Positions 1 through 64,000 are shown, numbered from the stretch's first letter. The stretch: 64,000 bases of DNA from Thermodesulfobacteriota bacterium (GCA_964291405.2 OZ219926.1:1504001-1568000), one strand, 5' to 3'. Program-made: numbers and translations. Notes: generated from the sequence alone by a model not told the origin.

Positions 1-1
1 T

Positions 2-1288
2 GACCTGAACTACTGGATCGAAATTGCGCAAACCCTCGAACGGGGGTGTTTTGATGCGCTGTTTTTCGCTGACATCCACGGCACGTACGATGTATACCAG
101 GGGGCGCGAACAATGGGGGTCCGGCATGCCGTCCAGATCCCCTGCAACGATCCGCTGGTGCTCATCCCAGCGCTGGCTCACGCCACCCGCCATCTGGGGT
201 TGGTTTCCACATATAGCACAACGTATCACCCGCCATACCAAGCAGCCAAGGTCTTTTCTACCCTTGACCATCTGACCGAAGGGCGTGTGGGTTGGAACGT
301 GGTCACCTCTTATCTCCGGGATGCTGAGCAGAACGGATTGGGTAAGACACTCCCTCACGACGAACGCTACGACCGGGCCGATGAGTATATGGAAGTCGTC
401 TACAAGCTATGGGAGCAAAGCTGGGAGGACGACGCCGTCGTGCTTGACCGGGACCGCGATGTGCACACCGACCCAGCCAAGGTGCATGAGATCCATCACA
501 CAGGGAAATATTTTTCGGTTTTAGGTCCACACATTTGTGAGCCCTCGCCTCAACGGACACCGGTTCTCTATCAAGCGGGAACCTCGGAGCGAGGAATTGA
601 GTTTGCTGCAAAACACGGCGAGGCGCTGTTTGTGGTCTTCCCTAATACCACGGTGTGTCGGGCATTCACTGAACGTATTCGGGCGTGCGTCCAGGAGAGC
701 GGACGTGCTCCCACTCACGTCAAGATTCTGATGGGCATCGTACCCGTTGTGGGCGTAACGGAAGCGGAGGCACAACAGAAATACGAGATTGCCAAGACGT
801 ACGCGAGCCCGGATGGGGCGCTCGCGCTGTTTGGAGGCTGGACCGGCATTGATCTTTCAGCCTATGGGCCGAAACAACAACTGGCACAGATTGAATCTGA
901 GGGTATGCAATATTTGGCACAGTATTTCTCCTCGGTTGACTCAACCCGACAGTGGACCATTGGTGAGATCACGGAGTGGCTCTCAATTGGCAGTGTGATG
1001 CCGATACCGGTGGGTACCCCCCAGCAAGTTGCCGATGAGCTGGAACGTTGGGTGGAAGAAGGAGATGTTGATGGCTTTAATATCTTTCCGGTGTACTCCC
1101 CCGGGGGATATATAGACTTTGTTGATCTCGTCGTGCCAGAGTTGCAGCGGCGCGGGCTCTTCCGCACGGGCTACGAGGGAAGTACCTTGCGAGAACACTA
1201 TTTTGGCAAAGGCCAACCACGGCTCGCAGCAGATCACCCTGGCAGTGTAGTGCGAAATATGGCCAATACTTCGCGTATGAGGCTGTAG
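2..1288 (+). CDS. NtaA/DszA/SoxA-family FMN-dependent monooxygenase (LLM class), 5'-truncated by the window edge
   Basis: Frame is open from position 2 (DLNYWIEIAQTLERGCFDALFFAD), in frame with ORF 113..1288. Family motifs TLDHLTEGRVGWNVVTS, HDERYDRADEY, SPQRTPVLYQAGTS, FVDLVVPELQRRG. Confidence 0.9.
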   Translation, partial: DLNYWIEIAQTLERGCFDALFFADIHGTYDVYQGARTMGVRHAVQIPCNDPLVLIPALAHATRHLGLVSTYSTTYHPPYQAAKVFSTLDHLTEGRVGWNVVTSYLRDAEQNGLGKTLPHDERYDRADEYMEVVYKLWEQSWEDDAVVLDRDRDVHTDPAKVHEIHHTGKYFSVLGPHICEPSPQRTPVLYQAGTSERGIEFAAKHGEALFVVFPNTTVCRAFTERIRACVQESGRAPTHVKILMGIVPVVGVTEAEAQQKYEIAKTYASPDGALALFGGWTGIDLSAYGPKQQLAQIESEGMQYLAQYFSSVDSTRQWTIGEITEWLSIGSVMPIPVGTPQQVADELERWVEEGDVDGFNIFPVYSPGGYIDFVDLVVPELQRRGLFRTGYEGSTLREHYFGKGQPRLAADHPGSVVRNMANTSRMRL

Positions 1289-1410
1289 CTTCCTAACGCC
1301 GCAATGGGCCAGAGGAATTTCTAGATCCCCCTGGCATAGTGTAACCATTCTGTTCCAGACGCAGGCCTTCAGGGCCGCGCTCGGCGACTCCTCCCCGGCT
1401 CCTGATATTT

Positions 1411-1691
1411 TTTCTCACAATATGTTACTGTCGGTCGGCCGAGGTTTTACTCTCCCCGGCCCCGCCGTTGTCAGACGGTCGGGGCCGGTCGCAGACCCGC
1501 TCTCGGCAGGTCCGCGGTCGTCCGGGCCGTAACCCTCTAAACGCCGGAGAACGGACTTAATATAACACTGTGTGATGAAAGACTTGCAATACCACCGGGA
1601 CTGTGTTAGAAATCTGTGAAGAATCACAGTCGCACAGCCGCTGCCGTCCCAGTGCGGCAAACCTCAGGGAGTCGGATTTATATAACATATT

Positions 1692-1699
<8 letters not shown>
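1411..1699. repeat. Perfect 17 bp inverted repeat pair bracketing the ectA upstream region
   Basis: TTTCTCACAATATGTTA at 1411-1427 is the exact reverse complement of TAACATATTGTGAGAAA at 1683-1699. Confidence 0.9.
1584..1612 (+). promoter_or_regulatory. Candidate sigma70-type promoter for the ect operon
   Basis: TTGCAA (1584-1589), 17 bp spacer, TAGAAA (1607-1612), with TG just upstream of the -10. The -10 is imperfect. Confidence 0.35.
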
Positions 1700-3905
<2,206 letters not shown>

Positions 3906-3906
<1 letters not shown>

Positions 3907-4823
3907 TGGCACCGACGAGCTCCGGCCGCGAAGACCTGTATCCGTCTCGGATAACCGGTCAGCCACGGCTGACCGAGCGCCTCGACCCGGTCGTCTACCC
4001 CAGCGATTCGGTGACGCAGCGACTGTCCGCCTCTGAGGTCGAGTCCTACGCGCAGCAGGGCTATCTGGTTGTGGAGCACCTGTTCCAGCCGGCTGAAATC
4101 GCCACGCTGAACCGCGAGTTGGAGCAACTGGTGCGCTCCGACGATATTCGGGATCGGGATGAAACCGTTGTCGAGCCCGGAGACCAGGCCGTGCGCTCGA
4201 TCTTTCGGGTCCACAAATTGAGCCGTGCATTCGAGCGGCTCGCCCGCGACCCTCGCGTCCTGGATGTGGCGCGTCAGTTGCTCGGCAGCGAGGTCTATAT
4301 CCACCAGTCCCGCGCCAATCTGAAGCCGGGTTTGACGGGCAAGGAGTTCTATTGGCACTCCGATTTCGAGACCTGGCATGTCGAGGACGGCATGCCGCGT
4401 ATGCGCGCTCTCAGCGTGTCGGTCGCCCTCACGGCCAACTTCACCTTCAACGGGCCCTTGATGCTGATCTCCGGCTCACACACCAGCTATGTTGTCTGCG
4501 CCGGTCGGACGCCTGAGAACCACTACAAGCAGTCGCTCCGCAAGCAGGAGTACGGAGTACCCGACCCGCATTTCCTCAAGCGGCTGGCCGACCAGGGCGG
4601 TATTGTCGCTCCCGTCGGGCCGGCCGGCTCGGCGGTGTTCTTCGACTGCAACACGCTGCACGGCTCAAACTCGAATATCTCTCCCTATCCCCGGCGCAAT
4701 GTCTTCATTGTCTATAACAGCGTTGCCAACACCCTGGAGGAGCCCTTTTGCGGTCTCAAGCCGCGTCCCGAACACATCGCGACCCGCGCGGACTTCGCCC
4801 CGCTGCTTCCTCTGTGCGCATGA
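3906..4823 (+). CDS. ectD: Ectoine hydroxylase
   Basis: EctD signature FYWHSDFETWHVEDGMP, DLYPSR N-terminus, HGSNSNISPYPR. Confidence 0.96.
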
Positions 4824-4847
4824 GTGGGGTAGGAGAGCCCTCCCCCC

Positions 4848-6305
4848 ATGACCCTGCTCAGCTTCGGCTTCTTCCTGTTGCTGTTCGTCCTCATCGGGCT
4901 GCTGTCGGCGCTGCGTCGCGAGCCGACCGGCGTCGACTACCTGCTTGCCAGCCAGCGCGTCAAACCCTGGCTGGTCGGGCTGTCGGCGGTTGCGACCAAT
5001 AACAGCGGCTACATGTTCATCGGGATGATCGGCTACACCTATACCTCCGGGCTATCCTCGGTCTGGCTGATGGTGGGCTGGATCGTGGGCGACTTCGTGA
5101 CCTCCCTCTTTGTGCACCAGAAGCTGCGGGTGGCGACCGAGGCGCGGCGTCAGCACAGCTTCGCCGGCGTCCTGAGCGCCTGGCATGGGACCGACTACCC
5201 GCGCCTGCAAGCCCTCGGCGGGCTGCTGACGATTGTGTTTCTGGGGGCCTACGCGGCGGCGCAGTTCAACGCCGGCAGCAAGGCCCTGTTTGTGCTGTTC
5301 GGCTGGGAGTACGGGGTGGGGGCGGTCGTCGGAGCGGTGATCGTCCTGCTGTACTGCTTTGCTGGCGGCATCCGGGCGTCGATCTGGACCGATGCCGCCC
5401 AATCGCTGGTGATGATCTCGGCGATGGGCCTCATGCTGTGGGTGGGGCTTCGGGAACTCGGCGGTTGGCAGGCATTCGGGGCCGCGCTCGGCGACGTCTC
5501 ACCCGGCTTCATGGACTGCTTCCCCGAACGGGCGGCGTTCGGCGGCATTGGCGGCTCCGTGCTATTCGTCCTCGGCTGGCTGTTCGCCGGGGTGGCCGTC
5601 ATCGGCCAGCCGCATATCATGGTGCGCTTCATGGCCATGGACGACCCTGGGCAGATGTGGCGCGTCCGGTGTTATTACTACGGCTGGTTTATTGCGTTCT
5701 ATGCACTCACCATCTGCGTCGGCCTGGCCGCCCGGCTGCTGCTGCCCGACACCGCCGACTTCGATGCCGAACTCGCCCTGCCGACCCTGGCCGGAGAACT
5801 GCTGCCGCCGCTGCTGACGGGGCTGGTGCTGGCCGGGCTGTTCGCGGCCACGATCTCGACGGCTGATTCGGTCATCCTGAGCTGTACGGCAGCGCTCACC
5901 CGCGACTTTTCGTCCCACCGGTTTCGGAGCTACGCGGCGACCAAACTGGCGACGGCCCTGGTCACCCTACTGGCCCTCGGTATTGCCCTGAGCCGCAACG
6001 AAAGCGTCTTCAACCTCGTCCTGATCGCCTGGTCTGCGCTGGCGAGCGCCTTCGGTCCGCTGCTGCTCGTCTACGCGCTCAACCAGAAGCCGACCGAGGG
6101 GCTGGCCCTGGCGATGATGCTCGTCGGGATCGGTGTCGTGCTGCTGTGGCGCTCCCTGGGCTGGCACGAGACGGTCGCCTATGAGGTCATGCCGGGCATG
6201 CTGAGCGGTCTGGCGCTCTTCGCCCTCGGCAGGTGGCTGGGACGCTCCGCGCCCGCGCGGGAGGTGTTGGGCGGGGGACGGGTGGGTTCCACCGGGTCCG
6301 GCTGA
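4848..6305 (+). CDS. Sodium/solute symporter (SSS, PutP-like), probable ectoine/compatible-solute importer
   Basis: About 13 hydrophobic segments; LSAVATNNSGYMFIG, WTDAAQ, GQPHIMVRFMA, AATISTADS; directly after ectD. Confidence 0.88.
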   Translation: MTLLSFGFFLLLFVLIGLLSALRREPTGVDYLLASQRVKPWLVGLSAVATNNSGYMFIGMIGYTYTSGLSSVWLMVGWIVGDFVTSLFVHQKLRVATEARRQHSFAGVLSAWHGTDYPRLQALGGLLTIVFLGAYAAAQFNAGSKALFVLFGWEYGVGAVVGAVIVLLYCFAGGIRASIWTDAAQSLVMISAMGLMLWVGLRELGGWQAFGAALGDVSPGFMDCFPERAAFGGIGGSVLFVLGWLFAGVAVIGQPHIMVRFMAMDDPGQMWRVRCYYYGWFIAFYALTICVGLAARLLLPDTADFDAELALPTLAGELLPPLLTGLVLAGLFAATISTADSVILSCTAALTRDFSSHRFRSYAATKLATALVTLLALGIALSRNESVFNLVLIAWSALASAFGPLLLVYALNQKPTEGLALAMMLVGIGVVLLWRSLGWHETVAYEVMPGMLSGLALFALGRWLGRSAPAREVLGGGRVGSTGSG

Positions 6306-6403
6306 ACCCACGGCTGCTTTCTCTCCAGACCTGTGCTACGACAACCCAGGTCCAACCGACGGCCGGGACAGCCGGCCGCGGAACATCAAGAGAAGAGCAG
6401 CCC

Positions 6404-7897
6404 ATGAAACAACGCATAGTCGTAACCGGTTGGGGGCAGGTGACCCAAGCAAAACAGAGTCATCCACCCTTCCTGGACCCGGTCGATCTGATGGAACAGG
6501 CCGCGAGCGACGCCGGCAAGCTCGCTGGGGCCGATGTCTGGAGCCGAGTCGATACAGTATTGGTCGTGCGCACGCAGAGTCGCAATTTGATCGACCCGGC
6601 GGGTGCGCTCGCCGGGCGGCTGGACATGAAGCCAGCACACACCCAGGTGTCGGGCATTGGCGGCGAGATGCCGCAACACTTCGTGAATCAGGCTGCCGGC
6701 AGGCTGGCACGGGGCAAATCCAGGGTGGTGTTGATCTGCGGAGCAGAAACCTATTATCCGAGGAGTGCCGATGCGGTGACCGGCGAGGCCATGCTTGCCC
6801 AAGGCGTCCCGGACGATTATGACGCCGACGACGCGGTTGGTACGGACCCGCTTGAGGAACGACACGGCTTGCGTCTGCCCATCCACGGCTTTCCTCTCTT
6901 CGAAAATGCTCTGTGGGCCAAGTCTGGCCTGAGCCGCGAGCAATGGCTCAACCAAGTGGGTCAGATGTGGGTCGGATTCAGCCAGGTGGCGGCCACGCAC
7001 CCCAATGCCTGGACACGCACGGCGCTTACGGTTGACGAGATTATTACCCCATCAGCCGACAATCGACCCATCTGTTTTCCCTACACCAAACGCATGGTAT
7101 CGCTGGTTTCGGTAGACATTGGCGCGGCGCTCATCATGACCACCGAATCAATCGCGCGTGAAATGCGTGGGGGCGGTGCTCATCCGGTGTACTTTCTCGG
7201 CGGTGGCTATGCGAAGGACCGGCAACGCTTCCTGGTCGACAAAGCCGATTTTACCCGGAGCCCCTCGCTGGCTGCGGCAGCGGCAAAGGCCCAAGCGCGT
7301 GCCGGTATCGGCGTCGCGGAGATAGAAGGCTTCGATTTATACAGTTGTTTCCCCTGTGCCGTCTCCGTTGCCCGCCGAGAGCTCGGCTTGGAAGAGCGGG
7401 ACCCGCAAACCTTAACTACCACCGGAGGGCTGGGATTTTTTGGTGGACCGGGCAGTAACTATGCCTTACACGGCATTGCCACCCTGGCCGAACGCATTGC
7501 TGAGGGAACTTTCCAAACCGGCATGAGTACTGCGCTCGGTTGGTTTATGCACAAATACGCCGTAGGGGTCTACGGGAATAAGCCGAACGATGCGGACCAC
7601 ACCGTCGCCGACCAACACGATGATGCAAACCCCGATGCGGGTTCCCCACCGGTTGACCGGGTAGAAGCGTTCAACGGGTCCGGCACGATTGAAACCTACA
7701 CGGTAGTGTACGCGCGCGATCATTCACCGTCGCACGGCATTATTTTTGGTAAGACCGAATCCGGCCAGAGGTTTGTGGCAAATTCCGAAATGAACGCCGC
7801 GACCTTCGACGCGCTGACGAAAGAAAACTGCATTGGCAGACAGGTCAGCGTGGCAGGCGATCAGACCGGCGTGAATCGAGCTCACCTAGTGGAATAA
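6404..7897 (+). CDS. Thiolase-like protein (acetyl-CoA acetyltransferase-like, DLYSCFP type)
   Basis: Start re-assigned to ATG 6404. Motifs FPYTKRMVS, FDLYSCFPCAV, TTTGGLGFFGGPGSNY, C-terminal IETYTV domain. Confidence 0.8.
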   Translation: MKQRIVVTGWGQVTQAKQSHPPFLDPVDLMEQAASDAGKLAGADVWSRVDTVLVVRTQSRNLIDPAGALAGRLDMKPAHTQVSGIGGEMPQHFVNQAAGRLARGKSRVVLICGAETYYPRSADAVTGEAMLAQGVPDDYDADDAVGTDPLEERHGLRLPIHGFPLFENALWAKSGLSREQWLNQVGQMWVGFSQVAATHPNAWTRTALTVDEIITPSADNRPICFPYTKRMVSLVSVDIGAALIMTTESIAREMRGGGAHPVYFLGGGYAKDRQRFLVDKADFTRSPSLAAAAAKAQARAGIGVAEIEGFDLYSCFPCAVSVARRELGLEERDPQTLTTTGGLGFFGGPGSNYALHGIATLAERIAEGTFQTGMSTALGWFMHKYAVGVYGNKPNDADHTVADQHDDANPDAGSPPVDRVEAFNGSGTIETYTVVYARDHSPSHGIIFGKTESGQRFVANSEMNAATFDALTKENCIGRQVSVAGDQTGVNRAHLVE

Positions 7898-8104
7898 TCC
7901 AGATCGTTGTTCTCATTCGGGAGGGATACCTGGCTCAAGGAGCAAAAACGAATGGGAAAGAGTTTTTTATCAGACAGGTATCCCTGACCCCACAACCTCA
8001 GGATTATCTGGTGTTTATTGGTGCGGCGTTTGATCGCTCGGCGCTTCCTGCTGCGCTCGACTCGTGTCTCGTACCACACTAGAGCCATGGCAATCCGGGT
8101 CAGC

Positions 8105-8162
8105 TTGACAACCCCGGACCACTATTGTAATAAAATCTCTATTACAATTATTATGCAATAAT
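8105..8162 (+). promoter_or_regulatory. AT-rich palindromic operator/promoter upstream of hupE/ureJ (candidate metal-regulator site)
   Basis: TTGACA at 8105-8110; 9-7-9 inverted repeat ATTGTAATA (8124-8132) / TATTACAAT (8140-8148); overlapping ATTATT-ATGC-AATAAT palindrome. Confidence 0.55.
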
Positions 8163-8248
8163 GAATTCCCACGCACTGAACGAGCAGCCTTATTCCTCAT
8201 CACGATGACCCAGGCAAAGTCACGGATTTTCCAGAAGGGAGAGAAAAA

Positions 8249-8902
8249 ATGAATCGATATCTTTTAGCCGCGGTCGTTTTCACCATGAGTGCGGTTCCAG
8301 CCTTTGCGCACCACCCACTCGGTGGCCTGCCAATGGAGACACTAACCGACGGACTCTTGTCCGGCGTTGGACATCCGCTCTTGGGCTTTGATCATCTCTT
8401 CTTCGTTATCGCCGTTGGCATTGCGGCGCTTTACACCGGCCGCCCGAAACTGGCAACGGCCGCCTATATTGGTACGATGATGCTTGGCTGCCTGCTGATG
8501 AGTTTTGGCGTTGGCCTGCCTGTCAAGGAATTTGTGATCGGCGTTTCGCTTCTCGTTGTCGGCGGCATCCTTTTGTCCGGTCGTGCCACGGGTCTTACTC
8601 TGGCTGTCGGACTTTTCGCAGTTTTCGGCCTTTTCCACGGATCAGCCTTTGGCGACACGATCGCGGCCCAGGAAGCAGGAGCAGGCGTTACCGTTCTGGT
8701 GGGCTATTTGGTCGGGCTTGGCCTGCTGCAATACGGCTTGGCGCTCCTGGCCGGATTTGTTGCTCAAAATCTGCTGAAGGCGACCGAGGCGCAACATATT
8801 CATGCCCGCCTCGCCGGCGCTGTTGTTGCCGGTGTCGGCACGTTTCTCACGCTTGAGAACATTGAAGGCCTCGTCTTCGATATATTGGGTCTGGCTGTCT
8901 AG
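8249..8902 (+). CDS. HupE/UreJ family Ni/Co/Zn permease
   Basis: Signal peptide ending PAFA-HH, SGVGHPLLGFDH, FGLFHG motifs, multiple TM helices. Confidence 0.9.
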   Translation: MNRYLLAAVVFTMSAVPAFAHHPLGGLPMETLTDGLLSGVGHPLLGFDHLFFVIAVGIAALYTGRPKLATAAYIGTMMLGCLLMSFGVGLPVKEFVIGVSLLVVGGILLSGRATGLTLAVGLFAVFGLFHGSAFGDTIAAQEAGAGVTVLVGYLVGLGLLQYGLALLAGFVAQNLLKATEAQHIHARLAGAVVAGVGTFLTLENIEGLVFDILGLAV

Positions 8903-8954
8903 TAATCCCAAGCCAGACCCCGGACCGGGCTCACCGCATGGCCGAGGAGTCAGC

Positions 8955-9395
8955 ATGACCGAAACTGCCTCATCCGTTTTGGCGAAAGGGTCACCGACAT
9001 CTCATGGCACCTTTCGGTCATCCGTACTTCACGTGTGCACGTCCTGTAGGGCACCTGGCTCTCCGCGTGAGCCACGAGAGAGTCGAGCCGGCTTCAAACT
9101 CTATCAAGAGCTTCGCGCGACGTTCCATGAGAGCCCATTGGGCCACCACGTGGAGGTCAGGCCCACCGAGTGCCTGAGCGTATGCCCGCGCCCCTGCGGA
9201 ATCGCGCTCTCGTCGCCCGGAGCGTGGACCTACCTCTTCGGGGATCAGTACCCGGGCAAGAGCGCACGTGACATCGTAGAGTGCGTCTCGCTCTACATCG
9301 ATACCGGAGACGGGTTTATGCGGCGGGAGCGACGTCCGAAGTCCTTCCGCGCAAGCATTCTGGGGCGTGTGCCGCCATACGAGGGAGGGCGCTGA
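8955..9395 (+). CDS. DUF1636-like Cys-rich metal-binding protein
   Basis: Start re-assigned to ATG 8955 (GAGGAG RBS). VCTSC...ECLSVCPRPCGIAL...WTYLFGD...ILGRVPP pattern. Confidence 0.8.
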   Translation: MTETASSVLAKGSPTSHGTFRSSVLHVCTSCRAPGSPREPRESRAGFKLYQELRATFHESPLGHHVEVRPTECLSVCPRPCGIALSSPGAWTYLFGDQYPGKSARDIVECVSLYIDTGDGFMRRERRPKSFRASILGRVPPYEGGR

Positions 9396-9598
9396 TGCAT
9401 CCTAGCAGAAGGCATGCTTCCGCTCAGCCAGGCCGTCGCGTGGAGCGCCCTGACCGCACCCGCCGTGGTTTGGAGTCTCCGTCACTGCCCACTTGGTCAG
9501 ACGCAGTGCGTGTGTTGACGAGCGCTGAAACGCCTGCCGTGACGCCATCCGGCCCCATTGGTCTCGCCGTGTCGCAGGGAGAAGAGAGAACATGTTGA
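9395..9598 (+). CDS. Possible 67 aa translationally coupled ORF
   Basis: TGATG overlap with the upstream stop and overlap with the next ATG (9592); no recognisable motif. Confidence 0.25.
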   Translation: MHPSRRHASAQPGRRVERPDRTRRGLESPSLPTWSDAVRVLTSAETPAVTPSGPIGLAVSQGEERTC

Positions 9599-9900
9599 TC
9601 AACACATCACCACGCCGCCCGAACCGCGAACGGGTTCGACGTATTAAGGAGGCATTGCGCGAAGCGCTGAGCCTCTCCCATGACACGACGGTCACGGTCA
9701 CCGAGCTGGCGTGTCTCGAAGAAGGCTGTGCGCCCATCGAGACCGTGGTTGGCCTGCTTCGGCCCGATGCGCCACAGCTCCAGTACAAACTGCACAAACC
9801 CACGGACGCCGTTGACGCCGAAGACCTGGTCCAGGTCTGCACGGCGTGGGGATTCGACGTCCAGATTCCGGTGCTCGCACCGCTGCTCCAGGAGAACTAG
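9592..9900 (+). CDS. Small hypothetical protein with CxxxxC motif
   Basis: VTVTELACLEEGCAPIETVV and KLHKP motifs; abuts the COG0523 start; purine-rich RBS. Confidence 0.7.
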   Translation: MLINTSPRRPNRERVRRIKEALREALSLSHDTTVTVTELACLEEGCAPIETVVGLLRPDAPQLQYKLHKPTDAVDAEDLVQVCTAWGFDVQIPVLAPLLQEN

Positions 9901-11271
9901 ATGGATACACCAAATTTAGATTTAGGAATTACACCTCGACAAGTACCTGTTACCATCCTCACCGGCTTCCTCGGCTCTGGCAAGACGACCCTGCTCAACC
10001 GAATCTTGAGTGAGGAGCACGGCAAGCGCATTGCCGTGATCGAGAACGAGTACGGGGAGGTCGGCATCGATCAGGCGCTCGTCATCGACGCCGACGAGGA
10101 GATCTTCGAGATGTCGAACGGCTGCATCTGCTGCACGGTACGCGGAGACCTGATTCGCGTACTCGGCAATCTCATGAAGCGCCGCGACAAGTTCGACTAT
10201 GTGTTGGTGGAAACCACAGGGCTCGCCGATCCCGGTCCGGTCGCTCAGACGTTCTTCATGGACGACGAGATTCGCGCGGAGTTCTCGCTTGACGGGATCG
10301 TCACGCTCGTCGATGCAGCCCACATCGAACAGCAGCTCGGCCGAAGCGACGAAAGCACGGAGCAAATCGCTTTCGCAGACGTCCTCGTGCTCAACAAGAC
10401 GGACCTCGTCAACGGCGAGGCGCTCGACAGGCTCGAAGCTCGGCTCCGAGACATGAACCGCATGGCGCAAGTCGTGCGTAGCGAGCGGGCGAACGTCTCC
10501 GTCGACACGGTACTCAACCTCGGCGCCTTCGACCTGGACCAGGTGCTCGAGCGTCGTCCCACCTTCCTCGAGTCGGAGTATCCGTTCGAATGGACTGGAG
10601 TCTATTCGCTCCATACCGGCCGCTACGAACTTAGCCTCGCCGATGGGCCTGATCCTGCGATGTCGCTCGTCGTCGTGTCCGACCAGGGCACGGATGACGC
10701 TGCCCTCCGTGAGGGTGCGGAGTGGTGTGTGCGGCGGTACGCCGAACCTGCGGAAATCATTCGCCCGGGGGAAGAAATTCCTGTCGGAAAGCATGTGAAC
10801 CTCCGGCTCGATTCCCCAGGGCGCAAGTCGTTCTTCTTGGAGGTCGATACGCCGGTGCGGGTTGGCCTCTACGCCCAGCACACCGCGGAGGAGTTCGACC
10901 TCCAACTGACGAACGCGGATGGAGCGACAATCAGGCAAGAGATCGAGCGAACCTGGGTCGCACAGCACGAGCACGACGACGAGGTGGGCTCGATCGCGAT
11001 CGAGAGGGACGGCGACGTCGATCCCGACAGGCTCAACGCCTGGCTTGGCGAACTGCTCCGTGAGCGCGGGGTGGACATCTTCCGAATGAAGGGCTTCATC
11101 AGCCTCGCGGGCGAGTCGCATCGCTTCGTCTTCCAGGGGGTTCACATGCTCTTCGATGGACAGCCGGATCGGCCATGGGGCGACGCGCTCCGGCGCAATC
11201 AACTCGTCTTCATCGGTCGCAACCTCGATGAGCAGAGCATGCGGCGGGGGTTCGAAGCATGTCTGATTTGA
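9901..11271 (+). CDS. COG0523 (CobW/ZigA/YeiR-like) G3E metallochaperone GTPase with an inserted domain
   Basis: Walker A GFLGSGKT, IENEYG, GCICC, ETTGLADP, NKTD, CobW_C domain (RMKG, FQGVH, LVFIGRNLD). Confidence 0.95.
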   Translation: MDTPNLDLGITPRQVPVTILTGFLGSGKTTLLNRILSEEHGKRIAVIENEYGEVGIDQALVIDADEEIFEMSNGCICCTVRGDLIRVLGNLMKRRDKFDYVLVETTGLADPGPVAQTFFMDDEIRAEFSLDGIVTLVDAAHIEQQLGRSDESTEQIAFADVLVLNKTDLVNGEALDRLEARLRDMNRMAQVVRSERANVSVDTVLNLGAFDLDQVLERRPTFLESEYPFEWTGVYSLHTGRYELSLADGPDPAMSLVVVSDQGTDDAALREGAEWCVRRYAEPAEIIRPGEEIPVGKHVNLRLDSPGRKSFFLEVDTPVRVGLYAQHTAEEFDLQLTNADGATIRQEIERTWVAQHEHDDEVGSIAIERDGDVDPDRLNAWLGELLRERGVDIFRMKGFISLAGESHRFVFQGVHMLFDGQPDRPWGDALRRNQLVFIGRNLDEQSMRRGFEACLI

Positions 11272-11293
11272 ATGTCGAGCAGGAGGGGTCTGC

Positions 11294-12427
11294 ATGAGCG
11301 GCACCGAGAGCAGTGAAATCGTCTATGACGTAGTGGTCGTCGGCGCCGGTGCCGCAGGCGTGGGTGCCGCGGTGGCTCTCAAGCATGCTGGCATCGAGAA
11401 CTTCATAATTTCCGAGCGTCAAACGGTCGGTGCATCGTTCGCCTCCTGGCCGGCCGAGACTCGCTTCATCACGCCCTCGTACCCAACCAATTCGATTGGC
11501 ATGCTCGATTTGAACTCGATCGCGATTGGCACTTCACCCGCGTTCAGTTTGGGGGTCGAGCATCCGACGGGTAAAGAGTACGCGATGTATTTGCGTGCAG
11601 TAGCAAAATTCTTTGAGTTACCTGTACGCCAGGATACCGACGTGAGGCGGGTCGCAAAGGTTGGCGGCGGCTTTCGCATCGATACGGCCGACGAGACCTT
11701 GCAAGCCAAGCACGTCATTTGGGCCGCTGGAGAGTTCCAATACCCACGCTCAGGCGGGTTGGTTGGGAGCCAATTGTGTCGCCATACCGCGACCATCGCC
11801 AGCTATGAAGAGCTTGACGGGGACGACTTCATCGTTGTGGGTGGCTACGAAAGTGGTGTCGACGTGGCCTACCACCTGGCGTGTCGCGACAAACGAGTGC
11901 GGTTGTTCGACAAGGGTTGCCCGTGGGAGAACGAGAGTTCCGATCCCAGTGTCACGCTTTCCCCGTTTACGCTCGAACGGATGCATGAAGACCAGTTTGT
12001 TGAGCAAGTGGAACTGCTTCCGCACACACCTATCGAATCGGTCACTCGCGTGGACACCATGTATGAAGTCACGGCTCGGGACGGGCAGCGGTTTCAAACC
12101 CGCGTGCCGCCACTGTTGGCAGGCGGATTTGAGGGGAGTCACAAGTTAGTCGCGGATTTGTTTGAACGACGCGACGATGGCTCTCTGATTCTGAGCGAAC
12201 AGGATGAATCGACCATCGTACCGGGAGTGTTTCTGTGCGGTCCCGCAGTTCGCCATAACAATTACGTCTTCTGCTTTATCTTCAAATATCGACAGCGACT
12301 CGCCGTTGTCGCCAAAGCAATTGCGACCTCGTTAGGGCTGCCGGCGAAAGAGTTGGAAGAGTACTACCGCCAGTGGGGCATGTATCTCGACGACCTCTCC
12401 TGCTGTGGGGAGGAGTGCGTATGTTAA
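11294..12427 (+). CDS. NAD(P)/FAD-dependent oxidoreductase with Cys-rich C-terminus
   Basis: VVGAGAAG FAD site, WAAGEFQYP, VVGGYESG second nucleotide site, FCFIFKYRQR, ends DDLSCCGEECVC; AGGAGG RBS. Confidence 0.88.
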   Translation: MSGTESSEIVYDVVVVGAGAAGVGAAVALKHAGIENFIISERQTVGASFASWPAETRFITPSYPTNSIGMLDLNSIAIGTSPAFSLGVEHPTGKEYAMYLRAVAKFFELPVRQDTDVRRVAKVGGGFRIDTADETLQAKHVIWAAGEFQYPRSGGLVGSQLCRHTATIASYEELDGDDFIVVGGYESGVDVAYHLACRDKRVRLFDKGCPWENESSDPSVTLSPFTLERMHEDQFVEQVELLPHTPIESVTRVDTMYEVTARDGQRFQTRVPPLLAGGFEGSHKLVADLFERRDDGSLILSEQDESTIVPGVFLCGPAVRHNNYVFCFIFKYRQRLAVVAKAIATSLGLPAKELEEYYRQWGMYLDDLSCCGEECVC

Positions 12428-12648
12428 TGGGAAACGCCGAAGGGGCCGTCGCGTCTGACGCGAGGCGAAGCCGACGAGCCAGGATGCGGAGCATCGCATG
12501 GCTCGGACAAACGGCTGCCAGCGTTTGCTGGATTGGCAGCATGCTGACTGACGGGATCAGATCCGGTGGGGACTGGTTGCAGTTGTGTGCTGCATCCGCA
12601 TGGCTGTTGGCCAACATCGCAGCGATTGCGACTGCCGAAGCTGATTGA
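12421..12648 (+). CDS. Small two-helix membrane protein
   Basis: ATG 12421 overlaps the upstream stop, GGAGGAG RBS; two hydrophobic segments (WLGQTAASVCWIGSML; WLQLCAASAWLLANIAAI). Confidence 0.55.
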   Translation: MLMGNAEGAVASDARRSRRARMRSIAWLGQTAASVCWIGSMLTDGIRSGGDWLQLCAASAWLLANIAAIATAEAD

Positions 12649-12649
12649 T

Positions 12650-13714
12650 ATGTCGGCGGCAAGAGTTCGACGCAGGTCTGATTTGAATGTCGACAGCCCG
12701 AGGGGTGTTCTTCGCCGGGGCTGGTCTGCGGCGGTCGGCGACTACGCCATCGCCGGGGGTTGGAGCCTACGCGGTGAGGCGCTGATGGTCGGTGATGCTG
12801 AGGGTGGCGTTTACGCACTTGACGGCAAGTCTGGCGCGACCGTCTGGGCGCGGCGCGGGGTTCATGAAGGCGGTGTGCTCGCGGTGGCGATCCACCCAAG
12901 TGGAACCGCGTTCGCTACGGCCGGCCAGGACGGACGAGTCTTAATCTGGAGTGCTGCCGAAGGTCAGGTAAGCCGGGCTATCGACATCGGAAGCGGTTGG
13001 GTAGAAAACGTGGCGTGGTCGCCGGACGGCCAATGGTTGGCGGCCTCCTGCTCCCGGCAGGTTCGTGCGTATGGTGCGGACGGCGCGGAGGTTTGGCGAT
13101 CTGATGATCATCCCAGCACCGTCAGTGCGATCGCCTGGTCGGGCGTAGGGGAACTGGCGACGGCCTGTTACGGTCGAGTGACGTTCTTCGACGCGTCCAC
13201 CGGCGAGCTTCGCCAGAAGCTGGAGTGGCAGGGCTCCTTGGTGTCGATGGTACTGAGCCCGGACGGAGATATCGTGGCCTGCGGCAGCCAGGACAACTCG
13301 GTGCACTTCTGGCGTCGCTCCACTGAGCAGGACTCCATGATGTCAGGATACCCTGCCAAGCCGTCGGCCCTGGCTTTCGATGACACCGGCACCCTCTTGG
13401 CCACCGGCGGAGGGGAGGCGGTGACGGTCTGGAGCTTCCAGGGAAGTGGTCCCGAAGGCACGCGACCCGGCGTTCTAGAGCTTCATGCTCAACCCGTCAC
13501 GACGCTTGCCTTCGCTCGCCGCGCGATGCGCCTGGCATCGGGAGGCCGCGATGGTGCCGTGGTTGTGTGGTCGCTTCAGAGAGATGGAGAAGGCGATCCG
13601 ATAGGAGGCGCGGTTGTGGCGGGCGTAGTGGCCGAATTGTACTGGCGGCCAGACGGGCGGGCGCTTGCCGCGCTCGACGCGCGGGGTGGCGTGACGGTTT
13701 GGCGGATAGGATGA
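12650..13714 (+). CDS. WD40-repeat beta-propeller protein
   Basis: Repeats ATAGQDGRVLIW, VAWSPDG, ACGSQDNSVHFW, LASGGRDGAVVVW; start re-assigned to ATG 12650. Confidence 0.9.
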   Translation: MSAARVRRRSDLNVDSPRGVLRRGWSAAVGDYAIAGGWSLRGEALMVGDAEGGVYALDGKSGATVWARRGVHEGGVLAVAIHPSGTAFATAGQDGRVLIWSAAEGQVSRAIDIGSGWVENVAWSPDGQWLAASCSRQVRAYGADGAEVWRSDDHPSTVSAIAWSGVGELATACYGRVTFFDASTGELRQKLEWQGSLVSMVLSPDGDIVACGSQDNSVHFWRRSTEQDSMMSGYPAKPSALAFDDTGTLLATGGGEAVTVWSFQGSGPEGTRPGVLELHAQPVTTLAFARRAMRLASGGRDGAVVVWSLQRDGEGDPIGGAVVAGVVAELYWRPDGRALAALDARGGVTVWRIG

Positions 13715-13831
13715 ACAAAGGCTGCCAAAAAGGCCCTGGTCGGTCACGCGTATTGTGCTAACCGGAGTGTTGGCGGAACCCGTACCCAGCTATAAACGCT
13801 AGGCGCTTTTCCGTCTCGCTCAGGAACCCTT

Positions 13832-15406
13832 TTACTTCATTCGGTTCACATCGTCCGGGTTGATCAGGTCCGGGGCGGTCCAGCCCTCGATGCCGTATTC
13901 CGCCATACACTGATCGACAAATGATTTGAGTTGATCCGCGCGGCCCATTGCTATAGCCGCAGGCACGTTTTCGAGTTTAATATTCTCGTAGTTACCGGCG
14001 TAGTTGCGCTCGTACAGTTCGTGCCGCCCGCCAAACTCGGTCCCGATCGCGTCCCACATAATCTTGAGCAGCTTGACGCGCTCCAGCGCATCGTAATCGT
14101 TGGAGCCGCGTAAATACTTCTCCAGATAGGGCTGGAGCTCCGGCGTTTTGAAGTCTTTCACGTGGGAGTTGAGATAGATCAGACCGCTCGAAATGGTTTG
14201 CTCGACAATCTCTTTGATACGGGGGTAGGCGACCGGAGCCAGGACGCGGTAAGCCAGGCCGTACTCCGTGTTGGGCTGGAGGGCACCATTGACCCATTGC
14301 TCGGGTGTCTTGGTCATTGCCTCGGTCAGGCCCCAGAACATATGGCGCCAAGCCAGCACCTCACCGACCTGGACCTGGGCGCTACGCTGGCTCTGTACGC
14401 CAAGCGCGTCGAGCGCTTTCAGCAGTACTCCGGCCAGAAAGTCCAACTTCACCGCGAAACGCGTGCAGCCGTGCAGGGTAAAGCGCGGGATAAAACCCGA
14501 GCCGGGGAAAAAGGCGTTGGCCTTATCCAGATCGCGATAGACAAACAGATTCTCCCAAGGGATGAGAACCTTGTCCAACACCAGAATGGCGTCGTTCTCA
14601 TCCAGCCGGGAGGATAGCGGATAGTCGAACGGACTCCCCATGGTGGCGGCGTGCAATTCATACGACGGGCGACAGATAAGCTTCACACCCGCACTCTCCA
14701 TGGGAATCATGGCAAACAGCGCCATCTCGGGTTTGCCCAAGGGCGTTGGGCCGTAAAAGCCGATAAAATTATGGTGCGTCAGGGCAGAGCCGGTCGCAAC
14801 CACCTTGGCGCCACTGACGATGACTCCTGCGTCGGTTTCTTTTTCCACCTGCACATAGACATCTTTCACCTCGTCGGGGGATTTGGCCTTATCGACCGGC
14901 GGGTTCACCAGCGCGTGGTTGAGAAACAGGCAGCGCTCCTGGGTGTGACGATACCAGCGTAACGCGTTGTCCTGATACGGCGCATAGAATTCGGCGTTTG
15001 CGCCCAGGGTGCCGGTCAGGCTGGCTTTGTAGTCCGGCGAGCGTCCCATCCAGCCGTAGGAGATACGCGCCCACTCGGCAATGGCATCCCGGCTGCCAAC
15101 CAGGTCTTCCTGACTCTTCGGTACCTTGTAAAACTTATGCGTGAACCCGCCGTTCCCCGTATCGGTCGGCGTGCTGAGCGTCGGTCCTTTTTTCGGGTCG
15201 TGCAGCGCATCATACATGCGCGCCAGCATACGGGCGGAATTCCGAAAGCCAGGATGCTGGGTAACGTCTTTGACGCGCTCACCATAAATCCAGACCTCTC
15301 GGTCATCCCGTAGGCTGTCAAGAAACTCTTGGCCGGTCAGGGGTCTTTGTCCGCTCTCACTATCGGGTTGCGACCTCGGGTCGGCGGCCTGTGTCTGTTG
15401 GCTCAT
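13832..15406 (-). CDS. 4-hydroxyphenylacetate 3-monooxygenase/phenol hydroxylase oxygenase component (HpaB family)
   Basis: [48 protein letters not shown]; start ATG 15406 with GGAGG RBS. Confidence 0.92.
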
Positions 15407-15510
15407 CGTCTGTCCTCCAAGCGCACCTGCTGCGGTCTGCTTCTGTCTATAGGGCGGACCATATTTCGGCAAGTTCGAGCACACCGGAGCGAGACGGCGG
15501 CCCTAACCAT

Positions 15511-18500
15511 CTACGGTCGAAACTGCAACGCCCTGGGCACAAGTCGCGTCGGCTGAGACACGACTTGATAGGCGGTTTCCACCCACTCACAGATATAGCG
15601 ACGGGTATCCCTGGGATCGATCATTTCTTCGATCTGGAATTTATTTAACGGGCCGAGCGGTCCCCGCACGCTCTCGATCCGGGCGTTGAGTTCTGCGCGG
15701 AATGCAACTGGGTCATCCGCTTCTGCCAACTGGCGTTTATAGGCCGCTTCGATGCCGCCCTCGGGTGGAATCCCACCGACATCCGCAGCTGGCCAAGTGA
15801 CGCGCATCGAGGGTTCCGAGCGCGGGGTAGCATAATTGTTCCCGGCCACGCCGAAACTGCGCCGCATCAGGACGGTGAAAATGGGGACCCGGACCTGGGC
15901 GAAGGCAATCATCCACTCCGCCCCTTTGCGAATCGTGCCCGTCCGCTCATGCTCCAAGCCGACCGCGAAGCCGGGATTATCGACCAGGTTCAAGAGCGGC
16001 AGATGGAACAGATCGCACAAGTCCAGGTGCCGCGTCAGCTTGTCACAGCCGTCGGCGGTCAACGCGCCACCGTTGGCGTGCTGGCTGTCGGAAGCAATTA
16101 CGCCCAGGGGGTAGCCGTTGAATCTCACAAACCCGGTTACTTGGTCGGTCCCCCACAAGGGACCTATCTCAAAAAAAGAGTCCCGGTCGGCCATCAATCG
16201 GATGGCCTGCCGAATATCAAAGGTCGTGGTCCGTTTTCTGGCGATGAGGGTCGCGAGTTCCTCTTCACGCCGATTGACCGGGTCGCTCGCGCGGGCCGCG
16301 TACACGGGCGGCACCTCATACACGCTGGAGGGCAGATAGGACAGGAACGTCCGCGTCATCTCCATGGCTTCTTCTTCGGACTCTGCCAGGTTGTCTACCG
16401 CGCCATTCGTACAGTGAATATGCCAGCCGCCGAGTTCCTCCTTGGTGATATCGTAGCCCATGGCATGCGAGACAACCGGTGGTCCAGCGACAAAGAGCTG
16501 GGCGATATCGCGCACCATCACCGAGAAATGACCCAGGACGGCCTTGGCCGCGCCAATGCCGACCACGCTGCCGAGCAGCAGATTGACCACCGGTATGGTC
16601 GCTAGCTGCTCGGTATACATGGTGCTGCCCAGGTGTCCGGGCAGATACGATCCACCGCCACCGGCCACCCGTGGCCTGCCGGCTTTGATTGCGCCCGAGC
16701 TTTCCCTGGCGCTACTTTCCCCCTCTTTTTTCTGTGCCGGCACCATGGCCGCGACACTGCCCCCACCGGACGAGCCGTCCAGCAGCCGGATCGAGGGCAT
16801 CCGCATCTCCGTTGCCAGGCGGTCCAGGTATCCGCTCTTTGCCGCGATCGCCCCATCTGCGTGGCCTCCCCGTGACGTGAAGTCGTCGGCACACACCACG
16901 ACACTCCGCTTGTGAACTTTCCCCCATCCACCCACACTGTTTGCGGGAGTAAAGCCGGTGATTGTGCCTTCTTCATCATAGGACGCAAAACCCGCGACAC
17001 TGCCGACCTCCCGAAAGGAGCCCTCGTCCAACAACAGATCAATCCGCTCGCGGCAGGTCAGCTTGCCGCGAGAGCGTTGGCGCACCACACCCGAATCGTT
17101 GGAGCCAGCCGCCAGCCGCTGTTTGGCAAATTTTTGCAGGAGCGTGACCTCTTCCAGCACCTTCTCCCAGGGGTGGACATCCTCTGTCGTCTGAGGGGTG
17201 TCAGCGTGTGACGGGGACACAACGGCCACCACCTGTCCTGCGGCGACGGTATCCCCGGCCTGGAGCGGTTGCAGTGCCGCTATGACCCCCGCACAGCCTG
17301 CCGTGATCATGGTTTCCATCTTCATGGCGCTCACGACCAGCAGCGTGTCACCGGGAGACACCCTATCACCCACGCTCACGCGAACCTCCACCACAGAACT
17401 CTCCAGGGGACAGTGCACGGCTTCCTGACCCTCCGCCACCTCTAGGGCCGGTAAACGTGAAGTCGGTACGGAACCCTGTTCCAGAGTCGTAATACCCAGC
17501 TTGGCAGCCTGTTGCTCCAGCAAGGCAAGCGCGCCGCCTTCAGTCGCGGAGAAAGAAACGGTGTTCATCTCCGGAATCTCTGCCAATAATGATGTTCTGG
17601 CATTACCCGCCTGAACGGCCGGATGGTCGAATATGGCACGCAGCTGGTGCAGATTGGTTTGCAGACCATCAAGATGAAACTCATCAAGCGCCTGCCGCAT
17701 GCGGGTAATTGCGGCTGTGTAAGAGCCGGACGTACAAATGAGTTTTGCCAGCAAGGGGTCAAACTGTGGCGGTGGGGCATACCCCAGATAGCCACACGCA
17801 TCTACCCGAATACCTGCGCCCGAGGGTTCCTTATAGGCCGTAATGCTCCCCGTACTCGCGGCAACGACACGGGCCTGCACGGCAAAACCGCGCGGTGTGC
17901 CGACTGCGTGCTGGTCACCAAGATCAAGCGAGGCGAGCGTTTCACCCGCGGCGATACGAAACTGGGCCTCGACCAAATCAATACCGGTGACCTGTTCGGT
18001 GACCGTATGCTCAACCTGAATCCGCGGATTACATTCAATAAAAAAATACTCGCCGGTCTCGGGCGAGACCAGGAACTCGACTGTGCCGGCATTCACATAC
18101 GCGGCCGCCTTCACAAGGGTGATTGCATCGGTGAGCATCTGCTCTCGTAGCGTAGGGTCCAACCCTGGGGCGGGGGCCACCTCAACGACCTTCTGGTGGC
18201 GCAGTTGGACCGAGCAGTCGCGTTCGTACAGATGGATGACATTACCATATGAATCCGCCAGAATCTGGACCTCGATATGCCTGGGCCGAGCGATCAATCT
18301 TTCGAGAAAGACGGCTCCGTCACCGAATGCGGCCTGGGCCTCGCTGCGGCAGCGCTCAAATGCCTCGGCCATCTGCTCGGCCCTTTCGACGGCTCGCATA
18401 CCGCGCCCCCCGCCCCCGGCTGCGGCCTTGAGCATCACGGGATAACCAAGCTCGCGGGCCAGCTTCTCTGCTTCTCGCGCTGAGCCTATAGGTTCGGTGC

Positions 18501-18942
18501 TACCGGGCACGACGGGAATGTCCAGCGACTCGGCAAGCGCACGCGCTCTGACTTTATCGCCGAATAAGGCCAGCGTCTCCGGCGACGGACCGATGAACGT
18601 GATGCCTTCGGCAGCACACAACGCGGCAAAAGCAGCATTCTCGGACAAGAAACCATAGCCAGGGTGCAGACAGTCACAACTGCGGGATTTGGCGGCCTGC
18701 ACGAGTGCGTCCGCGTTCAAATATGCCTCAACAGCGTCTGCCGCCGTACCGATCTCATGACTTTCCGTCATACAGCGGGTGTGCAGTGAAAACGCATCAA
18801 TGGCTGGATACACCCCGGCCGATTCCAGGCCCAAGGCCGTCGCGGATTTGGCAATGCGAATGGCGATTTCGCCACGGTTAGCGATCAAGACGCGGGTATG
18901 CACTATCAGGTATCCCCCTCTCCGACTCCTTTTCTCCCCCAT
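15511..18942 (-). CDS. Single-chain biotin-dependent acyl-CoA carboxylase (BC-BCCP-CT fusion)
   Basis: LIANRGEIA, HPGYGFLSE, GGGGRGMR, NPRIQVEH (BC); SAMKME (biotin Lys); RERIDLLLD and VDNPGF (CT). True start may be GTG 18903. Confidence 0.92.
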   Translation of the reverse strand: MGEKRSRRGGYLIVHTRVLIANRGEIAIRIAKSATALGLESAGVYPAIDAFSLHTRCMTESHEIGTAADAVEAYLNADALVQAAKSRSCDCLHPGYGFLSENAAFAALCAAEGITFIGPSPETLALFGDKVRARALAESLDIPVVPGSTEPIGSAREAEKLARELGYPVMLKAAAGGGGRGMRAVERAEQMAEAFERCRSEAQAAFGDGAVFLERLIARPRHIEVQILADSYGNVIHLYERDCSVQLRHQKVVEVAPAPGLDPTLREQMLTDAITLVKAAAYVNAGTVEFLVSPETGEYFFIECNPRIQVEHTVTEQVTGIDLVEAQFRIAAGETLASLDLGDQHAVGTPRGFAVQARVVAASTGSITAYKEPSGAGIRVDACGYLGYAPPPQFDPLLAKLICTSGSYTAAITRMRQALDEFHLDGLQTNLHQLRAIFDHPAVQAGNARTSLLAEIPEMNTVSFSATEGGALALLEQQAAKLGITTLEQGSVPTSRLPALEVAEGQEAVHCPLESSVVEVRVSVGDRVSPGDTLLVVSAMKMETMITAGCAGVIAALQPLQAGDTVAAGQVVAVVSPSHADTPQTTEDVHPWEKVLEEVTLLQKFAKQRLAAGSNDSGVVRQRSRGKLTCRERIDLLLDEGSFREVGSVAGFASYDEEGTITGFTPANSVGGWGKVHKRSVVVCADDFTSRGGHADGAIAAKSGYLDRLATEMRMPSIRLLDGSSGGGSVAAMVPAQKKEGESSARESSGAIKAGRPRVAGGGGSYLPGHLGSTMYTEQLATIPVVNLLLGSVVGIGAAKAVLGHFSVMVRDIAQLFVAGPPVVSHAMGYDITKEELGGWHIHCTNGAVDNLAESEEEAMEMTRTFLSYLPSSVYEVPPVYAARASDPVNRREEELATLIARKRTTTFDIRQAIRLMADRDSFFEIGPLWGTDQVTGFVRFNGYPLGVIASDSQHANGGALTADGCDKLTRHLDLCDLFHLPLLNLVDNPGFAVGLEHERTGTIRKGAEWMIAFAQVRVPIFTVLMRRSFGVAGNNYATPRSEPSMRVTWPAADVGGIPPEGGIEAAYKRQLAEADDPVAFRAELNARIESVRGPLGPLNKFQIEEMIDPRDTRRYICEWVETAYQVVSQPTRLVPRALQFRP

Positions 18943-19254
18943 TCATTGCACGAGAACGTATCATAGGTGAAGGCGGGTAGCGGAAACGTATACATCAGTC
19001 ATCCGATTCTTACGGGGAAATATCAGCCGAACGGGACACGATCATCCGCTCCGAGGCGCAGGACTCGCCCGGTGCCGAGATCTCAGGTCGAGAGGCTGGC
19101 GGTGGCAGCGCAGCCACGTGCGGTGGTCTGAGCACACGAATCGCCTGAGGTCGATCTTAGCGCCCGCCCCGGGGCCGCCTTGGCATCCAGGTGATTCGCT
19201 CACGCTGAACGCGCATCATTTGTCACCGACCCCGTTAAGGGGGCTCGTTTTTGG

Positions 19255-20007
19255 TTACAGCTCCAATGGCATTTTGAAGTAGGTGTGCATGATCCGGTCG
19301 CGGTGCTCCAACAACATAGGATCCACCGCGGCGGTGACCTCGGCCGGCGTGTTTTCGAACATTGGTCGAATGGACAGGTCGAGCAAAATGTCTTCGGGCG
19401 GTTGGAGGACAACGAAGTTGCTAAACGCGGCCCAGTAAAAATCTGCGGCCGTCACGGCTTGTCCGATGATGTAGTCGCTCCCGCGGGCTTTTTGCGCTTT
19501 GAGTGTCGCGGCGAGTTCTGTCATGAATGTTATGACTCGCGGATTGGCCAGTTTCGCGTCCACGTCGCGGTAGCCATATTTCAAGCCAAATGCAGATGGC
19601 CCGGTTGCGTCATCAGCCGGACGTATCATGTCGAGCCGTCGGTTCCAGCCGAAACCCAGCTCGCCGCAAATCTCGTGACCGATGCCGAACAATTGAATGC
19701 GCTCGGCTGCGTTTTCCGGCACGAGCGGCTTTTCCGGTGCGAGTCGTTCGAGCAAAAGCAAAATATCATCCCAACGGTTGATGGGTTTTTCGTCGTTCCA
19801 GGCAACCACCGGCCCGCTATTCGTACCCGACCACGCGAGCAGCTCCGGGTTTTCCTGCATCGGTTTCTGCGGTCCGAGCGTAAAGTCCAAGGACTTGTAC
19901 TCCATCATCGCCTTCACAGCCACGCCCCAGGCACTGGGCATCCCTCGCACTAAAATAAGACGGAGGCCATCCGCGTTGATGGCTTGATTGATGTCAACAT
20001 AGTCCAT
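19255..20007 (-). CDS. Glutathione S-transferase-like protein
   Basis: Thioredoxin-like N-terminal PSAWGVAVKAM...PVV...ILLLLERLAP; C-terminal YIIGQAVTAADFYWA; AGGAGG RBS. Confidence 0.6.
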   Translation of the reverse strand: MDYVDINQAINADGLRLILVRGMPSAWGVAVKAMMEYKSLDFTLGPQKPMQENPELLAWSGTNSGPVVAWNDEKPINRWDDILLLLERLAPEKPLVPENAAERIQLFGIGHEICGELGFGWNRRLDMIRPADDATGPSAFGLKYGYRDVDAKLANPRVITFMTELAATLKAQKARGSDYIIGQAVTAADFYWAAFSNFVVLQPPEDILLDLSIRPMFENTPAEVTAAVDPMLLEHRDRIMHTYFKMPLEL

Positions 20008-20152
20008 TGCTTGTCTCCTCCTATCTTCGATTCCGAGATTTTTCAGATCGCACCTTAGCGAAATTGCAAGTCACCGGCTACCAGCCATTTCAGGATGGAA
20101 ATGGTGTGAAGCGATCGTCTTCTAGGCTATTGGAAAGAAAAGAGGGGAGGAG

Positions 20153-20225
<73 letters not shown>

Positions 20226-20313
20226 ACAGTGACAAACGAATGGAGGTTGGGTCAGTGCGTTAGTGCAGAAATACTGCCATGTTCTCCGGCAGGCGTCAAC
20301 TCGCAGACAGCCC

Positions 20314-22911
20314 CTATTGCGGACCAATGGCAATGGCAAACGGCTTCTTCCCGACCTCAATCGTGGCGACGACTTGTTGAGCGAGCGTACTGAAGACCTG
20401 GACGACCTCACCCTCGTCCTTCCGGGAGCCGAACATCGTCACATAGCCCCGCAGGCCGTTTGGCGTAATCGCGATGGCGTACGGTTCGTTATCAACCGCA
20501 TTGAAGCGCGGATTAAAAGCCACATTAAAAGACGGGGTGCTGAGTTCCGGATTAATGTCTTCCTCCGTTATCACCGATACGGTTGCGTCAAGGAAATTTG
20601 CGACAAAAGCATCCACCTTCAGTTCCCGTTTCACCAAGTCCATTGCCGTTCCAGGTATGACGGCTACCCCGGCAGGCTGCACACCAACTTGCAGATGCTG
20701 CACCCCGCTTGTTTCCGAATCAGTATCAACGACGGTGTTCGTTGCTGTATCGATAAAGGAGACTGTATCTCCATTGTCGTTTCCCTCATCGGTATTAATC
20801 GCCCCAAAATTCGTCACATAGACGCGTGTCCCATCTGACGTGACCGCAACCCCGAGCGGCCCCTCTCCCACCACAATCGGGTCAGGCAATGGGGTATGCG
20901 TTGTCAGGTCAATCACGGTCACGGTGTTATCGTCAAAGTTCGGTACATAGGCCCGTTGCCCATCCGGAGTGACGGCAATGGACTGCGGACTCTGGCCCAC
21001 CGCTATGGTGGTTGTCTGTGTCTGCGTAGCGGTATCTATGACAGAAACGTTATTGTCCTCAATATTCGTTACATAAGCGGTGGCTCCATCCGGAGCAAAG
21101 GCAACCCCCTGCGGCTCCTTGCCAACGGTGATCGTGGCCACGACCGTCTTTGTAGCCGTGTTGATAACGGAGACCGTATCGTCTCCGGCATTCGCCACAT
21201 AAGCCTCCCGCCCGTCCGGACTGATCGCAATGCCGCGCGGTCGGTCCCCGACCGGGATATGCTGCACCCCGTCCGCCTCGGGGTCGGTGTCAATAACGGT
21301 ATTCGTGCTGGTACTGATGAGCGCCACGGCGTTGTCATTCACCAGGGTTACATAGGCTTTGGCTCCATCCCCCTCCTCACATTCACTCGTATCGAGTATG
21401 CAGAAGTCGTGGTCGGTCTCCTCGTCCCTGAAACAGCTGAGGCTGCCCTCACCGAACCCGAGCGCCTGGCAGCTCAGTTCACCAAGCGCCTCTCTGTCAC
21501 ATTCCTCTCCAACATCTCGTCCACCATTGCCACACAGGGGCCAGGGCAGAAAACACTGGCAGCTCTCATTCCAGAGAAATCCGGCGTCCACCGTCATTGT
21601 TTCATCCTCGCCCTTGGCCTTGATATCCACATCCTGAAGGGTCAATAATGAGCCGGTCACTGTTACACTGCTCTCTTCGGTCAGCTTAAAATCGTCGAGC
21701 AACTCGGCATCTCCCAATCGGACCACGGAGACCTCGTGATCGAAAATCCGGGTCTCAGCCGGGTCCGCAGTGTCCCGGATTTCGACACCAATCGTCCGCG
21801 CGCCGCTGGGAATCAGATTGAAATTGATGAGGCCGCCAAAACCGGTATTCGGGGGCGCCACTGCGGGGTGAGCGGCTTTGACATCAGGCCGATCCGAGCA
21901 ACACGGAATTTCCTCCCCAACCTCGATCGGGGGGTCGCCGTCTATCCGCAGCAAAACACGATCAATCTCGGCATCGGGGTTTCTGGTAAACGCCCAGCCG
22001 GACACCATCCCGATTCCCCCTGCCGTGACCTGGGTCACAGTCGTCGCTTCCAGTAGCGGTGGATTTTCAAAGACCGCGGTGATCTGACTAGCATTTTCGT
22101 CTGCGGTGTCATCCTCGCCGACTGCGACCTCATCTTCACTGCCTGCCGTCTCCTCCTCCCCATCCGAAGTCTCATTCTCCTCGCTTGTGGTCTCCTCTTC
22201 CCCGGCTGCTGTCTCATCCTCCTCGATCGGGGCCACATCTTCCCCGGTCGCCACTATCCGCGAGCCAACCACAACCAGTTGCTGAATATTGGGCTGCCAG
22301 GCTAACCAGAGTTCGCCCGACGCCCGCTCATTGCTGTGCTTATCACGAAAAGTGACGTTCTGGAGCATAAGCTCCTGCGTTTCAGGGTTGATCTCGTGAC
22401 TGGTGGAGCCGATCAGACTCGGACGCTCAAGGAATGTATAGCCGGCCGGGCGGACGACGGTCACGGGGTGTTCGATGATTTCACTCTCAACGCCCTCGGC
22501 GGATATCGTAATGCGAACCGTATGTTGTCCCTTCGCCTGGTCCGCTCCCCTCTCCTCCGGGCCTTCTCCGATGCCGCTGAGTTCACCGAAGTTAAACACC
22601 TGCCCAAAGCCGCTCTTGAGCGCGTGCTCGCCATACTCTTCCTGGACATCTCTCCGATCCACACAACAGGGAATCTCACCGTAGTCCTGGCCATCAATGG
22701 AAAGCTGAATGGTAACGGGCAGTGCAACCGGATTGTCGGGATCGTCGGAGACCGCAAACGCCCAGCCGGAAATGAACCGAACCCCGCTCACAAACTGGTC
22801 CTCGCCCGGATTCTCTAATACTGCCTGAATTCCAGCCCAGACCGTGCGTGTTGCCCCTACGGTCAGGAGGAGGGAAACAATAACGGACAGCATGACACAT
22901 CGCTTATTCAT
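20314..22911 (-). CDS. Secreted multidomain protein: 2 repeated N-terminal domains, acidic linker, Cys-rich module, YVTN beta-propeller
   Basis: Signal peptide (..TVWA); two ENP..SGWAF..EIPCC.DR.DV..GF domains; CGNGGRDVGEECD; repeats AYVTN/AYVAN..NTVSVIDTAT..VG..P.G. Confidence 0.85.
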   Translation of the reverse strand: MNKRCVMLSVIVSLLLTVGATRTVWAGIQAVLENPGEDQFVSGVRFISGWAFAVSDDPDNPVALPVTIQLSIDGQDYGEIPCCVDRRDVQEEYGEHALKSGFGQVFNFGELSGIGEGPEERGADQAKGQHTVRITISAEGVESEIIEHPVTVVRPAGYTFLERPSLIGSTSHEINPETQELMLQNVTFRDKHSNERASGELWLAWQPNIQQLVVVGSRIVATGEDVAPIEEDETAAGEEETTSEENETSDGEEETAGSEDEVAVGEDDTADENASQITAVFENPPLLEATTVTQVTAGGIGMVSGWAFTRNPDAEIDRVLLRIDGDPPIEVGEEIPCCSDRPDVKAAHPAVAPPNTGFGGLINFNLIPSGARTIGVEIRDTADPAETRIFDHEVSVVRLGDAELLDDFKLTEESSVTVTGSLLTLQDVDIKAKGEDETMTVDAGFLWNESCQCFLPWPLCGNGGRDVGEECDREALGELSCQALGFGEGSLSCFRDEETDHDFCILDTSECEEGDGAKAYVTLVNDNAVALISTSTNTVIDTDPEADGVQHIPVGDRPRGIAISPDGREAYVANAGDDTVSVINTATKTVVATITVGKEPQGVAFAPDGATAYVTNIEDNNVSVIDTATQTQTTTIAVGQSPQSIAVTPDGQRAYVPNFDDNTVTVIDLTTHTPLPDPIVVGEGPLGVAVTSDGTRVYVTNFGAINTDEGNDNGDTVSFIDTATNTVVDTDSETSGVQHLQVGVQPAGVAVIPGTAMDLVKRELKVDAFVANFLDATVSVITEEDINPELSTPSFNVAFNPRFNAVDNEPYAIAITPNGLRGYVTMFGSRKDEGEVVQVFSTLAQQVVATIEVGKKPFAIAIGPQ

Positions 22912-22914
22912 GAT

Positions 22915-23745
22915 TTATTCAGTCGCCTCTTCCACAGCTTGTGCTCCCACCGTAGCCACCCGAATTCCCACTTCCTGGGCACGCTCCAGCAGTGTCAAGC
23001 GCTCTAGCATGAGCGTCTTACCAGCCTCAATGGCTAAAACGGCAGCCTTGACCTCATGCATGACCGCGATGGTATCGGGTCCAACGGCCGGCACATCAAA
23101 ACGCAAATCCTGTTGCGGCTTGCTGACCTTGACCACAACACCGCCCTCCCCACCCAATGTGCCGCCGCGCCGAATAGCAGCGTTTGTGCCCTCAACGCCC
23201 TCGACCGCCAGGACCGTGCCTCGCTTGACGACAACACTCTGTCCGATATCCCAGCGACCAATCTCTTTTGCTACCGCAACACCGAGCAGGATATCTTGCC
23301 ACTGCTGCGCATCCGGCTCAGCGCGAGTCAATACTCCCTCCTGGGGCACGAGAGATGATAGGAAACGGGTTGATTCGACAATCGTAATCCCCTCGTCTTC
23401 AAGTTCCTGGGCCACCCCCCGCAGGATCACATCGTCCTTTAGACTCGGCAGTTTACTAATGAAAGCCATCCCCCGTGCATCGGGCTGTATCTGTGTCATG
23501 GCACCGGTCTTATAGATGCCTCCGGCCATGACGGCTTGAGTCACCCCGGCCTCGTGGAAGGTGGTAATAATTTTCCCGAGTTCCCCGACCCGCACCCAGG
23601 TGACGTGGGACGCGTGGTCGTGAATAGCCTGAGGCGTTTCCCCTTGATGAGCGACGGCAATGATCTCAACCCCCTCTGCGCGGGCCGCCGCGCAGAAGAG
23701 AAGCGGAAATTGTCCATTGCCTGCAATGAGACCAAGACGCGCCAT
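22915..23745 (-). CDS. lpxI: UDP-2,3-diacylglucosamine pyrophosphatase LpxI
   Basis: GLIAGNGQFP, DIGQSVVV, AVEGVEGTN, KPQQDLRFDVPAVG; follows lpxA. Confidence 0.92.
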   Translation of the reverse strand: MARLGLIAGNGQFPLLFCAAARAEGVEIIAVAHQGETPQAIHDHASHVTWVRVGELGKIITTFHEAGVTQAVMAGGIYKTGAMTQIQPDARGMAFISKLPSLKDDVILRGVAQELEDEGITIVESTRFLSSLVPQEGVLTRAEPDAQQWQDILLGVAVAKEIGRWDIGQSVVVKRGTVLAVEGVEGTNAAIRRGGTLGGEGGVVVKVSKPQQDLRFDVPAVGPDTIAVMHEVKAAVLAIEAGKTLMLERLTLLERAQEVGIRVATVGAQAVEEATE

Positions 23746-23779
23746 GGAGCCGGACGCTCGCTAAAGGGGCACAACACGG

Positions 23780-24607
23780 TTAGCCAAGATCATCTTCGCT
23801 CTCTTGGCCGGCATTCCGTCGCGGACGACAAATACCTCGTTGTGAGTTGGCAATGAAATCCGTCAAATGGACGACCTCAGGGGATGACGCCTGTTCCTGG
23901 CGTGTGCGGTCGACCGCCTCTTTCAGCGTCAATCCCTCGGCGAAAAGCGTCCGATAGGCTTTTTTGAGCGCGTTCAGTTGTTCCTCGCTGAACCCACGCC
24001 GTTTGAGTCCGATGAGATTCAGACCAAACAAACGGGCTCGATCTCCCTGGGCAACGCAGTACGGCGGCACATCGAGAGAGACCATCGCCCCCCCACCAAG
24101 GTAAGCCGACTCCCCAATACGCGTAAACTGATGGATGGCAGCTAGCCCACCCACGCCAACATAATCTTCGAGTATGACGTGGCCGGCCAGGGTCGCACAG
24201 TTCGCCAGAATCACATTGTTTCCGATCTGACAGTCGTGCCCCACATGAGAGTAGACCATGAAGAGATTGTCATTCCCGATCCGCGTTACCATCCCGCCAC
24301 CAGCGGTGCCGATATTTAAGGTGGCAAATTCACGGATGGTATTACGATCACCAATGGTGAGGCTGCTGTCCTCCCCTTGATATTTCTTATCCTGTGGGAT
24401 GGCTCCAACGCTCGCGAATTGAAAAATGGTGTTCTCGCACCCAATCGTCGTGCACCCCTCAATCACGCTATGCGGCCCGATACTGGAATCCCGGCCAATA
24501 CGAACCTGCGGACCAATCACCGCATAGGGTCCGACGTGGACCCCGTGATCAAGCTCCGCTCCAGGCGCGATCACCGCCGACGGATGGATCACGGTCTCGG
24601 TACTCAC
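23780..24607 (-). CDS. lpxA: UDP-N-acetylglucosamine O-acyltransferase
   Basis: Hexapeptide repeats, PQDKKY, IREF, HVGHDC, LAGHV, IHQF, GLKRRGF. Confidence 0.97.
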
Positions 24608-25107
24608 GCCTGCGGCTCGCTTTCCTGGTCCACATCAACAACCGTAAATTCGAGCTCCGCCGCGACCTGCCCGTCAACCCGAGCGGTTCCCTGCATTTTC
24701 CAGAACGTGCCACGACGGCGTAGGATTTCCACTTCCATCAACAGCTGATCGCCAGGAACAACCTGGCGTCGAAAGCGAACGCGGTCGAGCCCGGTCAACA
24801 TCGCGAGTCGGTGCGGCGACTGGGCCGGCAACTGGGAAGGAACAGCGGTCTCCGCGGAAGAATCGACAGACGAACGCGCCAGAATACCACCAGCCTGCAC
24901 GACAGCTTCGCAGATGAGTACGCCGGGCATGAGCGGGTGGTCGGGGAAGTGCCCGACAAAGAAAGGCTCATTGATCGTCACGTTTTTGAGTGCGACGATA
25001 CGTTTCCCAGCCGAGATTTCCACCACCCGGTCAACGAGGAGAAACGGGTAGCGATGGGGGAGAACAGCAGCGACAGTGGGATGATCCATGTGACGGTGAG
25101 CACGCAA
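24604..25107 (-). CDS. fabZ: 3-hydroxyacyl-ACP dehydratase
   Basis: [45 protein letters not shown]; start may be ATG 25089. Confidence 0.96.
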
Positions 25108-25114
25108 CCGTCTC

Positions 25115-25660
25115 TTAGTTTTTAAAAGAGATCTTGGTGCCTTTTTTATTATAGGCTTCGATGACCGACTCAGTCAGATCAATACTTTTTGAGCCGTACA
25201 GCACAACCGTATTATTGCCCTCGAGAATAACCGAATAACTCCCCTGTTCGCCAAGATCGTTAACGACTTGACGGAGTTCAACCAGGATGCGCGCGGTCAG
25301 TTCGCGGTCTCTGATCTTGAGTTCCTCCTGGGAATCTTTATATAGACGTTCAAAGTCCCGCAGCTCCTGACGGTAGTCGCGCTGCAACGCGATCCGTTCG
25401 TCGTCCCGGAGTAAGAGAGCTTTTTTCTCAAGCTCCTCCTTGAGCTTTTCGACTTTTTCCCGGCGCTTTTCGAGCCTTCGTTCCATCCGCCCCACTTCGG
25501 CCTTAAAAGTGTCTTTCGCTTTTTTTCCGGCGCTCGACGTATTCAGCGCAATCTGGAGGTCCACATAGCCGACCTTGATGTCGTCAGCCCCTTCACCACT
25601 ATAAGGGAAGAGGAGAAAACCAAGACTCACAGCGACACAAATGATTTTTTTCCAATACAT
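25115..25660 (-). CDS. skp: OmpH/Skp periplasmic chaperone
   Basis: Signal peptide, KVGYVDLQ, long coiled coil, IDLTESVI; sits between bamA and fabZ. Confidence 0.9.
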
Positions 25661-25746
25661 ATCTCTCTCCATTGTTAGAGTGCTTGATCCAAACGTCTCC
25701 CTGGGCGTAGAGACGGACACACGGAACTGCGGGTCACACCTTCAGA

Positions 25747-28389
25747 CTAATAAAGCCCACCATACCGGCCTCGTCCGCCGCCAATACCACCAGTTGCGCC
25801 ACCGAACGAGAAGTGAATATTGCTGGTACGCTCATTTTTTTTCGCATTGAGCGCCTTGGCCAGGTCGATCCGGATGGGTCCGAACGGCGACTTCCAGCGG
25901 ATCCCGGCCCCGACCGAGTAACGCAAATCTCCAAGGTCAACACCTTGCTCAGCCGTAAAGGCATTGCCGATATCGCTAAAGACTGCGCCCCTCAGGTTCA
26001 GTTGTTTCACAATCGGAAAACGCAGCTCATTCTGGAACGTCAGCTGTTGGCTACCGCCAATCGGCCGATGATACGTTTCTGCACGTATCCCGTTGGGCGC
26101 CTCTCTATCATTAATCAAAACCGTGACAGGCCGACGCGGCCCTAAACTCCGTTCACCAAACCCCCGGATGGAGTGTAGTCCACCGGGGAAGTAGCGGTCA
26201 AACAGCGGGAGGTCGTCCTCCAGGATTTTTTCAGCCTTCCCGCCGATAACGGGTTCATCCGTAAAGTCAATATCACCCACCCCATACCCAAAGAAGTTAT
26301 TCGACATCCAGGTCAATTGCCCGAAACGCGGGTTGCGATAGACCGGGAAGAAAAACTGAGCCTGAATTTCGGCCTTGCTATACGTCGCATCTCCCCCAAG
26401 ACCGGCCTGACTGAAATTGATTTGTTGATAGGAGCCGGCGGTCGGATCCATGGGGTTGTTGAGGGTATTGCGCCGAAGGGTTGGCGTAATTCTGCTCGTG
26501 ATTTGGGTCCCCTTTTCGGCCCGGACCGCATCAGGAGCAATCGGTTCAAAATTGTTGATCTTGGATTTTTCCCACTGGTATTGCATACCAATATCCACAT
26601 CCTGCAGAGGGAAGCCCCACAGGGTTTTGAGCCCCAACTCGTCAATGGGGTAGAAGAGCCGTACCCCGCCGCCCGTCCCGCCACGGTCAAAATCCTCAAA
26701 CGCAAAGCGCCAGTCAAAGACTTCTGTCCCAAGGGTCAGATGGGTATCCAAGAAATAGGGGTCAGTCCAACTAACGGTCGAGTTCCGATACCGGCTGCCC
26801 ATATTGCCGCTGATCACAAACTGATGGCCATACCCAAAGAGATTCGTTTCCTGAATACGGGCAGAGCCAATGAGACTGGTCGCGGTATTAAATCCGGCCC
26901 CAATACTGAAGGCTCCGGTTTGGGTCTCTTTGACATCGACCAACACATTGAGCAGATCGCTCCGCGCCCCCCGGCGTGTCGCAATATTCACATCCTGGAA
27001 AAACCCAAGTCGCTGTACCCGGGCACGGCTGTGCTCTATTCTGGTGGCGTTGAACTTGCTCTGCTCGGCAATGCGCAACTCTCGCCGGATCACCTTGTCA
27101 CGCGTTTTGGTATTGCCCGCAATATCAATCCGGTCGATATAGACTTCCGGTCCTTTATCAACCCGATATGAGATATTGACGACGCTGTCGTCCTGCTCGA
27201 CCTGGGTTTCCGGCTCGACGTTCACAAAAGCAAAGCCGTGGTTACTGAAATAGCCGGTTAACCGAAAGACATCTTCTCGGAGATTGCTGGCCTTAAAGAC
27301 CTCGCCTTCTACCAGGGCAACCGCCCGCAGAGCCTGGTCTTCACTCCCAGGGAAATCGCCGACAATATGCACTTCGCCAAGGGTATATTGCTCGCCCTCA
27401 TCGATCCGGATGGTCACATGCATCCCGTCATCATGGCGTTCGATTTTCGGCTCATCGACTTTGACGTTGATATAGCCGTTATCGTAGTAATAGGCGGTAA
27501 TCCGCTCCGTGTCCGTCTTGAGCGCCTCTCGGTTGAGCGTCCCCATGCTCGTGAAGCGAGATAAAAAACTCTTCTTGCGAGTCGCCATAATGGATTGCAG
27601 CCGGGCGTCTTCAAACGTCTCATTACCCTCAAAATGGATTTGGGCAATACCGGTCGGCTTCTGTTCCTCGATTGTAAAGGTCACCGCAGCTTCTCCCGGA
27701 CCGACCTGCTCGGCCCGATACGAGATATCGGTGTCTAGATACCCTTTTTCTTCATAGGCTTTTTTGGCGTCTTCTATCCCCCGCCTGATGCGGACGGGGT
27801 TGAGAATGGTGCGAGGATGAATTTTCAGCGCGACCTCAAGCGCTTCTTTGTCGAGCTTCTTATTTCCTTCGAAGTGGACTTCGCGAATGAGTGGCCGCTC
27901 ACTGACCCAATACGTCAGGATGTTACGCCCGTTTTCTCGCTCGAACCGCGCTTCCACATTATGGAAGAATCCCATGTCATAAATGGACCGAATATCAGCA
28001 TCGACCGTATCCCGATTCAACACGGTGCCAGGCAGAGCAGAGGTCCGAATGCGGATCGCCTCTTCCTCAACACGGTCATTGCCGCCAATCACAATTGTAT
28101 CGACAATGTCGGCCAGCTCCTCAGGCTGAGCCGATTTGAATGTGTCGTCTTCCAATTCATCTGCTTCGACCACTGCTGCGTCAGATTCGTCGCCGTCTTC
28201 GATTGCTTCTTCTTCAAGCAACGTCTCGGCTTCAAATTCATCCACTTCAAAGACATCGTCAGGAAGGACATCAGGAATATGATCTTCCAAGAGTTCTGCG
28301 TCGTCAGCCCAGGCAGGGGATACAACCCCCAGAAGCCCGAAGCAGATGAACAGACATATGCTAGTAATTACGAGAAATGTGCGAGTCAT
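25747..28389 (-). CDS. bamA: Outer-membrane assembly factor BamA
   Basis: Five POTRA repeats, GNTKTRDKVIRRE, IRGF loop motif, SPFGPIRIDLA; start re-assigned to ATG 28389 (signal peptide). Confidence 0.95.
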   Translation of the reverse strand: MTRTFLVITSICLFICFGLLGVVSPAWADDAELLEDHIPDVLPDDVFEVDEFEAETLLEEEAIEDGDESDAAVVEADELEDDTFKSAQPEELADIVDTIVIGGNDRVEEEAIRIRTSALPGTVLNRDTVDADIRSIYDMGFFHNVEARFERENGRNILTYWVSERPLIREVHFEGNKKLDKEALEVALKIHPRTILNPVRIRRGIEDAKKAYEEKGYLDTDISYRAEQVGPGEAAVTFTIEEQKPTGIAQIHFEGNETFEDARLQSIMATRKKSFLSRFTSMGTLNREALKTDTERITAYYYDNGYINVKVDEPKIERHDDGMHVTIRIDEGEQYTLGEVHIVGDFPGSEDQALRAVALVEGEVFKASNLREDVFRLTGYFSNHGFAFVNVEPETQVEQDDSVVNISYRVDKGPEVYIDRIDIAGNTKTRDKVIRRELRIAEQSKFNATRIEHSRARVQRLGFFQDVNIATRRGARSDLLNVLVDVKETQTGAFSIGAGFNTATSLIGSARIQETNLFGYGHQFVISGNMGSRYRNSTVSWTDPYFLDTHLTLGTEVFDWRFAFEDFDRGGTGGGVRLFYPIDELGLKTLWGFPLQDVDIGMQYQWEKSKINNFEPIAPDAVRAEKGTQITSRITPTLRRNTLNNPMDPTAGSYQQINFSQAGLGGDATYSKAEIQAQFFFPVYRNPRFGQLTWMSNNFFGYGVGDIDFTDEPVIGGKAEKILEDDLPLFDRYFPGGLHSIRGFGERSLGPRRPVTVLINDREAPNGIRAETYHRPIGGSQQLTFQNELRFPIVKQLNLRGAVFSDIGNAFTAEQGVDLGDLRYSVGAGIRWKSPFGPIRIDLAKALNAKKNERTSNIHFSFGGATGGIGGGRGRYGGLY

Positions 28390-28578
28390 GCGTGTCGCGT
28401 CTGCCTTTGAGACCGCCCTTTTCCCTACCAAAATCACCTCACATTGTAAAGGCAGCAATCCCCTGCGCATCCTCCCTGAAAGGAGCCGGGGAGGGCGTGA
28501 CAAACACTAGAGTTTTCGCATAGGAAGCGCCTTGGCCACAGCCCCTCCCCCTCACACGCATCCCTGGTATGGCTCCGG

Positions 28579-29277
28579 TCAGGAGGTCCCGTCTCCTCGG
28601 CCTACCTCGGTGAGTATTCCATGTTTGAGTCGCAGAGTCCGGTCCATCGCCGCGGTCAGTTTTTCGCTATGCGTGACAACAATCATGGCCACGCCCAGGG
28701 CCTGATTCAGCGCGAGCAGTAAGCGTAGCACCCCCTCGCCGGTCTCGGGGTCAAGATTGCCGGTCGGCTCATCCGCCAGCACCAGCCGGGGCTTCAGGAC
28801 CAAGGCACGCGCAACCGCTACCCGTTGCTGTTCTCCCCCGGACAATTCTCCCGGTCGGTGGCTCAAACGGGCAGACAGGCCAACACGCTCCAATATTTCA
28901 ACGGCACGGACACGGGCCTCCTCCTGGCTGAGTCCGGCGATCAGTCCTGGCATCATCACATTCTCAAGGGCAGTAAAATCCGGCAGGAGGTGATGCAGTT
29001 GAAAGACAAATCCAATCTCTCGGTTGCGTAAGGCGGCCAGTTCTCCTTCGGGCAGGCTGAACAGGTCCTGACCGTCGAGCGTGATGTGTCCTGAGGTAGG
29101 ACGGTCGAGCGTGCCCAGAATATGCAACAGCGTACTCTTTCCCACTCCGGATTCCCCAATAATAGCAGTCCGCTCAGCCGGCCGCAGGGTGAGGTCCAAT
29201 TTTTCAAGCACGCGCACTGCTTGCTCGCCCTCTCCGTACTGTTTGCTGAGCTGTGTTGCCTGGAGGAGATATGACAT
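28579..29277 (-). CDS. lolD: Lipoprotein-releasing ABC ATPase
   Basis: GESGVGKSTLLH, GFVFQLHHLLPDFTALENV, LSGGEQQRVA, ADEPTGNLD. Confidence 0.93.
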   Translation of the reverse strand: MSYLLQATQLSKQYGEGEQAVRVLEKLDLTLRPAERTAIIGESGVGKSTLLHILGTLDRPTSGHITLDGQDLFSLPEGELAALRNREIGFVFQLHHLLPDFTALENVMMPGLIAGLSQEEARVRAVEILERVGLSARLSHRPGELSGGEQQRVAVARALVLKPRLVLADEPTGNLDPETGEGVLRLLLALNQALGVAMIVVTHSEKLTAAMDRTLRLKHGILTEVGRGDGTS

Positions 29278-29295
29278 CTCTCAGCAGTCCGTTCC

Positions 29296-30561
29296 TTACT
29301 CGTAGCGAATGACCTCGACCGGTGCCAATCGCGCGGCCTGACGTGCGGGATAGATAGTGGCAAGCAAACAGATCATCATCGACGCGACCCCAACAATGAA
29401 AAAATTCTCCGCATATATTTTCACCGGCAGGGTCGAAACATAGAAAACATCTTTCGGAAGTTCGATAAACTCATAGCGGTCCAACAGCCAACAGCCGACC
29501 CAACCCAGCAGTGTGCCCATAAGCGTCCCGACAACGCCGATGATGAGCCCTTTATAAATAAAGACGCGACTGATGGCATTGCCCGTTGCCCCCATGGACT
29601 TCAACACCGCAATATCCTTACGTTTTTCCATGACCACCATAATCAGCGTGGCAATAATATTGAACGCGGCAACCAGGACGATGAGCAGGAGTACGATAAA
29701 ATACACAACCTTTTCAAGCTTTAGCGCAGCAAAAATATTACGGTTCACCTCGGTCCAGTCTCGGGTCGTATAGGGGAACCCTAACACGCCTTCTAACTCG
29801 CGGGCGACCGTTTGGGCTTGATACACATCACTAATCTTTACCTCAACACCAGTCACCTGTTCGCCAAGGGTAAAAAACTGTTGCGCATCAGCGAGCGACA
29901 TATAAATCAAGGCGCTATCGTATTCAAACATACCCGCGTCAAACACCCCGACAATCACAAAACGCTTCACCCTGGGAACAACGCCAAGGGGGCCGGGGGT
30001 GGTGCTCAGTGGAGAAATGATATTGATCGGGTCGCCTACAAAGACCCCAAGTTGACGAGCCAGTTCGTGTCCTATGAGCACACCGGAAAGCTGAACCGTC
30101 TGGACTGTTTCCTCAGTCTGAAACGTCAACTCCTGTTTTTGGCCGAGCTGATCGACTTCACCAAAAGATAGATGCGCACCAATATCGACCACCGCACTCG
30201 CTAACGAGGGATCGACTCCACGCACAAGCGAGCCAGACACACTCTGTCCCGCACTGACCATCACCTGACCGTAGACAAACGGCGCCACAGCAACCACATC
30301 GGGCACCTGGCTCACCGCGTCAACCACCTCCGCATATCCGTCCACAAAACCCTGCAAGCTGGAAATCACGACGTGCGGATTAAAGCCCAGAATGCGGTCT
30401 CGTAAATCTTCCTCAAATCCCGTCATTACCGCCAAGACGATGTTCAGCGTCATCACGCCAATCATGACTCCAACCATGGAAATCATAGTGATTAGCGAGA
30501 TAAAAACCTCATGCCGTCTGGCTCGCAGGTAACGCAGACTCAGAAAAAGTTCGTATCGCAC
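29296..30561 (-). CDS. lolC: Lipoprotein-releasing ABC permease (LolC/E)
   Basis: LRYLRA, VLAVMTGFE, VAAFNII..VMEKRKDIAVLKSMGA, YPARQAARLAPVEVIRYE. Confidence 0.92.
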   Translation of the reverse strand: MRYELFLSLRYLRARRHEVFISLITMISMVGVMIGVMTLNIVLAVMTGFEEDLRDRILGFNPHVVISSLQGFVDGYAEVVDAVSQVPDVVAVAPFVYGQVMVSAGQSVSGSLVRGVDPSLASAVVDIGAHLSFGEVDQLGQKQELTFQTEETVQTVQLSGVLIGHELARQLGVFVGDPINIISPLSTTPGPLGVVPRVKRFVIVGVFDAGMFEYDSALIYMSLADAQQFFTLGEQVTGVEVKISDVYQAQTVARELEGVLGFPYTTRDWTEVNRNIFAALKLEKVVYFIVLLLIVLVAAFNIIATLIMVVMEKRKDIAVLKSMGATGNAISRVFIYKGLIIGVVGTLMGTLLGWVGCWLLDRYEFIELPKDVFYVSTLPVKIYAENFFIVGVASMMICLLATIYPARQAARLAPVEVIRYE

Positions 30562-30694
30562 AAGCTACCGGCCCGCCTATCCAAATTGCTGATTCAACAC
30601 TTACCGCTCATTCGGCCTGGCGGGTTTTCTATCATAAAAGAATATCTATTTTTCTTTCTTCGTCATTGGTTAGAATAAAAATTTAATCCAGCAC

Positions 30695-30711
30695 TTGAAA
30701 TATTATTTCAA
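30695..30711. promoter_or_regulatory. 8-1-8 palindrome upstream of the lol-bam-lpx operon
   Basis: TTGAAATA-T-TATTTCAA within an AT-rich intergenic stretch. Confidence 0.4.
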
Positions 30712-30802
30712 TTCGTTTACCCTGGAGACATGTGGTGGTGGTTGTGGTGGTGGATAGGCCCCGATTGGGGCACGGGCTCTTGAGTGAGCCTTCTTGCTTA
30801 CT

Positions 30803-30844
30803 GGAATGCCATGACGGTAAAGGAATTTGCGGTCATGGCATTCC
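30803..30844. other. Long hairpin downstream of selB
   Basis: GGAATGCCATGAC / GTCATGGCATTCC 13 bp perfect stem, with inner GTAAA-GGAA-TTTGC. Confidence 0.7.
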
Positions 30845-30917
30845 CCCTCTACTCTCCCTGAGCGCTTTCCTTCGAGAGTCCATTCGTTCCATACACAGCC
30901 CAAGCCATTGTTTTCTC

Positions 30918-32825
30918 CTAGGTTTTTCGCAGCTTGCGTACATCACCGACTCGGACCGTGAGGCCGCTACGGTCGAAGTATTCCAGCAGGGGAATGGCAG
31001 TTTTTCGGCTAATACCGAGCAGGTCACGAAATATGGCCGCGGTAATTTCTCCGTGAGTCGCCACGTAGTCAGTCAGTGCCTCCTTCGCTTGACCTAGCAC
31101 TGTTCCACTGATGTAGAAATCCGGTATAATTTTGACCAGCGTGCCCCGTGACTCAAGCACCCCTAAGAAATCGTTCAGCCGCTTACGAGGAAGTTGTAGT
31201 AACTCCGCCAGCCCCTTCGTGTCCGGTGGGGTGAATTGTCCGTCTTGCACGAGCCGTTCGAGGCGAGCGGCGATGGCCTGCTCTTCCTGGCTCAACGAGA
31301 CAGTGTGGGAGGGCAGACGCAGCAGGCTCTCGTGGCGAACAACAATCCCCTCCGCAATAAGCCGTTCGGCCACAGCCCGAAAAATCTTGGGAGTCAGGCT
31401 AAACGGCAATTGGCTTCGCACCGACTCCATTTCCATCCCCTGAGCCAGCGGAGTCTGGGCGTGAAAGACGGTCAGCATCTTTTCGACGGCGGCAACCAAC
31501 CGCTGCCATTTTGTCGTAATGGAATAGGCTTCGGGATGCTGGGCATCGGGAAAAGGCAGAATCGCCTCATCGTTTGCAAGCAGGACAGTAATTTCCTCCT
31601 CCCGCGCATTCACCCCATGGTAAATCTCGTCCAGCCGGACGGCAAACTGCGGGCAAACTTCCAGATAGGCGTGGCAGGCCTCACGCAGGTCTAGGGTTTG
31701 CAGGGCATGCAAGCGTTCCGTGACCTGAGTTTCCGCCTTACGGTGGCGTTGGGCAAAAGGATTGACCACCACCCCGCCACCCAAGGTCCCCTGCGCGGTT
31801 TGATTTCGCAGCACGAAGTGGTCCCCGCGCAGGGCAACCAAGGGCTCCTGGGCGACAATTTGACACAGGGCTGTCGATTTCGGCGGCAAGACCTCATGCC
31901 CACCAAGCAAGATGATTTTTCCAATGACTTCTGCCGTGCCAAGATGAATGCGCACCCGCTCGTGGTTCACGACCTCGCGTCCCGCGCTCGGCCGAATTTC
32001 GACGCTGGCATCAAAACGGGTGGTCGTCATACTGACTTTGGGATGACACACGACATGGCCACGAGCCATCTCCGCCTTATCCAGTCCGACCAGATTCAGC
32101 GCAACCCGCTGCCCCCAATGCGCTTCGGACATGTCCTCCCCATGGACTTGGAGCGAACGCACGCGCGCTTCGCTCTGCGTCGGAAGCACGCGGACGGTCT
32201 CACCTTCTCGGACGGTTCCGGCCAGCGCGGTTCCGGTCACAACAACCCCGTGCCCTTTGAGCGTAAAGACCCGATCGACCGGCAGCCGAAAGTATCCGGG
32301 CTGGGAGGGCCGGCTATAGGCTTCAAGCTGCCGCGCAATCTCCTGTTGCAGGCTGTCCAAACCTTGACCGGTAATAGAGGAGACCGGCAGGATGGGTGCA
32401 TCTTCAAAAATGGTGTCAATCGTCAGAATTTCGATTTCTTCCCGGACCTCTTCAATCCGCTCGGGACCCACCATATCGGCTTTTGTAATAACGAAGAGAC
32501 CTTTTTGGACGCCCAGCAAGTGGAGAAAATCGAAATGCTCTTCGGTTTGGGGCATCACGCCATCGTCCGCGGCAACGGTAAACAGCACCAAGTCTATCCC
32601 TTGGGCGCCGGCCAGCATATTGCGGATAAAACGCTCGTGACCAGGCACATCAACGATCCCGGCCCGTTCACCATTGGGCAAATCCAGATAGGCAAAGCCG
32701 AGATCAATGGAGATGCCCCGTTCCTTTTCCTCTTTGAGCCGGTCAGTGTCGTGTCCGGTCAGAGCCTTGAGCAAGGAGGTCTTGCCGTGGTCAATATGTC
32801 CGGCAGTGCCAATAATATGCGGCAT
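30918..32825 (-). CDS. selB: Selenocysteine-specific elongation factor
   Basis: [40 protein letters not shown]-terminal winged helix [20 protein letters not shown]. Confidence 0.96.
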
Positions 32826-32956
32826 AACGCGCCCCTGAGACAGGAGCGCATTGTGTCAAAAAGAAGGGTGGAAAGAAATCCCTCAAAAGCAAATAGTGAT
32901 CCAGACGGCCAAGACGAGACACCGAGACTTGTGCTATCAAGCGTGCTTGACCCTGT

Positions 32957-33601
32957 ATGAAACAACTCGCACACCTGAGCCCTGAAGAAGTCAGGCAGAC
33001 CGCTCGCACGACCCTCGCTTTCTATGACCGGTTTGCAGAAGCGTTCTGGCACGGGACGCAGGACCACGACGTCAGTCAGAACCGGGCCGCCCTGCTCGAT
33101 CATGTAGCGGGAGACGGCCCGTATTCCATCCTCGACTTCGGCTGCGGTCCGGGCCGTGACCTGGCAGCCTTTCGCGACCTGGGCCACGAGGCCGTTGGCC
33201 TGGACGGTGCGGAACGCTTTGTTGAAATGGCCAGACGACAGACGGGCTGCGAGGTGTGGCATCAGGATTTTCTTGATCTGAGATTACCGCCTGAGCGCTT
33301 TGACGGCATCTTTGCCAATGCCTCCCTCTTTCATATTCCGAGCCAGGAGTTGCCGCGAATTCTCAGGCAGCTTTGGGACACGCTTAAACCAAACGGAATT
33401 CTGTTCAGCTCAAACCCGCGCGGGCATGACCAAGAAGGCTGGCAAGACCATCGCTATAGCAGTTTCTACACGTTTGAGACCTGGCGACAGCTCCTCACGC
33501 AGACACAGTTTCAAGAAGTCATGCATTACTACCGTCCACCCGGAAAACCGCGCCAGCAGCAGCCCTGGCTGGCCACCGTGTGGCGCAAGGCCGTTGCCTA
33601 G
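32957..33601 (+). CDS. Class I SAM-dependent methyltransferase
   Basis: ILDFGCGPGRD, GLDG, FDGIFANASLFH. Confidence 0.9.
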   Translation: MKQLAHLSPEEVRQTARTTLAFYDRFAEAFWHGTQDHDVSQNRAALLDHVAGDGPYSILDFGCGPGRDLAAFRDLGHEAVGLDGAERFVEMARRQTGCEVWHQDFLDLRLPPERFDGIFANASLFHIPSQELPRILRQLWDTLKPNGILFSSNPRGHDQEGWQDHRYSSFYTFETWRQLLTQTQFQEVMHYYRPPGKPRQQQPWLATVWRKAVA

Positions 33602-33681
33602 GCGGCCGTTCCGCCGCACGGCGGAGAACTACTCCTACCGTCTGTTCTCTGCTATGTGTCGCACACGAAAGGAGCACGACG

Positions 33682-34161
33682 ATGCGGAACAATGCGTACA
33701 GGACCATCGTATGGGGGGCCATCCTTACCCTCAGCCTGACCGGCGTGGTGTGGGCTGAGGGGGACAAACGGACGGTTGAGAGCTTTCTGGCCGAAAGTCG
33801 GAATGCCACCATGGCCACGATTCGAGCCAATGGCACTCCCCAGCTCACCCCGGTCTGGTTTGTATGGGATGGTGAGCAATTTATCATCTCCATTACCACC
33901 GAGCGCGCCAAATATAAAAACCTGGTCCGCGACGCCCGCATGAGCCTGTGCATCGACGACGTCACCGGCTTTGGCTATGTCACGGCTGAGGGCAAGGTCG
34001 AAATCCGCGAGCAGGATATTTGGGAGGATACCCGAAAAATCCTGGTGAAATATCAGGGCGAGGAAGGCGGCGCGGAATATCTGGAACGCATGAAAACGGA
34101 ACCCCGGGTTCTGGTTGTCATGAAGCCCACCCGGATGGAGACCATGGGGTTGGCAAAATAA
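33682..34161 (+). CDS. PPOX-class (split beta-barrel, possibly F420-binding) oxidoreductase with N-terminal signal peptide
   Basis: AAGGAG RBS before ATG 33682; MATIRANGTPQLTPVWF, RAKYKNLVRDARMSLCI, RVLVVMKP; N-terminus MRNNAYRTIVWGAILTLSLTGVVWA. Confidence 0.8.
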   Translation: MRNNAYRTIVWGAILTLSLTGVVWAEGDKRTVESFLAESRNATMATIRANGTPQLTPVWFVWDGEQFIISITTERAKYKNLVRDARMSLCIDDVTGFGYVTAEGKVEIREQDIWEDTRKILVKYQGEEGGAEYLERMKTEPRVLVVMKPTRMETMGLAK

Positions 34162-34175
34162 CGTCGGCCCCTGTG

Positions 34176-34505
34176 CTACGCCGGGGACCGAGTTGTTCCA
34201 CATTTCCAGCAGGCGGTAAACTGGCCTTCCAGATTCTCCCCGCAGCGTAGACAGCGCCAGGGGGGCGCGCCTTCCTGGTCGGCCCGAGCACCGTGATCAT
34301 AGGCTTGGGCGATCGTCCGGCCCTGGTCAAAGTCCATGTCGTTCGCCACCCACACGGAAGGATTGGTATCAGCGGTGACCGGCAGGCTGCCACGGAGAGG
34401 AAATAGATGCTCGCCCTGGACAATGGCTTCGATGCCCTCGGCTTCGAGCAGTCCCTTGACCAGATGCGCTTCGGTCGGGTCGTGAGCGGTGTAGACACGC
34501 TTCAT
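34176..34505 (-). CDS. DUF2007-domain protein with C-terminal zinc ribbon
   Basis: MKRVYTA..EAHLVKGLLEAEGI, WRCLRCGE..FTACWKCG. Confidence 0.8.
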   Translation of the reverse strand: MKRVYTAHDPTEAHLVKGLLEAEGIEAIVQGEHLFPLRGSLPVTADTNPSVWVANDMDFDQGRTIAQAYDHGARADQEGAPPWRCLRCGENLEGQFTACWKCGTTRSPA

Positions 34506-34524
34506 AGCGGTTGACCGGCTCTCT

Positions 34525-35946
34525 TTAGGGAAAAATACCGAGTTCCATATACGAGACGGCAATTTTTTTCATCGCGCTGATAAAGGCTGCCGTGCGCAGG
34601 TCGGGCACCCGTGAATCCCCTTTCCACTCTTCATAGATCTGATGATAGGCGGTAATCATGGTTTCCTCCAGCCCCGAATTCACCAGATCGATTTCATCCG
34701 CACCATGCACAATTGCCCGGCGCTCCGCCTCCGGCAGCCAGGTGTCCGTCAGGCGCTCAATCGTGTGAAGAATCTTATCAAAGGCGGATTGCTCAAAGCG
34801 CTTGCCCATCCGACCCAGTTGGACATGAGACAGATTCTTCAGCCACTCAAAATACGAGACCGTCACCCCACCGGCGTTCAGATACACATCGGGAATGATC
34901 CACACGCCCCTGGCGGATAAGATGTCCTCAGCCTGGGCGGTGACCGGGCCGTTGGCGGCCTCGGCAACGATCTTGGCCTGGATGCGGGGAGCATTCGTCT
35001 CGGTAATTTGGTTTTCGAGTGCGGCCGGAATCAGGATGTCACACTCCCGTTCTAAAACAGCAGAGGATGGGGCGATGTTCTCCGCCCCCGGGAAATCAAG
35101 AATGGAACGCGTCTCTCGCCGGTGGGCGAGGACCGCGGCAACATCGAGTCCCCGCGGGTTATAAATCCCGCCTTCATATTCGGCAATACCGACAATCCGA
35201 CAGCCTCCCTCCTGGCAGAATTTCGCCGTATGAGAACCTACATTGCCAAGCCCCTGCACAACGACCGTCTTGTCCTCCAGCCCGGGGCTCAGGCCGATCC
35301 GTTTCATATCTTCAGCCTGTTCACACGCTTCGCGCAGCCCGAAATACACTCCGCGCCCGGTTGCCTCGACCCGGCCTTGTATCCCACCTTGGGTGATGGG
35401 CTTTCCGGTCACACAGGCCGCGGCGTCAATCTGGCCCGGATAAAACGAGGCATAGGTATCAAAAATCCAGGCCATCTCACGGCCGCCGGTGCCATAATCG
35501 GGAGCCGGGACGTCAACGCCGGGACCAATGAAATTCTTCTTGATCAGTTCGGCCGTATAGCGTCGCGTGATCCGCTCTATTTCGTCAGGCGTATAGCGAT
35601 TCGGATCGATCTGGACCCCACCCTTTGCGCCCCCGAATGGGACGTCAACCAGAGCGCATTTATACGTCATCAATGCCGCCAGCGCCTTGACCTCATGTTC
35701 GCTCACCTCTGGCGCATACCGAATGCCGCCCTTACACGGCGCTTTGTGGTGGCTGTGTTGCACCCGCCAGCCGGAGATGACCTCGTAGCCGTGCTGCGTT
35801 TTTATGGGGAAATGCACGGTATACACGCTGTTACAGGTGCGTATCTGCGCGAGCAGGCCCTCCGGATAGGTCAGGAATCGGGCCGCCCTATCGAAACTCC
35901 GGTTCACGTTCTCAAAAAAACCGAGTGTTCCGTTTGTCTTTGGCAT
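34525..35946 (-). CDS. gdh: Glutamate dehydrogenase
   Basis: [56 protein letters not shown]; GGAGGG RBS before ATG 35946. Confidence 0.93.
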
Positions 35947-36060
35947 GAGACTCCCCTCCCCTCCATGTTCGTTGACTTCGTTTATTGTATCAGAACATAA
36001 AAGAGGTTTTGGGCACCCCAGCGTTATATTTATTCGCCCCATTGACCTAGACGGAGAGGC

Positions 36061-37230
36061 ATGAAACCTCGGGCCATTATGCACCCGCACCCATCATTGC
36101 CCTTCTCCCGGTATCAGGATGCGACGGGCCCGGAACGGATTCTCTCCTTTTATGATCCGGCCAGTCAGATGCGAGCGGTGATTGTCATTGATACGACCGC
36201 TTTCGGCATGAGCGCGGGTGGCGTGCGGATGCTGCCCGACCTGTCGGTTGAAGAGATGATCCGCCTGGCTCGGGCTATGACGTATAAATATCTGATGCTC
36301 GAATTCCCGGCCGGGGGTGCAAAAGCCGGCATCTGGTACGACCCGGCTACCCAGGACCGCCAGGCAGTTCTGGACGCGTTTCTCCAGGTTCTTCAGCCCC
36401 TGTACGAAAAACGGACCTATTATCCTGGCGCGGACATGGGGACATCGGACGATGACTTTCTGCCGTTACGGAACGCGGCGGGGAAGCGGCGCTATAGTGG
36501 GTTGCGGACCAAACAGTTTGAGGGATTGCCACTTGAAGACCAATTGACAGGCTTTGGCGTGGTTGAGTCAGCCCTGGTGGCGGCCAAGGCCTTTCAACTG
36601 CCCGTACACGGCGCAACGGTTGCCATTGAGGGGTTCGGCAAGGTTGGGGGCGGGGCGGCCCGTTTCTTTATCCGTGCGGGAGCCCAGGCGGTGGCCGTCT
36701 CAACTCTGGCCGGCACCCGTTACGACCCGAAGGGTCTGGATGTCGAGAGGCTCTTGGAACTGCGCCAAGAGTATGGAGATGAGGTCGTCCGTCACTATCG
36801 AGGCGGGAGGCTGCTCTCTCGGCGCACACTCTTCACGCTGCCGGTTGATATCCTCATTCCCGGCGCCCGCCCGGATGTTATCCATGCCAAGAATGTTGAG
36901 CGGATTCAGGCCAAACTGGTTGTCCCGGCCGCGAACATTCCGTTTCGGCCGTCGATTGCGAACCGCCTGTCCCAGCGCGGGGTCGGCGTCGTGCCCGATT
37001 TTGTCTCAAACGGCGGCGGGGTCCTGGCCGCGCTGGCCGATATCAAGGGACTCGGGACCGAGAAATCCTTTACCTTTGTCAGTGAACATATTCGGAAGAA
37101 TACCAAACTGGTACTTTCGCGGAGCAAACGCTCGCGCTGTACGCCGTTTGAGGCGGCACTCAGGATTGTTCGAGAGCGCTGGAAAAAGACCGCGCAGACA
37201 CGTCAGCCGCTTGTTGCCGATGACGCGTAA
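36061..37230 (+). CDS. Divergent Glu/Leu/Phe/Val dehydrogenase family protein
   Basis: [42 protein letters not shown]. Confidence 0.85.
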
Positions 37231-37287
37231 CGGCATGTTGCTTTTTCCTCAAGCGGGAGCCCAGAATCGTAGAACGGAGAGAAAAGT

Positions 37288-38160
37288 ATGGAGTTTCACA
37301 CACGCACAGTCACGGCAAACGGCATCCACTTTCACTGCCTCGAAGTTGGTCGCGGGCCGCTCGTCCTGTGTTTGCACGGCTTTCCGGATAATGCCTATAC
37401 CTATCGCACCCTCCTACCGGTCCTGGCCGAGGCGGGTTTTCATGCGGTCGCGCCGTTCATGCGCGGCTATGCCCCGACGTCTGCCCCAGCGGACGGACGC
37501 TATCAATCGGTCCTGCTCGCGCAAGACGCCGTCGCGTTGATTACGGCTTTAGGAGCTGAGCAGGCGAGTGTCGTTGGACATGACTGGGGCGCGTTTGCGA
37601 CCTTTGGAGCGGCCGCCCTCGCGCCGGAACAGATACAAAAAATTGTCGTCCTTGCAGTCGCGCATCCGGGGGCCATGCTGGGCGCATTAGCCTCGGACTA
37701 CGACATGATCAAAGGCGGCTGGCACGCCTACTTTTTTCAGATGCCGTTTGCCGAACAAGCGGTCTCAGCCCACGATCTCGCCTTTATCGAGCGCTGGTGG
37801 CAGGACGCCTCGCCCGAGTATGATATTCCGACAGAGATCATAGCCAGTGTGAAAGAGACTTTTCGGCAGCCGGGAGTGGTGACCGCCGCGCTCAATTACT
37901 ACCGGCATACGTTTCACCCTGATAATCGAGACCCGGCCTTACAGGCCCTCCAGGAAAAGATGGCCGCCCCCACCACGGTTCCGACGCTTGCCCTGCATGG
38001 GACACGAGACCGGCCAGGCCGTCTTACGGCGTTCAACGCCATGGACCATTTGTTCACCCAGGGCCTGGAAAAAGAAATCTATCCGGGGCTTGGACATTTC
38101 CTGCATCTGGAAAAGCCAGACGAAATCAACCCACGGGTTGTTGAATTCCTCACATCGTGA
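37288..38160 (+). CDS. Alpha/beta hydrolase, epoxide-hydrolase-like
   Basis: HGFP, RGY, GHDWGA nucleophile, LNYYR, GHFLHLE. Confidence 0.88.
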   Translation: MEFHTRTVTANGIHFHCLEVGRGPLVLCLHGFPDNAYTYRTLLPVLAEAGFHAVAPFMRGYAPTSAPADGRYQSVLLAQDAVALITALGAEQASVVGHDWGAFATFGAAALAPEQIQKIVVLAVAHPGAMLGALASDYDMIKGGWHAYFFQMPFAEQAVSAHDLAFIERWWQDASPEYDIPTEIIASVKETFRQPGVVTAALNYYRHTFHPDNRDPALQALQEKMAAPTTVPTLALHGTRDRPGRLTAFNAMDHLFTQGLEKEIYPGLGHFLHLEKPDEINPRVVEFLTS

Positions 38161-38217
38161 ATGTGCGTGAGAAGAATCTTCTGGGCTTACCAGGAGAACC
38201 GCTGCTTACTCCACCCT

Positions 38218-39126
38218 CTACCGAAACGCCTCGATCACTTCCTGCAAGGCGACCATTTGGTTGCCGTTGGCTGACGAGGGCACCAGAATGGGCGTTTTGA
38301 GGCCGGTATCATACCAGGCTTCCACGCCGGCTCTGACCTCGGACACACTGCCGTACAGGGTGACCTGACTCAGCCAGCGGTCAGACATGAGAGACGGGAT
38401 TTTCTCGTCTTCCTTATTGGCCATGGCCTGCTGGATGGCCCGCATTTCCTCTTCATAGCCGGCTTCGATCCAATACTGCTGGTAGTTGGGTAAGCGGACA
38501 TAGGTGCTGAGTGTCCGTCGGTGGACTTTCGCGGCTGCCTCTTTATCGTCCGAGATAACAGTCGGAATCATATTGCCAACAAAAAAATCATCGTCCTGCA
38601 TTTTCTCCTGCGGCAGAAAGCCCAGCGACGTGACCATATGCGACCGGGCCGCATTGGCCCATACCGCGCCCTGAGAAATCTCGGCCGACAGTTTGACCAT
38701 GGCCTTGCGTAAGGTGGCCAGGACAATGGGCGGCAGCGCATCCTTTCGGCCAACGCTGCCGTGCAGATCGGAGACAAATTGACGCATATCGGCCAGTGGC
38801 TTGCCGGCCTTCACCTTCAGGCGGTTCAGCATCGGGCCGTGGCTCACGCCCACGCCAAACCGGAAGCGTCCGCCCGAGACCTCATGAATAAGGGCCGCAG
38901 TTTGGGCAAAATCATACGGATGGCGGGTATACATATTGGCAATGCTGGTCCCGAACGGAATCTCGTTGGTGGCAAAGGCCAGGGCCTCGCACAGGCCAAT
39001 ACAGTCGCCCACACTCTGACAGTAAATGCCGCTGAAGCCTTCCTGCTCGATTTGGGTTGCCACTTCCAGGGTTTGTTTTCTTCGTCCAGCAACGGCGACT
39101 AAGGCGATGGCCGGTTTCTGCGTCAT
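38218..39126 (-). CDS. LLM-class flavin/F420-dependent oxidoreductase
   Basis: FGTSIANMYTRHP, SGGRFRFGVGVSH, PPIVLATL. Confidence 0.85.
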   Translation of the reverse strand: MTQKPAIALVAVAGRRKQTLEVATQIEQEGFSGIYCQSVGDCIGLCEALAFATNEIPFGTSIANMYTRHPYDFAQTAALIHEVSGGRFRFGVGVSHGPMLNRLKVKAGKPLADMRQFVSDLHGSVGRKDALPPIVLATLRKAMVKLSAEISQGAVWANAARSHMVTSLGFLPQEKMQDDDFFVGNMIPTVISDDKEAAAKVHRRTLSTYVRLPNYQQYWIEAGYEEEMRAIQQAMANKEDEKIPSLMSDRWLSQVTLYGSVSEVRAGVEAWYDTGLKTPILVPSSANGNQMVALQEVIEAFR

Positions 39127-39227
39127 AGAGCCTCCTTCTTAAGTTTCAAAGCCGCCGGATTGTAGCTGGTGTGAGCGGAAGTTGCTATCGAGTACGGGGA
39201 CAAGCCGGTCCCCGCATGTGGCTGAAC

Positions 39228-39251
39228 AAAAAAGGCCGGCAAAGCCGGCCT
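39228..39251 (-). terminator. Intrinsic terminator of the ABM gene
   Basis: AGGCCGGC-AAA-GCCGGCCT stem with an A-tract on the left (U-tract on the minus strand). Confidence 0.7.
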
Positions 39252-39280
39252 GTCCAAAATCCAAATCAGAGCGGAATGTG

Positions 39281-39577
39281 CTACACGTCAATGCGGTCGT
39301 AATATCGAATACTCGCCGGACTGGCCAACTTTGAGCTGAGATTCTCAAAATCGCCTCTCTCGGTCCGCCAGTTCAGATATTTCTGATAGTGCTCGCGAGA
39401 ATCCCAGAGTTCGTAGAACACGAGGTTGGTCGACTCGTCGAGATTGCCGTAGATATCAATGCCCTGGCAGCCGTCGTAGGCCCGCGTATCCGGTAATGCC
39501 TCTCTCAGATAATCTTTCACCTCTTCCACGCATTCGGGTTTGACTTGTATTTCCAGCAGAACAACCGTTGTACCCAT
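39281..39577 (-). CDS. Antibiotic biosynthesis monooxygenase (ABM) family protein
   Basis: AAGGAGG RBS; LPDTRAYDGC, ELWDSREHYQKYLNWR. Confidence 0.85.
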   Translation of the reverse strand: MGTTVVLLEIQVKPECVEEVKDYLREALPDTRAYDGCQGIDIYGNLDESTNLVFYELWDSREHYQKYLNWRTERGDFENLSSKLASPASIRYYDRIDV

Positions 39578-39699
39578 TCTGGTCTCCTCCTTTATGAATA
39601 TGTCTCTGCGTATTGAGTTGCACGGCCTTGCCAGGATATCAACCCCTGGACCTGACAATAGGTCTTGCGCTATAAGAAAAGAAAAAACAGGAGGTGATT

Positions 39700-39906
39700 A
39701 TGCCACAAGTAATTGGTGGAGAAATCGGTGAGATTAAAGAGGACCTTTGGTCCTGCGGTCCCTGTCAGGACACCACTGGCGTCGAGCATAAGGACACCCT
39801 GGCCAGGGTGCTGATGTGCTGTGCCACCAAGCACGATGCCTGGGAAACCACTCAGGACGCAGAGAAAAAGATCGTCACAATTAAGTCCCGAAAGGCGGAC
39901 CGTTAA
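39700..39906 (+). CDS. Standalone 68 aa Cys-rich hypothetical protein
   Basis: AGGAGGT RBS, CGPC and CCATKH motifs, own terminator. Confidence 0.75.
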   Translation: MPQVIGGEIGEIKEDLWSCGPCQDTTGVEHKDTLARVLMCCATKHDAWETTQDAEKKIVTIKSRKADR

Positions 39907-39948
39907 GCGCCGGCGCTGGCCAGCGATATTCGCGTTGATACAGCATAC

Positions 39949-39980
39949 GAGCCCACCGCACCCCGGTGGGCTCTTTTTTT
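39949..39980 (+). terminator. Intrinsic terminator
   Basis: GAGCCCACCG-CACCC-CGGTGGGCTC followed by T7. Confidence 0.9.
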
Positions 39981-40066
39981 CTTTCCCGTGCAGGCCAGCC
40001 CTTGCCGTCCGGTGACGACTCGCATATGCAACCAGAAAAATCCATACGGACGAAGGAGGGCCAGGC

Positions 40067-40888
40067 ATGAGTTATTGGCAGACTGAACAGAGTGACGGAG
40101 TCGTGATCGCAAAATACCATAACCCGCCGATGAATTATTTCTGTGCGGAAGGCACCCAGGAGTTGTGGAAACTGATCGAGGACTGGCGCGACCCCGCTAT
40201 CCGGGCCGTCGTGTTAACCGGCGCGATGGAAGGCAAGTTCATTACCCACTACAGCGTGGAAGAGTTGGTTGATCTGGCCAAGGACCGGGAAGCCATGCGG
40301 CTGGCTGGCACCTCGCTGACCACCGCCTATCATGCCATGCTGAAGAATTTGAGCGACCTGCCCAAGGCTATCATCGTTGCCATGAACGGGGACACCATGG
40401 GCGGGGGGTTTGAACTGAGCCTGTCGTGCGACCTGCGTATCGGTCAAAAAGGTGACTATCGCTACGGGTTTCCGGAAGTCAAACTCGGCATTCTGCCTGG
40501 CGGCAGCGGCACCCAGCGTCTGTCGCGGCTGATCGGGATCGGACGCGCGCTTGAGTTTGTGATTCGCTCTCGCGTGGTCCCGCCCGACGAAGCGCTCCAT
40601 TTCGGTCTGGTCCACGAAGTAGCCGACGACGCGCTCGCCCGCGCCACGGAAATCGCCCACGAGATTGCCAACTTCCCGCCGATTGCCGTCGCCCGCGCCA
40701 AGCACGCGGTCTATGCCGGCAACGATACTCACCTCGCCGCCGGGCTCGATATTGAAAGCTCGGCCTTTCTGGAAACTATGTTGTCCGAGGACGGCCTGCT
40801 GGCCATGCAGACCTATATCGATCTGCCGTACGAGAAACGGCGCGACTGGCTCGATAACCCAACCAACCCCGGCTATACAGGCAAGTAA
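40067..40888 (+). CDS. Enoyl-CoA hydratase/isomerase family protein
   Basis: AMNGDTMGGGFELSLSCDLR, FPEVKLGILPGGSGTQRL. Confidence 0.92.
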   Translation: MSYWQTEQSDGVVIAKYHNPPMNYFCAEGTQELWKLIEDWRDPAIRAVVLTGAMEGKFITHYSVEELVDLAKDREAMRLAGTSLTTAYHAMLKNLSDLPKAIIVAMNGDTMGGGFELSLSCDLRIGQKGDYRYGFPEVKLGILPGGSGTQRLSRLIGIGRALEFVIRSRVVPPDEALHFGLVHEVADDALARATEIAHEIANFPPIAVARAKHAVYAGNDTHLAAGLDIESSAFLETMLSEDGLLAMQTYIDLPYEKRRDWLDNPTNPGYTGK

Positions 40889-40897
40889 CCGCTCTCT

Positions 40898-40930
40898 TCT
40901 CTCGGAAACCCTCTATTGGTTTCCGAGAGA
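40898..40930. terminator. 13 bp stem hairpin, probable terminator or mRNA-stabilising element
   Basis: TCTCTCGGAAACC-CTCTATT-GGTTTCCGAGAGA immediately after the stop. Confidence 0.6.
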
Positions 40931-40992
40931 TATTCCTTTTTCATAAAGACTATCGTCCTCGAAAGACACCATAGAGAGCGAGAAGAATCATT

Positions 40993-41451
40993 ATGCACAT
41001 CTCGGGAATGATGCACGTCAATGTCAACTGTCGTGACTATGAGCGTTCGCGTCAGTTTTACGAGTTGCTCGGGTTCAAGGTCATGTGGGAAGTACCGGAG
41101 CGGAACACCCCGGAAGTGGCGGCCGCGGTCGGCATGCCACCGTATCTTGTACGGGGTGCCTTGCTCCAGCTAGAGAGCTCACCCACCACACCGCTTATCG
41201 ATCTCTTGGAATGGAAAGAGCCCCGGGACAACGACCCGCCATACCCGCATCTGTACCACCTCGGTATCGCTCGGATTGCTCTGCTCACCACAAATCTTGA
41301 TGCTGATGTTCAAACTCTGAAAGAGCACGGAGTCGAGTTTATCTCCAAGCCCGTCCTGCTCGATCCCCCTGACGCTCCGAGTGCGCGCTTTGTGTGCTTC
41401 AAAGACCCGGACGGCACCGTGCTGGAGCTGGTTGAGATGGAAGGACCCTAG
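40993..41451 (+). CDS. VOC/glyoxalase family protein
   Basis: HVNVNCRDYERSRQFY, IDLLEW, FKDPDGTVLELVE. Confidence 0.88.
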   Translation: MHISGMMHVNVNCRDYERSRQFYELLGFKVMWEVPERNTPEVAAAVGMPPYLVRGALLQLESSPTTPLIDLLEWKEPRDNDPPYPHLYHLGIARIALLTTNLDADVQTLKEHGVEFISKPVLLDPPDAPSARFVCFKDPDGTVLELVEMEGP

Positions 41452-41452
41452 A

Positions 41453-41962
41453 TTACCACGGTCGCCGGAACTCGCACTTGGGCAGCTTTGCCTGAAGCGC
41501 ATCTATGCCGCCGCGACTGGCCAGCGTGCTGCGCAGATTGAGCACGCGCAGCCCGCTCAGGCTTTGCAGGTGAACCAAGCCGGCGTCGCTGATCCGAGTG
41601 TCGTACAGCCACAGCACGCGCAGCCCGGTCAAATGGGCCAGATGGGCCAGACTGTCGTTATTTACCCGCGAGGCCGAGAGTTGCAGATATTGAATAGCGT
41701 GGGCGGGAATAGCGCGAAACGGCGAAAGATCGGTGGATGCCTGCGGGTTGACGTTGAGCCGGAGTTCTTTGCCGGCGGGAATGGCAAGACCCCCCTGTGC
41801 CCGACCAATCGGCTCCCAGAAGGCATAATCATCCGCGCGATGCACGCCATCCCGAACGAACAGCTCTCCCATGGAGCGGCCGGTGGGGAAGTGGAGGTCG
41901 CGGGCTGGTAGGCTGAGATGTTCTTCGGCGCTACCGTTGTTCATATCGGTCATGCCCGTCAC
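41453..41962 (-). CDS. Short leucine-rich-repeat protein
   Basis: 24-residue repeats LTGLRVLWLYDTRISDAGLVHL / LSGLRVLNLRST, cap LQAKLPKCE. Confidence 0.75.
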   Translation of the reverse strand: MTGMTDMNNGSAEEHLSLPARDLHFPTGRSMGELFVRDGVHRADDYAFWEPIGRAQGGLAIPAGKELRLNVNPQASTDLSPFRAIPAHAIQYLQLSASRVNNDSLAHLAHLTGLRVLWLYDTRISDAGLVHLQSLSGLRVLNLRSTLASRGGIDALQAKLPKCEFRRPW

Positions 41963-41992
41963 GGCCGGAATACTCTCTGTCTCAAGGCCCGG

Positions 41993-42988
41993 TCAGGCAT
42001 TCACATCAATGACAACACGGCCACGGACCTGCCCACGTAAAATCTGCGGGGCCAGCTCCAACACCTTTGACATGGGTTCCACCATGGTCATGGCGTCCAG
42101 CTTGTCTAGCGGCAGGTCCTGGGCGAGACGATCCCAGGCCGTTTGCCGTTTGGGGTTGGGACACATTACGGAGTCCACCCCGATCAAACTGACGTTCCGC
42201 AAAATGAACGGCAGAACCGAGGTCGGCAGATCAGCCCCCCCGGCCAGACCACAGGCCGCCACCGCCCCACCATAACAGGTCCCTCGCAGGACCGAGGCCA
42301 AAGTCTGCCCGCCCACGGAATCGACGCCGCCCGCCCAACGTTCGGCGTCCAAAGGGCGGCCCGAGGGCTCGGCGAGTTCTGCCCGTTCAACAATGGTCGA
42401 GGCGCCCAGACCGGTGAGATAGTCGCTCAGTTCCGGCCGGCCAGTTGACGCGGCCACTGTATAGCCAAGCTTGGATAACACGGCGACCGCTACGCTACCG
42501 ACGCCGCCTGCGGCACCGGTCACAATTACTTCTTCCTCTCCGGGTGTTACGCCCATGCGTTCCAGGTCCAGGATGCAGAGCATGGCGGTATAGCCGGCCG
42601 TACCCACGGCCATGGCTTGTTTGAGGCTGAAGGCGTCAGGCACGCGCGTCAGCCATTCGGATTTGACCCGCTGTTTCTGAGCATAGCCGCCGCCGTGGCT
42701 CATGCTGAGTTCCCAGCCGGTGATCAGGACCCTATCTCCGGGCTGATAAGCCGGCGAACTGGAAGACTCGACCGTCCCGGCCAGGTCGATCCCGCCAATC
42801 ATGGGATAGGTACGCGCAATGGGCGCGGTCCCGGTGACGGCCAGGCCGTCTTTGTAGTTCAGCGTGGAATAGGCAACGTTGACGGTCACATCTCCGGCTG
42901 GCAGATCGTCCAGCGTGATTTCCTTCAGCTCGGACGAGATTTTTTTCTCAACCCTGTTGATAACAATCGCGTGTATGGCTTCCCCCAT
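41993..42988 (-). CDS. acuI: Acrylyl-CoA reductase AcuI/YhdH family (MDR)
   Basis: YSTLNYKDGLA, GIDLAGTV, GTAGYTAML, TGAAGGVGS, PFILRNVSLIGVDSV; start re-assigned to ATG 42988. Confidence 0.88.
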   Translation of the reverse strand: MGEAIHAIVINRVEKKISSELKEITLDDLPAGDVTVNVAYSTLNYKDGLAVTGTAPIARTYPMIGGIDLAGTVESSSSPAYQPGDRVLITGWELSMSHGGGYAQKQRVKSEWLTRVPDAFSLKQAMAVGTAGYTAMLCILDLERMGVTPGEEEVIVTGAAGGVGSVAVAVLSKLGYTVAASTGRPELSDYLTGLGASTIVERAELAEPSGRPLDAERWAGGVDSVGGQTLASVLRGTCYGGAVAACGLAGGADLPTSVLPFILRNVSLIGVDSVMCPNPKRQTAWDRLAQDLPLDKLDAMTMVEPMSKVLELAPQILRGQVRGRVVIDVNA

Positions 42989-43100
42989 GCGTTTCAACTC
43001 CTCACGATGGCTATTTATGAATACAGAGGGGCAGGATAGCCAGCCTGCGGAGAAAAGGCTACACCCCGTATCCGGCAGAGGCGCCAAGGAAGGCAATAGC

Positions 43101-43679
43101 CTAGAATGAGGAGCCGAACTGCTTGAGAAACTCCAACTCCGCCGGTGTTGAAGCCCGGCCCAGAACAGTGTTGCGGTGGGGAAACCGCCCGAAGCGATCA
43201 ATCACCTCCTGATGTCTGACCGCATAGGAAGTATCAAAATAGGCGCGCACTTCGGCGAGCTGCTGAAAGAGCATGACCGAGCGCTGCTGATGGGCGCGAT
43301 CCTCGCTATGCATAAAGGGAACGTACACGAAATAGCGCTCGACCAGACGCAACTGCCGGTCAAGCCCCGCGTCGATCATTTGCTCCGCTATCTGCCGTGC
43401 CAACGGGTCGGTCGCAAAGGCGCGCGGGTCGTTGCGGAACATGTTGCGGGGAAACTGATCCAGGACCAGGATAAGTGCCACACCGCCCCGCGCCGTCTCC
43501 GTCCAGTGGGTCAGTTGACCTTGAGCGGCCAGCTCATAGTCGGCCTGGAAACGCTGGACGATCTCCCGGTCGAAGTCGGCATTCTGAACAAACCAGCGCG
43601 GGGCGTATTCTTCAAAATAAGACGGCTCGTCCCGGACTTCGCCAAACCAGAAGGTCAGGATTTCTTCGATATCGGCCAT
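43101..43679 (-). CDS. DUF924 family protein
   Basis: ILTFWFG, LDQFPRNMFR, PFMHSE, RFGRFPHRN..LGRASTPAE. Confidence 0.9.
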   Translation of the reverse strand: MADIEEILTFWFGEVRDEPSYFEEYAPRWFVQNADFDREIVQRFQADYELAAQGQLTHWTETARGGVALILVLDQFPRNMFRNDPRAFATDPLARQIAEQMIDAGLDRQLRLVERYFVYVPFMHSEDRAHQQRSVMLFQQLAEVRAYFDTSYAVRHQEVIDRFGRFPHRNTVLGRASTPAELEFLKQFGSSF

Positions 43680-43746
43680 GCGCGGACCGTCCCGGCAAGG
43701 AGTGCAGACCGGGGCGAGCCCGAACGGCCCGCCCCAGTTCTAAGGG

Positions 43747-45381
43747 TTAAATTGCCCGGTAAGCGGCAAACGACTGCGTTGACGACCGCGCGTTGGGGTC
43801 GGTTATCACATTGATCACCGCCGGCTTGCCCGAGGCAATGGCACGCTCAAGTGCCGGCCGAATGTCTTCCGGCCTTTCGACAAACTCACCGTGCGCTCCG
43901 AACACCTTGGCCATCTCATCATACCGGCTGAAGCCCAGGTCGCGTCCGGCGTTCATCACCCCCGCGCCGGCCCAGCCGCCATTATTGCTGATGACGATGA
44001 TGGCCGGGATGTTCTTGCGGACCATGGTGTCGATTTCCATGCCGTTCATGCCAAACGAACCGTCTCCGCTGAGGACAATGACCTGCGTGTCCGGTTTGGC
44101 CACTTTTGCGCCGAGTCCGAACGGCACGGCCACGCCCATACAGCCGTTCGGGCCGGCGTTGACCCGGTGGCCGGGAGCGTTGGTCGGCACCGACTGGCGC
44201 GCAAAATTGAGAATCTCGTGGCCGTCGACGACAATAATGGCGTCGCGGTCCATAAAGTCACGGACCTCTTTGCACAGCCGTAGGGGGTGCATGGGAGACG
44301 ATTCCGCCTGCATGATGGCGCTCATCTTTTCCTGGGAACGTTGGTCATGGCCGCGCAGCGTATCGATCCAGGCCAGCTCGTCCCGGCCCCGGAAAGAGTC
44401 GCTGGCCTCGTCTATCAGTTGACGTAAGACCATCTTGGCGTCACCCACGATACCGACATCAACCGCGCGGTTGCGACCGATCTCTTCATCCGCGATATCG
44501 ACCTGGATCATTTTGACATCTTCCGCAAAACGCGGCGCCTGCCCGAAACCCAGAATGAAGTTGAGGCGCGTGCCCACAATCAGCACCACGTCGGCCTCTT
44601 TCCAGGCCCGGTTACGCGCGCCCAGAAAGCTCAGGGCATGGTCCTCAGGAATAACACCACGACCCTGTGGGGTGGTGTAAAAGGGGATGCCGGTCGTTTC
44701 CACAAACTCCTGGAGTTCCTGCATCGCTCCCGACCACATGATACCGGTCCCGGTAATGACCAAGGGCCGCTCGGCCGCCTTCAGCAGCGCCACTGCCTCC
44801 TTGACCAAGGCCGGATCACCGGCCACCCGCGGGACTTGGTGAGGACGCTTGGGAAACGTGACTTCCTCTTCTTCAACCACCCGGTAGAGGACGTCGCCCG
44901 GCAGGTCGACATAGACCGGACCCGGCTGACCGCTGGTGGCCACACGAAAGGCTTTATTGATGATTTCCGGAATGCGACGCGCGTCTTTGACCCGCTCGGA
45001 CATTTTGGTGATCGGCTTGAACATGCCGACCTGATCCATCTCCTGGAATGCGCCCATGCCGTCCTGGGAAATGGCACTCGCTCCGCCCAGAGCAACGACC
45101 GGAACGGCGTCCAGATACGCATTGCCCACACCTGTAATCAGATTCGTGACACCGGGGCCGGAGGCGGCAAAGCACACTCCCGGCTTGCCCAGCACCCGAC
45201 TATAGGCGTGGGCCGCCATGGAAGCCCCTTGCTCGTGACGCACATCGACCGAGTTAAATCCAATCTCAATACATTTGGAGGCCACATCGACCATCGGCCC
45301 GCCGGTGATGTAGAAAACGGTATCCACGCCTTCGTCTTTGAGCGACTTGACGACCAATGAGTTGCCATCAACTTTTGCCAT
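43747..45381 (-). CDS. TPP-dependent enzyme, 2-hydroxyacyl-CoA lyase/oxalyl-CoA decarboxylase-like
   Basis: VRHEQGA, SGPGVTN, GAFQEMDQ, GDGSFG...NNG TPP motif; start ATG 45381. Confidence 0.85.
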   Translation of the reverse strand: MAKVDGNSLVVKSLKDEGVDTVFYITGGPMVDVASKCIEIGFNSVDVRHEQGASMAAHAYSRVLGKPGVCFAASGPGVTNLITGVGNAYLDAVPVVALGGASAISQDGMGAFQEMDQVGMFKPITKMSERVKDARRIPEIINKAFRVATSGQPGPVYVDLPGDVLYRVVEEEEVTFPKRPHQVPRVAGDPALVKEAVALLKAAERPLVITGTGIMWSGAMQELQEFVETTGIPFYTTPQGRGVIPEDHALSFLGARNRAWKEADVVLIVGTRLNFILGFGQAPRFAEDVKMIQVDIADEEIGRNRAVDVGIVGDAKMVLRQLIDEASDSFRGRDELAWIDTLRGHDQRSQEKMSAIMQAESSPMHPLRLCKEVRDFMDRDAIIVVDGHEILNFARQSVPTNAPGHRVNAGPNGCMGVAVPFGLGAKVAKPDTQVIVLSGDGSFGMNGMEIDTMVRKNIPAIIVISNNGGWAGAGVMNAGRDLGFSRYDEMAKVFGAHGEFVERPEDIRPALERAIASGKPAVINVITDPNARSSTQSFAAYRAI

Positions 45382-45481
45382 ACTTTCCTCCCTTTTCTTC
45401 TGATTTTTTCTAGGTTCATCCCGTGTGACCGGGCATATTATCCTTAGTGCGTACGAAAATGCCAGAGGCAGGCTCTGCATA

Positions 45482-46348
45482 TCACACTCGCACCACAAGC
45501 CGCCCCTCAGCCCGCAAGGCCACACTCATCGATTTCGTATTATAGACAACACCACTCCGGCCAAAGGGATCGAGCAGAATCAGACCGGCCTCTCCCCGTG
45601 TCTGTCGTGTAAGGCGAGCCAGAGCAGCGCGAGCGGCTTGCGCGGTATCCTTCCCACCGCGCAGCAATTCCACCGCCGTGCGGGCGAGAGTCGCCCGAAT
45701 AATGTCCTCGCCATCGCCTGTTGCCGAGCACGCGCCAATTGCACTGTCCGCATACGTCCCGGCCCCAATGACGGCAGAGTCGCCCACACGGCCGGAGCGC
45801 TTGCCCATCAAGCCGCCGGTTGAGGTTGCCGCCGCCAGCCCGCCAGACGAATCCAGGGCAACCGCGCCAACCGTCCCAGGTTCGCCTGTGGTTTGTCGCG
45901 CCTGCCAGCGCTGGTACTGGCGGGTGGTAATCAATTCGTCCCCCGTGGCGGGCGGCAGCCCGTGCTCTCGTGCGAATCGTTCGGCCCCATCGCCGACCAG
46001 AAATACGTGTCGCCCGTCCTTCATGACAGCCCGAGCAAGTTGGATGGTATTCTTGATATTCCTGACCGCCCCCACAGCGCCAGTCTGAAATGTGGAGCCG
46101 TCCATGAGGGAAGCGTCAACTTCAACGGTCCCATCTTCCGTCAGGCAGGAGCCAAGGCCGGCGTTGAAGAGAGGGTGGTCTTCGAGGGTCACGGTGGCTT
46201 GCACAACCGTATCGAGGGCAGTCCCGCCCCGAACAAGAATATCCCAACCTGCGGCAAAGGCAGCCTCCAGCCCTGATCGGCGCTCGGCTTGTAGTGCAGG
46301 TGGCGTCGCAGCTCCGGCGCCACCGTGGACGATCAGAGCGGGGGTCAT
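45482..46348 (-). CDS. iaaA: Isoaspartyl peptidase/L-asparaginase (Ntn hydrolase)
   Basis: VHGGAG, FNAGLGS, GTVGAVA, ATSTGG, GRVGDS, TGDGE. Confidence 0.9.
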   Translation of the reverse strand: MTPALIVHGGAGAATPPALQAERRSGLEAAFAAGWDILVRGGTALDTVVQATVTLEDHPLFNAGLGSCLTEDGTVEVDASLMDGSTFQTGAVGAVRNIKNTIQLARAVMKDGRHVFLVGDGAERFAREHGLPPATGDELITTRQYQRWQARQTTGEPGTVGAVALDSSGGLAAATSTGGLMGKRSGRVGDSAVIGAGTYADSAIGACSATGDGEDIIRATLARTAVELLRGGKDTAQAARAALARLTRQTRGEAGLILLDPFGRSGVVYNTKSMSVALRAEGRLVVRV

Positions 46349-46380
46349 GGCAGAAAAGGGCGAACGCTACGGGCAGCCGC

Positions 46381-47523
46381 CTACAAGTCCAGCGTCTGGG
46401 CCACTACTTCACGGTGGGTCGGGGCGCTGCCGAAGGCGGCTTCGGATGCCAGGCCGCGGCGATAAAAGAGGTGCATATCGTGCTCCCAGGTAAACCCGAT
46501 GCCGCCATGAACCTGAATGGCCTCACTGGTCACCGTCTTGCACATATCGCTGCAATACGCCTTGGCCATGGGTACGGCCTGGGATGCTTCGTCCACATTC
46601 TCATCGACCGTCCAGGCCGCGTAATAGGTCAGTGAGCGCGCGTTTTCGACCTGGACCATCATATCCACACATTTGTGCTTGACGGCTTGAAAACTGCCTA
46701 TGGGTTTCCCGAACTGCACCCGCTCCTTGGCGTATTCAACGGCCATATCCAGCGCCTGCTGTCCGGTCCCGACCATCTCGGTACACAGTCCGGCGATGGC
46801 TTGATCGAGGACGCGCTTGAGAATCGACCAGCCCTGGCCCACCTCGCCAAGAACTTGCGAGCCGGCCACCGCAACATCCTGGAAAGCGACGTGACACTGG
46901 CGGCGGGTCATGTCCACGGTTTTCAGTTGAGTGATCTCGACCCCCGGCGACTTGGCATCGACCAGAAAGAGCGTAATGCCCTCTTCTGCTGGAGTACCGG
47001 GTGAGCCGGTACGTGCAGCAACCACCATCTGATCGGCAACATGCGCATCCGGCACAAAGAGTTTTTCCCCGGACAGCACAAAGTCACTGCCCCGCGCCGT
47101 GGCCGGCATACCAATGCCGCCAGCGTCATAGCGGCCGCTCTTTTCGGCCTGGGCCAAGGTCATGACTAATTCACCAGCCGCGACCTGGGGAAGAACGGCA
47201 GCCTTTTGCTCGTCTGAGCCGCCGGCCAGCACGGCCGTGCCGCCCAGGAGCACGGTCGCCAAGAACGGCCCAGGCATCAGAGACCTGCCCATCTCTTCCA
47301 TCACGACAACCAGATCGAGAAAACTCCCGCCAATACCGCCGTGCTCCTCGGGAATCAGAATGCCCACCCAGCCCAACTCGGCGGCTTTTTTCCAGAGTTC
47401 CGTAGCGTGGGCGCTGTCATCTTCCATCATCTTACGCACGAAGGTGGTCGGACACTCCGCGTCCAGGAATTTTCGAGCCGAGTCGCGCAGCAATTCTTGA
47501 TCTTCACTGAAACCGAAATCCAT
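46381..47523 (-). CDS. Acyl-CoA dehydrogenase (probable second subunit of a heteromeric pair)
   Basis: RVQFGKPIGSFQAVKH, QVHGGIGFTWEHD. Confidence 0.9.
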   Translation of the reverse strand: MDFGFSEDQELLRDSARKFLDAECPTTFVRKMMEDDSAHATELWKKAAELGWVGILIPEEHGGIGGSFLDLVVVMEEMGRSLMPGPFLATVLLGGTAVLAGGSDEQKAAVLPQVAAGELVMTLAQAEKSGRYDAGGIGMPATARGSDFVLSGEKLFVPDAHVADQMVVAARTGSPGTPAEEGITLFLVDAKSPGVEITQLKTVDMTRRQCHVAFQDVAVAGSQVLGEVGQGWSILKRVLDQAIAGLCTEMVGTGQQALDMAVEYAKERVQFGKPIGSFQAVKHKCVDMMVQVENARSLTYYAAWTVDENVDEASQAVPMAKAYCSDMCKTVTSEAIQVHGGIGFTWEHDMHLFYRRGLASEAAFGSAPTHREVVAQTLDL

Positions 47524-47532
47524 GCTTCCCCC

Positions 47533-48717
47533 TTATCCCTTTGGTAACCGCAGGACGCGCTCGCCAACGATGTTGCGCATGATCTCTGAGGTCCCACCGG
47601 CAATCGTGTACAGGCGGGAGCCTAAGGCGCGGCGCGCCCAAAAACCGTTATCGATACCCTGAGATTCCCCCAAGGCGCACTGACTGTACGGACCCAACAG
47701 CTCCATCGCAAAATGCGCCATACGGATATACAGCTCACTCCCGGCCAGCTTGCTGATCGATCCTTCCGGTCCCGGCGGGTTGCCGCGTAACTGTTGGGTC
47801 AGTTGCCGATAGCCGTTGAACTTGAGCGCCTGGATTTCAACATGAAAGGCTGCCAGCTTTTGGCGTACATCCGGGTCATCGATTGCCGGTTGGCCGTTGA
47901 CTTCCAGGTCTTTGAGACCCGCCTTCAATCTGTCCAGCATGGGCTCCAGGTTGTAGACCATGCCAAAGTTCGCCCGCTCGAACATAAGCGTGGTAATCGC
48001 GACCTGCCAGCCGTTATTCCGTTCGCCGACCAGATTGGCTTTGGGCACCCGGACATCCTCGAAGAAGACCTCGTTGAATTCCGCATCGCCGGAGATTTGG
48101 ACCAAGGGCCGGACCGTCACCCCAGGCGAATGCATATCCACCAGGAGATAGGACAACCCTTTGTGCTTGGGGGCGTCTGGGTCGGTCCGCGCCACAAGAA
48201 TGCAGTAGTCGGCTTTGTGGGCAAAGCTCGTCCAGACTTTCTGGCCGTTCACGACAAAGTCGTCACCATCATCCACCGCCCGCGTCTGGAGGGAGGCCAG
48301 GTCCGAGCCGGAGCCCGGTTCGGAATAGCCCTGACACCATAATTCCTCAGCGCTGAGTATCCTGGGGACAAAACGCTCTTTCTGCTCCTCCGTTCCCCAG
48401 TGCATCAAGGTCGGGCCGACCAGCGAGATACCAAGCGGATTGGCTAGTCCGGGCGCGTGCACCCGGGCCATCTCCTGCTGGTAGATGGTCTGCTCCATGA
48501 TCGTAGCGCCCCGACCGCCATACTCCTTGGGCCAATGAATGCCGACCCAGCCCGCGCCATGCAGCTTCTTCTGCCAGTCGAACTTGATCTGAAAGCGCTC
48601 TTCCTGGTCGATAATCTCAAAGGTCTCCGGGTCGTAGTTGTCCGCCGGATTAGCTTCGAGCCACGAGCGTAGCTCCTGCCGAAACGCGTCTTCTTGCGGA
48701 GAATAGTCAAAGTCCAC
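47533..48717 (-). CDS. Acyl-CoA dehydrogenase (probable catalytic subunit of a heteromeric pair)
   Basis: WCQGYSEPGSGSDLASL, NGQKVWTS, FNEVFF, TIAGGTSEIMRN. Confidence 0.92.
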   Translation of the reverse strand: MDFDYSPQEDAFRQELRSWLEANPADNYDPETFEIIDQEERFQIKFDWQKKLHGAGWVGIHWPKEYGGRGATIMEQTIYQQEMARVHAPGLANPLGISLVGPTLMHWGTEEQKERFVPRILSAEELWCQGYSEPGSGSDLASLQTRAVDDGDDFVVNGQKVWTSFAHKADYCILVARTDPDAPKHKGLSYLLVDMHSPGVTVRPLVQISGDAEFNEVFFEDVRVPKANLVGERNNGWQVAITTLMFERANFGMVYNLEPMLDRLKAGLKDLEVNGQPAIDDPDVRQKLAAFHVEIQALKFNGYRQLTQQLRGNPPGPEGSISKLAGSELYIRMAHFAMELLGPYSQCALGESQGIDNGFWARRALGSRLYTIAGGTSEIMRNIVGERVLRLPKG

Positions 48718-48875
48718 GCCGTACTCCTGTCGCGGAAAAGTATCGCGCGCGAATTATAGTTTTTGGTCAGGAGAAAGGAAAGGGGTCAAGGCGAAAGGCT
48801 GCGCCCGGCTTGACACCCGGCCCGTGTGCTGACTAATTGAGCCCGACATCTTTCTCTAGCTGATCGGGGGTTCGG

Positions 48876-50594
48876 GTGCGCTATCGCCAAACATTCATCC
48901 CAACATTACGTGAAGACCCGACTGAGGCCGAAGTCATCAGCCACAAGCTCTTACTGCGCGCCGGTATGATGCGCCAGGTGGCGCGCGGCGTGTATGACTT
49001 TCTGCCGCTCGGGTTGCGCGTTGTGCGGAAAGTCGAAAACATTGTACGCGAAGAAATGAACCGCGCGGGGGCCCAGGAAATCCTCATGCCGGCCGTCTGT
49101 CCGGCGGAACTCTGGCAGGAGAGTGGTCGCTGGGATGTATACGGCAGAGAGCTGCTGCGCATCAAAGATCGGCACGACCGGGATTTTTGCTTTGGGCCGA
49201 CCCATGAGGAGGTCGTGACCGATATCGTCCGGCGGGAGGTCCGGTCGTACCGAGACCTGCCACTCAATTTGTATCAGATTCAGACCAAGTTTCGAGATGA
49301 AGTCCGGCCTCGCTTTGGCTTGATGCGCGGCCGCGAATTTATCATGAAAGACGCCTATTCCTTTCATACCGATCTGGAGGACTGCCAGCGCGAATACCGC
49401 AATATGTACGACGCCTACCGGCGGGTCTTTGATCGGTGTGGGCTAACCTCCCGTCCGGTGGAGGCGGATACTGGAGCCATCGGGGGCAGTCTGTCGCATG
49501 AGTTCCAGGTGCTGGCGGAGTCCGGCGAAGACGCCATTGTCAGTTGTGACTCGTGTGATTATGCCGCCAATGTGGAAAAAGCCGAACTCGCCCCACCGCC
49601 GCCTCCATCAGATACGCGCGAAGCGGCGCTCACCCGAGTCGAGACGCCAGACCAACGGACCATCGAGGAAGTCTCGACCTTCCTGGGCGAGCCCCCAGAG
49701 CGCTTCGTCAAGACCCTGCTCTACGAGACCGATACGGGCGCGGTGGTCGCCGCCCTGGTACGGGGAGACCACGAGCTCAGCGAGCCTAAGCTGAAAAACC
49801 TGCTCGGCTGTGAGTGGGTCGCGCTCGCGGATGAAGAAACCGTCCAAAAGGTGACCGGTGCTCCAACCGGTTTTGCCGGACCAATACAGCTCAAGGCCAA
49901 GCTTATCAGCGACCAGACTCTGCGGGGTGCAAGAGGCCTGGTGTGTGGTGCAAACGAGCGGGATATGCATATGACCGGGCTTGATATCGAGCGCGACCTG
50001 CCCTCCCTCCAGTTCGCCGACCTGCGCCGGGCAATAGCGGGCGACACCTGCCCGCGCTGTGAGAAAGGGCGGTTTACCGATCATCGCGGTATTGAGGTCG
50101 GTCAGACGTTTTATCTTGGCACGAAGTATAGCCAGGCAATGAATGCAACCTATCTAGATGCCAAAGGCGAACAGCATCCCATGGAAATGGGCTGTTATGG
50201 CATCGGTATCACCCGGACCGTCGCGGCCGCCATTGAGCAGAACCATGATGATGCCGGCATTGTCTGGCCCAAACCGCTCGCTCCCGCAGATATTCATATC
50301 GTGCCGGTCAATTGGAATGACGACACGACCCGGAAGGCGGCGGAAGATGTCTATGCCAAACTCCGGCAGTCCGGGACGGATGTCTTATTTGACGATCGGG
50401 AAGAGCGGCCGGGCGTAAAATTTAAGGACGCTGACCTGCTAGGCATTCCGCTCCGGGCCACTATTGGTGGCAAGTCCTTAGCCCGCGGGGTGATTGAACT
50501 AAAGGACCGCGCGGATGGAGCAATGACGGAAGTCCCGACAGACCGGGCGGTCGAAACCATCCAGCAGGCGCTCAGCAATACGGAGACCGCCTGA
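48876..50594 (+). CDS. proS: Proline--tRNA ligase with editing (INS) domain
   Basis: LWQESGRW, GPTHEE, KFRDEVRPRFGLMRGREF, MGCYGIG. Confidence 0.98.
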   Translation: MRYRQTFIPTLREDPTEAEVISHKLLLRAGMMRQVARGVYDFLPLGLRVVRKVENIVREEMNRAGAQEILMPAVCPAELWQESGRWDVYGRELLRIKDRHDRDFCFGPTHEEVVTDIVRREVRSYRDLPLNLYQIQTKFRDEVRPRFGLMRGREFIMKDAYSFHTDLEDCQREYRNMYDAYRRVFDRCGLTSRPVEADTGAIGGSLSHEFQVLAESGEDAIVSCDSCDYAANVEKAELAPPPPPSDTREAALTRVETPDQRTIEEVSTFLGEPPERFVKTLLYETDTGAVVAALVRGDHELSEPKLKNLLGCEWVALADEETVQKVTGAPTGFAGPIQLKAKLISDQTLRGARGLVCGANERDMHMTGLDIERDLPSLQFADLRRAIAGDTCPRCEKGRFTDHRGIEVGQTFYLGTKYSQAMNATYLDAKGEQHPMEMGCYGIGITRTVAAAIEQNHDDAGIVWPKPLAPADIHIVPVNWNDDTTRKAAEDVYAKLRQSGTDVLFDDREERPGVKFKDADLLGIPLRATIGGKSLARGVIELKDRADGAMTEVPTDRAVETIQQALSNTETA

Positions 50595-50598
50595 GTCT

Positions 50599-50625
50599 GA
50601 GCCTGTCCTGAGCCGAGTCGAAGGG
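50599..50625. repeat. Short REP-like intergenic element
   Basis: GAGCCTGTCCTGAGCCGAGTCGAAGGG resembles, from memory, a widespread CCCTTCGAC..GCTCAGGACAGGC repeat; single copy in this window. Confidence 0.45.
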
Positions 50626-50639
50626 AAGCGCGCAACACG

Positions 50640-51467
50640 ATGGCTCCTCGTTCCGTCAATCAGGCAAAGAACACGCAGGTCCGCCCTCGGGTTTCCCGGA
50701 AAACGAGCCACCCGCGCGCACGCCGCCGACTGATCTTTGCGCTCGATGTTGCTTCACTGAAAGAAGTCGATCACTACGTTGCCCTGCTTGCCGACGAGGT
50801 CGGCCTGTTCAAGGTCGGTAAGCAACTGTTCGTGCACGCCGGTCCCGAGGTTGTCCGCCGCATTCACACCAAGGGCGGTTCGGTCTTCCTCGACCTCAAA
50901 TTCCACGACATTCCCCAGACAGTGGCTTCCGCCTCAGTGGAAGCCGCCCGTCTAGGGGTGAAGATGCTCACCCTGCACGCCTCTGGTGGTGTCGATATGT
51001 TACAGCAGGCCCACCGGGCAGTCCGTTCCGTGTGTCGCGCCGAACAGCTCACCCGCCCCACCCTTCTGGCTGTTACCGTGTTGACGAGTCTGGGCCGGGA
51101 CGACCTCAAGCAGGTCGGGGTTAGCGCTGGTCCGGCGACGCAAGTCGTTCGGCTCGCCCGGCTTGCCCAACAAGCAGGTATTGAAGGTCTGGTAGCTTCT
51201 CCTCGAGAAATTACCGCAGTCCGTCGCGCCTGTGGAGACAAACTGACCCTGGTCATTCCAGGCGTTCGTCCGCAGGGCAGCACAGCCGACGATCAGAAGC
51301 GAATTCTAACGCCTCCCCAAGCCATGCAGGCCGGAGCAAATTATCTGGTTGTTGGCAGACCTATTCGAGATGCCATAGACCCACGCCAGGCCGCACGTGA
51401 TATTGTCACAGACATGGCACGGGGGCTGAGCAAACGACCTCAAGCAGTGATACGCTCACGGCAATAG
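50640..51467 (+). CDS. pyrF: Orotidine-5'-phosphate decarboxylase
   Basis: IFALDV, FKVG, FLDLKFHDIPQTV, VTVLTS, PGVR, DDQKR, VVGRPI. Confidence 0.97.
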   Translation: MAPRSVNQAKNTQVRPRVSRKTSHPRARRRLIFALDVASLKEVDHYVALLADEVGLFKVGKQLFVHAGPEVVRRIHTKGGSVFLDLKFHDIPQTVASASVEAARLGVKMLTLHASGGVDMLQQAHRAVRSVCRAEQLTRPTLLAVTVLTSLGRDDLKQVGVSAGPATQVVRLARLAQQAGIEGLVASPREITAVRRACGDKLTLVIPGVRPQGSTADDQKRILTPPQAMQAGANYLVVGRPIRDAIDPRQAARDIVTDMARGLSKRPQAVIRSRQ

Positions 51468-51535
51468 GGCAAAGAGTAAGGGAGGAAAAGGGTCTGTCGC
51501 CCGATGGGCAAGACGACAGACATGAGGTCATTCGT

Positions 51536-51853
51536 CTACTGGGTTAACGAGGGCTGTGTTGGATGGAATCGATAGACAATATCGTGCTCGCGCACGAGGA
51601 CGAGCCTGTCGCGAGCGAGTTGTTCCAAAAAGAGGTCGTCCGTGTGCAAACGCCGAATGCGTTCCTTGAGATCGTCATTCTCGCGCAACAGCGTCCGGAC
51701 TTGCGTTTCCAATGCGCGCTGCTCTTCGGTCAGGTGGAAGAGATGCAGAAGCCCGCGCTCGCTCCACACGGTTGAATACCCGAGCAGGGCGTACAGCGCC
51801 AGAATCGATGGGAACCACACCCAGCCGCACCGCCGCACTACCGTTCGTCCCAT
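51536..51853 (-). CDS. ftsB: FtsB/DivIC septum formation initiator
   Basis: Single TM helix, ERGLL, coiled coil ENDDLKERIRRL, LEQLARDRLVLVREHDIVYRF; start uncertain. Confidence 0.8.
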   Translation of the reverse strand: MGRTVVRRCGWVWFPSILALYALLGYSTVWSERGLLHLFHLTEEQRALETQVRTLLRENDDLKERIRRLHTDDLFLEQLARDRLVLVREHDIVYRFHPTQPSLTQ

Positions 51854-51870
51854 ACAGAACATTCTACTGA

Positions 51871-53229
<1,359 letters not shown>

Positions 53230-53361
53230 CACCTTGTTCTTGTGCATTTTTGTTGCAGCAAAGAGGCCAATCTGATAAAAGATAATGAAAAGCCCTTCCG
53301 CCTTACATATATGATTTTTATGGACTAAGGGGTTCCCACACTCATACCGAAGGAGGTCACT

Positions 53362-53619
53362 ATGCCTGCGAAGAAGAAAGCGGCCAAGAAAACCGTCAAG
53401 AAGGCGGCCAAGAAGGCCCCAGCCAAGAAAGCGGCCAAGAAAGCTCCGGCCAAGAAGAAAGCGGCCAAGAAAACCGTCAAGAAGGCGGCCAAGAAAGCTC
53501 CGGCCAAGAAGAAAGCGGCCAAGAAAACCGTAAAGAAGGCGGCCAAGAAAGCTCCGGCCAAGAAAGCTCCGGCCAAGAAAGCTCCGGCCAAGAAGAGAGC
53601 GGCTAAGAAGAGAGCGTAA
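53362..53619 (+). CDS. Histone H1-like (Hc2/AlgP-type) Lys/Ala-rich DNA-binding protein
   Basis: 85 aa almost entirely [18 protein letters not shown] / PAKKA repeats; AAGGAGGT RBS; own terminator. Confidence 0.85.
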
Positions 53620-53662
53620 CGTCGCTCAGTGCGGCAGCAAGATACGAGGCGGAGGATTTCCA

Positions 53663-53693
53663 AGAAAAGGCCCCAAGCGGGCCTTTTCTCTTT
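53663..53693 (+). terminator. Intrinsic terminator
   Basis: AGAAAAGGCCC-CAAGC-GGGCCTTTTCT then CTTT. Confidence 0.8.
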
Positions 53694-54521
53694 GTGCACA
53701 TGAAACAGCGACTCGCCGCGTACACCGCTGAGGTGCTCTTCCCGGAACGAGAGAAATTTACCGCTCCACTGCTCCTACTTCCGGGTTTATGGACGGGAAG
53801 CTGGATATGGCAGGAAGTCGCATGGGGCTTTTCTCAGCGGGGTTGGTCGTGCTGGGCGCTTGATCTGTACGAGCAGTCCGCAGCCCGCCGGCGTGGGGCT
53901 ATCTCTTTTGACGATCATCTCACGACCGTTACCACAGCCATTGCTGCGTTCGATTGCCCGCCCGTTGTAATCGGTTTTGATCTGGGCAGTCTCCTCGCGC
54001 TCCTCGTCGCCACCCGCACACAACCGCGCGCCCTCGTCTGTATCTCTCCCCTGCTCCCCTGTCACTGGCAGGCTGACCTGCGTCCGGCTCTCCCTCTGGT
54101 ACGACTCGCCGCCCTGCCCGCACTCCTGTGGAACCGCATCCATCCTCCTCCGTCTCGTCGGCTTGCCCGCGATTTCCTTTTCCACACGCTTCCGGCAGGG
54201 CTGCACGACCAGTTATACGCCCAGCTTGAGCCGGACTCGGGCAGAGTCGTCCGCACCCTCACCCAAGGCCAGACCGATTTTCCGGCAGCTCCCCTACCCT
54301 GTCCCAGTTTGGTTGTCTGGGGACATGAAGACCGTATGGTGCCTGCTCCGACCGTACGTTGGCTCGCAGACGCCCTGCAGGCCACCAGCCTGAGCTACCC
54401 GGACCAAGGTCACTGGCTTCTGGCTGGTCCACAGGCGGCATCCCTTGTCGGGGATGTTCATCGCTGGTTGATCCGCTCGCTGGGAGAAGCGTTGTTATTA
54501 CCCCCAGAAGAAGGCGAATAG
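53694..54521 (+). CDS. Alpha/beta hydrolase fold protein with atypical nucleophile elbow
   Basis: PLLLLPGLW, WALDL, PPVVIGFDLG, GHEDRMVP, GHW. Confidence 0.75.
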   Translation: MHMKQRLAAYTAEVLFPEREKFTAPLLLLPGLWTGSWIWQEVAWGFSQRGWSCWALDLYEQSAARRRGAISFDDHLTTVTTAIAAFDCPPVVIGFDLGSLLALLVATRTQPRALVCISPLLPCHWQADLRPALPLVRLAALPALLWNRIHPPPSRRLARDFLFHTLPAGLHDQLYAQLEPDSGRVVRTLTQGQTDFPAAPLPCPSLVVWGHEDRMVPAPTVRWLADALQATSLSYPDQGHWLLAGPQAASLVGDVHRWLIRSLGEALLLPPEEGE

Positions 54522-54633
54522 GCATAGCCGTCCAAGCGCCCGAGTTGACCCGGCCTGGATCATTCCCTATCGCCGCTGATATAGAAAGAGTGGGTTCTGT
54601 CCCCAACGATTATCTCAAGGTCTATCCAGCTCC

Positions 54634-56640
54634 ATGCTCCAGCTTATCAATCTGTCCCTCGCCTTTGGCGGACAGGAACTGTTTCGCAATCTCAACTGGC
54701 ATATTCGGAGAGGTGACCGGGTGGGTCTGGTCGGCCCTAACGGTGCGGGTAAGACGACCCTCTTCCGCCTCTTAACCGGACAGCTTGAGCCCGATGCGGG
54801 CCGAGTTCAGCGCGATCGGAACCTCAGCATTGGCTATCTGCCCCAGGAGGGAATCGAAATTTCCGGACGGGATCTCTTCGCCGAGACGCGTTCCGCTCTG
54901 CCGGAGCTGACCGCGCTACAGCAGGAACTGGAGGCGATTCACGCCGCGCTCGATAGCACGAATGGATCGGCCTCCGATGCGTTGGTACAAGCGGAACTGA
55001 TCACACGCTACGGAGACCTCCAGCACCGAATCGAAGAACTCGACGGGTTTCAGGCTGATGCTCAGGTCGCCAAAGTCTTGACCGGTCTGGGCTTTGACGA
55101 AGCGCAGTTTACGGCGCGCACCGAGACGTTCAGCGGGGGCTGGCAGATGCGGATCGCGCTGGCCAAGCTCCTGCTCCGGCAGCCCGATGTCTTGCTGCTT
55201 GACGAGCCGACCAATCACCTCGATCTCGACTCGCTGCTATGGCTTGAGGCCTATCTGCACAATTATCGCGGCAGCATTGTTATCGTTTCCCACGACCGGA
55301 CCTTTCTGGACCGGATGGTCAATCGGGTGGTTGCCCTGCACCGCTCTGCCCTGACCGAATATACGGGCAATTACTCGACCTTTGAGCGCGTATTTGAAGA
55401 ACACCTGGAGTCGTATCGAAAAGCCTATGACACGCAGCAGGAAGAGATTGAACGTCTGACCCGCTTTATCAATACGTTTCGCTATAACGCTCGGAAGGCC
55501 CCGCAGGTCCAGAGTCGGGTCAAACAACTTGAGAAGATGGAAAAGCTCGACCCGCCCCAAACCGTGCCCAAGGGTGTCCGCTTCCATTTTCCTCAGGCCC
55601 CTCGGAGCGGACGGCGGGTGATTGAGTTGCAGGGGGTCAGCAAACGCTACGACAGCGTACAGGTGTTTGAGAATCTGAACCTGGTGATTGAGCGTGGAGA
55701 CCGGGTTGCGGTGGTCGGCGTCAACGGGGCGGGCAAGTCCACCCTCAGCCGCCTCCTGTCCGGGGTTGAAAAGCCCACCTCAGGCAGCCGTCAGCTTGGC
55801 CACCAGGTCGTCCTCGATTACTATGCCCAGCAGCAGGCCGAACGCTTACAGACCGACAACACCGTGTATGAAGAGATCATCCGGGAAGCCGCAACCGACA
55901 TCGTCCCCCAACTCCGCACCCTGCTGGGAGCCTTTCTCTTTTCCGGGGACGCAATTGAAAAGCGGGTCGCCGTGCTCAGCGGCGGTGAAAAGAGCCGCCT
56001 GGCGTTGGCAAAAATGCTGTTGCAGGCCTCGAACCTGCTCATTCTGGATGAGCCCACCAACCATCTCGATATCCGCACCAAAGACATTGTGAAAGAAGCC
56101 CTGCTGCAGTATGCGGGAACTTTTGTCGTTGTGTCGCACGACCGCTATTTTCTCAGCGGTCTGGTAACAAAGGTGCTCGAACTCCAGGACGGGCGCTGCA
56201 CCACCTACCCCGGAACGTTTGAGGAGTTTCTGGAGCGGAAAGAACGACAGACAGACCCGTCTCCACACCAGGAACGGGTCCACCTTCAGAGAGTAGTCCA
56301 GCGAACAGCCGTCTCTTCGCCTACGGCAAGCGCGGCTGGCATTGAAGGCACGCTGGCCGCCATTCGCGAGGCCAAGCACGGCAAGCTCTCCTATCAACAG
56401 CAAAAAGCCGTCCGGGCCGAACGGCAAAAACGGGCCAGACGGTTGGCCGCACTGGAGCAGCATATCGCCACGCTGGAGGACCACAAAGAAAAGCTCGAAC
56501 GCTGCCTCGCGGATGAGAAGACATTTCAGGATCAGGCAAAGGCCCGTGAGGTGGCGAGTCAGTATGAGCAGGTCAAACAGCAACTCGACGAGCAGTATGC
56601 GGAGTGGACGACATTAGCCGAAGAACACGAAAGCCGTTAG
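54634..56640 (+). CDS. ABC-F family ATPase (Uup/YheS-like)
   Basis: Two NBDs (GPNGAGKTT, FSGGWQMR, DEPTNHLD; GVNGAGKST, LSGGEKSR), C-terminal coiled coil, no TM helices. Confidence 0.95.
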   Translation: MLQLINLSLAFGGQELFRNLNWHIRRGDRVGLVGPNGAGKTTLFRLLTGQLEPDAGRVQRDRNLSIGYLPQEGIEISGRDLFAETRSALPELTALQQELEAIHAALDSTNGSASDALVQAELITRYGDLQHRIEELDGFQADAQVAKVLTGLGFDEAQFTARTETFSGGWQMRIALAKLLLRQPDVLLLDEPTNHLDLDSLLWLEAYLHNYRGSIVIVSHDRTFLDRMVNRVVALHRSALTEYTGNYSTFERVFEEHLESYRKAYDTQQEEIERLTRFINTFRYNARKAPQVQSRVKQLEKMEKLDPPQTVPKGVRFHFPQAPRSGRRVIELQGVSKRYDSVQVFENLNLVIERGDRVAVVGVNGAGKSTLSRLLSGVEKPTSGSRQLGHQVVLDYYAQQQAERLQTDNTVYEEIIREAATDIVPQLRTLLGAFLFSGDAIEKRVAVLSGGEKSRLALAKMLLQASNLLILDEPTNHLDIRTKDIVKEALLQYAGTFVVVSHDRYFLSGLVTKVLELQDGRCTTYPGTFEEFLERKERQTDPSPHQERVHLQRVVQRTAVSSPTASAAGIEGTLAAIREAKHGKLSYQQQKAVRAERQKRARRLAALEQHIATLEDHKEKLERCLADEKTFQDQAKAREVASQYEQVKQQLDEQYAEWTTLAEEHESR

Positions 56641-56675
56641 ACCCGGAACAAGACTCTGGAAAAGGGAGAGACCGT

Positions 56676-57659
56676 ATGCGCATAGGATTGGGCCTGCCGC
56701 CGACCGGACATCACTTCGAGGTGTATCAGCAGGTCGCGCGCAAGGCCGAGGAACACGGCTTCGAGAGCCTGTGGGTCGGCGAGGCCTGGGGCACGGAGAC
56801 GAGTACGCTGGTCACCGCCTTTCTGGCCGCTACACAGCGCATTCATGTCGGTACGGGCATCATCTCGCTCTACCTCCGCCCGCCAACGCTCACCGCCATG
56901 CAGGCCGCCAGCATGGACCTGGTCGCACCGGGTCGGGCGCGGCTGGGTATCGGCGTGAGCACGCGCAACATCAACACCTTTCACGGTATTGCCTGGGACC
57001 GGCCCGTGACCCGCACGCGCGAGTATGTGGATATTGTCCGCCGCGTGCTGGCCGGCGAGCGAGTCACGCGTACCGACGGGTTTTATCGGCCGCGGGGCTT
57101 TCGTCTCAGCCTGCGTCTGTCGGGGGCCATGCCGATCTATCTGGCGGCCGTGAACCCGCGCATGCTCCAGTTAGCCGGAGAGATCGCGGACGGCGTGCTG
57201 TTAGCCTGGCTGCCGGCGCGTCAGATTCCCCATTCGCTGGCCGAGATTGCAAAAGGAGCGGAGCGTGCCGGGCGCAGTCTGAGCGATATCGATATCGGCT
57301 GCTATGTGCATACGCTGGTCAGACAGGACCGGGAACAGGCCCTACGACAACTGCGTCATGTGTTGGTGGGCTACTGCCAGGCCAACACGTATATCCAGGG
57401 TTTCCGCCGCTTTGGCTATAGCGATATTCTGGATGAAGTGCATGCCCGCTGGCAGGCCGGCGACCGCAAGGGAGCGGAGGAGTCCATTCCGGATTCCATG
57501 GTCGAAGAGTTGTTTATATTCGGTCCGCCCGAAGACTGCCGCACTCAACTCGGTCATTTTACCGACGCCGGCGTGCAGCACCCCATCGTCGCCTCTCCAC
57601 CGACGAGCCAAATCACCAGGGAAGACCTGCATACGCTGGTTGAGACGTTTGGGCAGTAG
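56676..57659 (+). CDS. LLM-class flavin/F420-dependent oxidoreductase
   Basis: GFESLWVGEAWG, GRARLGIG, PIYLAAVNPRMLQLAGEIADG; start ATG 56676. Confidence 0.88.
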   Translation: MRIGLGLPPTGHHFEVYQQVARKAEEHGFESLWVGEAWGTETSTLVTAFLAATQRIHVGTGIISLYLRPPTLTAMQAASMDLVAPGRARLGIGVSTRNINTFHGIAWDRPVTRTREYVDIVRRVLAGERVTRTDGFYRPRGFRLSLRLSGAMPIYLAAVNPRMLQLAGEIADGVLLAWLPARQIPHSLAEIAKGAERAGRSLSDIDIGCYVHTLVRQDREQALRQLRHVLVGYCQANTYIQGFRRFGYSDILDEVHARWQAGDRKGAEESIPDSMVEELFIFGPPEDCRTQLGHFTDAGVQHPIVASPPTSQITREDLHTLVETFGQ

Positions 57660-57879
57660 TGCAGAGAGGGCCCGGTAAAGTGAGACACTCCTTATGAGAG
57701 TCGTTTATGCTGACTAAGAACCCCGTAGATATACTGAAGAGGATTTGATTCCCGTGAAGTTTGTACAGTACTCTGGCGAAACCCGTTTCGTCACACAGAG
57801 GTAGTATGGGTAATCCGCCCCCTACCAGTACACCAACGCAAGCAACTACAGAAAAGAGCGGAATAAGGATTCGAATCAT
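57660..57879 (-). pseudogene. Possible truncated membrane-protein gene remnant (AT-rich)
   Basis: MIRILIPLFSVVACVGVLVGGG...NQILFSISTGFLVS, then loses hydrophobic character and runs into the convergent LLM gene. Confidence 0.3.
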
Positions 57880-57895
57880 TAATTCTTCGGAAATG

Positions 57896-58273
57896 CTAAA
57901 GAAACACTCCAGGATCAATCTTAAAAAAATCTCCCAGCTTTCTCACCTGCATCCTGCTGATAGCTTGCTCCCCCTTGAGCACCGCTGAGGCTATGTCCTG
58001 AGAGCCGAAGAGTTGCCAGATGTCCTGATGGCCTAGACCGTTATCATCCATGAGAGAAGATAGCATCTCATGCGGTGGCAGGTCTTTGATCGGATAGTGT
58101 TCCTCGTCATACTGCTGAATCAGGTCACTTAGGAGGTCTACAAGCCGTTCTTCTTCAGGCGAAAGCCGCTCTTCGTCCCGGTCAACAAGTTCGCGGATAG
58201 TGGCATTCAGCCGGTCGTACTCGGCCTCTGTACGAATTTTGACCGGAAGCGCCTTACGACTGATGACTTTCAC
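57896..58273 (-). CDS. higA: Orphan HigA-type antitoxin/HTH regulator with a HigB-like first 9 residues
   Basis: IRTEAEY, LLSDLIQQYDEEHYPI, PHEMLSSLMDDNGL, SAVLKGEQAIS..KLGDFF; no toxin ORF upstream. Confidence 0.8.
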   Translation of the reverse strand: MKVISRKALPVKIRTEAEYDRLNATIRELVDRDEERLSPEEERLVDLLSDLIQQYDEEHYPIKDLPPHEMLSSLMDDNGLGHQDIWQLFGSQDIASAVLKGEQAISRMQVRKLGDFFKIDPGVFL

Positions 58274-58387
58274 TGCGTGTCATCTTCTCAATTTAGTGAG
58301 AAAAGGGCAATCCTTTTCAGGCGTTCCGTCCCTTCCAAGAGGGAACCAAGAATATGTCAGAGCAATCACAAGGGTCGCCCCGCCACA

Positions 58388-59383
58388 TCACCCGACCAAC
58401 TTCGCCAAAATCTGCTCATACTCTCTATTATTCTCTGCCTGCACATTGACGTGATGCAGGTCCACTCCGCACTCTGCCTGGGCTTGCAGGCGGTCGATAC
58501 CTGCCTCCACTGATCCCACACAGCCGGTTGCATCGACCAACTGAGCGGGTACGGCTTCACCGGCGGCGCGCGAGCCACCGGCCCAGGCTTCCTTGATGGT
58601 CTCAACCGCTTCCCCATAGCCCAGCCGGGTGAGTTGGGCGGCGTAGAACATGCCCATACGGCCGATGTAAAAGGCCAGCGTACTGGCTGAGGCGGCGCGG
58701 GCTTTGTCAACCTGTGGAGTCACTGTGATGGTGCCTGGCGAACGGACGGCGACCGCATTGGCTGGACGTCCGGCAGCCACACTGGCCTGGCGCAGATTGT
58801 CAATTTCGCTTTTGAGATGTTCGAGGGGGATCATGATCGGCAGCCAGCCGTCTGCCAGTTCTGCGGTCATTTTCACGCTCTTGGCATTCAGCGTTGCCAG
58901 ATAAATCGGAATGTGGTCACGAACGGGCTGGAAGCGCAATGTAAAGCCGCGTTGCAGGTCGAACACCTTGCCTGAGTATTTGAGCGGCTCGCCTTTCATA
59001 AGGGTGTTGATGATCTCCACATACTCACGCATGCGCTGGAGGGGCGGTTGGAACGCGACTCCATGAAAGTGCTCAATCACCTGCGGACCACTCGTTCCCA
59101 GGCCGAGCAGCATACGCCCCCCAGAGACCTCGTCCAGGGTGGCAAAATGCTGGGCCAGCGCGGCAGGCGTGCGTGAGTAGGTATTCACAATCGCCGTGCC
59201 GAGATTGATACGCTTCGTCTTGTCGGCCAGCAGGGTCAAAATGGTGAATGCATCCCGCCCCCAGGCTTCCGGCACCCAGGCCGAATGCACCCCGGCCGCC
59301 TCCGCGATTTGCACCCTTTCACACAGCACCTGGTAGTCGAGCTTGCCCTGCCAATCGATACCAATGGAAATTTTGTAGGCCAT
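58388..59383 (-). CDS. LLM-class (Mer-like, possibly F420-dependent) oxidoreductase
   Basis: WVPEAWGRDAF, GTAIVNTYSRTP, SGGRMLLGLGTSGPQVIEHFHG, ELADGW. Confidence 0.9.
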   Translation of the reverse strand: MAYKISIGIDWQGKLDYQVLCERVQIAEAAGVHSAWVPEAWGRDAFTILTLLADKTKRINLGTAIVNTYSRTPAALAQHFATLDEVSGGRMLLGLGTSGPQVIEHFHGVAFQPPLQRMREYVEIINTLMKGEPLKYSGKVFDLQRGFTLRFQPVRDHIPIYLATLNAKSVKMTAELADGWLPIMIPLEHLKSEIDNLRQASVAAGRPANAVAVRSPGTITVTPQVDKARAASASTLAFYIGRMGMFYAAQLTRLGYGEAVETIKEAWAGGSRAAGEAVPAQLVDATGCVGSVEAGIDRLQAQAECGVDLHHVNVQAENNREYEQILAKLVG

Positions 59384-59540
59384 CTTTCTCCGTGTCCTTT
59401 CTTGGGCTCTGTTTGATCGCGCGACTGTAGCACGTCCCCTTTTGACCGTCAGCTATTCACCGTGTCTGTTCTGCTGGGCTAGTGCTTGACAACCGCACGC
59501 GCTTCTGGCGAGAAGGGGGACCTGTCAAAAAGAGGAACGT

Positions 59541-60869
59541 ATGCCACCTGTCTCATCAGAAGAGACGCTTGACCGGAACAACCCTGCGTCTCAGCCCCAC
59601 GACGCGCCCATTGAGGTCGGGGGACCGTATGCCTATTACGTCCTGGCCGTCCTCTTTGTAGTGTATGTGTTTAATTTTATTGACCGGCAAATCCTGTCCA
59701 TCTTGCTCCAGCCGATTAAGGAGGACCTGCAAGTCTCGGACACGGCCATGGGATTTCTGACCGGCTTTGCCTTTGCGGTTTTTTATGCGATTGCCGGCCT
59801 GCCGCTCGCCCGTGTTGCCGACCGTTGGGTCCGGCGGAGCCTCATTGCCCTGAGCATTGCGACCTGGAGCCTGATGACCGCAGCCTCGGGCTTGGCACGG
59901 AATTTTACCGATCTGGCATTAGCCCGGGTGGGCGTCGGCATAGGTGAGGCAGGCTGCACCCCGCCGGCGCACTCCCTGCTGTCCGACTATTTCCCCCCGG
60001 AAAAGCGCGCGACCGTACTCGCCGTGTATGCGTGCGGCATTTATATGGGCGTAGGTCTGGGCTTCTGGTTGGGTGGCTGGCTGAATGACGCCTTTGGCTG
60101 GCGGGTGGCGTTTATGGTCATTGGTCTTCCCGGCGTCGCCATGGCCCTCGTGGTTCGTTTCACGGTCCGGGAGCCTCCGCGCGGCATGAGTGAACGGACG
60201 GCAGCCGCGAGTCGTTCCTACAGCTTGGGGGAAACCTGGCGGTTTCTGACCCGACTACCCAGCGGGCGTCGCATCAGTTTGGGGGCGGCCTTTCAAGCCT
60301 TTGTGGGCTACGGACTCGGGGCCTGGATTCCCGCCTTTTTTATTCGACTGCACGGCATGACCCCCGGAGAACTGGGATTGTGGCTGTCCTGGATTACCGG
60401 CCTAGGCGGCGCGATTGGCGCCTTTTCCGGCGGCTGGCTTGCGGACCGCTGGGTCAGGGACCAGCCCAAGGCACGGGCCTATATCAGTCTGGTTGGCGCG
60501 CTCTGTTCGACACCCTTTATCGTTGCAGCCTTGGTACTCGAGAATACCACGCTGGCGTTATTAAGCTTCTTCCCGGCGAATATCTTTGGCACAATGTGGA
60601 TAGGACCGGCCGGCTCGATTGTGCAGGACCTTGCTCCGCCGGCCATGCGGGCAACGGCTTCAGCGGTCTTTATTTTTATCCTGACGATGATCGGCCTGGG
60701 TGCCGGCCCTCAGACGGTCGGTATTCTCAACGATCTGATCGGGACGCCGGATGCCATTCGCTACTCCCTGCTCGGAGTGGCAGTCAGCACCAGTCTTCTG
60801 TCCGCCGTCTTTTTCTGGCTGACCGGTAAGACCTTGGAACGGGACATCACCGCCAAGCAACAATTATAG
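59541..60869 (+). CDS. MFS transporter (spinster-like)
   Basis: FNFIDRQILSIL, ARVADRWVRR, RVGVGIGEAG, SDYFPPEKRA; about 12 TM helices. Confidence 0.92.
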   Translation: MPPVSSEETLDRNNPASQPHDAPIEVGGPYAYYVLAVLFVVYVFNFIDRQILSILLQPIKEDLQVSDTAMGFLTGFAFAVFYAIAGLPLARVADRWVRRSLIALSIATWSLMTAASGLARNFTDLALARVGVGIGEAGCTPPAHSLLSDYFPPEKRATVLAVYACGIYMGVGLGFWLGGWLNDAFGWRVAFMVIGLPGVAMALVVRFTVREPPRGMSERTAAASRSYSLGETWRFLTRLPSGRRISLGAAFQAFVGYGLGAWIPAFFIRLHGMTPGELGLWLSWITGLGGAIGAFSGGWLADRWVRDQPKARAYISLVGALCSTPFIVAALVLENTTLALLSFFPANIFGTMWIGPAGSIVQDLAPPAMRATASAVFIFILTMIGLGAGPQTVGILNDLIGTPDAIRYSLLGVAVSTSLLSAVFFWLTGKTLERDITAKQQL

Positions 60870-60926
60870 GAGTACGGGCTTCCAGCCCGCAATAATGACA
60901 GGCTGCGGCCAAGATGGCCGCGCTCC
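60869..60926. repeat. Inverted doublet of REP-like palindromes between convergent genes
   Basis: GGAGTACGGGCTTCCAGCCCGC (+, 60869-60890) and GGAGCGCGGCCATCTTGGCCGC (-, 60905-60926). Confidence 0.6.
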
Positions 60927-60965
60927 CAGGCTAAAAATGACAAAAGCAGGATGAGCGGATACTAA

Positions 60966-61568
60966 CTATACTTGGACCTCAACAGCGTAATAGCCCCGCT
61001 CGGTAGGGGCGGAAAAATATTCCGCCAAGCGAGATAAGACCCGAGGAAAAATTTCGTTCTCCCGGTCGGCAGCCTGCATCTGTTCCCGGCTGGTCCAGAA
61101 GCTCAGCCCCCGTCCGCTGCCGTGCGAGCGATTGGCCAGCCACAGCACACCGTGAAAGCCGGATTGCTGTCTAAGGATGGGCAGATACTCTTTCTCATAA
61201 ATGGCCCGTGCCGGGGCAAGCTGCTCTCCCGGAACGGGCAGGGTAATCATCCGGGCGAACAGCCCACCAACATGCTGGCCGGCTCGGACCAGGACTTCAT
61301 AGTGTTCCGGCTGTGGGTGTACAGTCAAAAACGGCAACAGCATGGCGGCAACAGCCTTACGGCTCTTCGGCTCGGAGCGGGCCAGCGCGACCTCGGAATT
61401 CCATAAGGTGACGATGAAGCCGGTATGCGCCTCCGGGTCGGACAGCACCAAGGTCCCACTGAATCCGGACTCCTGAACCAGGGTGGGCATCACCGCGCTC
61501 CGGTAGACGGAAAGGAAGTCTGTCAGGAGTCCCGGTCTGCATTGGATGGGAGTAACACGCGCGTACAT
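60966..61568 (-). CDS. Tandem ABM-like (dimeric alpha/beta barrel) domain protein
   Basis: Two similar halves: MYARV..QESGFSG..LWNS..YEV and LFARM..QQSGFHG..FWTS..YAV. Confidence 0.7.
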   Translation of the reverse strand: MYARVTPIQCRPGLLTDFLSVYRSAVMPTLVQESGFSGTLVLSDPEAHTGFIVTLWNSEVALARSEPKSRKAVAAMLLPFLTVHPQPEHYEVLVRAGQHVGGLFARMITLPVPGEQLAPARAIYEKEYLPILRQQSGFHGVLWLANRSHGSGRGLSFWTSREQMQAADRENEIFPRVLSRLAEYFSAPTERGYYAVEVQV

Positions 61569-61583
61569 GGGAAGGTGTCCCTT

Positions 61584-63374
61584 TTAGAGTGTGGCCCGGA
61601 GGTCGGTCAGGAAGCCCTGAATGACCTGAAAGCCTCGATCCCAGAATTCAGGCTGATTGATATCTATACGCATCTGCGCCAAGGCGTGTTCCGGCCGCTG
61701 TGAGCCGCCGCTTTCCAAGAGATGTAAATAACCAGGCACAAAGTCTTCCCCCTGGTCGAGATAGCGCTGATACAGGGCCAGGGTGAGTAGCTCGCCGAAC
61801 GGGTAGGAATAACAGTAAAATCGGCTGTGAATAAAATGCGGAATATACGACCAGCCCCAGCGATAGACGGGCAACAGCTCAACGCTCTCGCCAAAGAGCT
61901 TGCCCTGTTCGGTCAGCCACAGCTCGCACAGATCGTCGGCGCTGAGTGGCCCGTCCCGGCGCTTGGTATGCGCCGCCATCTCGAAGCGGGTCAGGGCGGT
62001 TTGTCGGAAGACCGTGCCGTACATTTCCTCCAAGACCTCGCACAGCAGGGCGCGACGCGTGTCCGGCTGCTCGGCCTTATCCAGCAGATGCCGGGTCAAA
62101 ACGATTTCCGCGAAGACCGAGGCTGTCTCCGCAAGCACCAGGGGAGCGTCGTAGTGCAGGAATTTCTGACGTCGCGCCAAAAGGTCATGAATACCGTGGC
62201 CCAACTCATGGGCCAGCGTCGAGACGGCGCGTCCGGTGCCGGTATAGCTGCACAACACATACGGGTGGTGGGCAGGTGACAGGGCGGCACAAAAAGCGCC
62301 GCCGCGTTTCCCCGCCCGGACTTCGGCATCAATCCACCTGTTCTGGAAAAACTCCTCGGCCAGGGCTGCAAACTGTTCGTTAAAATTCCCGAAGGCCGTC
62401 AGGATCAAATCCCGAGCTTCCGCGAAGGAGATTTCCTCTGCCTCGGTTTCAATCGGCGCGTACAAGTCCGTATTCTTGAGGCGTTGAACTCCAAGCAATT
62501 CCGCCTTCAGCCGAAAATATTCCTGGACCAATGGATAATGGCGTTCGACTGCCTGCATCATCGCCTCGACCGTTGGAGGGGCAATCTCATTCGACAAGTG
62601 GGTAGGTAGAGTCACATCGTCGTACTGACGCTGCTCGCACTCAATTTTATGATCGAGCAGCAGATTGTTAAAAATCGAAGTCAGGACGAGCGCGTGCTGA
62701 GCATAGGTTTCTAAGAATATGGTCAGAGCCCGCTCACGCAGCTCGCCGTCCGGATGGCGCAGCAGCGCCATGATCTCACCGTCGGTGAGTAGGTGTTCTT
62801 CGCCGTCCCGTCTGAGCGGAAACCGGAGCGAGCCGCTGAGTTCGTCGAAGAGCTGCCGGAAGGCCTGTTTGCCCGACAGATTTTTACGGTTCAGGAGTTG
62901 CTCCTCTTTTTCACTCAACGTATGCGGCTTAAAGCGCCGGACCACTTCCAGATAGTGTTGATAGTCTTGCAACTCCGGGACGGTGAGGAGCTGGGCAAGC
63001 TGCTCGTCCGGTAACGCAATGAGTTCCAGAGAGAAGAAGACCAACAGGTTCTCAATACTGGTGGCGGCTTCGCGCGTGTGCTGAACAAGCTGCTGGGCCG
63101 ATTGGTTCTGGGTGTCAGCCGCAAACAGGAGCGAAGCATAAAAGGTGGGGCGGTGGCGGAGCTCGGTAATAGCTTCATACTCGACCAACGCCTGGGCAAG
63201 GGTCATCCCATCGATCTGTCCGCTTTCAATCCTACCCCGGTAGGTCTCGGCAAAGACTTCCGCCTGCCGGCGCGCCTCTACCAAGTCAGCCTCAAGCTGC
63301 GGATCGTCCGGGCTGGCATACAGTCCTCCCAGGTCCCAGCGTACGCCTTCTGCTTTGAGTCCGGATTGCTGCAT
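61584..63374 (-). CDS. pepF: M3B oligoendopeptidase F
   Basis: WDLGGLY, WIDA..GKRGGAF, HELGH zinc motif, LAETASVFAE, IPHF..FYCYSY. Confidence 0.93.
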   Translation of the reverse strand: MQQSGLKAEGVRWDLGGLYASPDDPQLEADLVEARRQAEVFAETYRGRIESGQIDGMTLAQALVEYEAITELRHRPTFYASLLFAADTQNQSAQQLVQHTREAATSIENLLVFFSLELIALPDEQLAQLLTVPELQDYQHYLEVVRRFKPHTLSEKEEQLLNRKNLSGKQAFRQLFDELSGSLRFPLRRDGEEHLLTDGEIMALLRHPDGELRERALTIFLETYAQHALVLTSIFNNLLLDHKIECEQRQYDDVTLPTHLSNEIAPPTVEAMMQAVERHYPLVQEYFRLKAELLGVQRLKNTDLYAPIETEAEEISFAEARDLILTAFGNFNEQFAALAEEFFQNRWIDAEVRAGKRGGAFCAALSPAHHPYVLCSYTGTGRAVSTLAHELGHGIHDLLARRQKFLHYDAPLVLAETASVFAEIVLTRHLLDKAEQPDTRRALLCEVLEEMYGTVFRQTALTRFEMAAHTKRRDGPLSADDLCELWLTEQGKLFGESVELLPVYRWGWSYIPHFIHSRFYCYSYPFGELLTLALYQRYLDQGEDFVPGYLHLLESGGSQRPEHALAQMRIDINQPEFWDRGFQVIQGFLTDLRATL

Positions 63375-63487
63375 ATCCCATCCTTTTTTCGGCTCACGCC
63401 TGTGGAGTGCGTCTACTCTTTCTCTGTCTTCTTGTATGTCTCCTCCAGACCTGTCAAGAATAGGGCAGGCATAAGGAGGGATGATTC

Positions 63488-63946
63488 ATGGTGACAAACG
63501 GTGTGTCCCATATTGCAGTTGGCGTGCGTGACATGGACGCCTCGTTGCGGTTTTATCGCGATCTGCTCGGCTTTGAGGTAGTCCGGGACGAAGTACAAGC
63601 AACCCAGGGAACGGTTCTGCCGGCCTTGTATAAAGAGCCGCACGACCAGCGGCGGGTGGCGACACTGTATTGGAAGAAAGGCCCACACGAGGCATTTTTG
63701 GTCTTATCCGAACATTCAGATAAGCCGGTCAGCGGTGAGCCGATTAAACTCGATCAGATTGGTATCCATCACTACGCCTTTTGGGTGGAGAATCTCCCCC
63801 AGGTCTATGAAGAATTGAAGGCCAAGGGCGCCGACTTTGTCGTGCCGCCGACTGTCACGAAAACAAAAGACGGTAACTTTAACAGTACCTTCCTGCGTGA
63901 CCCGGATGGCATTCTGGTTCAGCTTGACGAGTTGGTGGCAGACTAA
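63488..63946 (+). CDS. VOC/glyoxalase family protein
   Basis: HIAVGVRDMDASLRFYRDLLG, GIHHYAF, LRDPDGILVQLDE. Confidence 0.88.
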   Translation: MVTNGVSHIAVGVRDMDASLRFYRDLLGFEVVRDEVQATQGTVLPALYKEPHDQRRVATLYWKKGPHEAFLVLSEHSDKPVSGEPIKLDQIGIHHYAFWVENLPQVYEELKAKGADFVVPPTVTKTKDGNFNSTFLRDPDGILVQLDELVAD

Positions 63947-64000
63947 TCGACAACCGTAAGAGGTCCGCATGACACAACCATACGCGCTCACTATCGCCAC

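Follow-up and report, generated by a model that had tools for sequence, protein, structure and literature searches.

A candidate Zur-type zinc-starvation operon assembled from three separately conserved gene modules in a sponge-associated Binatia genome

Gene content and organization of the locus

The locus lies at positions 8249-13714 of the window, the whole 64,000-nt stretch of DNA that was analysed, which belongs to a sponge-associated Binatia genome of about 4.95 Mb. It contains seven closely spaced genes, all on the plus strand. The intergenic gaps are, in gene order, 52 nt, 196 nt, 0 nt (TAG-ATG), 22 nt, a stop/start overlap, and 1 nt (TGA-T-ATG). A previous sequence-only reading had described seven to eight co-oriented, abutting or overlapping genes; the co-orientation and the tight packing hold, but the count is seven. 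The Cys and His motifs that it quoted are all readable in the translations, and are given below with each protein. It had also noted that no cobalamin, urease, hydrogenase, or nitrile hydratase client is present in the window, and no match to these families was found among the 59 window ORFs (49 at E<=1e-8, plus 10). The riboswitch search of the window identified none, including no cobalamin riboswitch, and only one tRNA.

The first gene (8249..8902) encodes a HupE/UreJ-family metal permease, with a PF04955 match of 99.2 bits (cut-off 23). The N-terminus is signal-peptide-like and is followed by HHP. The protein contains the motifs AHHP and HPLLGFDH (readable as GHPLLGFDH); HPxxGxDH is the signature of the HupE/UreJ family. 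The second gene (8955..9395) encodes a DUF1636 protein of the CxxC...CxxxCxxxC type (PF07845, 110.7 bits; cut-off 31.6), with the cysteines CTSC...CLSVCPRPC and a weak match to a 2Fe-2S ferredoxin model. Its true start is most likely ATG 8955 rather than 8802, because the Pfam match begins at residue 76 and the relatives begin MTETASS. Both families are traditionally considered in connection with nickel and cobalt. The plus-strand non-coding spacer that follows (9396..9591) is conserved, with 72% mean column identity over eight Binatia-type loci; its indels of 1, 3, 12, and about 68 nt are frame-breaking for any ORF, and no Rfam family matched it. This spacer may be an internal promoter or leader. 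A second promoter could be located in these 196 nt, which would count against a single transcription unit.

The third gene (9592..9900) encodes a 102-aa protein of an unannotated family, with no sequence match in Pfam, NCBIfam, or PDB. The family comprises 436 cluster representatives at E<=1e-3, and shares the motif ELxCxExGCPPxET (CLEEGC in the window copy) with the invariant residues C41, C46, and E50. The AF2 model (pLDDT 89.9) predicts an alpha-beta3-alpha2 arrangement, in which both cysteines would lie within the beta1-beta2 hairpin. Hibernation factors (HPF/RaiA/pY/MPY/RafH) account for eight of the ten best structural matches of the model, with Z of 5.0-5.5 (below the guide value of 8), rmsd of 3.0-3.8, and 76-84 residues aligned; dsRBDs are also among the matches. 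The Foldseek search with this model gave no match at E<0.045, and 0/40 family members matched ribosomal or hibernation-factor Pfam families at E<=1.

The fourth gene (9901..11271) encodes a long COG0523 GTPase of 456 aa, which contains both domains of this family: cobW (PF02492, 209.5 bits; cut-off 20.7) and CobW_C (PF07683, 94.5 bits; cut-off 22). The available portion of PMC11672702, which also names the COG0523 protein Mrf, defines the COG0523 motifs as Walker A GxxGxGKT, the metal motif N(G/S)CxCC, ETTG, and NKxD. The 27 aligned GTPase sequences show little or no variation in GFLGSGKTT, NGCICC, VETTGLADP, and LNKTD. The window copy has GCICC in the G-domain, and also HEHDD. An insert of about 140 aa (residues about 222-355), with EPEYPFEW, GPDP, and QH..EEF, is kept in all 27 sequences; it is predicted to form a beta-sandwich (pLDDT 88.1), and the alignment of PDB YjiA to the GTPase splits into two stretches around it. 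Three assignments were rejected by score: CobW proper (TIGR02475; 211 vs 332.1 bits, with no cobalamin riboswitch or cob genes in the window), ZigA (NF038288; 204 vs 600 bits), and YjiA (NF008578; 256.7 vs 361 bits). No ZigA above the cut-off was found in the whole genome, where the best match was 180 bits. The NCBIfam Mrf model matches the GTPase weakly (31 bits).

The fifth gene (11294..12427) encodes an FAD/NAD(P)H flavoprotein (Pyr_redox_3, PF13738, 311.6 bits) with the C-terminus CCGEECVC (CCx3CxC). The CCx3-4CxC tail is present in 13/13 aligned marine sequences, in PDB 3D1C, and in 5/5 plasmid homologues, and the window flavoprotein combines this tail with the full-length Pyr_redox_3 fold, as in the 3D1C-type family. 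Its stop overlaps the start of the sixth gene (12421/12427..12648) at GTATGTTAATG. The sixth product is a 73-aa two-helix hydrophobic protein without a Pfam match, with the family consensus WLGQTxASxCWI...GDWLQLxAASAWLLANIA. It was earlier called a membrane peptide; it is hydrophobic and its sequence makes membrane insertion plausible, although the 19-residue Kyte-Doolittle maxima (1.13 and 1.57) are only moderate. The last gene (12650..13714, most likely starting at ATG 12650) encodes a WD40 beta-propeller of 354 aa without signal peptide (PF00400, 101.2 bits).

Conservation of the gene modules

With the small protein as anchor, gene neighbourhoods were compared across 80 metagenome loci. COG0523 was found in 69 of them, in 56 of these directly downstream (within 200 nt), and WD40 in 45 (41 at >=50% coverage). 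The WD40 gene is directly 3' of the long COG0523 gene in most metagenome loci. These counts are lower bounds, because the downstream sequence was short in many loci (>=1400 nt in only 48/80, and >=2500 nt in only 36/80). Clustering of the neighbours of this trio, with one representative of each cluster confirmed by Pfam, identified ZnuA (27), ABC ATPase (23), Fur-family (12+6), ABC-3 permease (11), ZIP (7), ZrgA (6), and FolE (5). DUF1636 was also found near the trio in 4/80 loci, and the flavoprotein in 1/80. The cluster had been read earlier as metal-linked. The ZnuABC, Fur-family, ZIP, and ZrgA neighbours, together with the operator core described below, agree with this, and suggest that the metal is most likely zinc.

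A different neighbourhood was found for the flavoprotein. Among 80 flavoprotein-anchored loci, the 73-aa partner adjoins it in 79 and is its sole constant neighbour; HupE was found in 7, DUF1636 in 8, the small protein in 12, and WD40 in 14. The HupE cases comprise 7/9 Binatia loci and 0/71 loci of other taxa. Of the 73 loci with room for a COG0523 gene directly 5' of the flavoprotein, 33 have one. Three of these upstream GTPases, from Planctomycetota and Myxococcota, were scored with the ZigA model, and all three are above its cut-off (604-632 vs 600 bits). The five annotated plasmid contexts of distant homologues that were viewed (Klebsiella, Acaryochloris, Paracoccus, Paenibacillus, and Haloferax) are all zinc-starvation islands, containing ZigA, FolE2, DksA, CysS, HisI, S14/L33, and FeoB-like permeases. 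In Dehalococcoidia, no COG0523 or recurrent neighbour was found within 6 kb of the pair in 25/25 loci; the pair therefore needs no adjacent chaperone or recognisable zinc context. The flavoprotein is 70-97% identical across about seven phyla, and the distribution within the genus is patchy (9/24 genomes). Horizontal spread fits this high cross-phylum identity and patchy distribution as well as functional constraint does.

The cluster is thus a mosaic of three separately conserved modules, and not one co-conserved relay. Module 1 consists of HupE/UreJ and DUF1636; module 2 of the small protein, the long COG0523 GTPase, and WD40; module 3 of the flavoprotein and the 73-aa protein, inserted here between GTPase and WD40. 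In RNA-library contigs from 3/4 runs, about 11226-11276 is joined to about 12656-12696; therefore, relatives have GTPase-WD40 without the flavoprotein pair. The seven-gene order is kept at 83-97% identity in six other Binatia genomes and one metagenome contig. In another Binatia locus (L015), HupE is directly 5' of the flavoprotein, and DUF1636, the small protein, and the GTPase are absent. The co-occurrence data do not bear out the sequence-only proposal of a self-contained, co-conserved system.

Promoter region and candidate operator

The region upstream of hupE contains a candidate promoter and a candidate Zur-type operator (8105..8160, plus strand), and is kept in seven Binatia loci. The candidate promoter consists of TTGACA (8105-8110), a 17-nt spacer, and TAATAA (8128-8133). 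It is overlapped by AT-rich inverted repeats, TGTAATA-N7-TATTACA (8126-8146) and the 17-bp core TTACAATTATTATGCAA (8142-8158); a consensus scan also flags 8125-8154. The AT-rich region 8126-8158 is the candidate Zur-type operator. Further upstream there is a plus-strand remnant of a COG0523 3' end (7953..8082), reading ...LVFIGAAFDRSALPAALDSCLVPH before the stop. Over 222 nt, window positions 7953-8174 share 85% identity with G000 C3:377336-377556. This stretch holds the 3' end of the gene for a COG0523 paralogue of 339 aa, together with the promoter of the porin-like/ZnuA/ZnuC operon. The remnant was duplicated along with the promoter 3' of it.

The core TTACAAY-N5-TGCAA, a motif derived post hoc from three of its four sites, occurs four times in the genome vs 0.48 expected (order-1 Markov, both strands, 4.95 Mb). 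All four sites are upstream of zinc-locus genes: 5' of hupE (window 8142), 5' of a gene for a 1051-aa secreted protein with His/Asp/Glu repeats, 5' of a divergent Fur-family/COG0523 pair, and 5' of a His-rich porin-like gene, with ZnuA (PF01297) and a MerC-ABC ATPase fusion downstream of it. They represent two pairs of paralogous copies. Their promoters fall into two unrelated families, and the core alone is common to both. Thus hupE and zinc-uptake genes of the same genome share an operator core, as expected of a Zur regulon, with the reservation that the motif is post hoc. Of the two Fur-family genes in the genome, one lies within the znuA zinc locus.

Comparison with known systems

According to the available portion of Haas et al. 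2009 (PMC2770081), COG0523 'subfamily 5' clusters with WD40 and znuABC, at times behind Zur sites. The present locus is similar: COG0523 is followed by WD40, a candidate Zur site is upstream, and ZnuABC and Fur/Zur-like genes are found near loci of this GTPase type. With WD40 in 45/80 and ZnuA in 27/80 small-protein-anchored loci, the GTPase would be placed in subfamily 5 by gene context alone. The COG0523-WD40 link in the sequence-only reading is sound and was already published in that paper; the suggestion of that reading that the whole constitutes an undescribed system is not supported. However, that portion of PMC2770081 does not mention the 102-aa CxxxxC protein, found with COG0523 in 69/80 loci, or the beta-sandwich insert of the GTPase.

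The ZigA-type zinc-starvation islands, which comprise the S. aureus run NWMN_2481-2483 and the five plasmid islands, resemble module 3 in that a member of the same flavoprotein family, ending in CCx3-4CxC, is encoded next to a COG0523 GTPase and repressors of the Fur family. A membrane-protein gene is usually 3' of the flavoprotein, where the hydrophobic-protein gene is located here. In contrast, the GTPase beside the flavoprotein here is the long WD40-type and not ZigA, the downstream gene encodes a two-helix protein of 73 aa in place of a FeoB-like GTPase-permease of roughly 550 aa, and the window operon lacks zinc-independent enzyme paralogues. An HMM of the 73-aa protein showed no similarity to the FeoB-like GTPase-permeases of the plasmid islands.

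The flavoprotein matches PDB 3D1C, a structural-genomics entry named 'flavin-containing putative monooxygenase', over the full length (residues 12-377, E 1.9e-73), including the C-terminal ...MYLDDxSCCxxxCxC. The protein of this entry is presumably from S. aureus; the entry has no attached function and is cited by one paper, in a nucleotide-site benchmark only. By its accession numbering, 3D1C may correspond to the protein encoded by NWMN_2483/SA2370. The available portion of PMC5480029 lists NWMN_2481-2483, which include a likely S. aureus counterpart of the flavoprotein and a COG0523 gene, as induced in a zinc-limitation response. YpdA/Bdr and thioredoxin reductases share the two-Rossmann FAD/NAD(P)H fold, with weak sequence matches (PDB 7A76/7A7B, E 4e-9 to 1e-8). 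However, the four-Cys tail is foreign to those families, the window flavoprotein has no CxxC near the flavin, and its assignment as a YpdA/Bdr bacillithiol-disulfide reductase (TIGR04018) was rejected (82.9 vs 339.9 bits).

CobW, HupE, and DUF1636 are also known from cobalt-supply contexts of B12 gene clusters, and this combination of Pfam families is also present here. However, the B12 riboswitch and cob genes of such clusters are absent from the window, the GTPase is below the CobW cut-off, and the neighbours of its subfamily are zinc-uptake genes.

Functional and evolutionary interpretation

These analyses suggest that the seven genes probably form one Zur-type zinc-starvation operon, put together from three modules, each of which is conserved on its own elsewhere. 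The sequence-only reading had proposed a single physical hand-over chain, in which metal imported by the permease is carried by DUF1636 and the small protein, these carriers are kept reduced by the flavoprotein, and delivery falls to the GTPase with WD40 as adaptor. Such a chain is consistent with the tight packing with stop/start overlaps, the clustered Cys or His in all proteins but WD40, and the gene order kept among the Binatia. It is nevertheless unlikely, as the modules separate freely beyond the genus, GTPase-WD40 has been interrupted by insertion of the flavoprotein pair, and the L015 locus has HupE-flavoprotein without DUF1636, small protein, and GTPase.

Cobalt or nickel supply by the CobW-like GTPase, HupE/UreJ, and DUF1636, for B12, urease, or hydrogenase elsewhere in the genome, would account for the presence of the latter two families, for CobW being the second-best NCBIfam match of the GTPase (211 bits), and for a UreG-like gene elsewhere in the genome. 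The GTPase is below the CobW cut-off of 332 bits, though, and the window contains neither a cobalamin riboswitch nor, among its 59 ORFs searched, a client family; the same GTPase subfamily elsewhere neighbours ZnuABC, ZIP, ZrgA, and Fur-family genes, and hupE shares its operator core with the znuA operon. This makes cobalt or nickel very improbable. Slightly less probable still is a ribosome-directed function by analogy with the mycobacterial Mrf, which recruits MPY: the small protein might be a hibernation-factor-like binder, recruited by the GTPase (with WD40) in zinc starvation. The structural matches of the small protein and the weak Mrf match of the GTPase point in this direction. However, Z below 8 may reflect just a common alpha-beta3-alpha arrangement, and dsRBDs are in the same list; neither Foldseek (E<0.045) nor the Pfam search of 40 family members (E<=1) returned such a relationship. 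The two invariant cysteines would also have no counterpart in a hibernation factor.

In a zinc-starvation operon, scarce zinc would cause the Fur-family repressor encoded beside znuA (C3:375785-376105) to leave the AT-rich operator, which is predicted to overlap the hupE promoter at its -10 element. Module 1 would carry divalent metal over the inner membrane, and may bind metal via four cysteines. Module 2 would be a prokaryotic 'COG0523-WD40' unit, in which the GTP-driven metallochaperone, with its CxCC site, would allot scarce zinc to clients, and the small protein and WD40 propeller might be accessory or adaptor subunits. Module 3 is an autonomous two-gene unit and most likely functions as an NAD(P)H-dependent reductase at the membrane, which may aid metal import or mobilisation, or maintain thiolate ligands in the reduced state. 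The flavoprotein itself could also be a metal client.

In summary, the COG0523-WD40 linkage is already part of the literature, while the small protein, the flavoprotein, and its 73-aa partner represent families of uncharacterised function. Two of the three modules contain such widespread uncharacterised protein families.

Organization of the gene cluster

The genome that holds the window has a size of 4.95 Mb and a GC content of 58%. Seven + strand genes are tightly packed between 8249 and 13714, in agreement with the sequence-only reading, which had described co-oriented and mostly abutting or overlapping genes. They encode a HupE/UreJ permease (8249-8902), a DUF1636 protein (most likely 8955-9395), a 102-aa protein without an assigned family (9592-9900), a 456-aa COG0523 GTPase (9901-11271), a 377-aa Pyr_redox_3 flavoprotein (11294-12427), a 73-aa hydrophobic protein (12427-12648), and a WD40 propeller (12650-13714). 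The junctions abut or overlap (TAG-ATG, GTATGTTAATG, TGA-T-ATG), with the exception of a 196-nt spacer 5' of the small protein. The Cys/His motifs first read from the sequence are all legible in the translations. No B12, urease, hydrogenase, or nitrile-hydratase family was detected in the window, so its reported lack of such a client also holds.

The spacer (9396-9591), between the DUF1636 gene and the small-protein gene, is as conserved as coding sequence among the Binatia loci and contains frame-breaking indels. It has no Rfam match, and may serve as an internal promoter or form a structured leader. No + strand terminator was predicted within or after the operon, except for a weak one in hupE, and a riboswitch search of the window was negative. 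Assembled contigs from RNA libraries span the GTPase/flavoprotein and flavoprotein/hydrophobic-gene junctions; these are compatible with DNA carry-over and cannot prove a single transcript.

Upstream of the cluster are ectoine genes, a sodium-solute symporter gene, and a thiolase-like gene. The ectoine/hydroxyectoine set (GNAT acetyltransferase, class-III aminotransferase, ectoine synthase, and PhyH-type dioxygenase), followed by the symporter, occupies 1692-4823. Downstream, on the opposite strand, are HpaB and a fused carboxylase. The window also contains a gene for the selenocysteine-specific elongation factor SelB (30918-32825, - strand), and therefore the organism probably makes selenoproteins. 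The sole tRNA of the window is tRNA-Ala(GGC) at 20152-20225.

Promoter and operator core

A promoter candidate (TTGACA-17-TAATAA), overlapped by AT-rich inverted repeats, is located 5' of hupE, and the hupE upstream region is kept in seven Binatia loci. Positions 7953-8174 share 85% identity with a second genomic site. There, the matching stretch covers the 3' end of a COG0523 paralogue (339 aa) together with an operon promoter; the products of this operon are ZnuA, a MerC-ABC ATPase fusion, and a porin-like protein rich in His. Next to the operon lie a Fur-family gene and the gene of a 1051-aa secreted protein rich in HGHEDE-type repeats. Positions 7953-8082, located after the thiolase-like gene and before the hupE promoter, are homologous to the last ~40 codons of the paralogue. 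This fragment and the hupE promoter are evidently a joint duplicate of C3:377336-377556, a stretch within the main zinc locus. Because 7953-8174 matches both a COG0523 3' end and a promoter elsewhere, the hupE promoter arrived together with the gene fragment.

The main zinc locus of the genome (G000 C3:372387-381462; L170) contains the secreted protein, with long HGHEDE/DDHEGE repeats, the Fur-family gene, the 339-aa COG0523, ZnuA, the porin-like protein (554 aa), and an ABC ATPase that is unusual in being fused to a MerC domain. Neither the secreted nor the porin-like protein has a Pfam match.

A 17-bp core, TTACAAY-N5-TGCAA, occurs four times on both strands of the whole genome, versus 0.48 expected; the pattern was built from three of the four sites, and therefore only its uniqueness and the fourth site count as independent. 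The sites are upstream of hupE, the porin-like/znuA operon, the Fur/COG0523 pair, and the His-rich secreted protein. The latter two have extra similarity to each other and none to the hupE and porin-like sites. Since the extra similarity stays within each pair, the same core is present in two unrelated promoter families. The palindrome TGTAATA-N7-TATTACA was rejected as a regulon-defining operator: the hupE promoter is its sole genomic occurrence, which is insufficient alone to define a regulon. The operon is a candidate member of a Zur-type regulon, because its core is shared with three other zinc-locus sites at such low expectation; we infer repressor binding and derepression.

The small protein, the long GTPase, and WD40

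By its sequence, the 102-aa protein is a member of a real family. An exhaustive HMMER search returned 436 cluster representatives (E<=1e-3), which share the motif ELxCxExGCPPxET with two invariant Cys and one invariant Glu. Pfam searches with 40 members gave only single chance matches, and the PDB profile search gave nothing meaningful. The protein-atlas clusters carried the name 'hypothetical protein', apart from one that had been auto-named 'nitrate reductase delta subunit family' and lacked Pfam support. The predicted fold is alpha-beta3-alpha2 (pLDDT 89.9), with both Cys within one hairpin. The best Foldseek match of the model in the PDB had an E of only 0.045. The top structural neighbours VIA-wide were ribosome hibernation factors (best Z 5.5), and a likeness of the models at about this Z is too weak to lean on.

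Eighty metagenome loci anchored on the small protein were surveyed, many on short contigs, which makes every count a minimum. At least 69 loci contain a COG0523 of the long type seen here (52-97% identity where full length), directly downstream of the small protein in at least 56. WD40 was found in at least 45, mostly right after the GTPase. Excerpts of PMC2770081 describe prokaryotic COG0523 'subfamily 5' genes that cluster with WD40 and znuABC, sometimes behind Zur sites. The trio neighbourhood agrees with this description; the COG0523-WD40 link, which the sequence-only reading had given as known, is real and already published. Further neighbours in the 80 loci are ZnuA (27), ABC ATPase (23), Fur-family (18), ABC-3 permease (11), ZIP (7), ZrgA (6), DUF3386 (6), FolE (5), and DUF1636 (4), with one representative per family verified by Pfam. 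A ~149-aa Cys-rich protein (CLGCCCGRxDRG ... SGCLGPCD), which has no Pfam match and may be an analogue of DUF1636, is near the trio in 11 loci, including L157 and L099. In the literature search, DUF1636 was listed for three papers, none of them functional.

The long GTPase contains all G-motifs and the CxCC site, and scores below the CobW, ZigA, and YjiA cut-offs. It carries a conserved ~140-residue insert (EPEYPFEW, GPDP, QH..EEF), confidently predicted as a beta-sandwich without a close solved relative. The best matches were at E 0.019 (Foldseek) and Z 6.1 (VIA-wide, to GOLD/CBM-like beta-sandwiches), so only a generic beta-sandwich can be claimed. Complex prediction of the GTPase with the small protein, run without controls, gave scores of 0.15, 0.32, and 0.30 (median 0.30, versus a mark of 0.32), which weigh on neither side of the question of binding.

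The flavoprotein pair and the mosaic structure of the operon

The flavoprotein is 70-97% identical across Binatia, Latescibacterota, Spirochaetia, Dehalococcoidia, Nitrospirales, Myxococcota, and Planctomycetota MAGs, many of them from sponge or seawater going by their titles. Its tail, WGMYLDDLSCCGxxCxC, is invariant. The 73-aa protein is encoded 3' of it in 79 of 80 genome loci. Of the 73 loci with enough upstream space for a COG0523, 33 have one as the immediate upstream neighbour, and three of three such GTPases tested, from Planctomycetota and Myxococcota, passed the ZigA equivalog cut-off. The 80 flavoprotein-anchored loci also contain WD40 (14), the small protein (12), DUF1636 (8), and HupE (7). 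The WD40 counts were made with a query from start 12650. WD40 hits in Dehalococcoidia were rejected as an artefact of a query that began at 12566: its initial 28 codons lie out of frame over the hydrophobic gene.

In Planctomycetota and Nitrospirales, the pair is followed by one or two copies of an unannotated ~200-aa family (QQVWCWGRDILRPEGNW; loci L049, L050, L052, L059, L071, L072, L077, L079, L084, L086, L089), and 11 loci have Fur-family genes nearby. The copies are tandem paralogues about 200-1500 nt past the flavoprotein, share the motif QQVWCWGRDILRPEGNWL ... GFGVFYGD ... LPRYEFRPRYT, and have no Pfam match. A second ZigA-like GTPase is often next.

The GTPase and WD40 genes are adjacent in the metagenome relatives, and contigs of three of four RNA libraries connect about 11226-11276 with about 12656-12696. 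On this gene arrangement, the flavoprotein pair is an insertion between GTPase and WD40 here. The operon is patchy among 24 same-genus genomes (small protein in 8, flavoprotein in 9), and all 16 genomes that represent the class's other genera gave neither protein. In the Binatia MAG locus L015, HupE is followed directly by the flavoprotein; DUF1636, the small protein, and the GTPase are absent. The flavoprotein was found in one (again a lower bound) of the 80 loci anchored on the small protein, and the pair stands alone, in varying contexts, in 25 of 25 Dehalococcoidia loci. The proposal of a single self-contained system is therefore not supported; three separately conserved modules are present instead.

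Distant homologues in zinc-starvation islands

The flavoprotein aligns end to end, tail included, with PDB 3D1C, a structural-genomics 'putative monooxygenase'. This entry is probably the orthologue of NWMN_2483, in an S. aureus gene run (NWMN_2481-2483) with a COG0523. The S. aureus gene table in an excerpt of PMC5480029 reads Yes (43.2), Yes (83.1), and Yes (152) in its last column, which, judged from the adjacent text, would be calprotectin induction.

A translated search of PLSDB identified homologues (36-47% identity) on 539 plasmids, including Klebsiella (498), Escherichia (20), Enterococcus (6), haloarchaeal (5), Acaryochloris (4), Staphylococcus (2), and others. All five annotated contexts viewed are zinc-starvation islands, and all five flavoproteins end in a C-terminal CCx3-4CxC. 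The Klebsiella island contains carbonate dehydratase, folE2, dksA, COG0523, a repressor, cysS, flavoprotein, a FeoB-like protein, zigA, hisI, and a repressor; that of Acaryochloris, zigA, several Fur-family genes, flavoprotein, and a FeoB-like protein; that of Paracoccus, aztABC, a repressor, COG0523, flavoprotein, and cysS; that of Haloferax, COG0523, flavoprotein, S14, a FeoB-like protein, and hisI; and that of Paenibacillus, COG0523, rpsN, flavoprotein, a FeoB-domain protein, and rpmG. L172 (a Klebsiella pneumoniae IncHI1B plasmid), L173, L175, and L176 are large plasmids with complete islands. In these, the gene after the flavoprotein encodes a FeoB-like GTPase-permease (~550 aa), which carries the annotation 'nucleoside recognition domain-containing protein'. 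The 73-aa protein, searched as an HMM, showed no similarity to the FeoB-like members of the plasmid islands.

Proposed function and significance

The tight seven-gene unit, the three separately conserved modules, the zinc-uptake neighbours of two modules, and the operator core shared with the znuA locus are the observed basis for the following model. Zinc scarcity would derepress the operon, HupE would bring in a divalent metal, and zinc would be allocated by the GTPase together with WD40 and the small Cys protein. Anchored to the membrane through its partner, the flavoprotein would carry out an NAD(P)H-driven redox step linked to metal supply. It could be a reductase that serves import or mobilisation, it could keep thiolates reduced, or it could be a client that receives metal from the chaperone on its four-Cys tail. 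A wider reading is that Zur-regulated COG0523 chaperones, of both the ZigA and WD40 types, have a universal, so far overlooked working partner or client in the tailed flavoprotein and its membrane partner. The GTPase would load or unload the tail metal, and at the membrane the flavin would link NAD(P)H to the release or uptake of metal. This reading, which we consider rather improbable, could span S. aureus, Klebsiella plasmids, haloarchaea, and sponge symbionts, and the membrane partner could be the 73-aa hairpin here and a FeoB-like permease elsewhere. If true, these chaperones would have, for the first time, a conserved partner or client in bacteria.

The locus had been proposed as a candidate for a new system. 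Zur-type COG0523 operons that include a COG0523-WD40 pair are already known as a kind. For the composite architecture, the small Cys family, the GTPase insert, or the flavoprotein-hairpin pair, the literature searched gave no description, nor did it give anything on flavoprotein function. Recent reviews state that no clients are known for the Zur-regulated COG0523 proteins of bacteria. The locus supplies two concrete, widespread candidates for the missing partners: the unannotated 102-aa Cys protein, a near-constant companion of the WD40-type GTPase, and the four-Cys-tail flavoprotein, which recurs near COG0523 in zinc-starvation islands of bacteria and archaea. Both are open to direct expression and assay. 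The locus also shows sponge-associated bacteria exchanging ready-made zinc-starvation modules across phyla.
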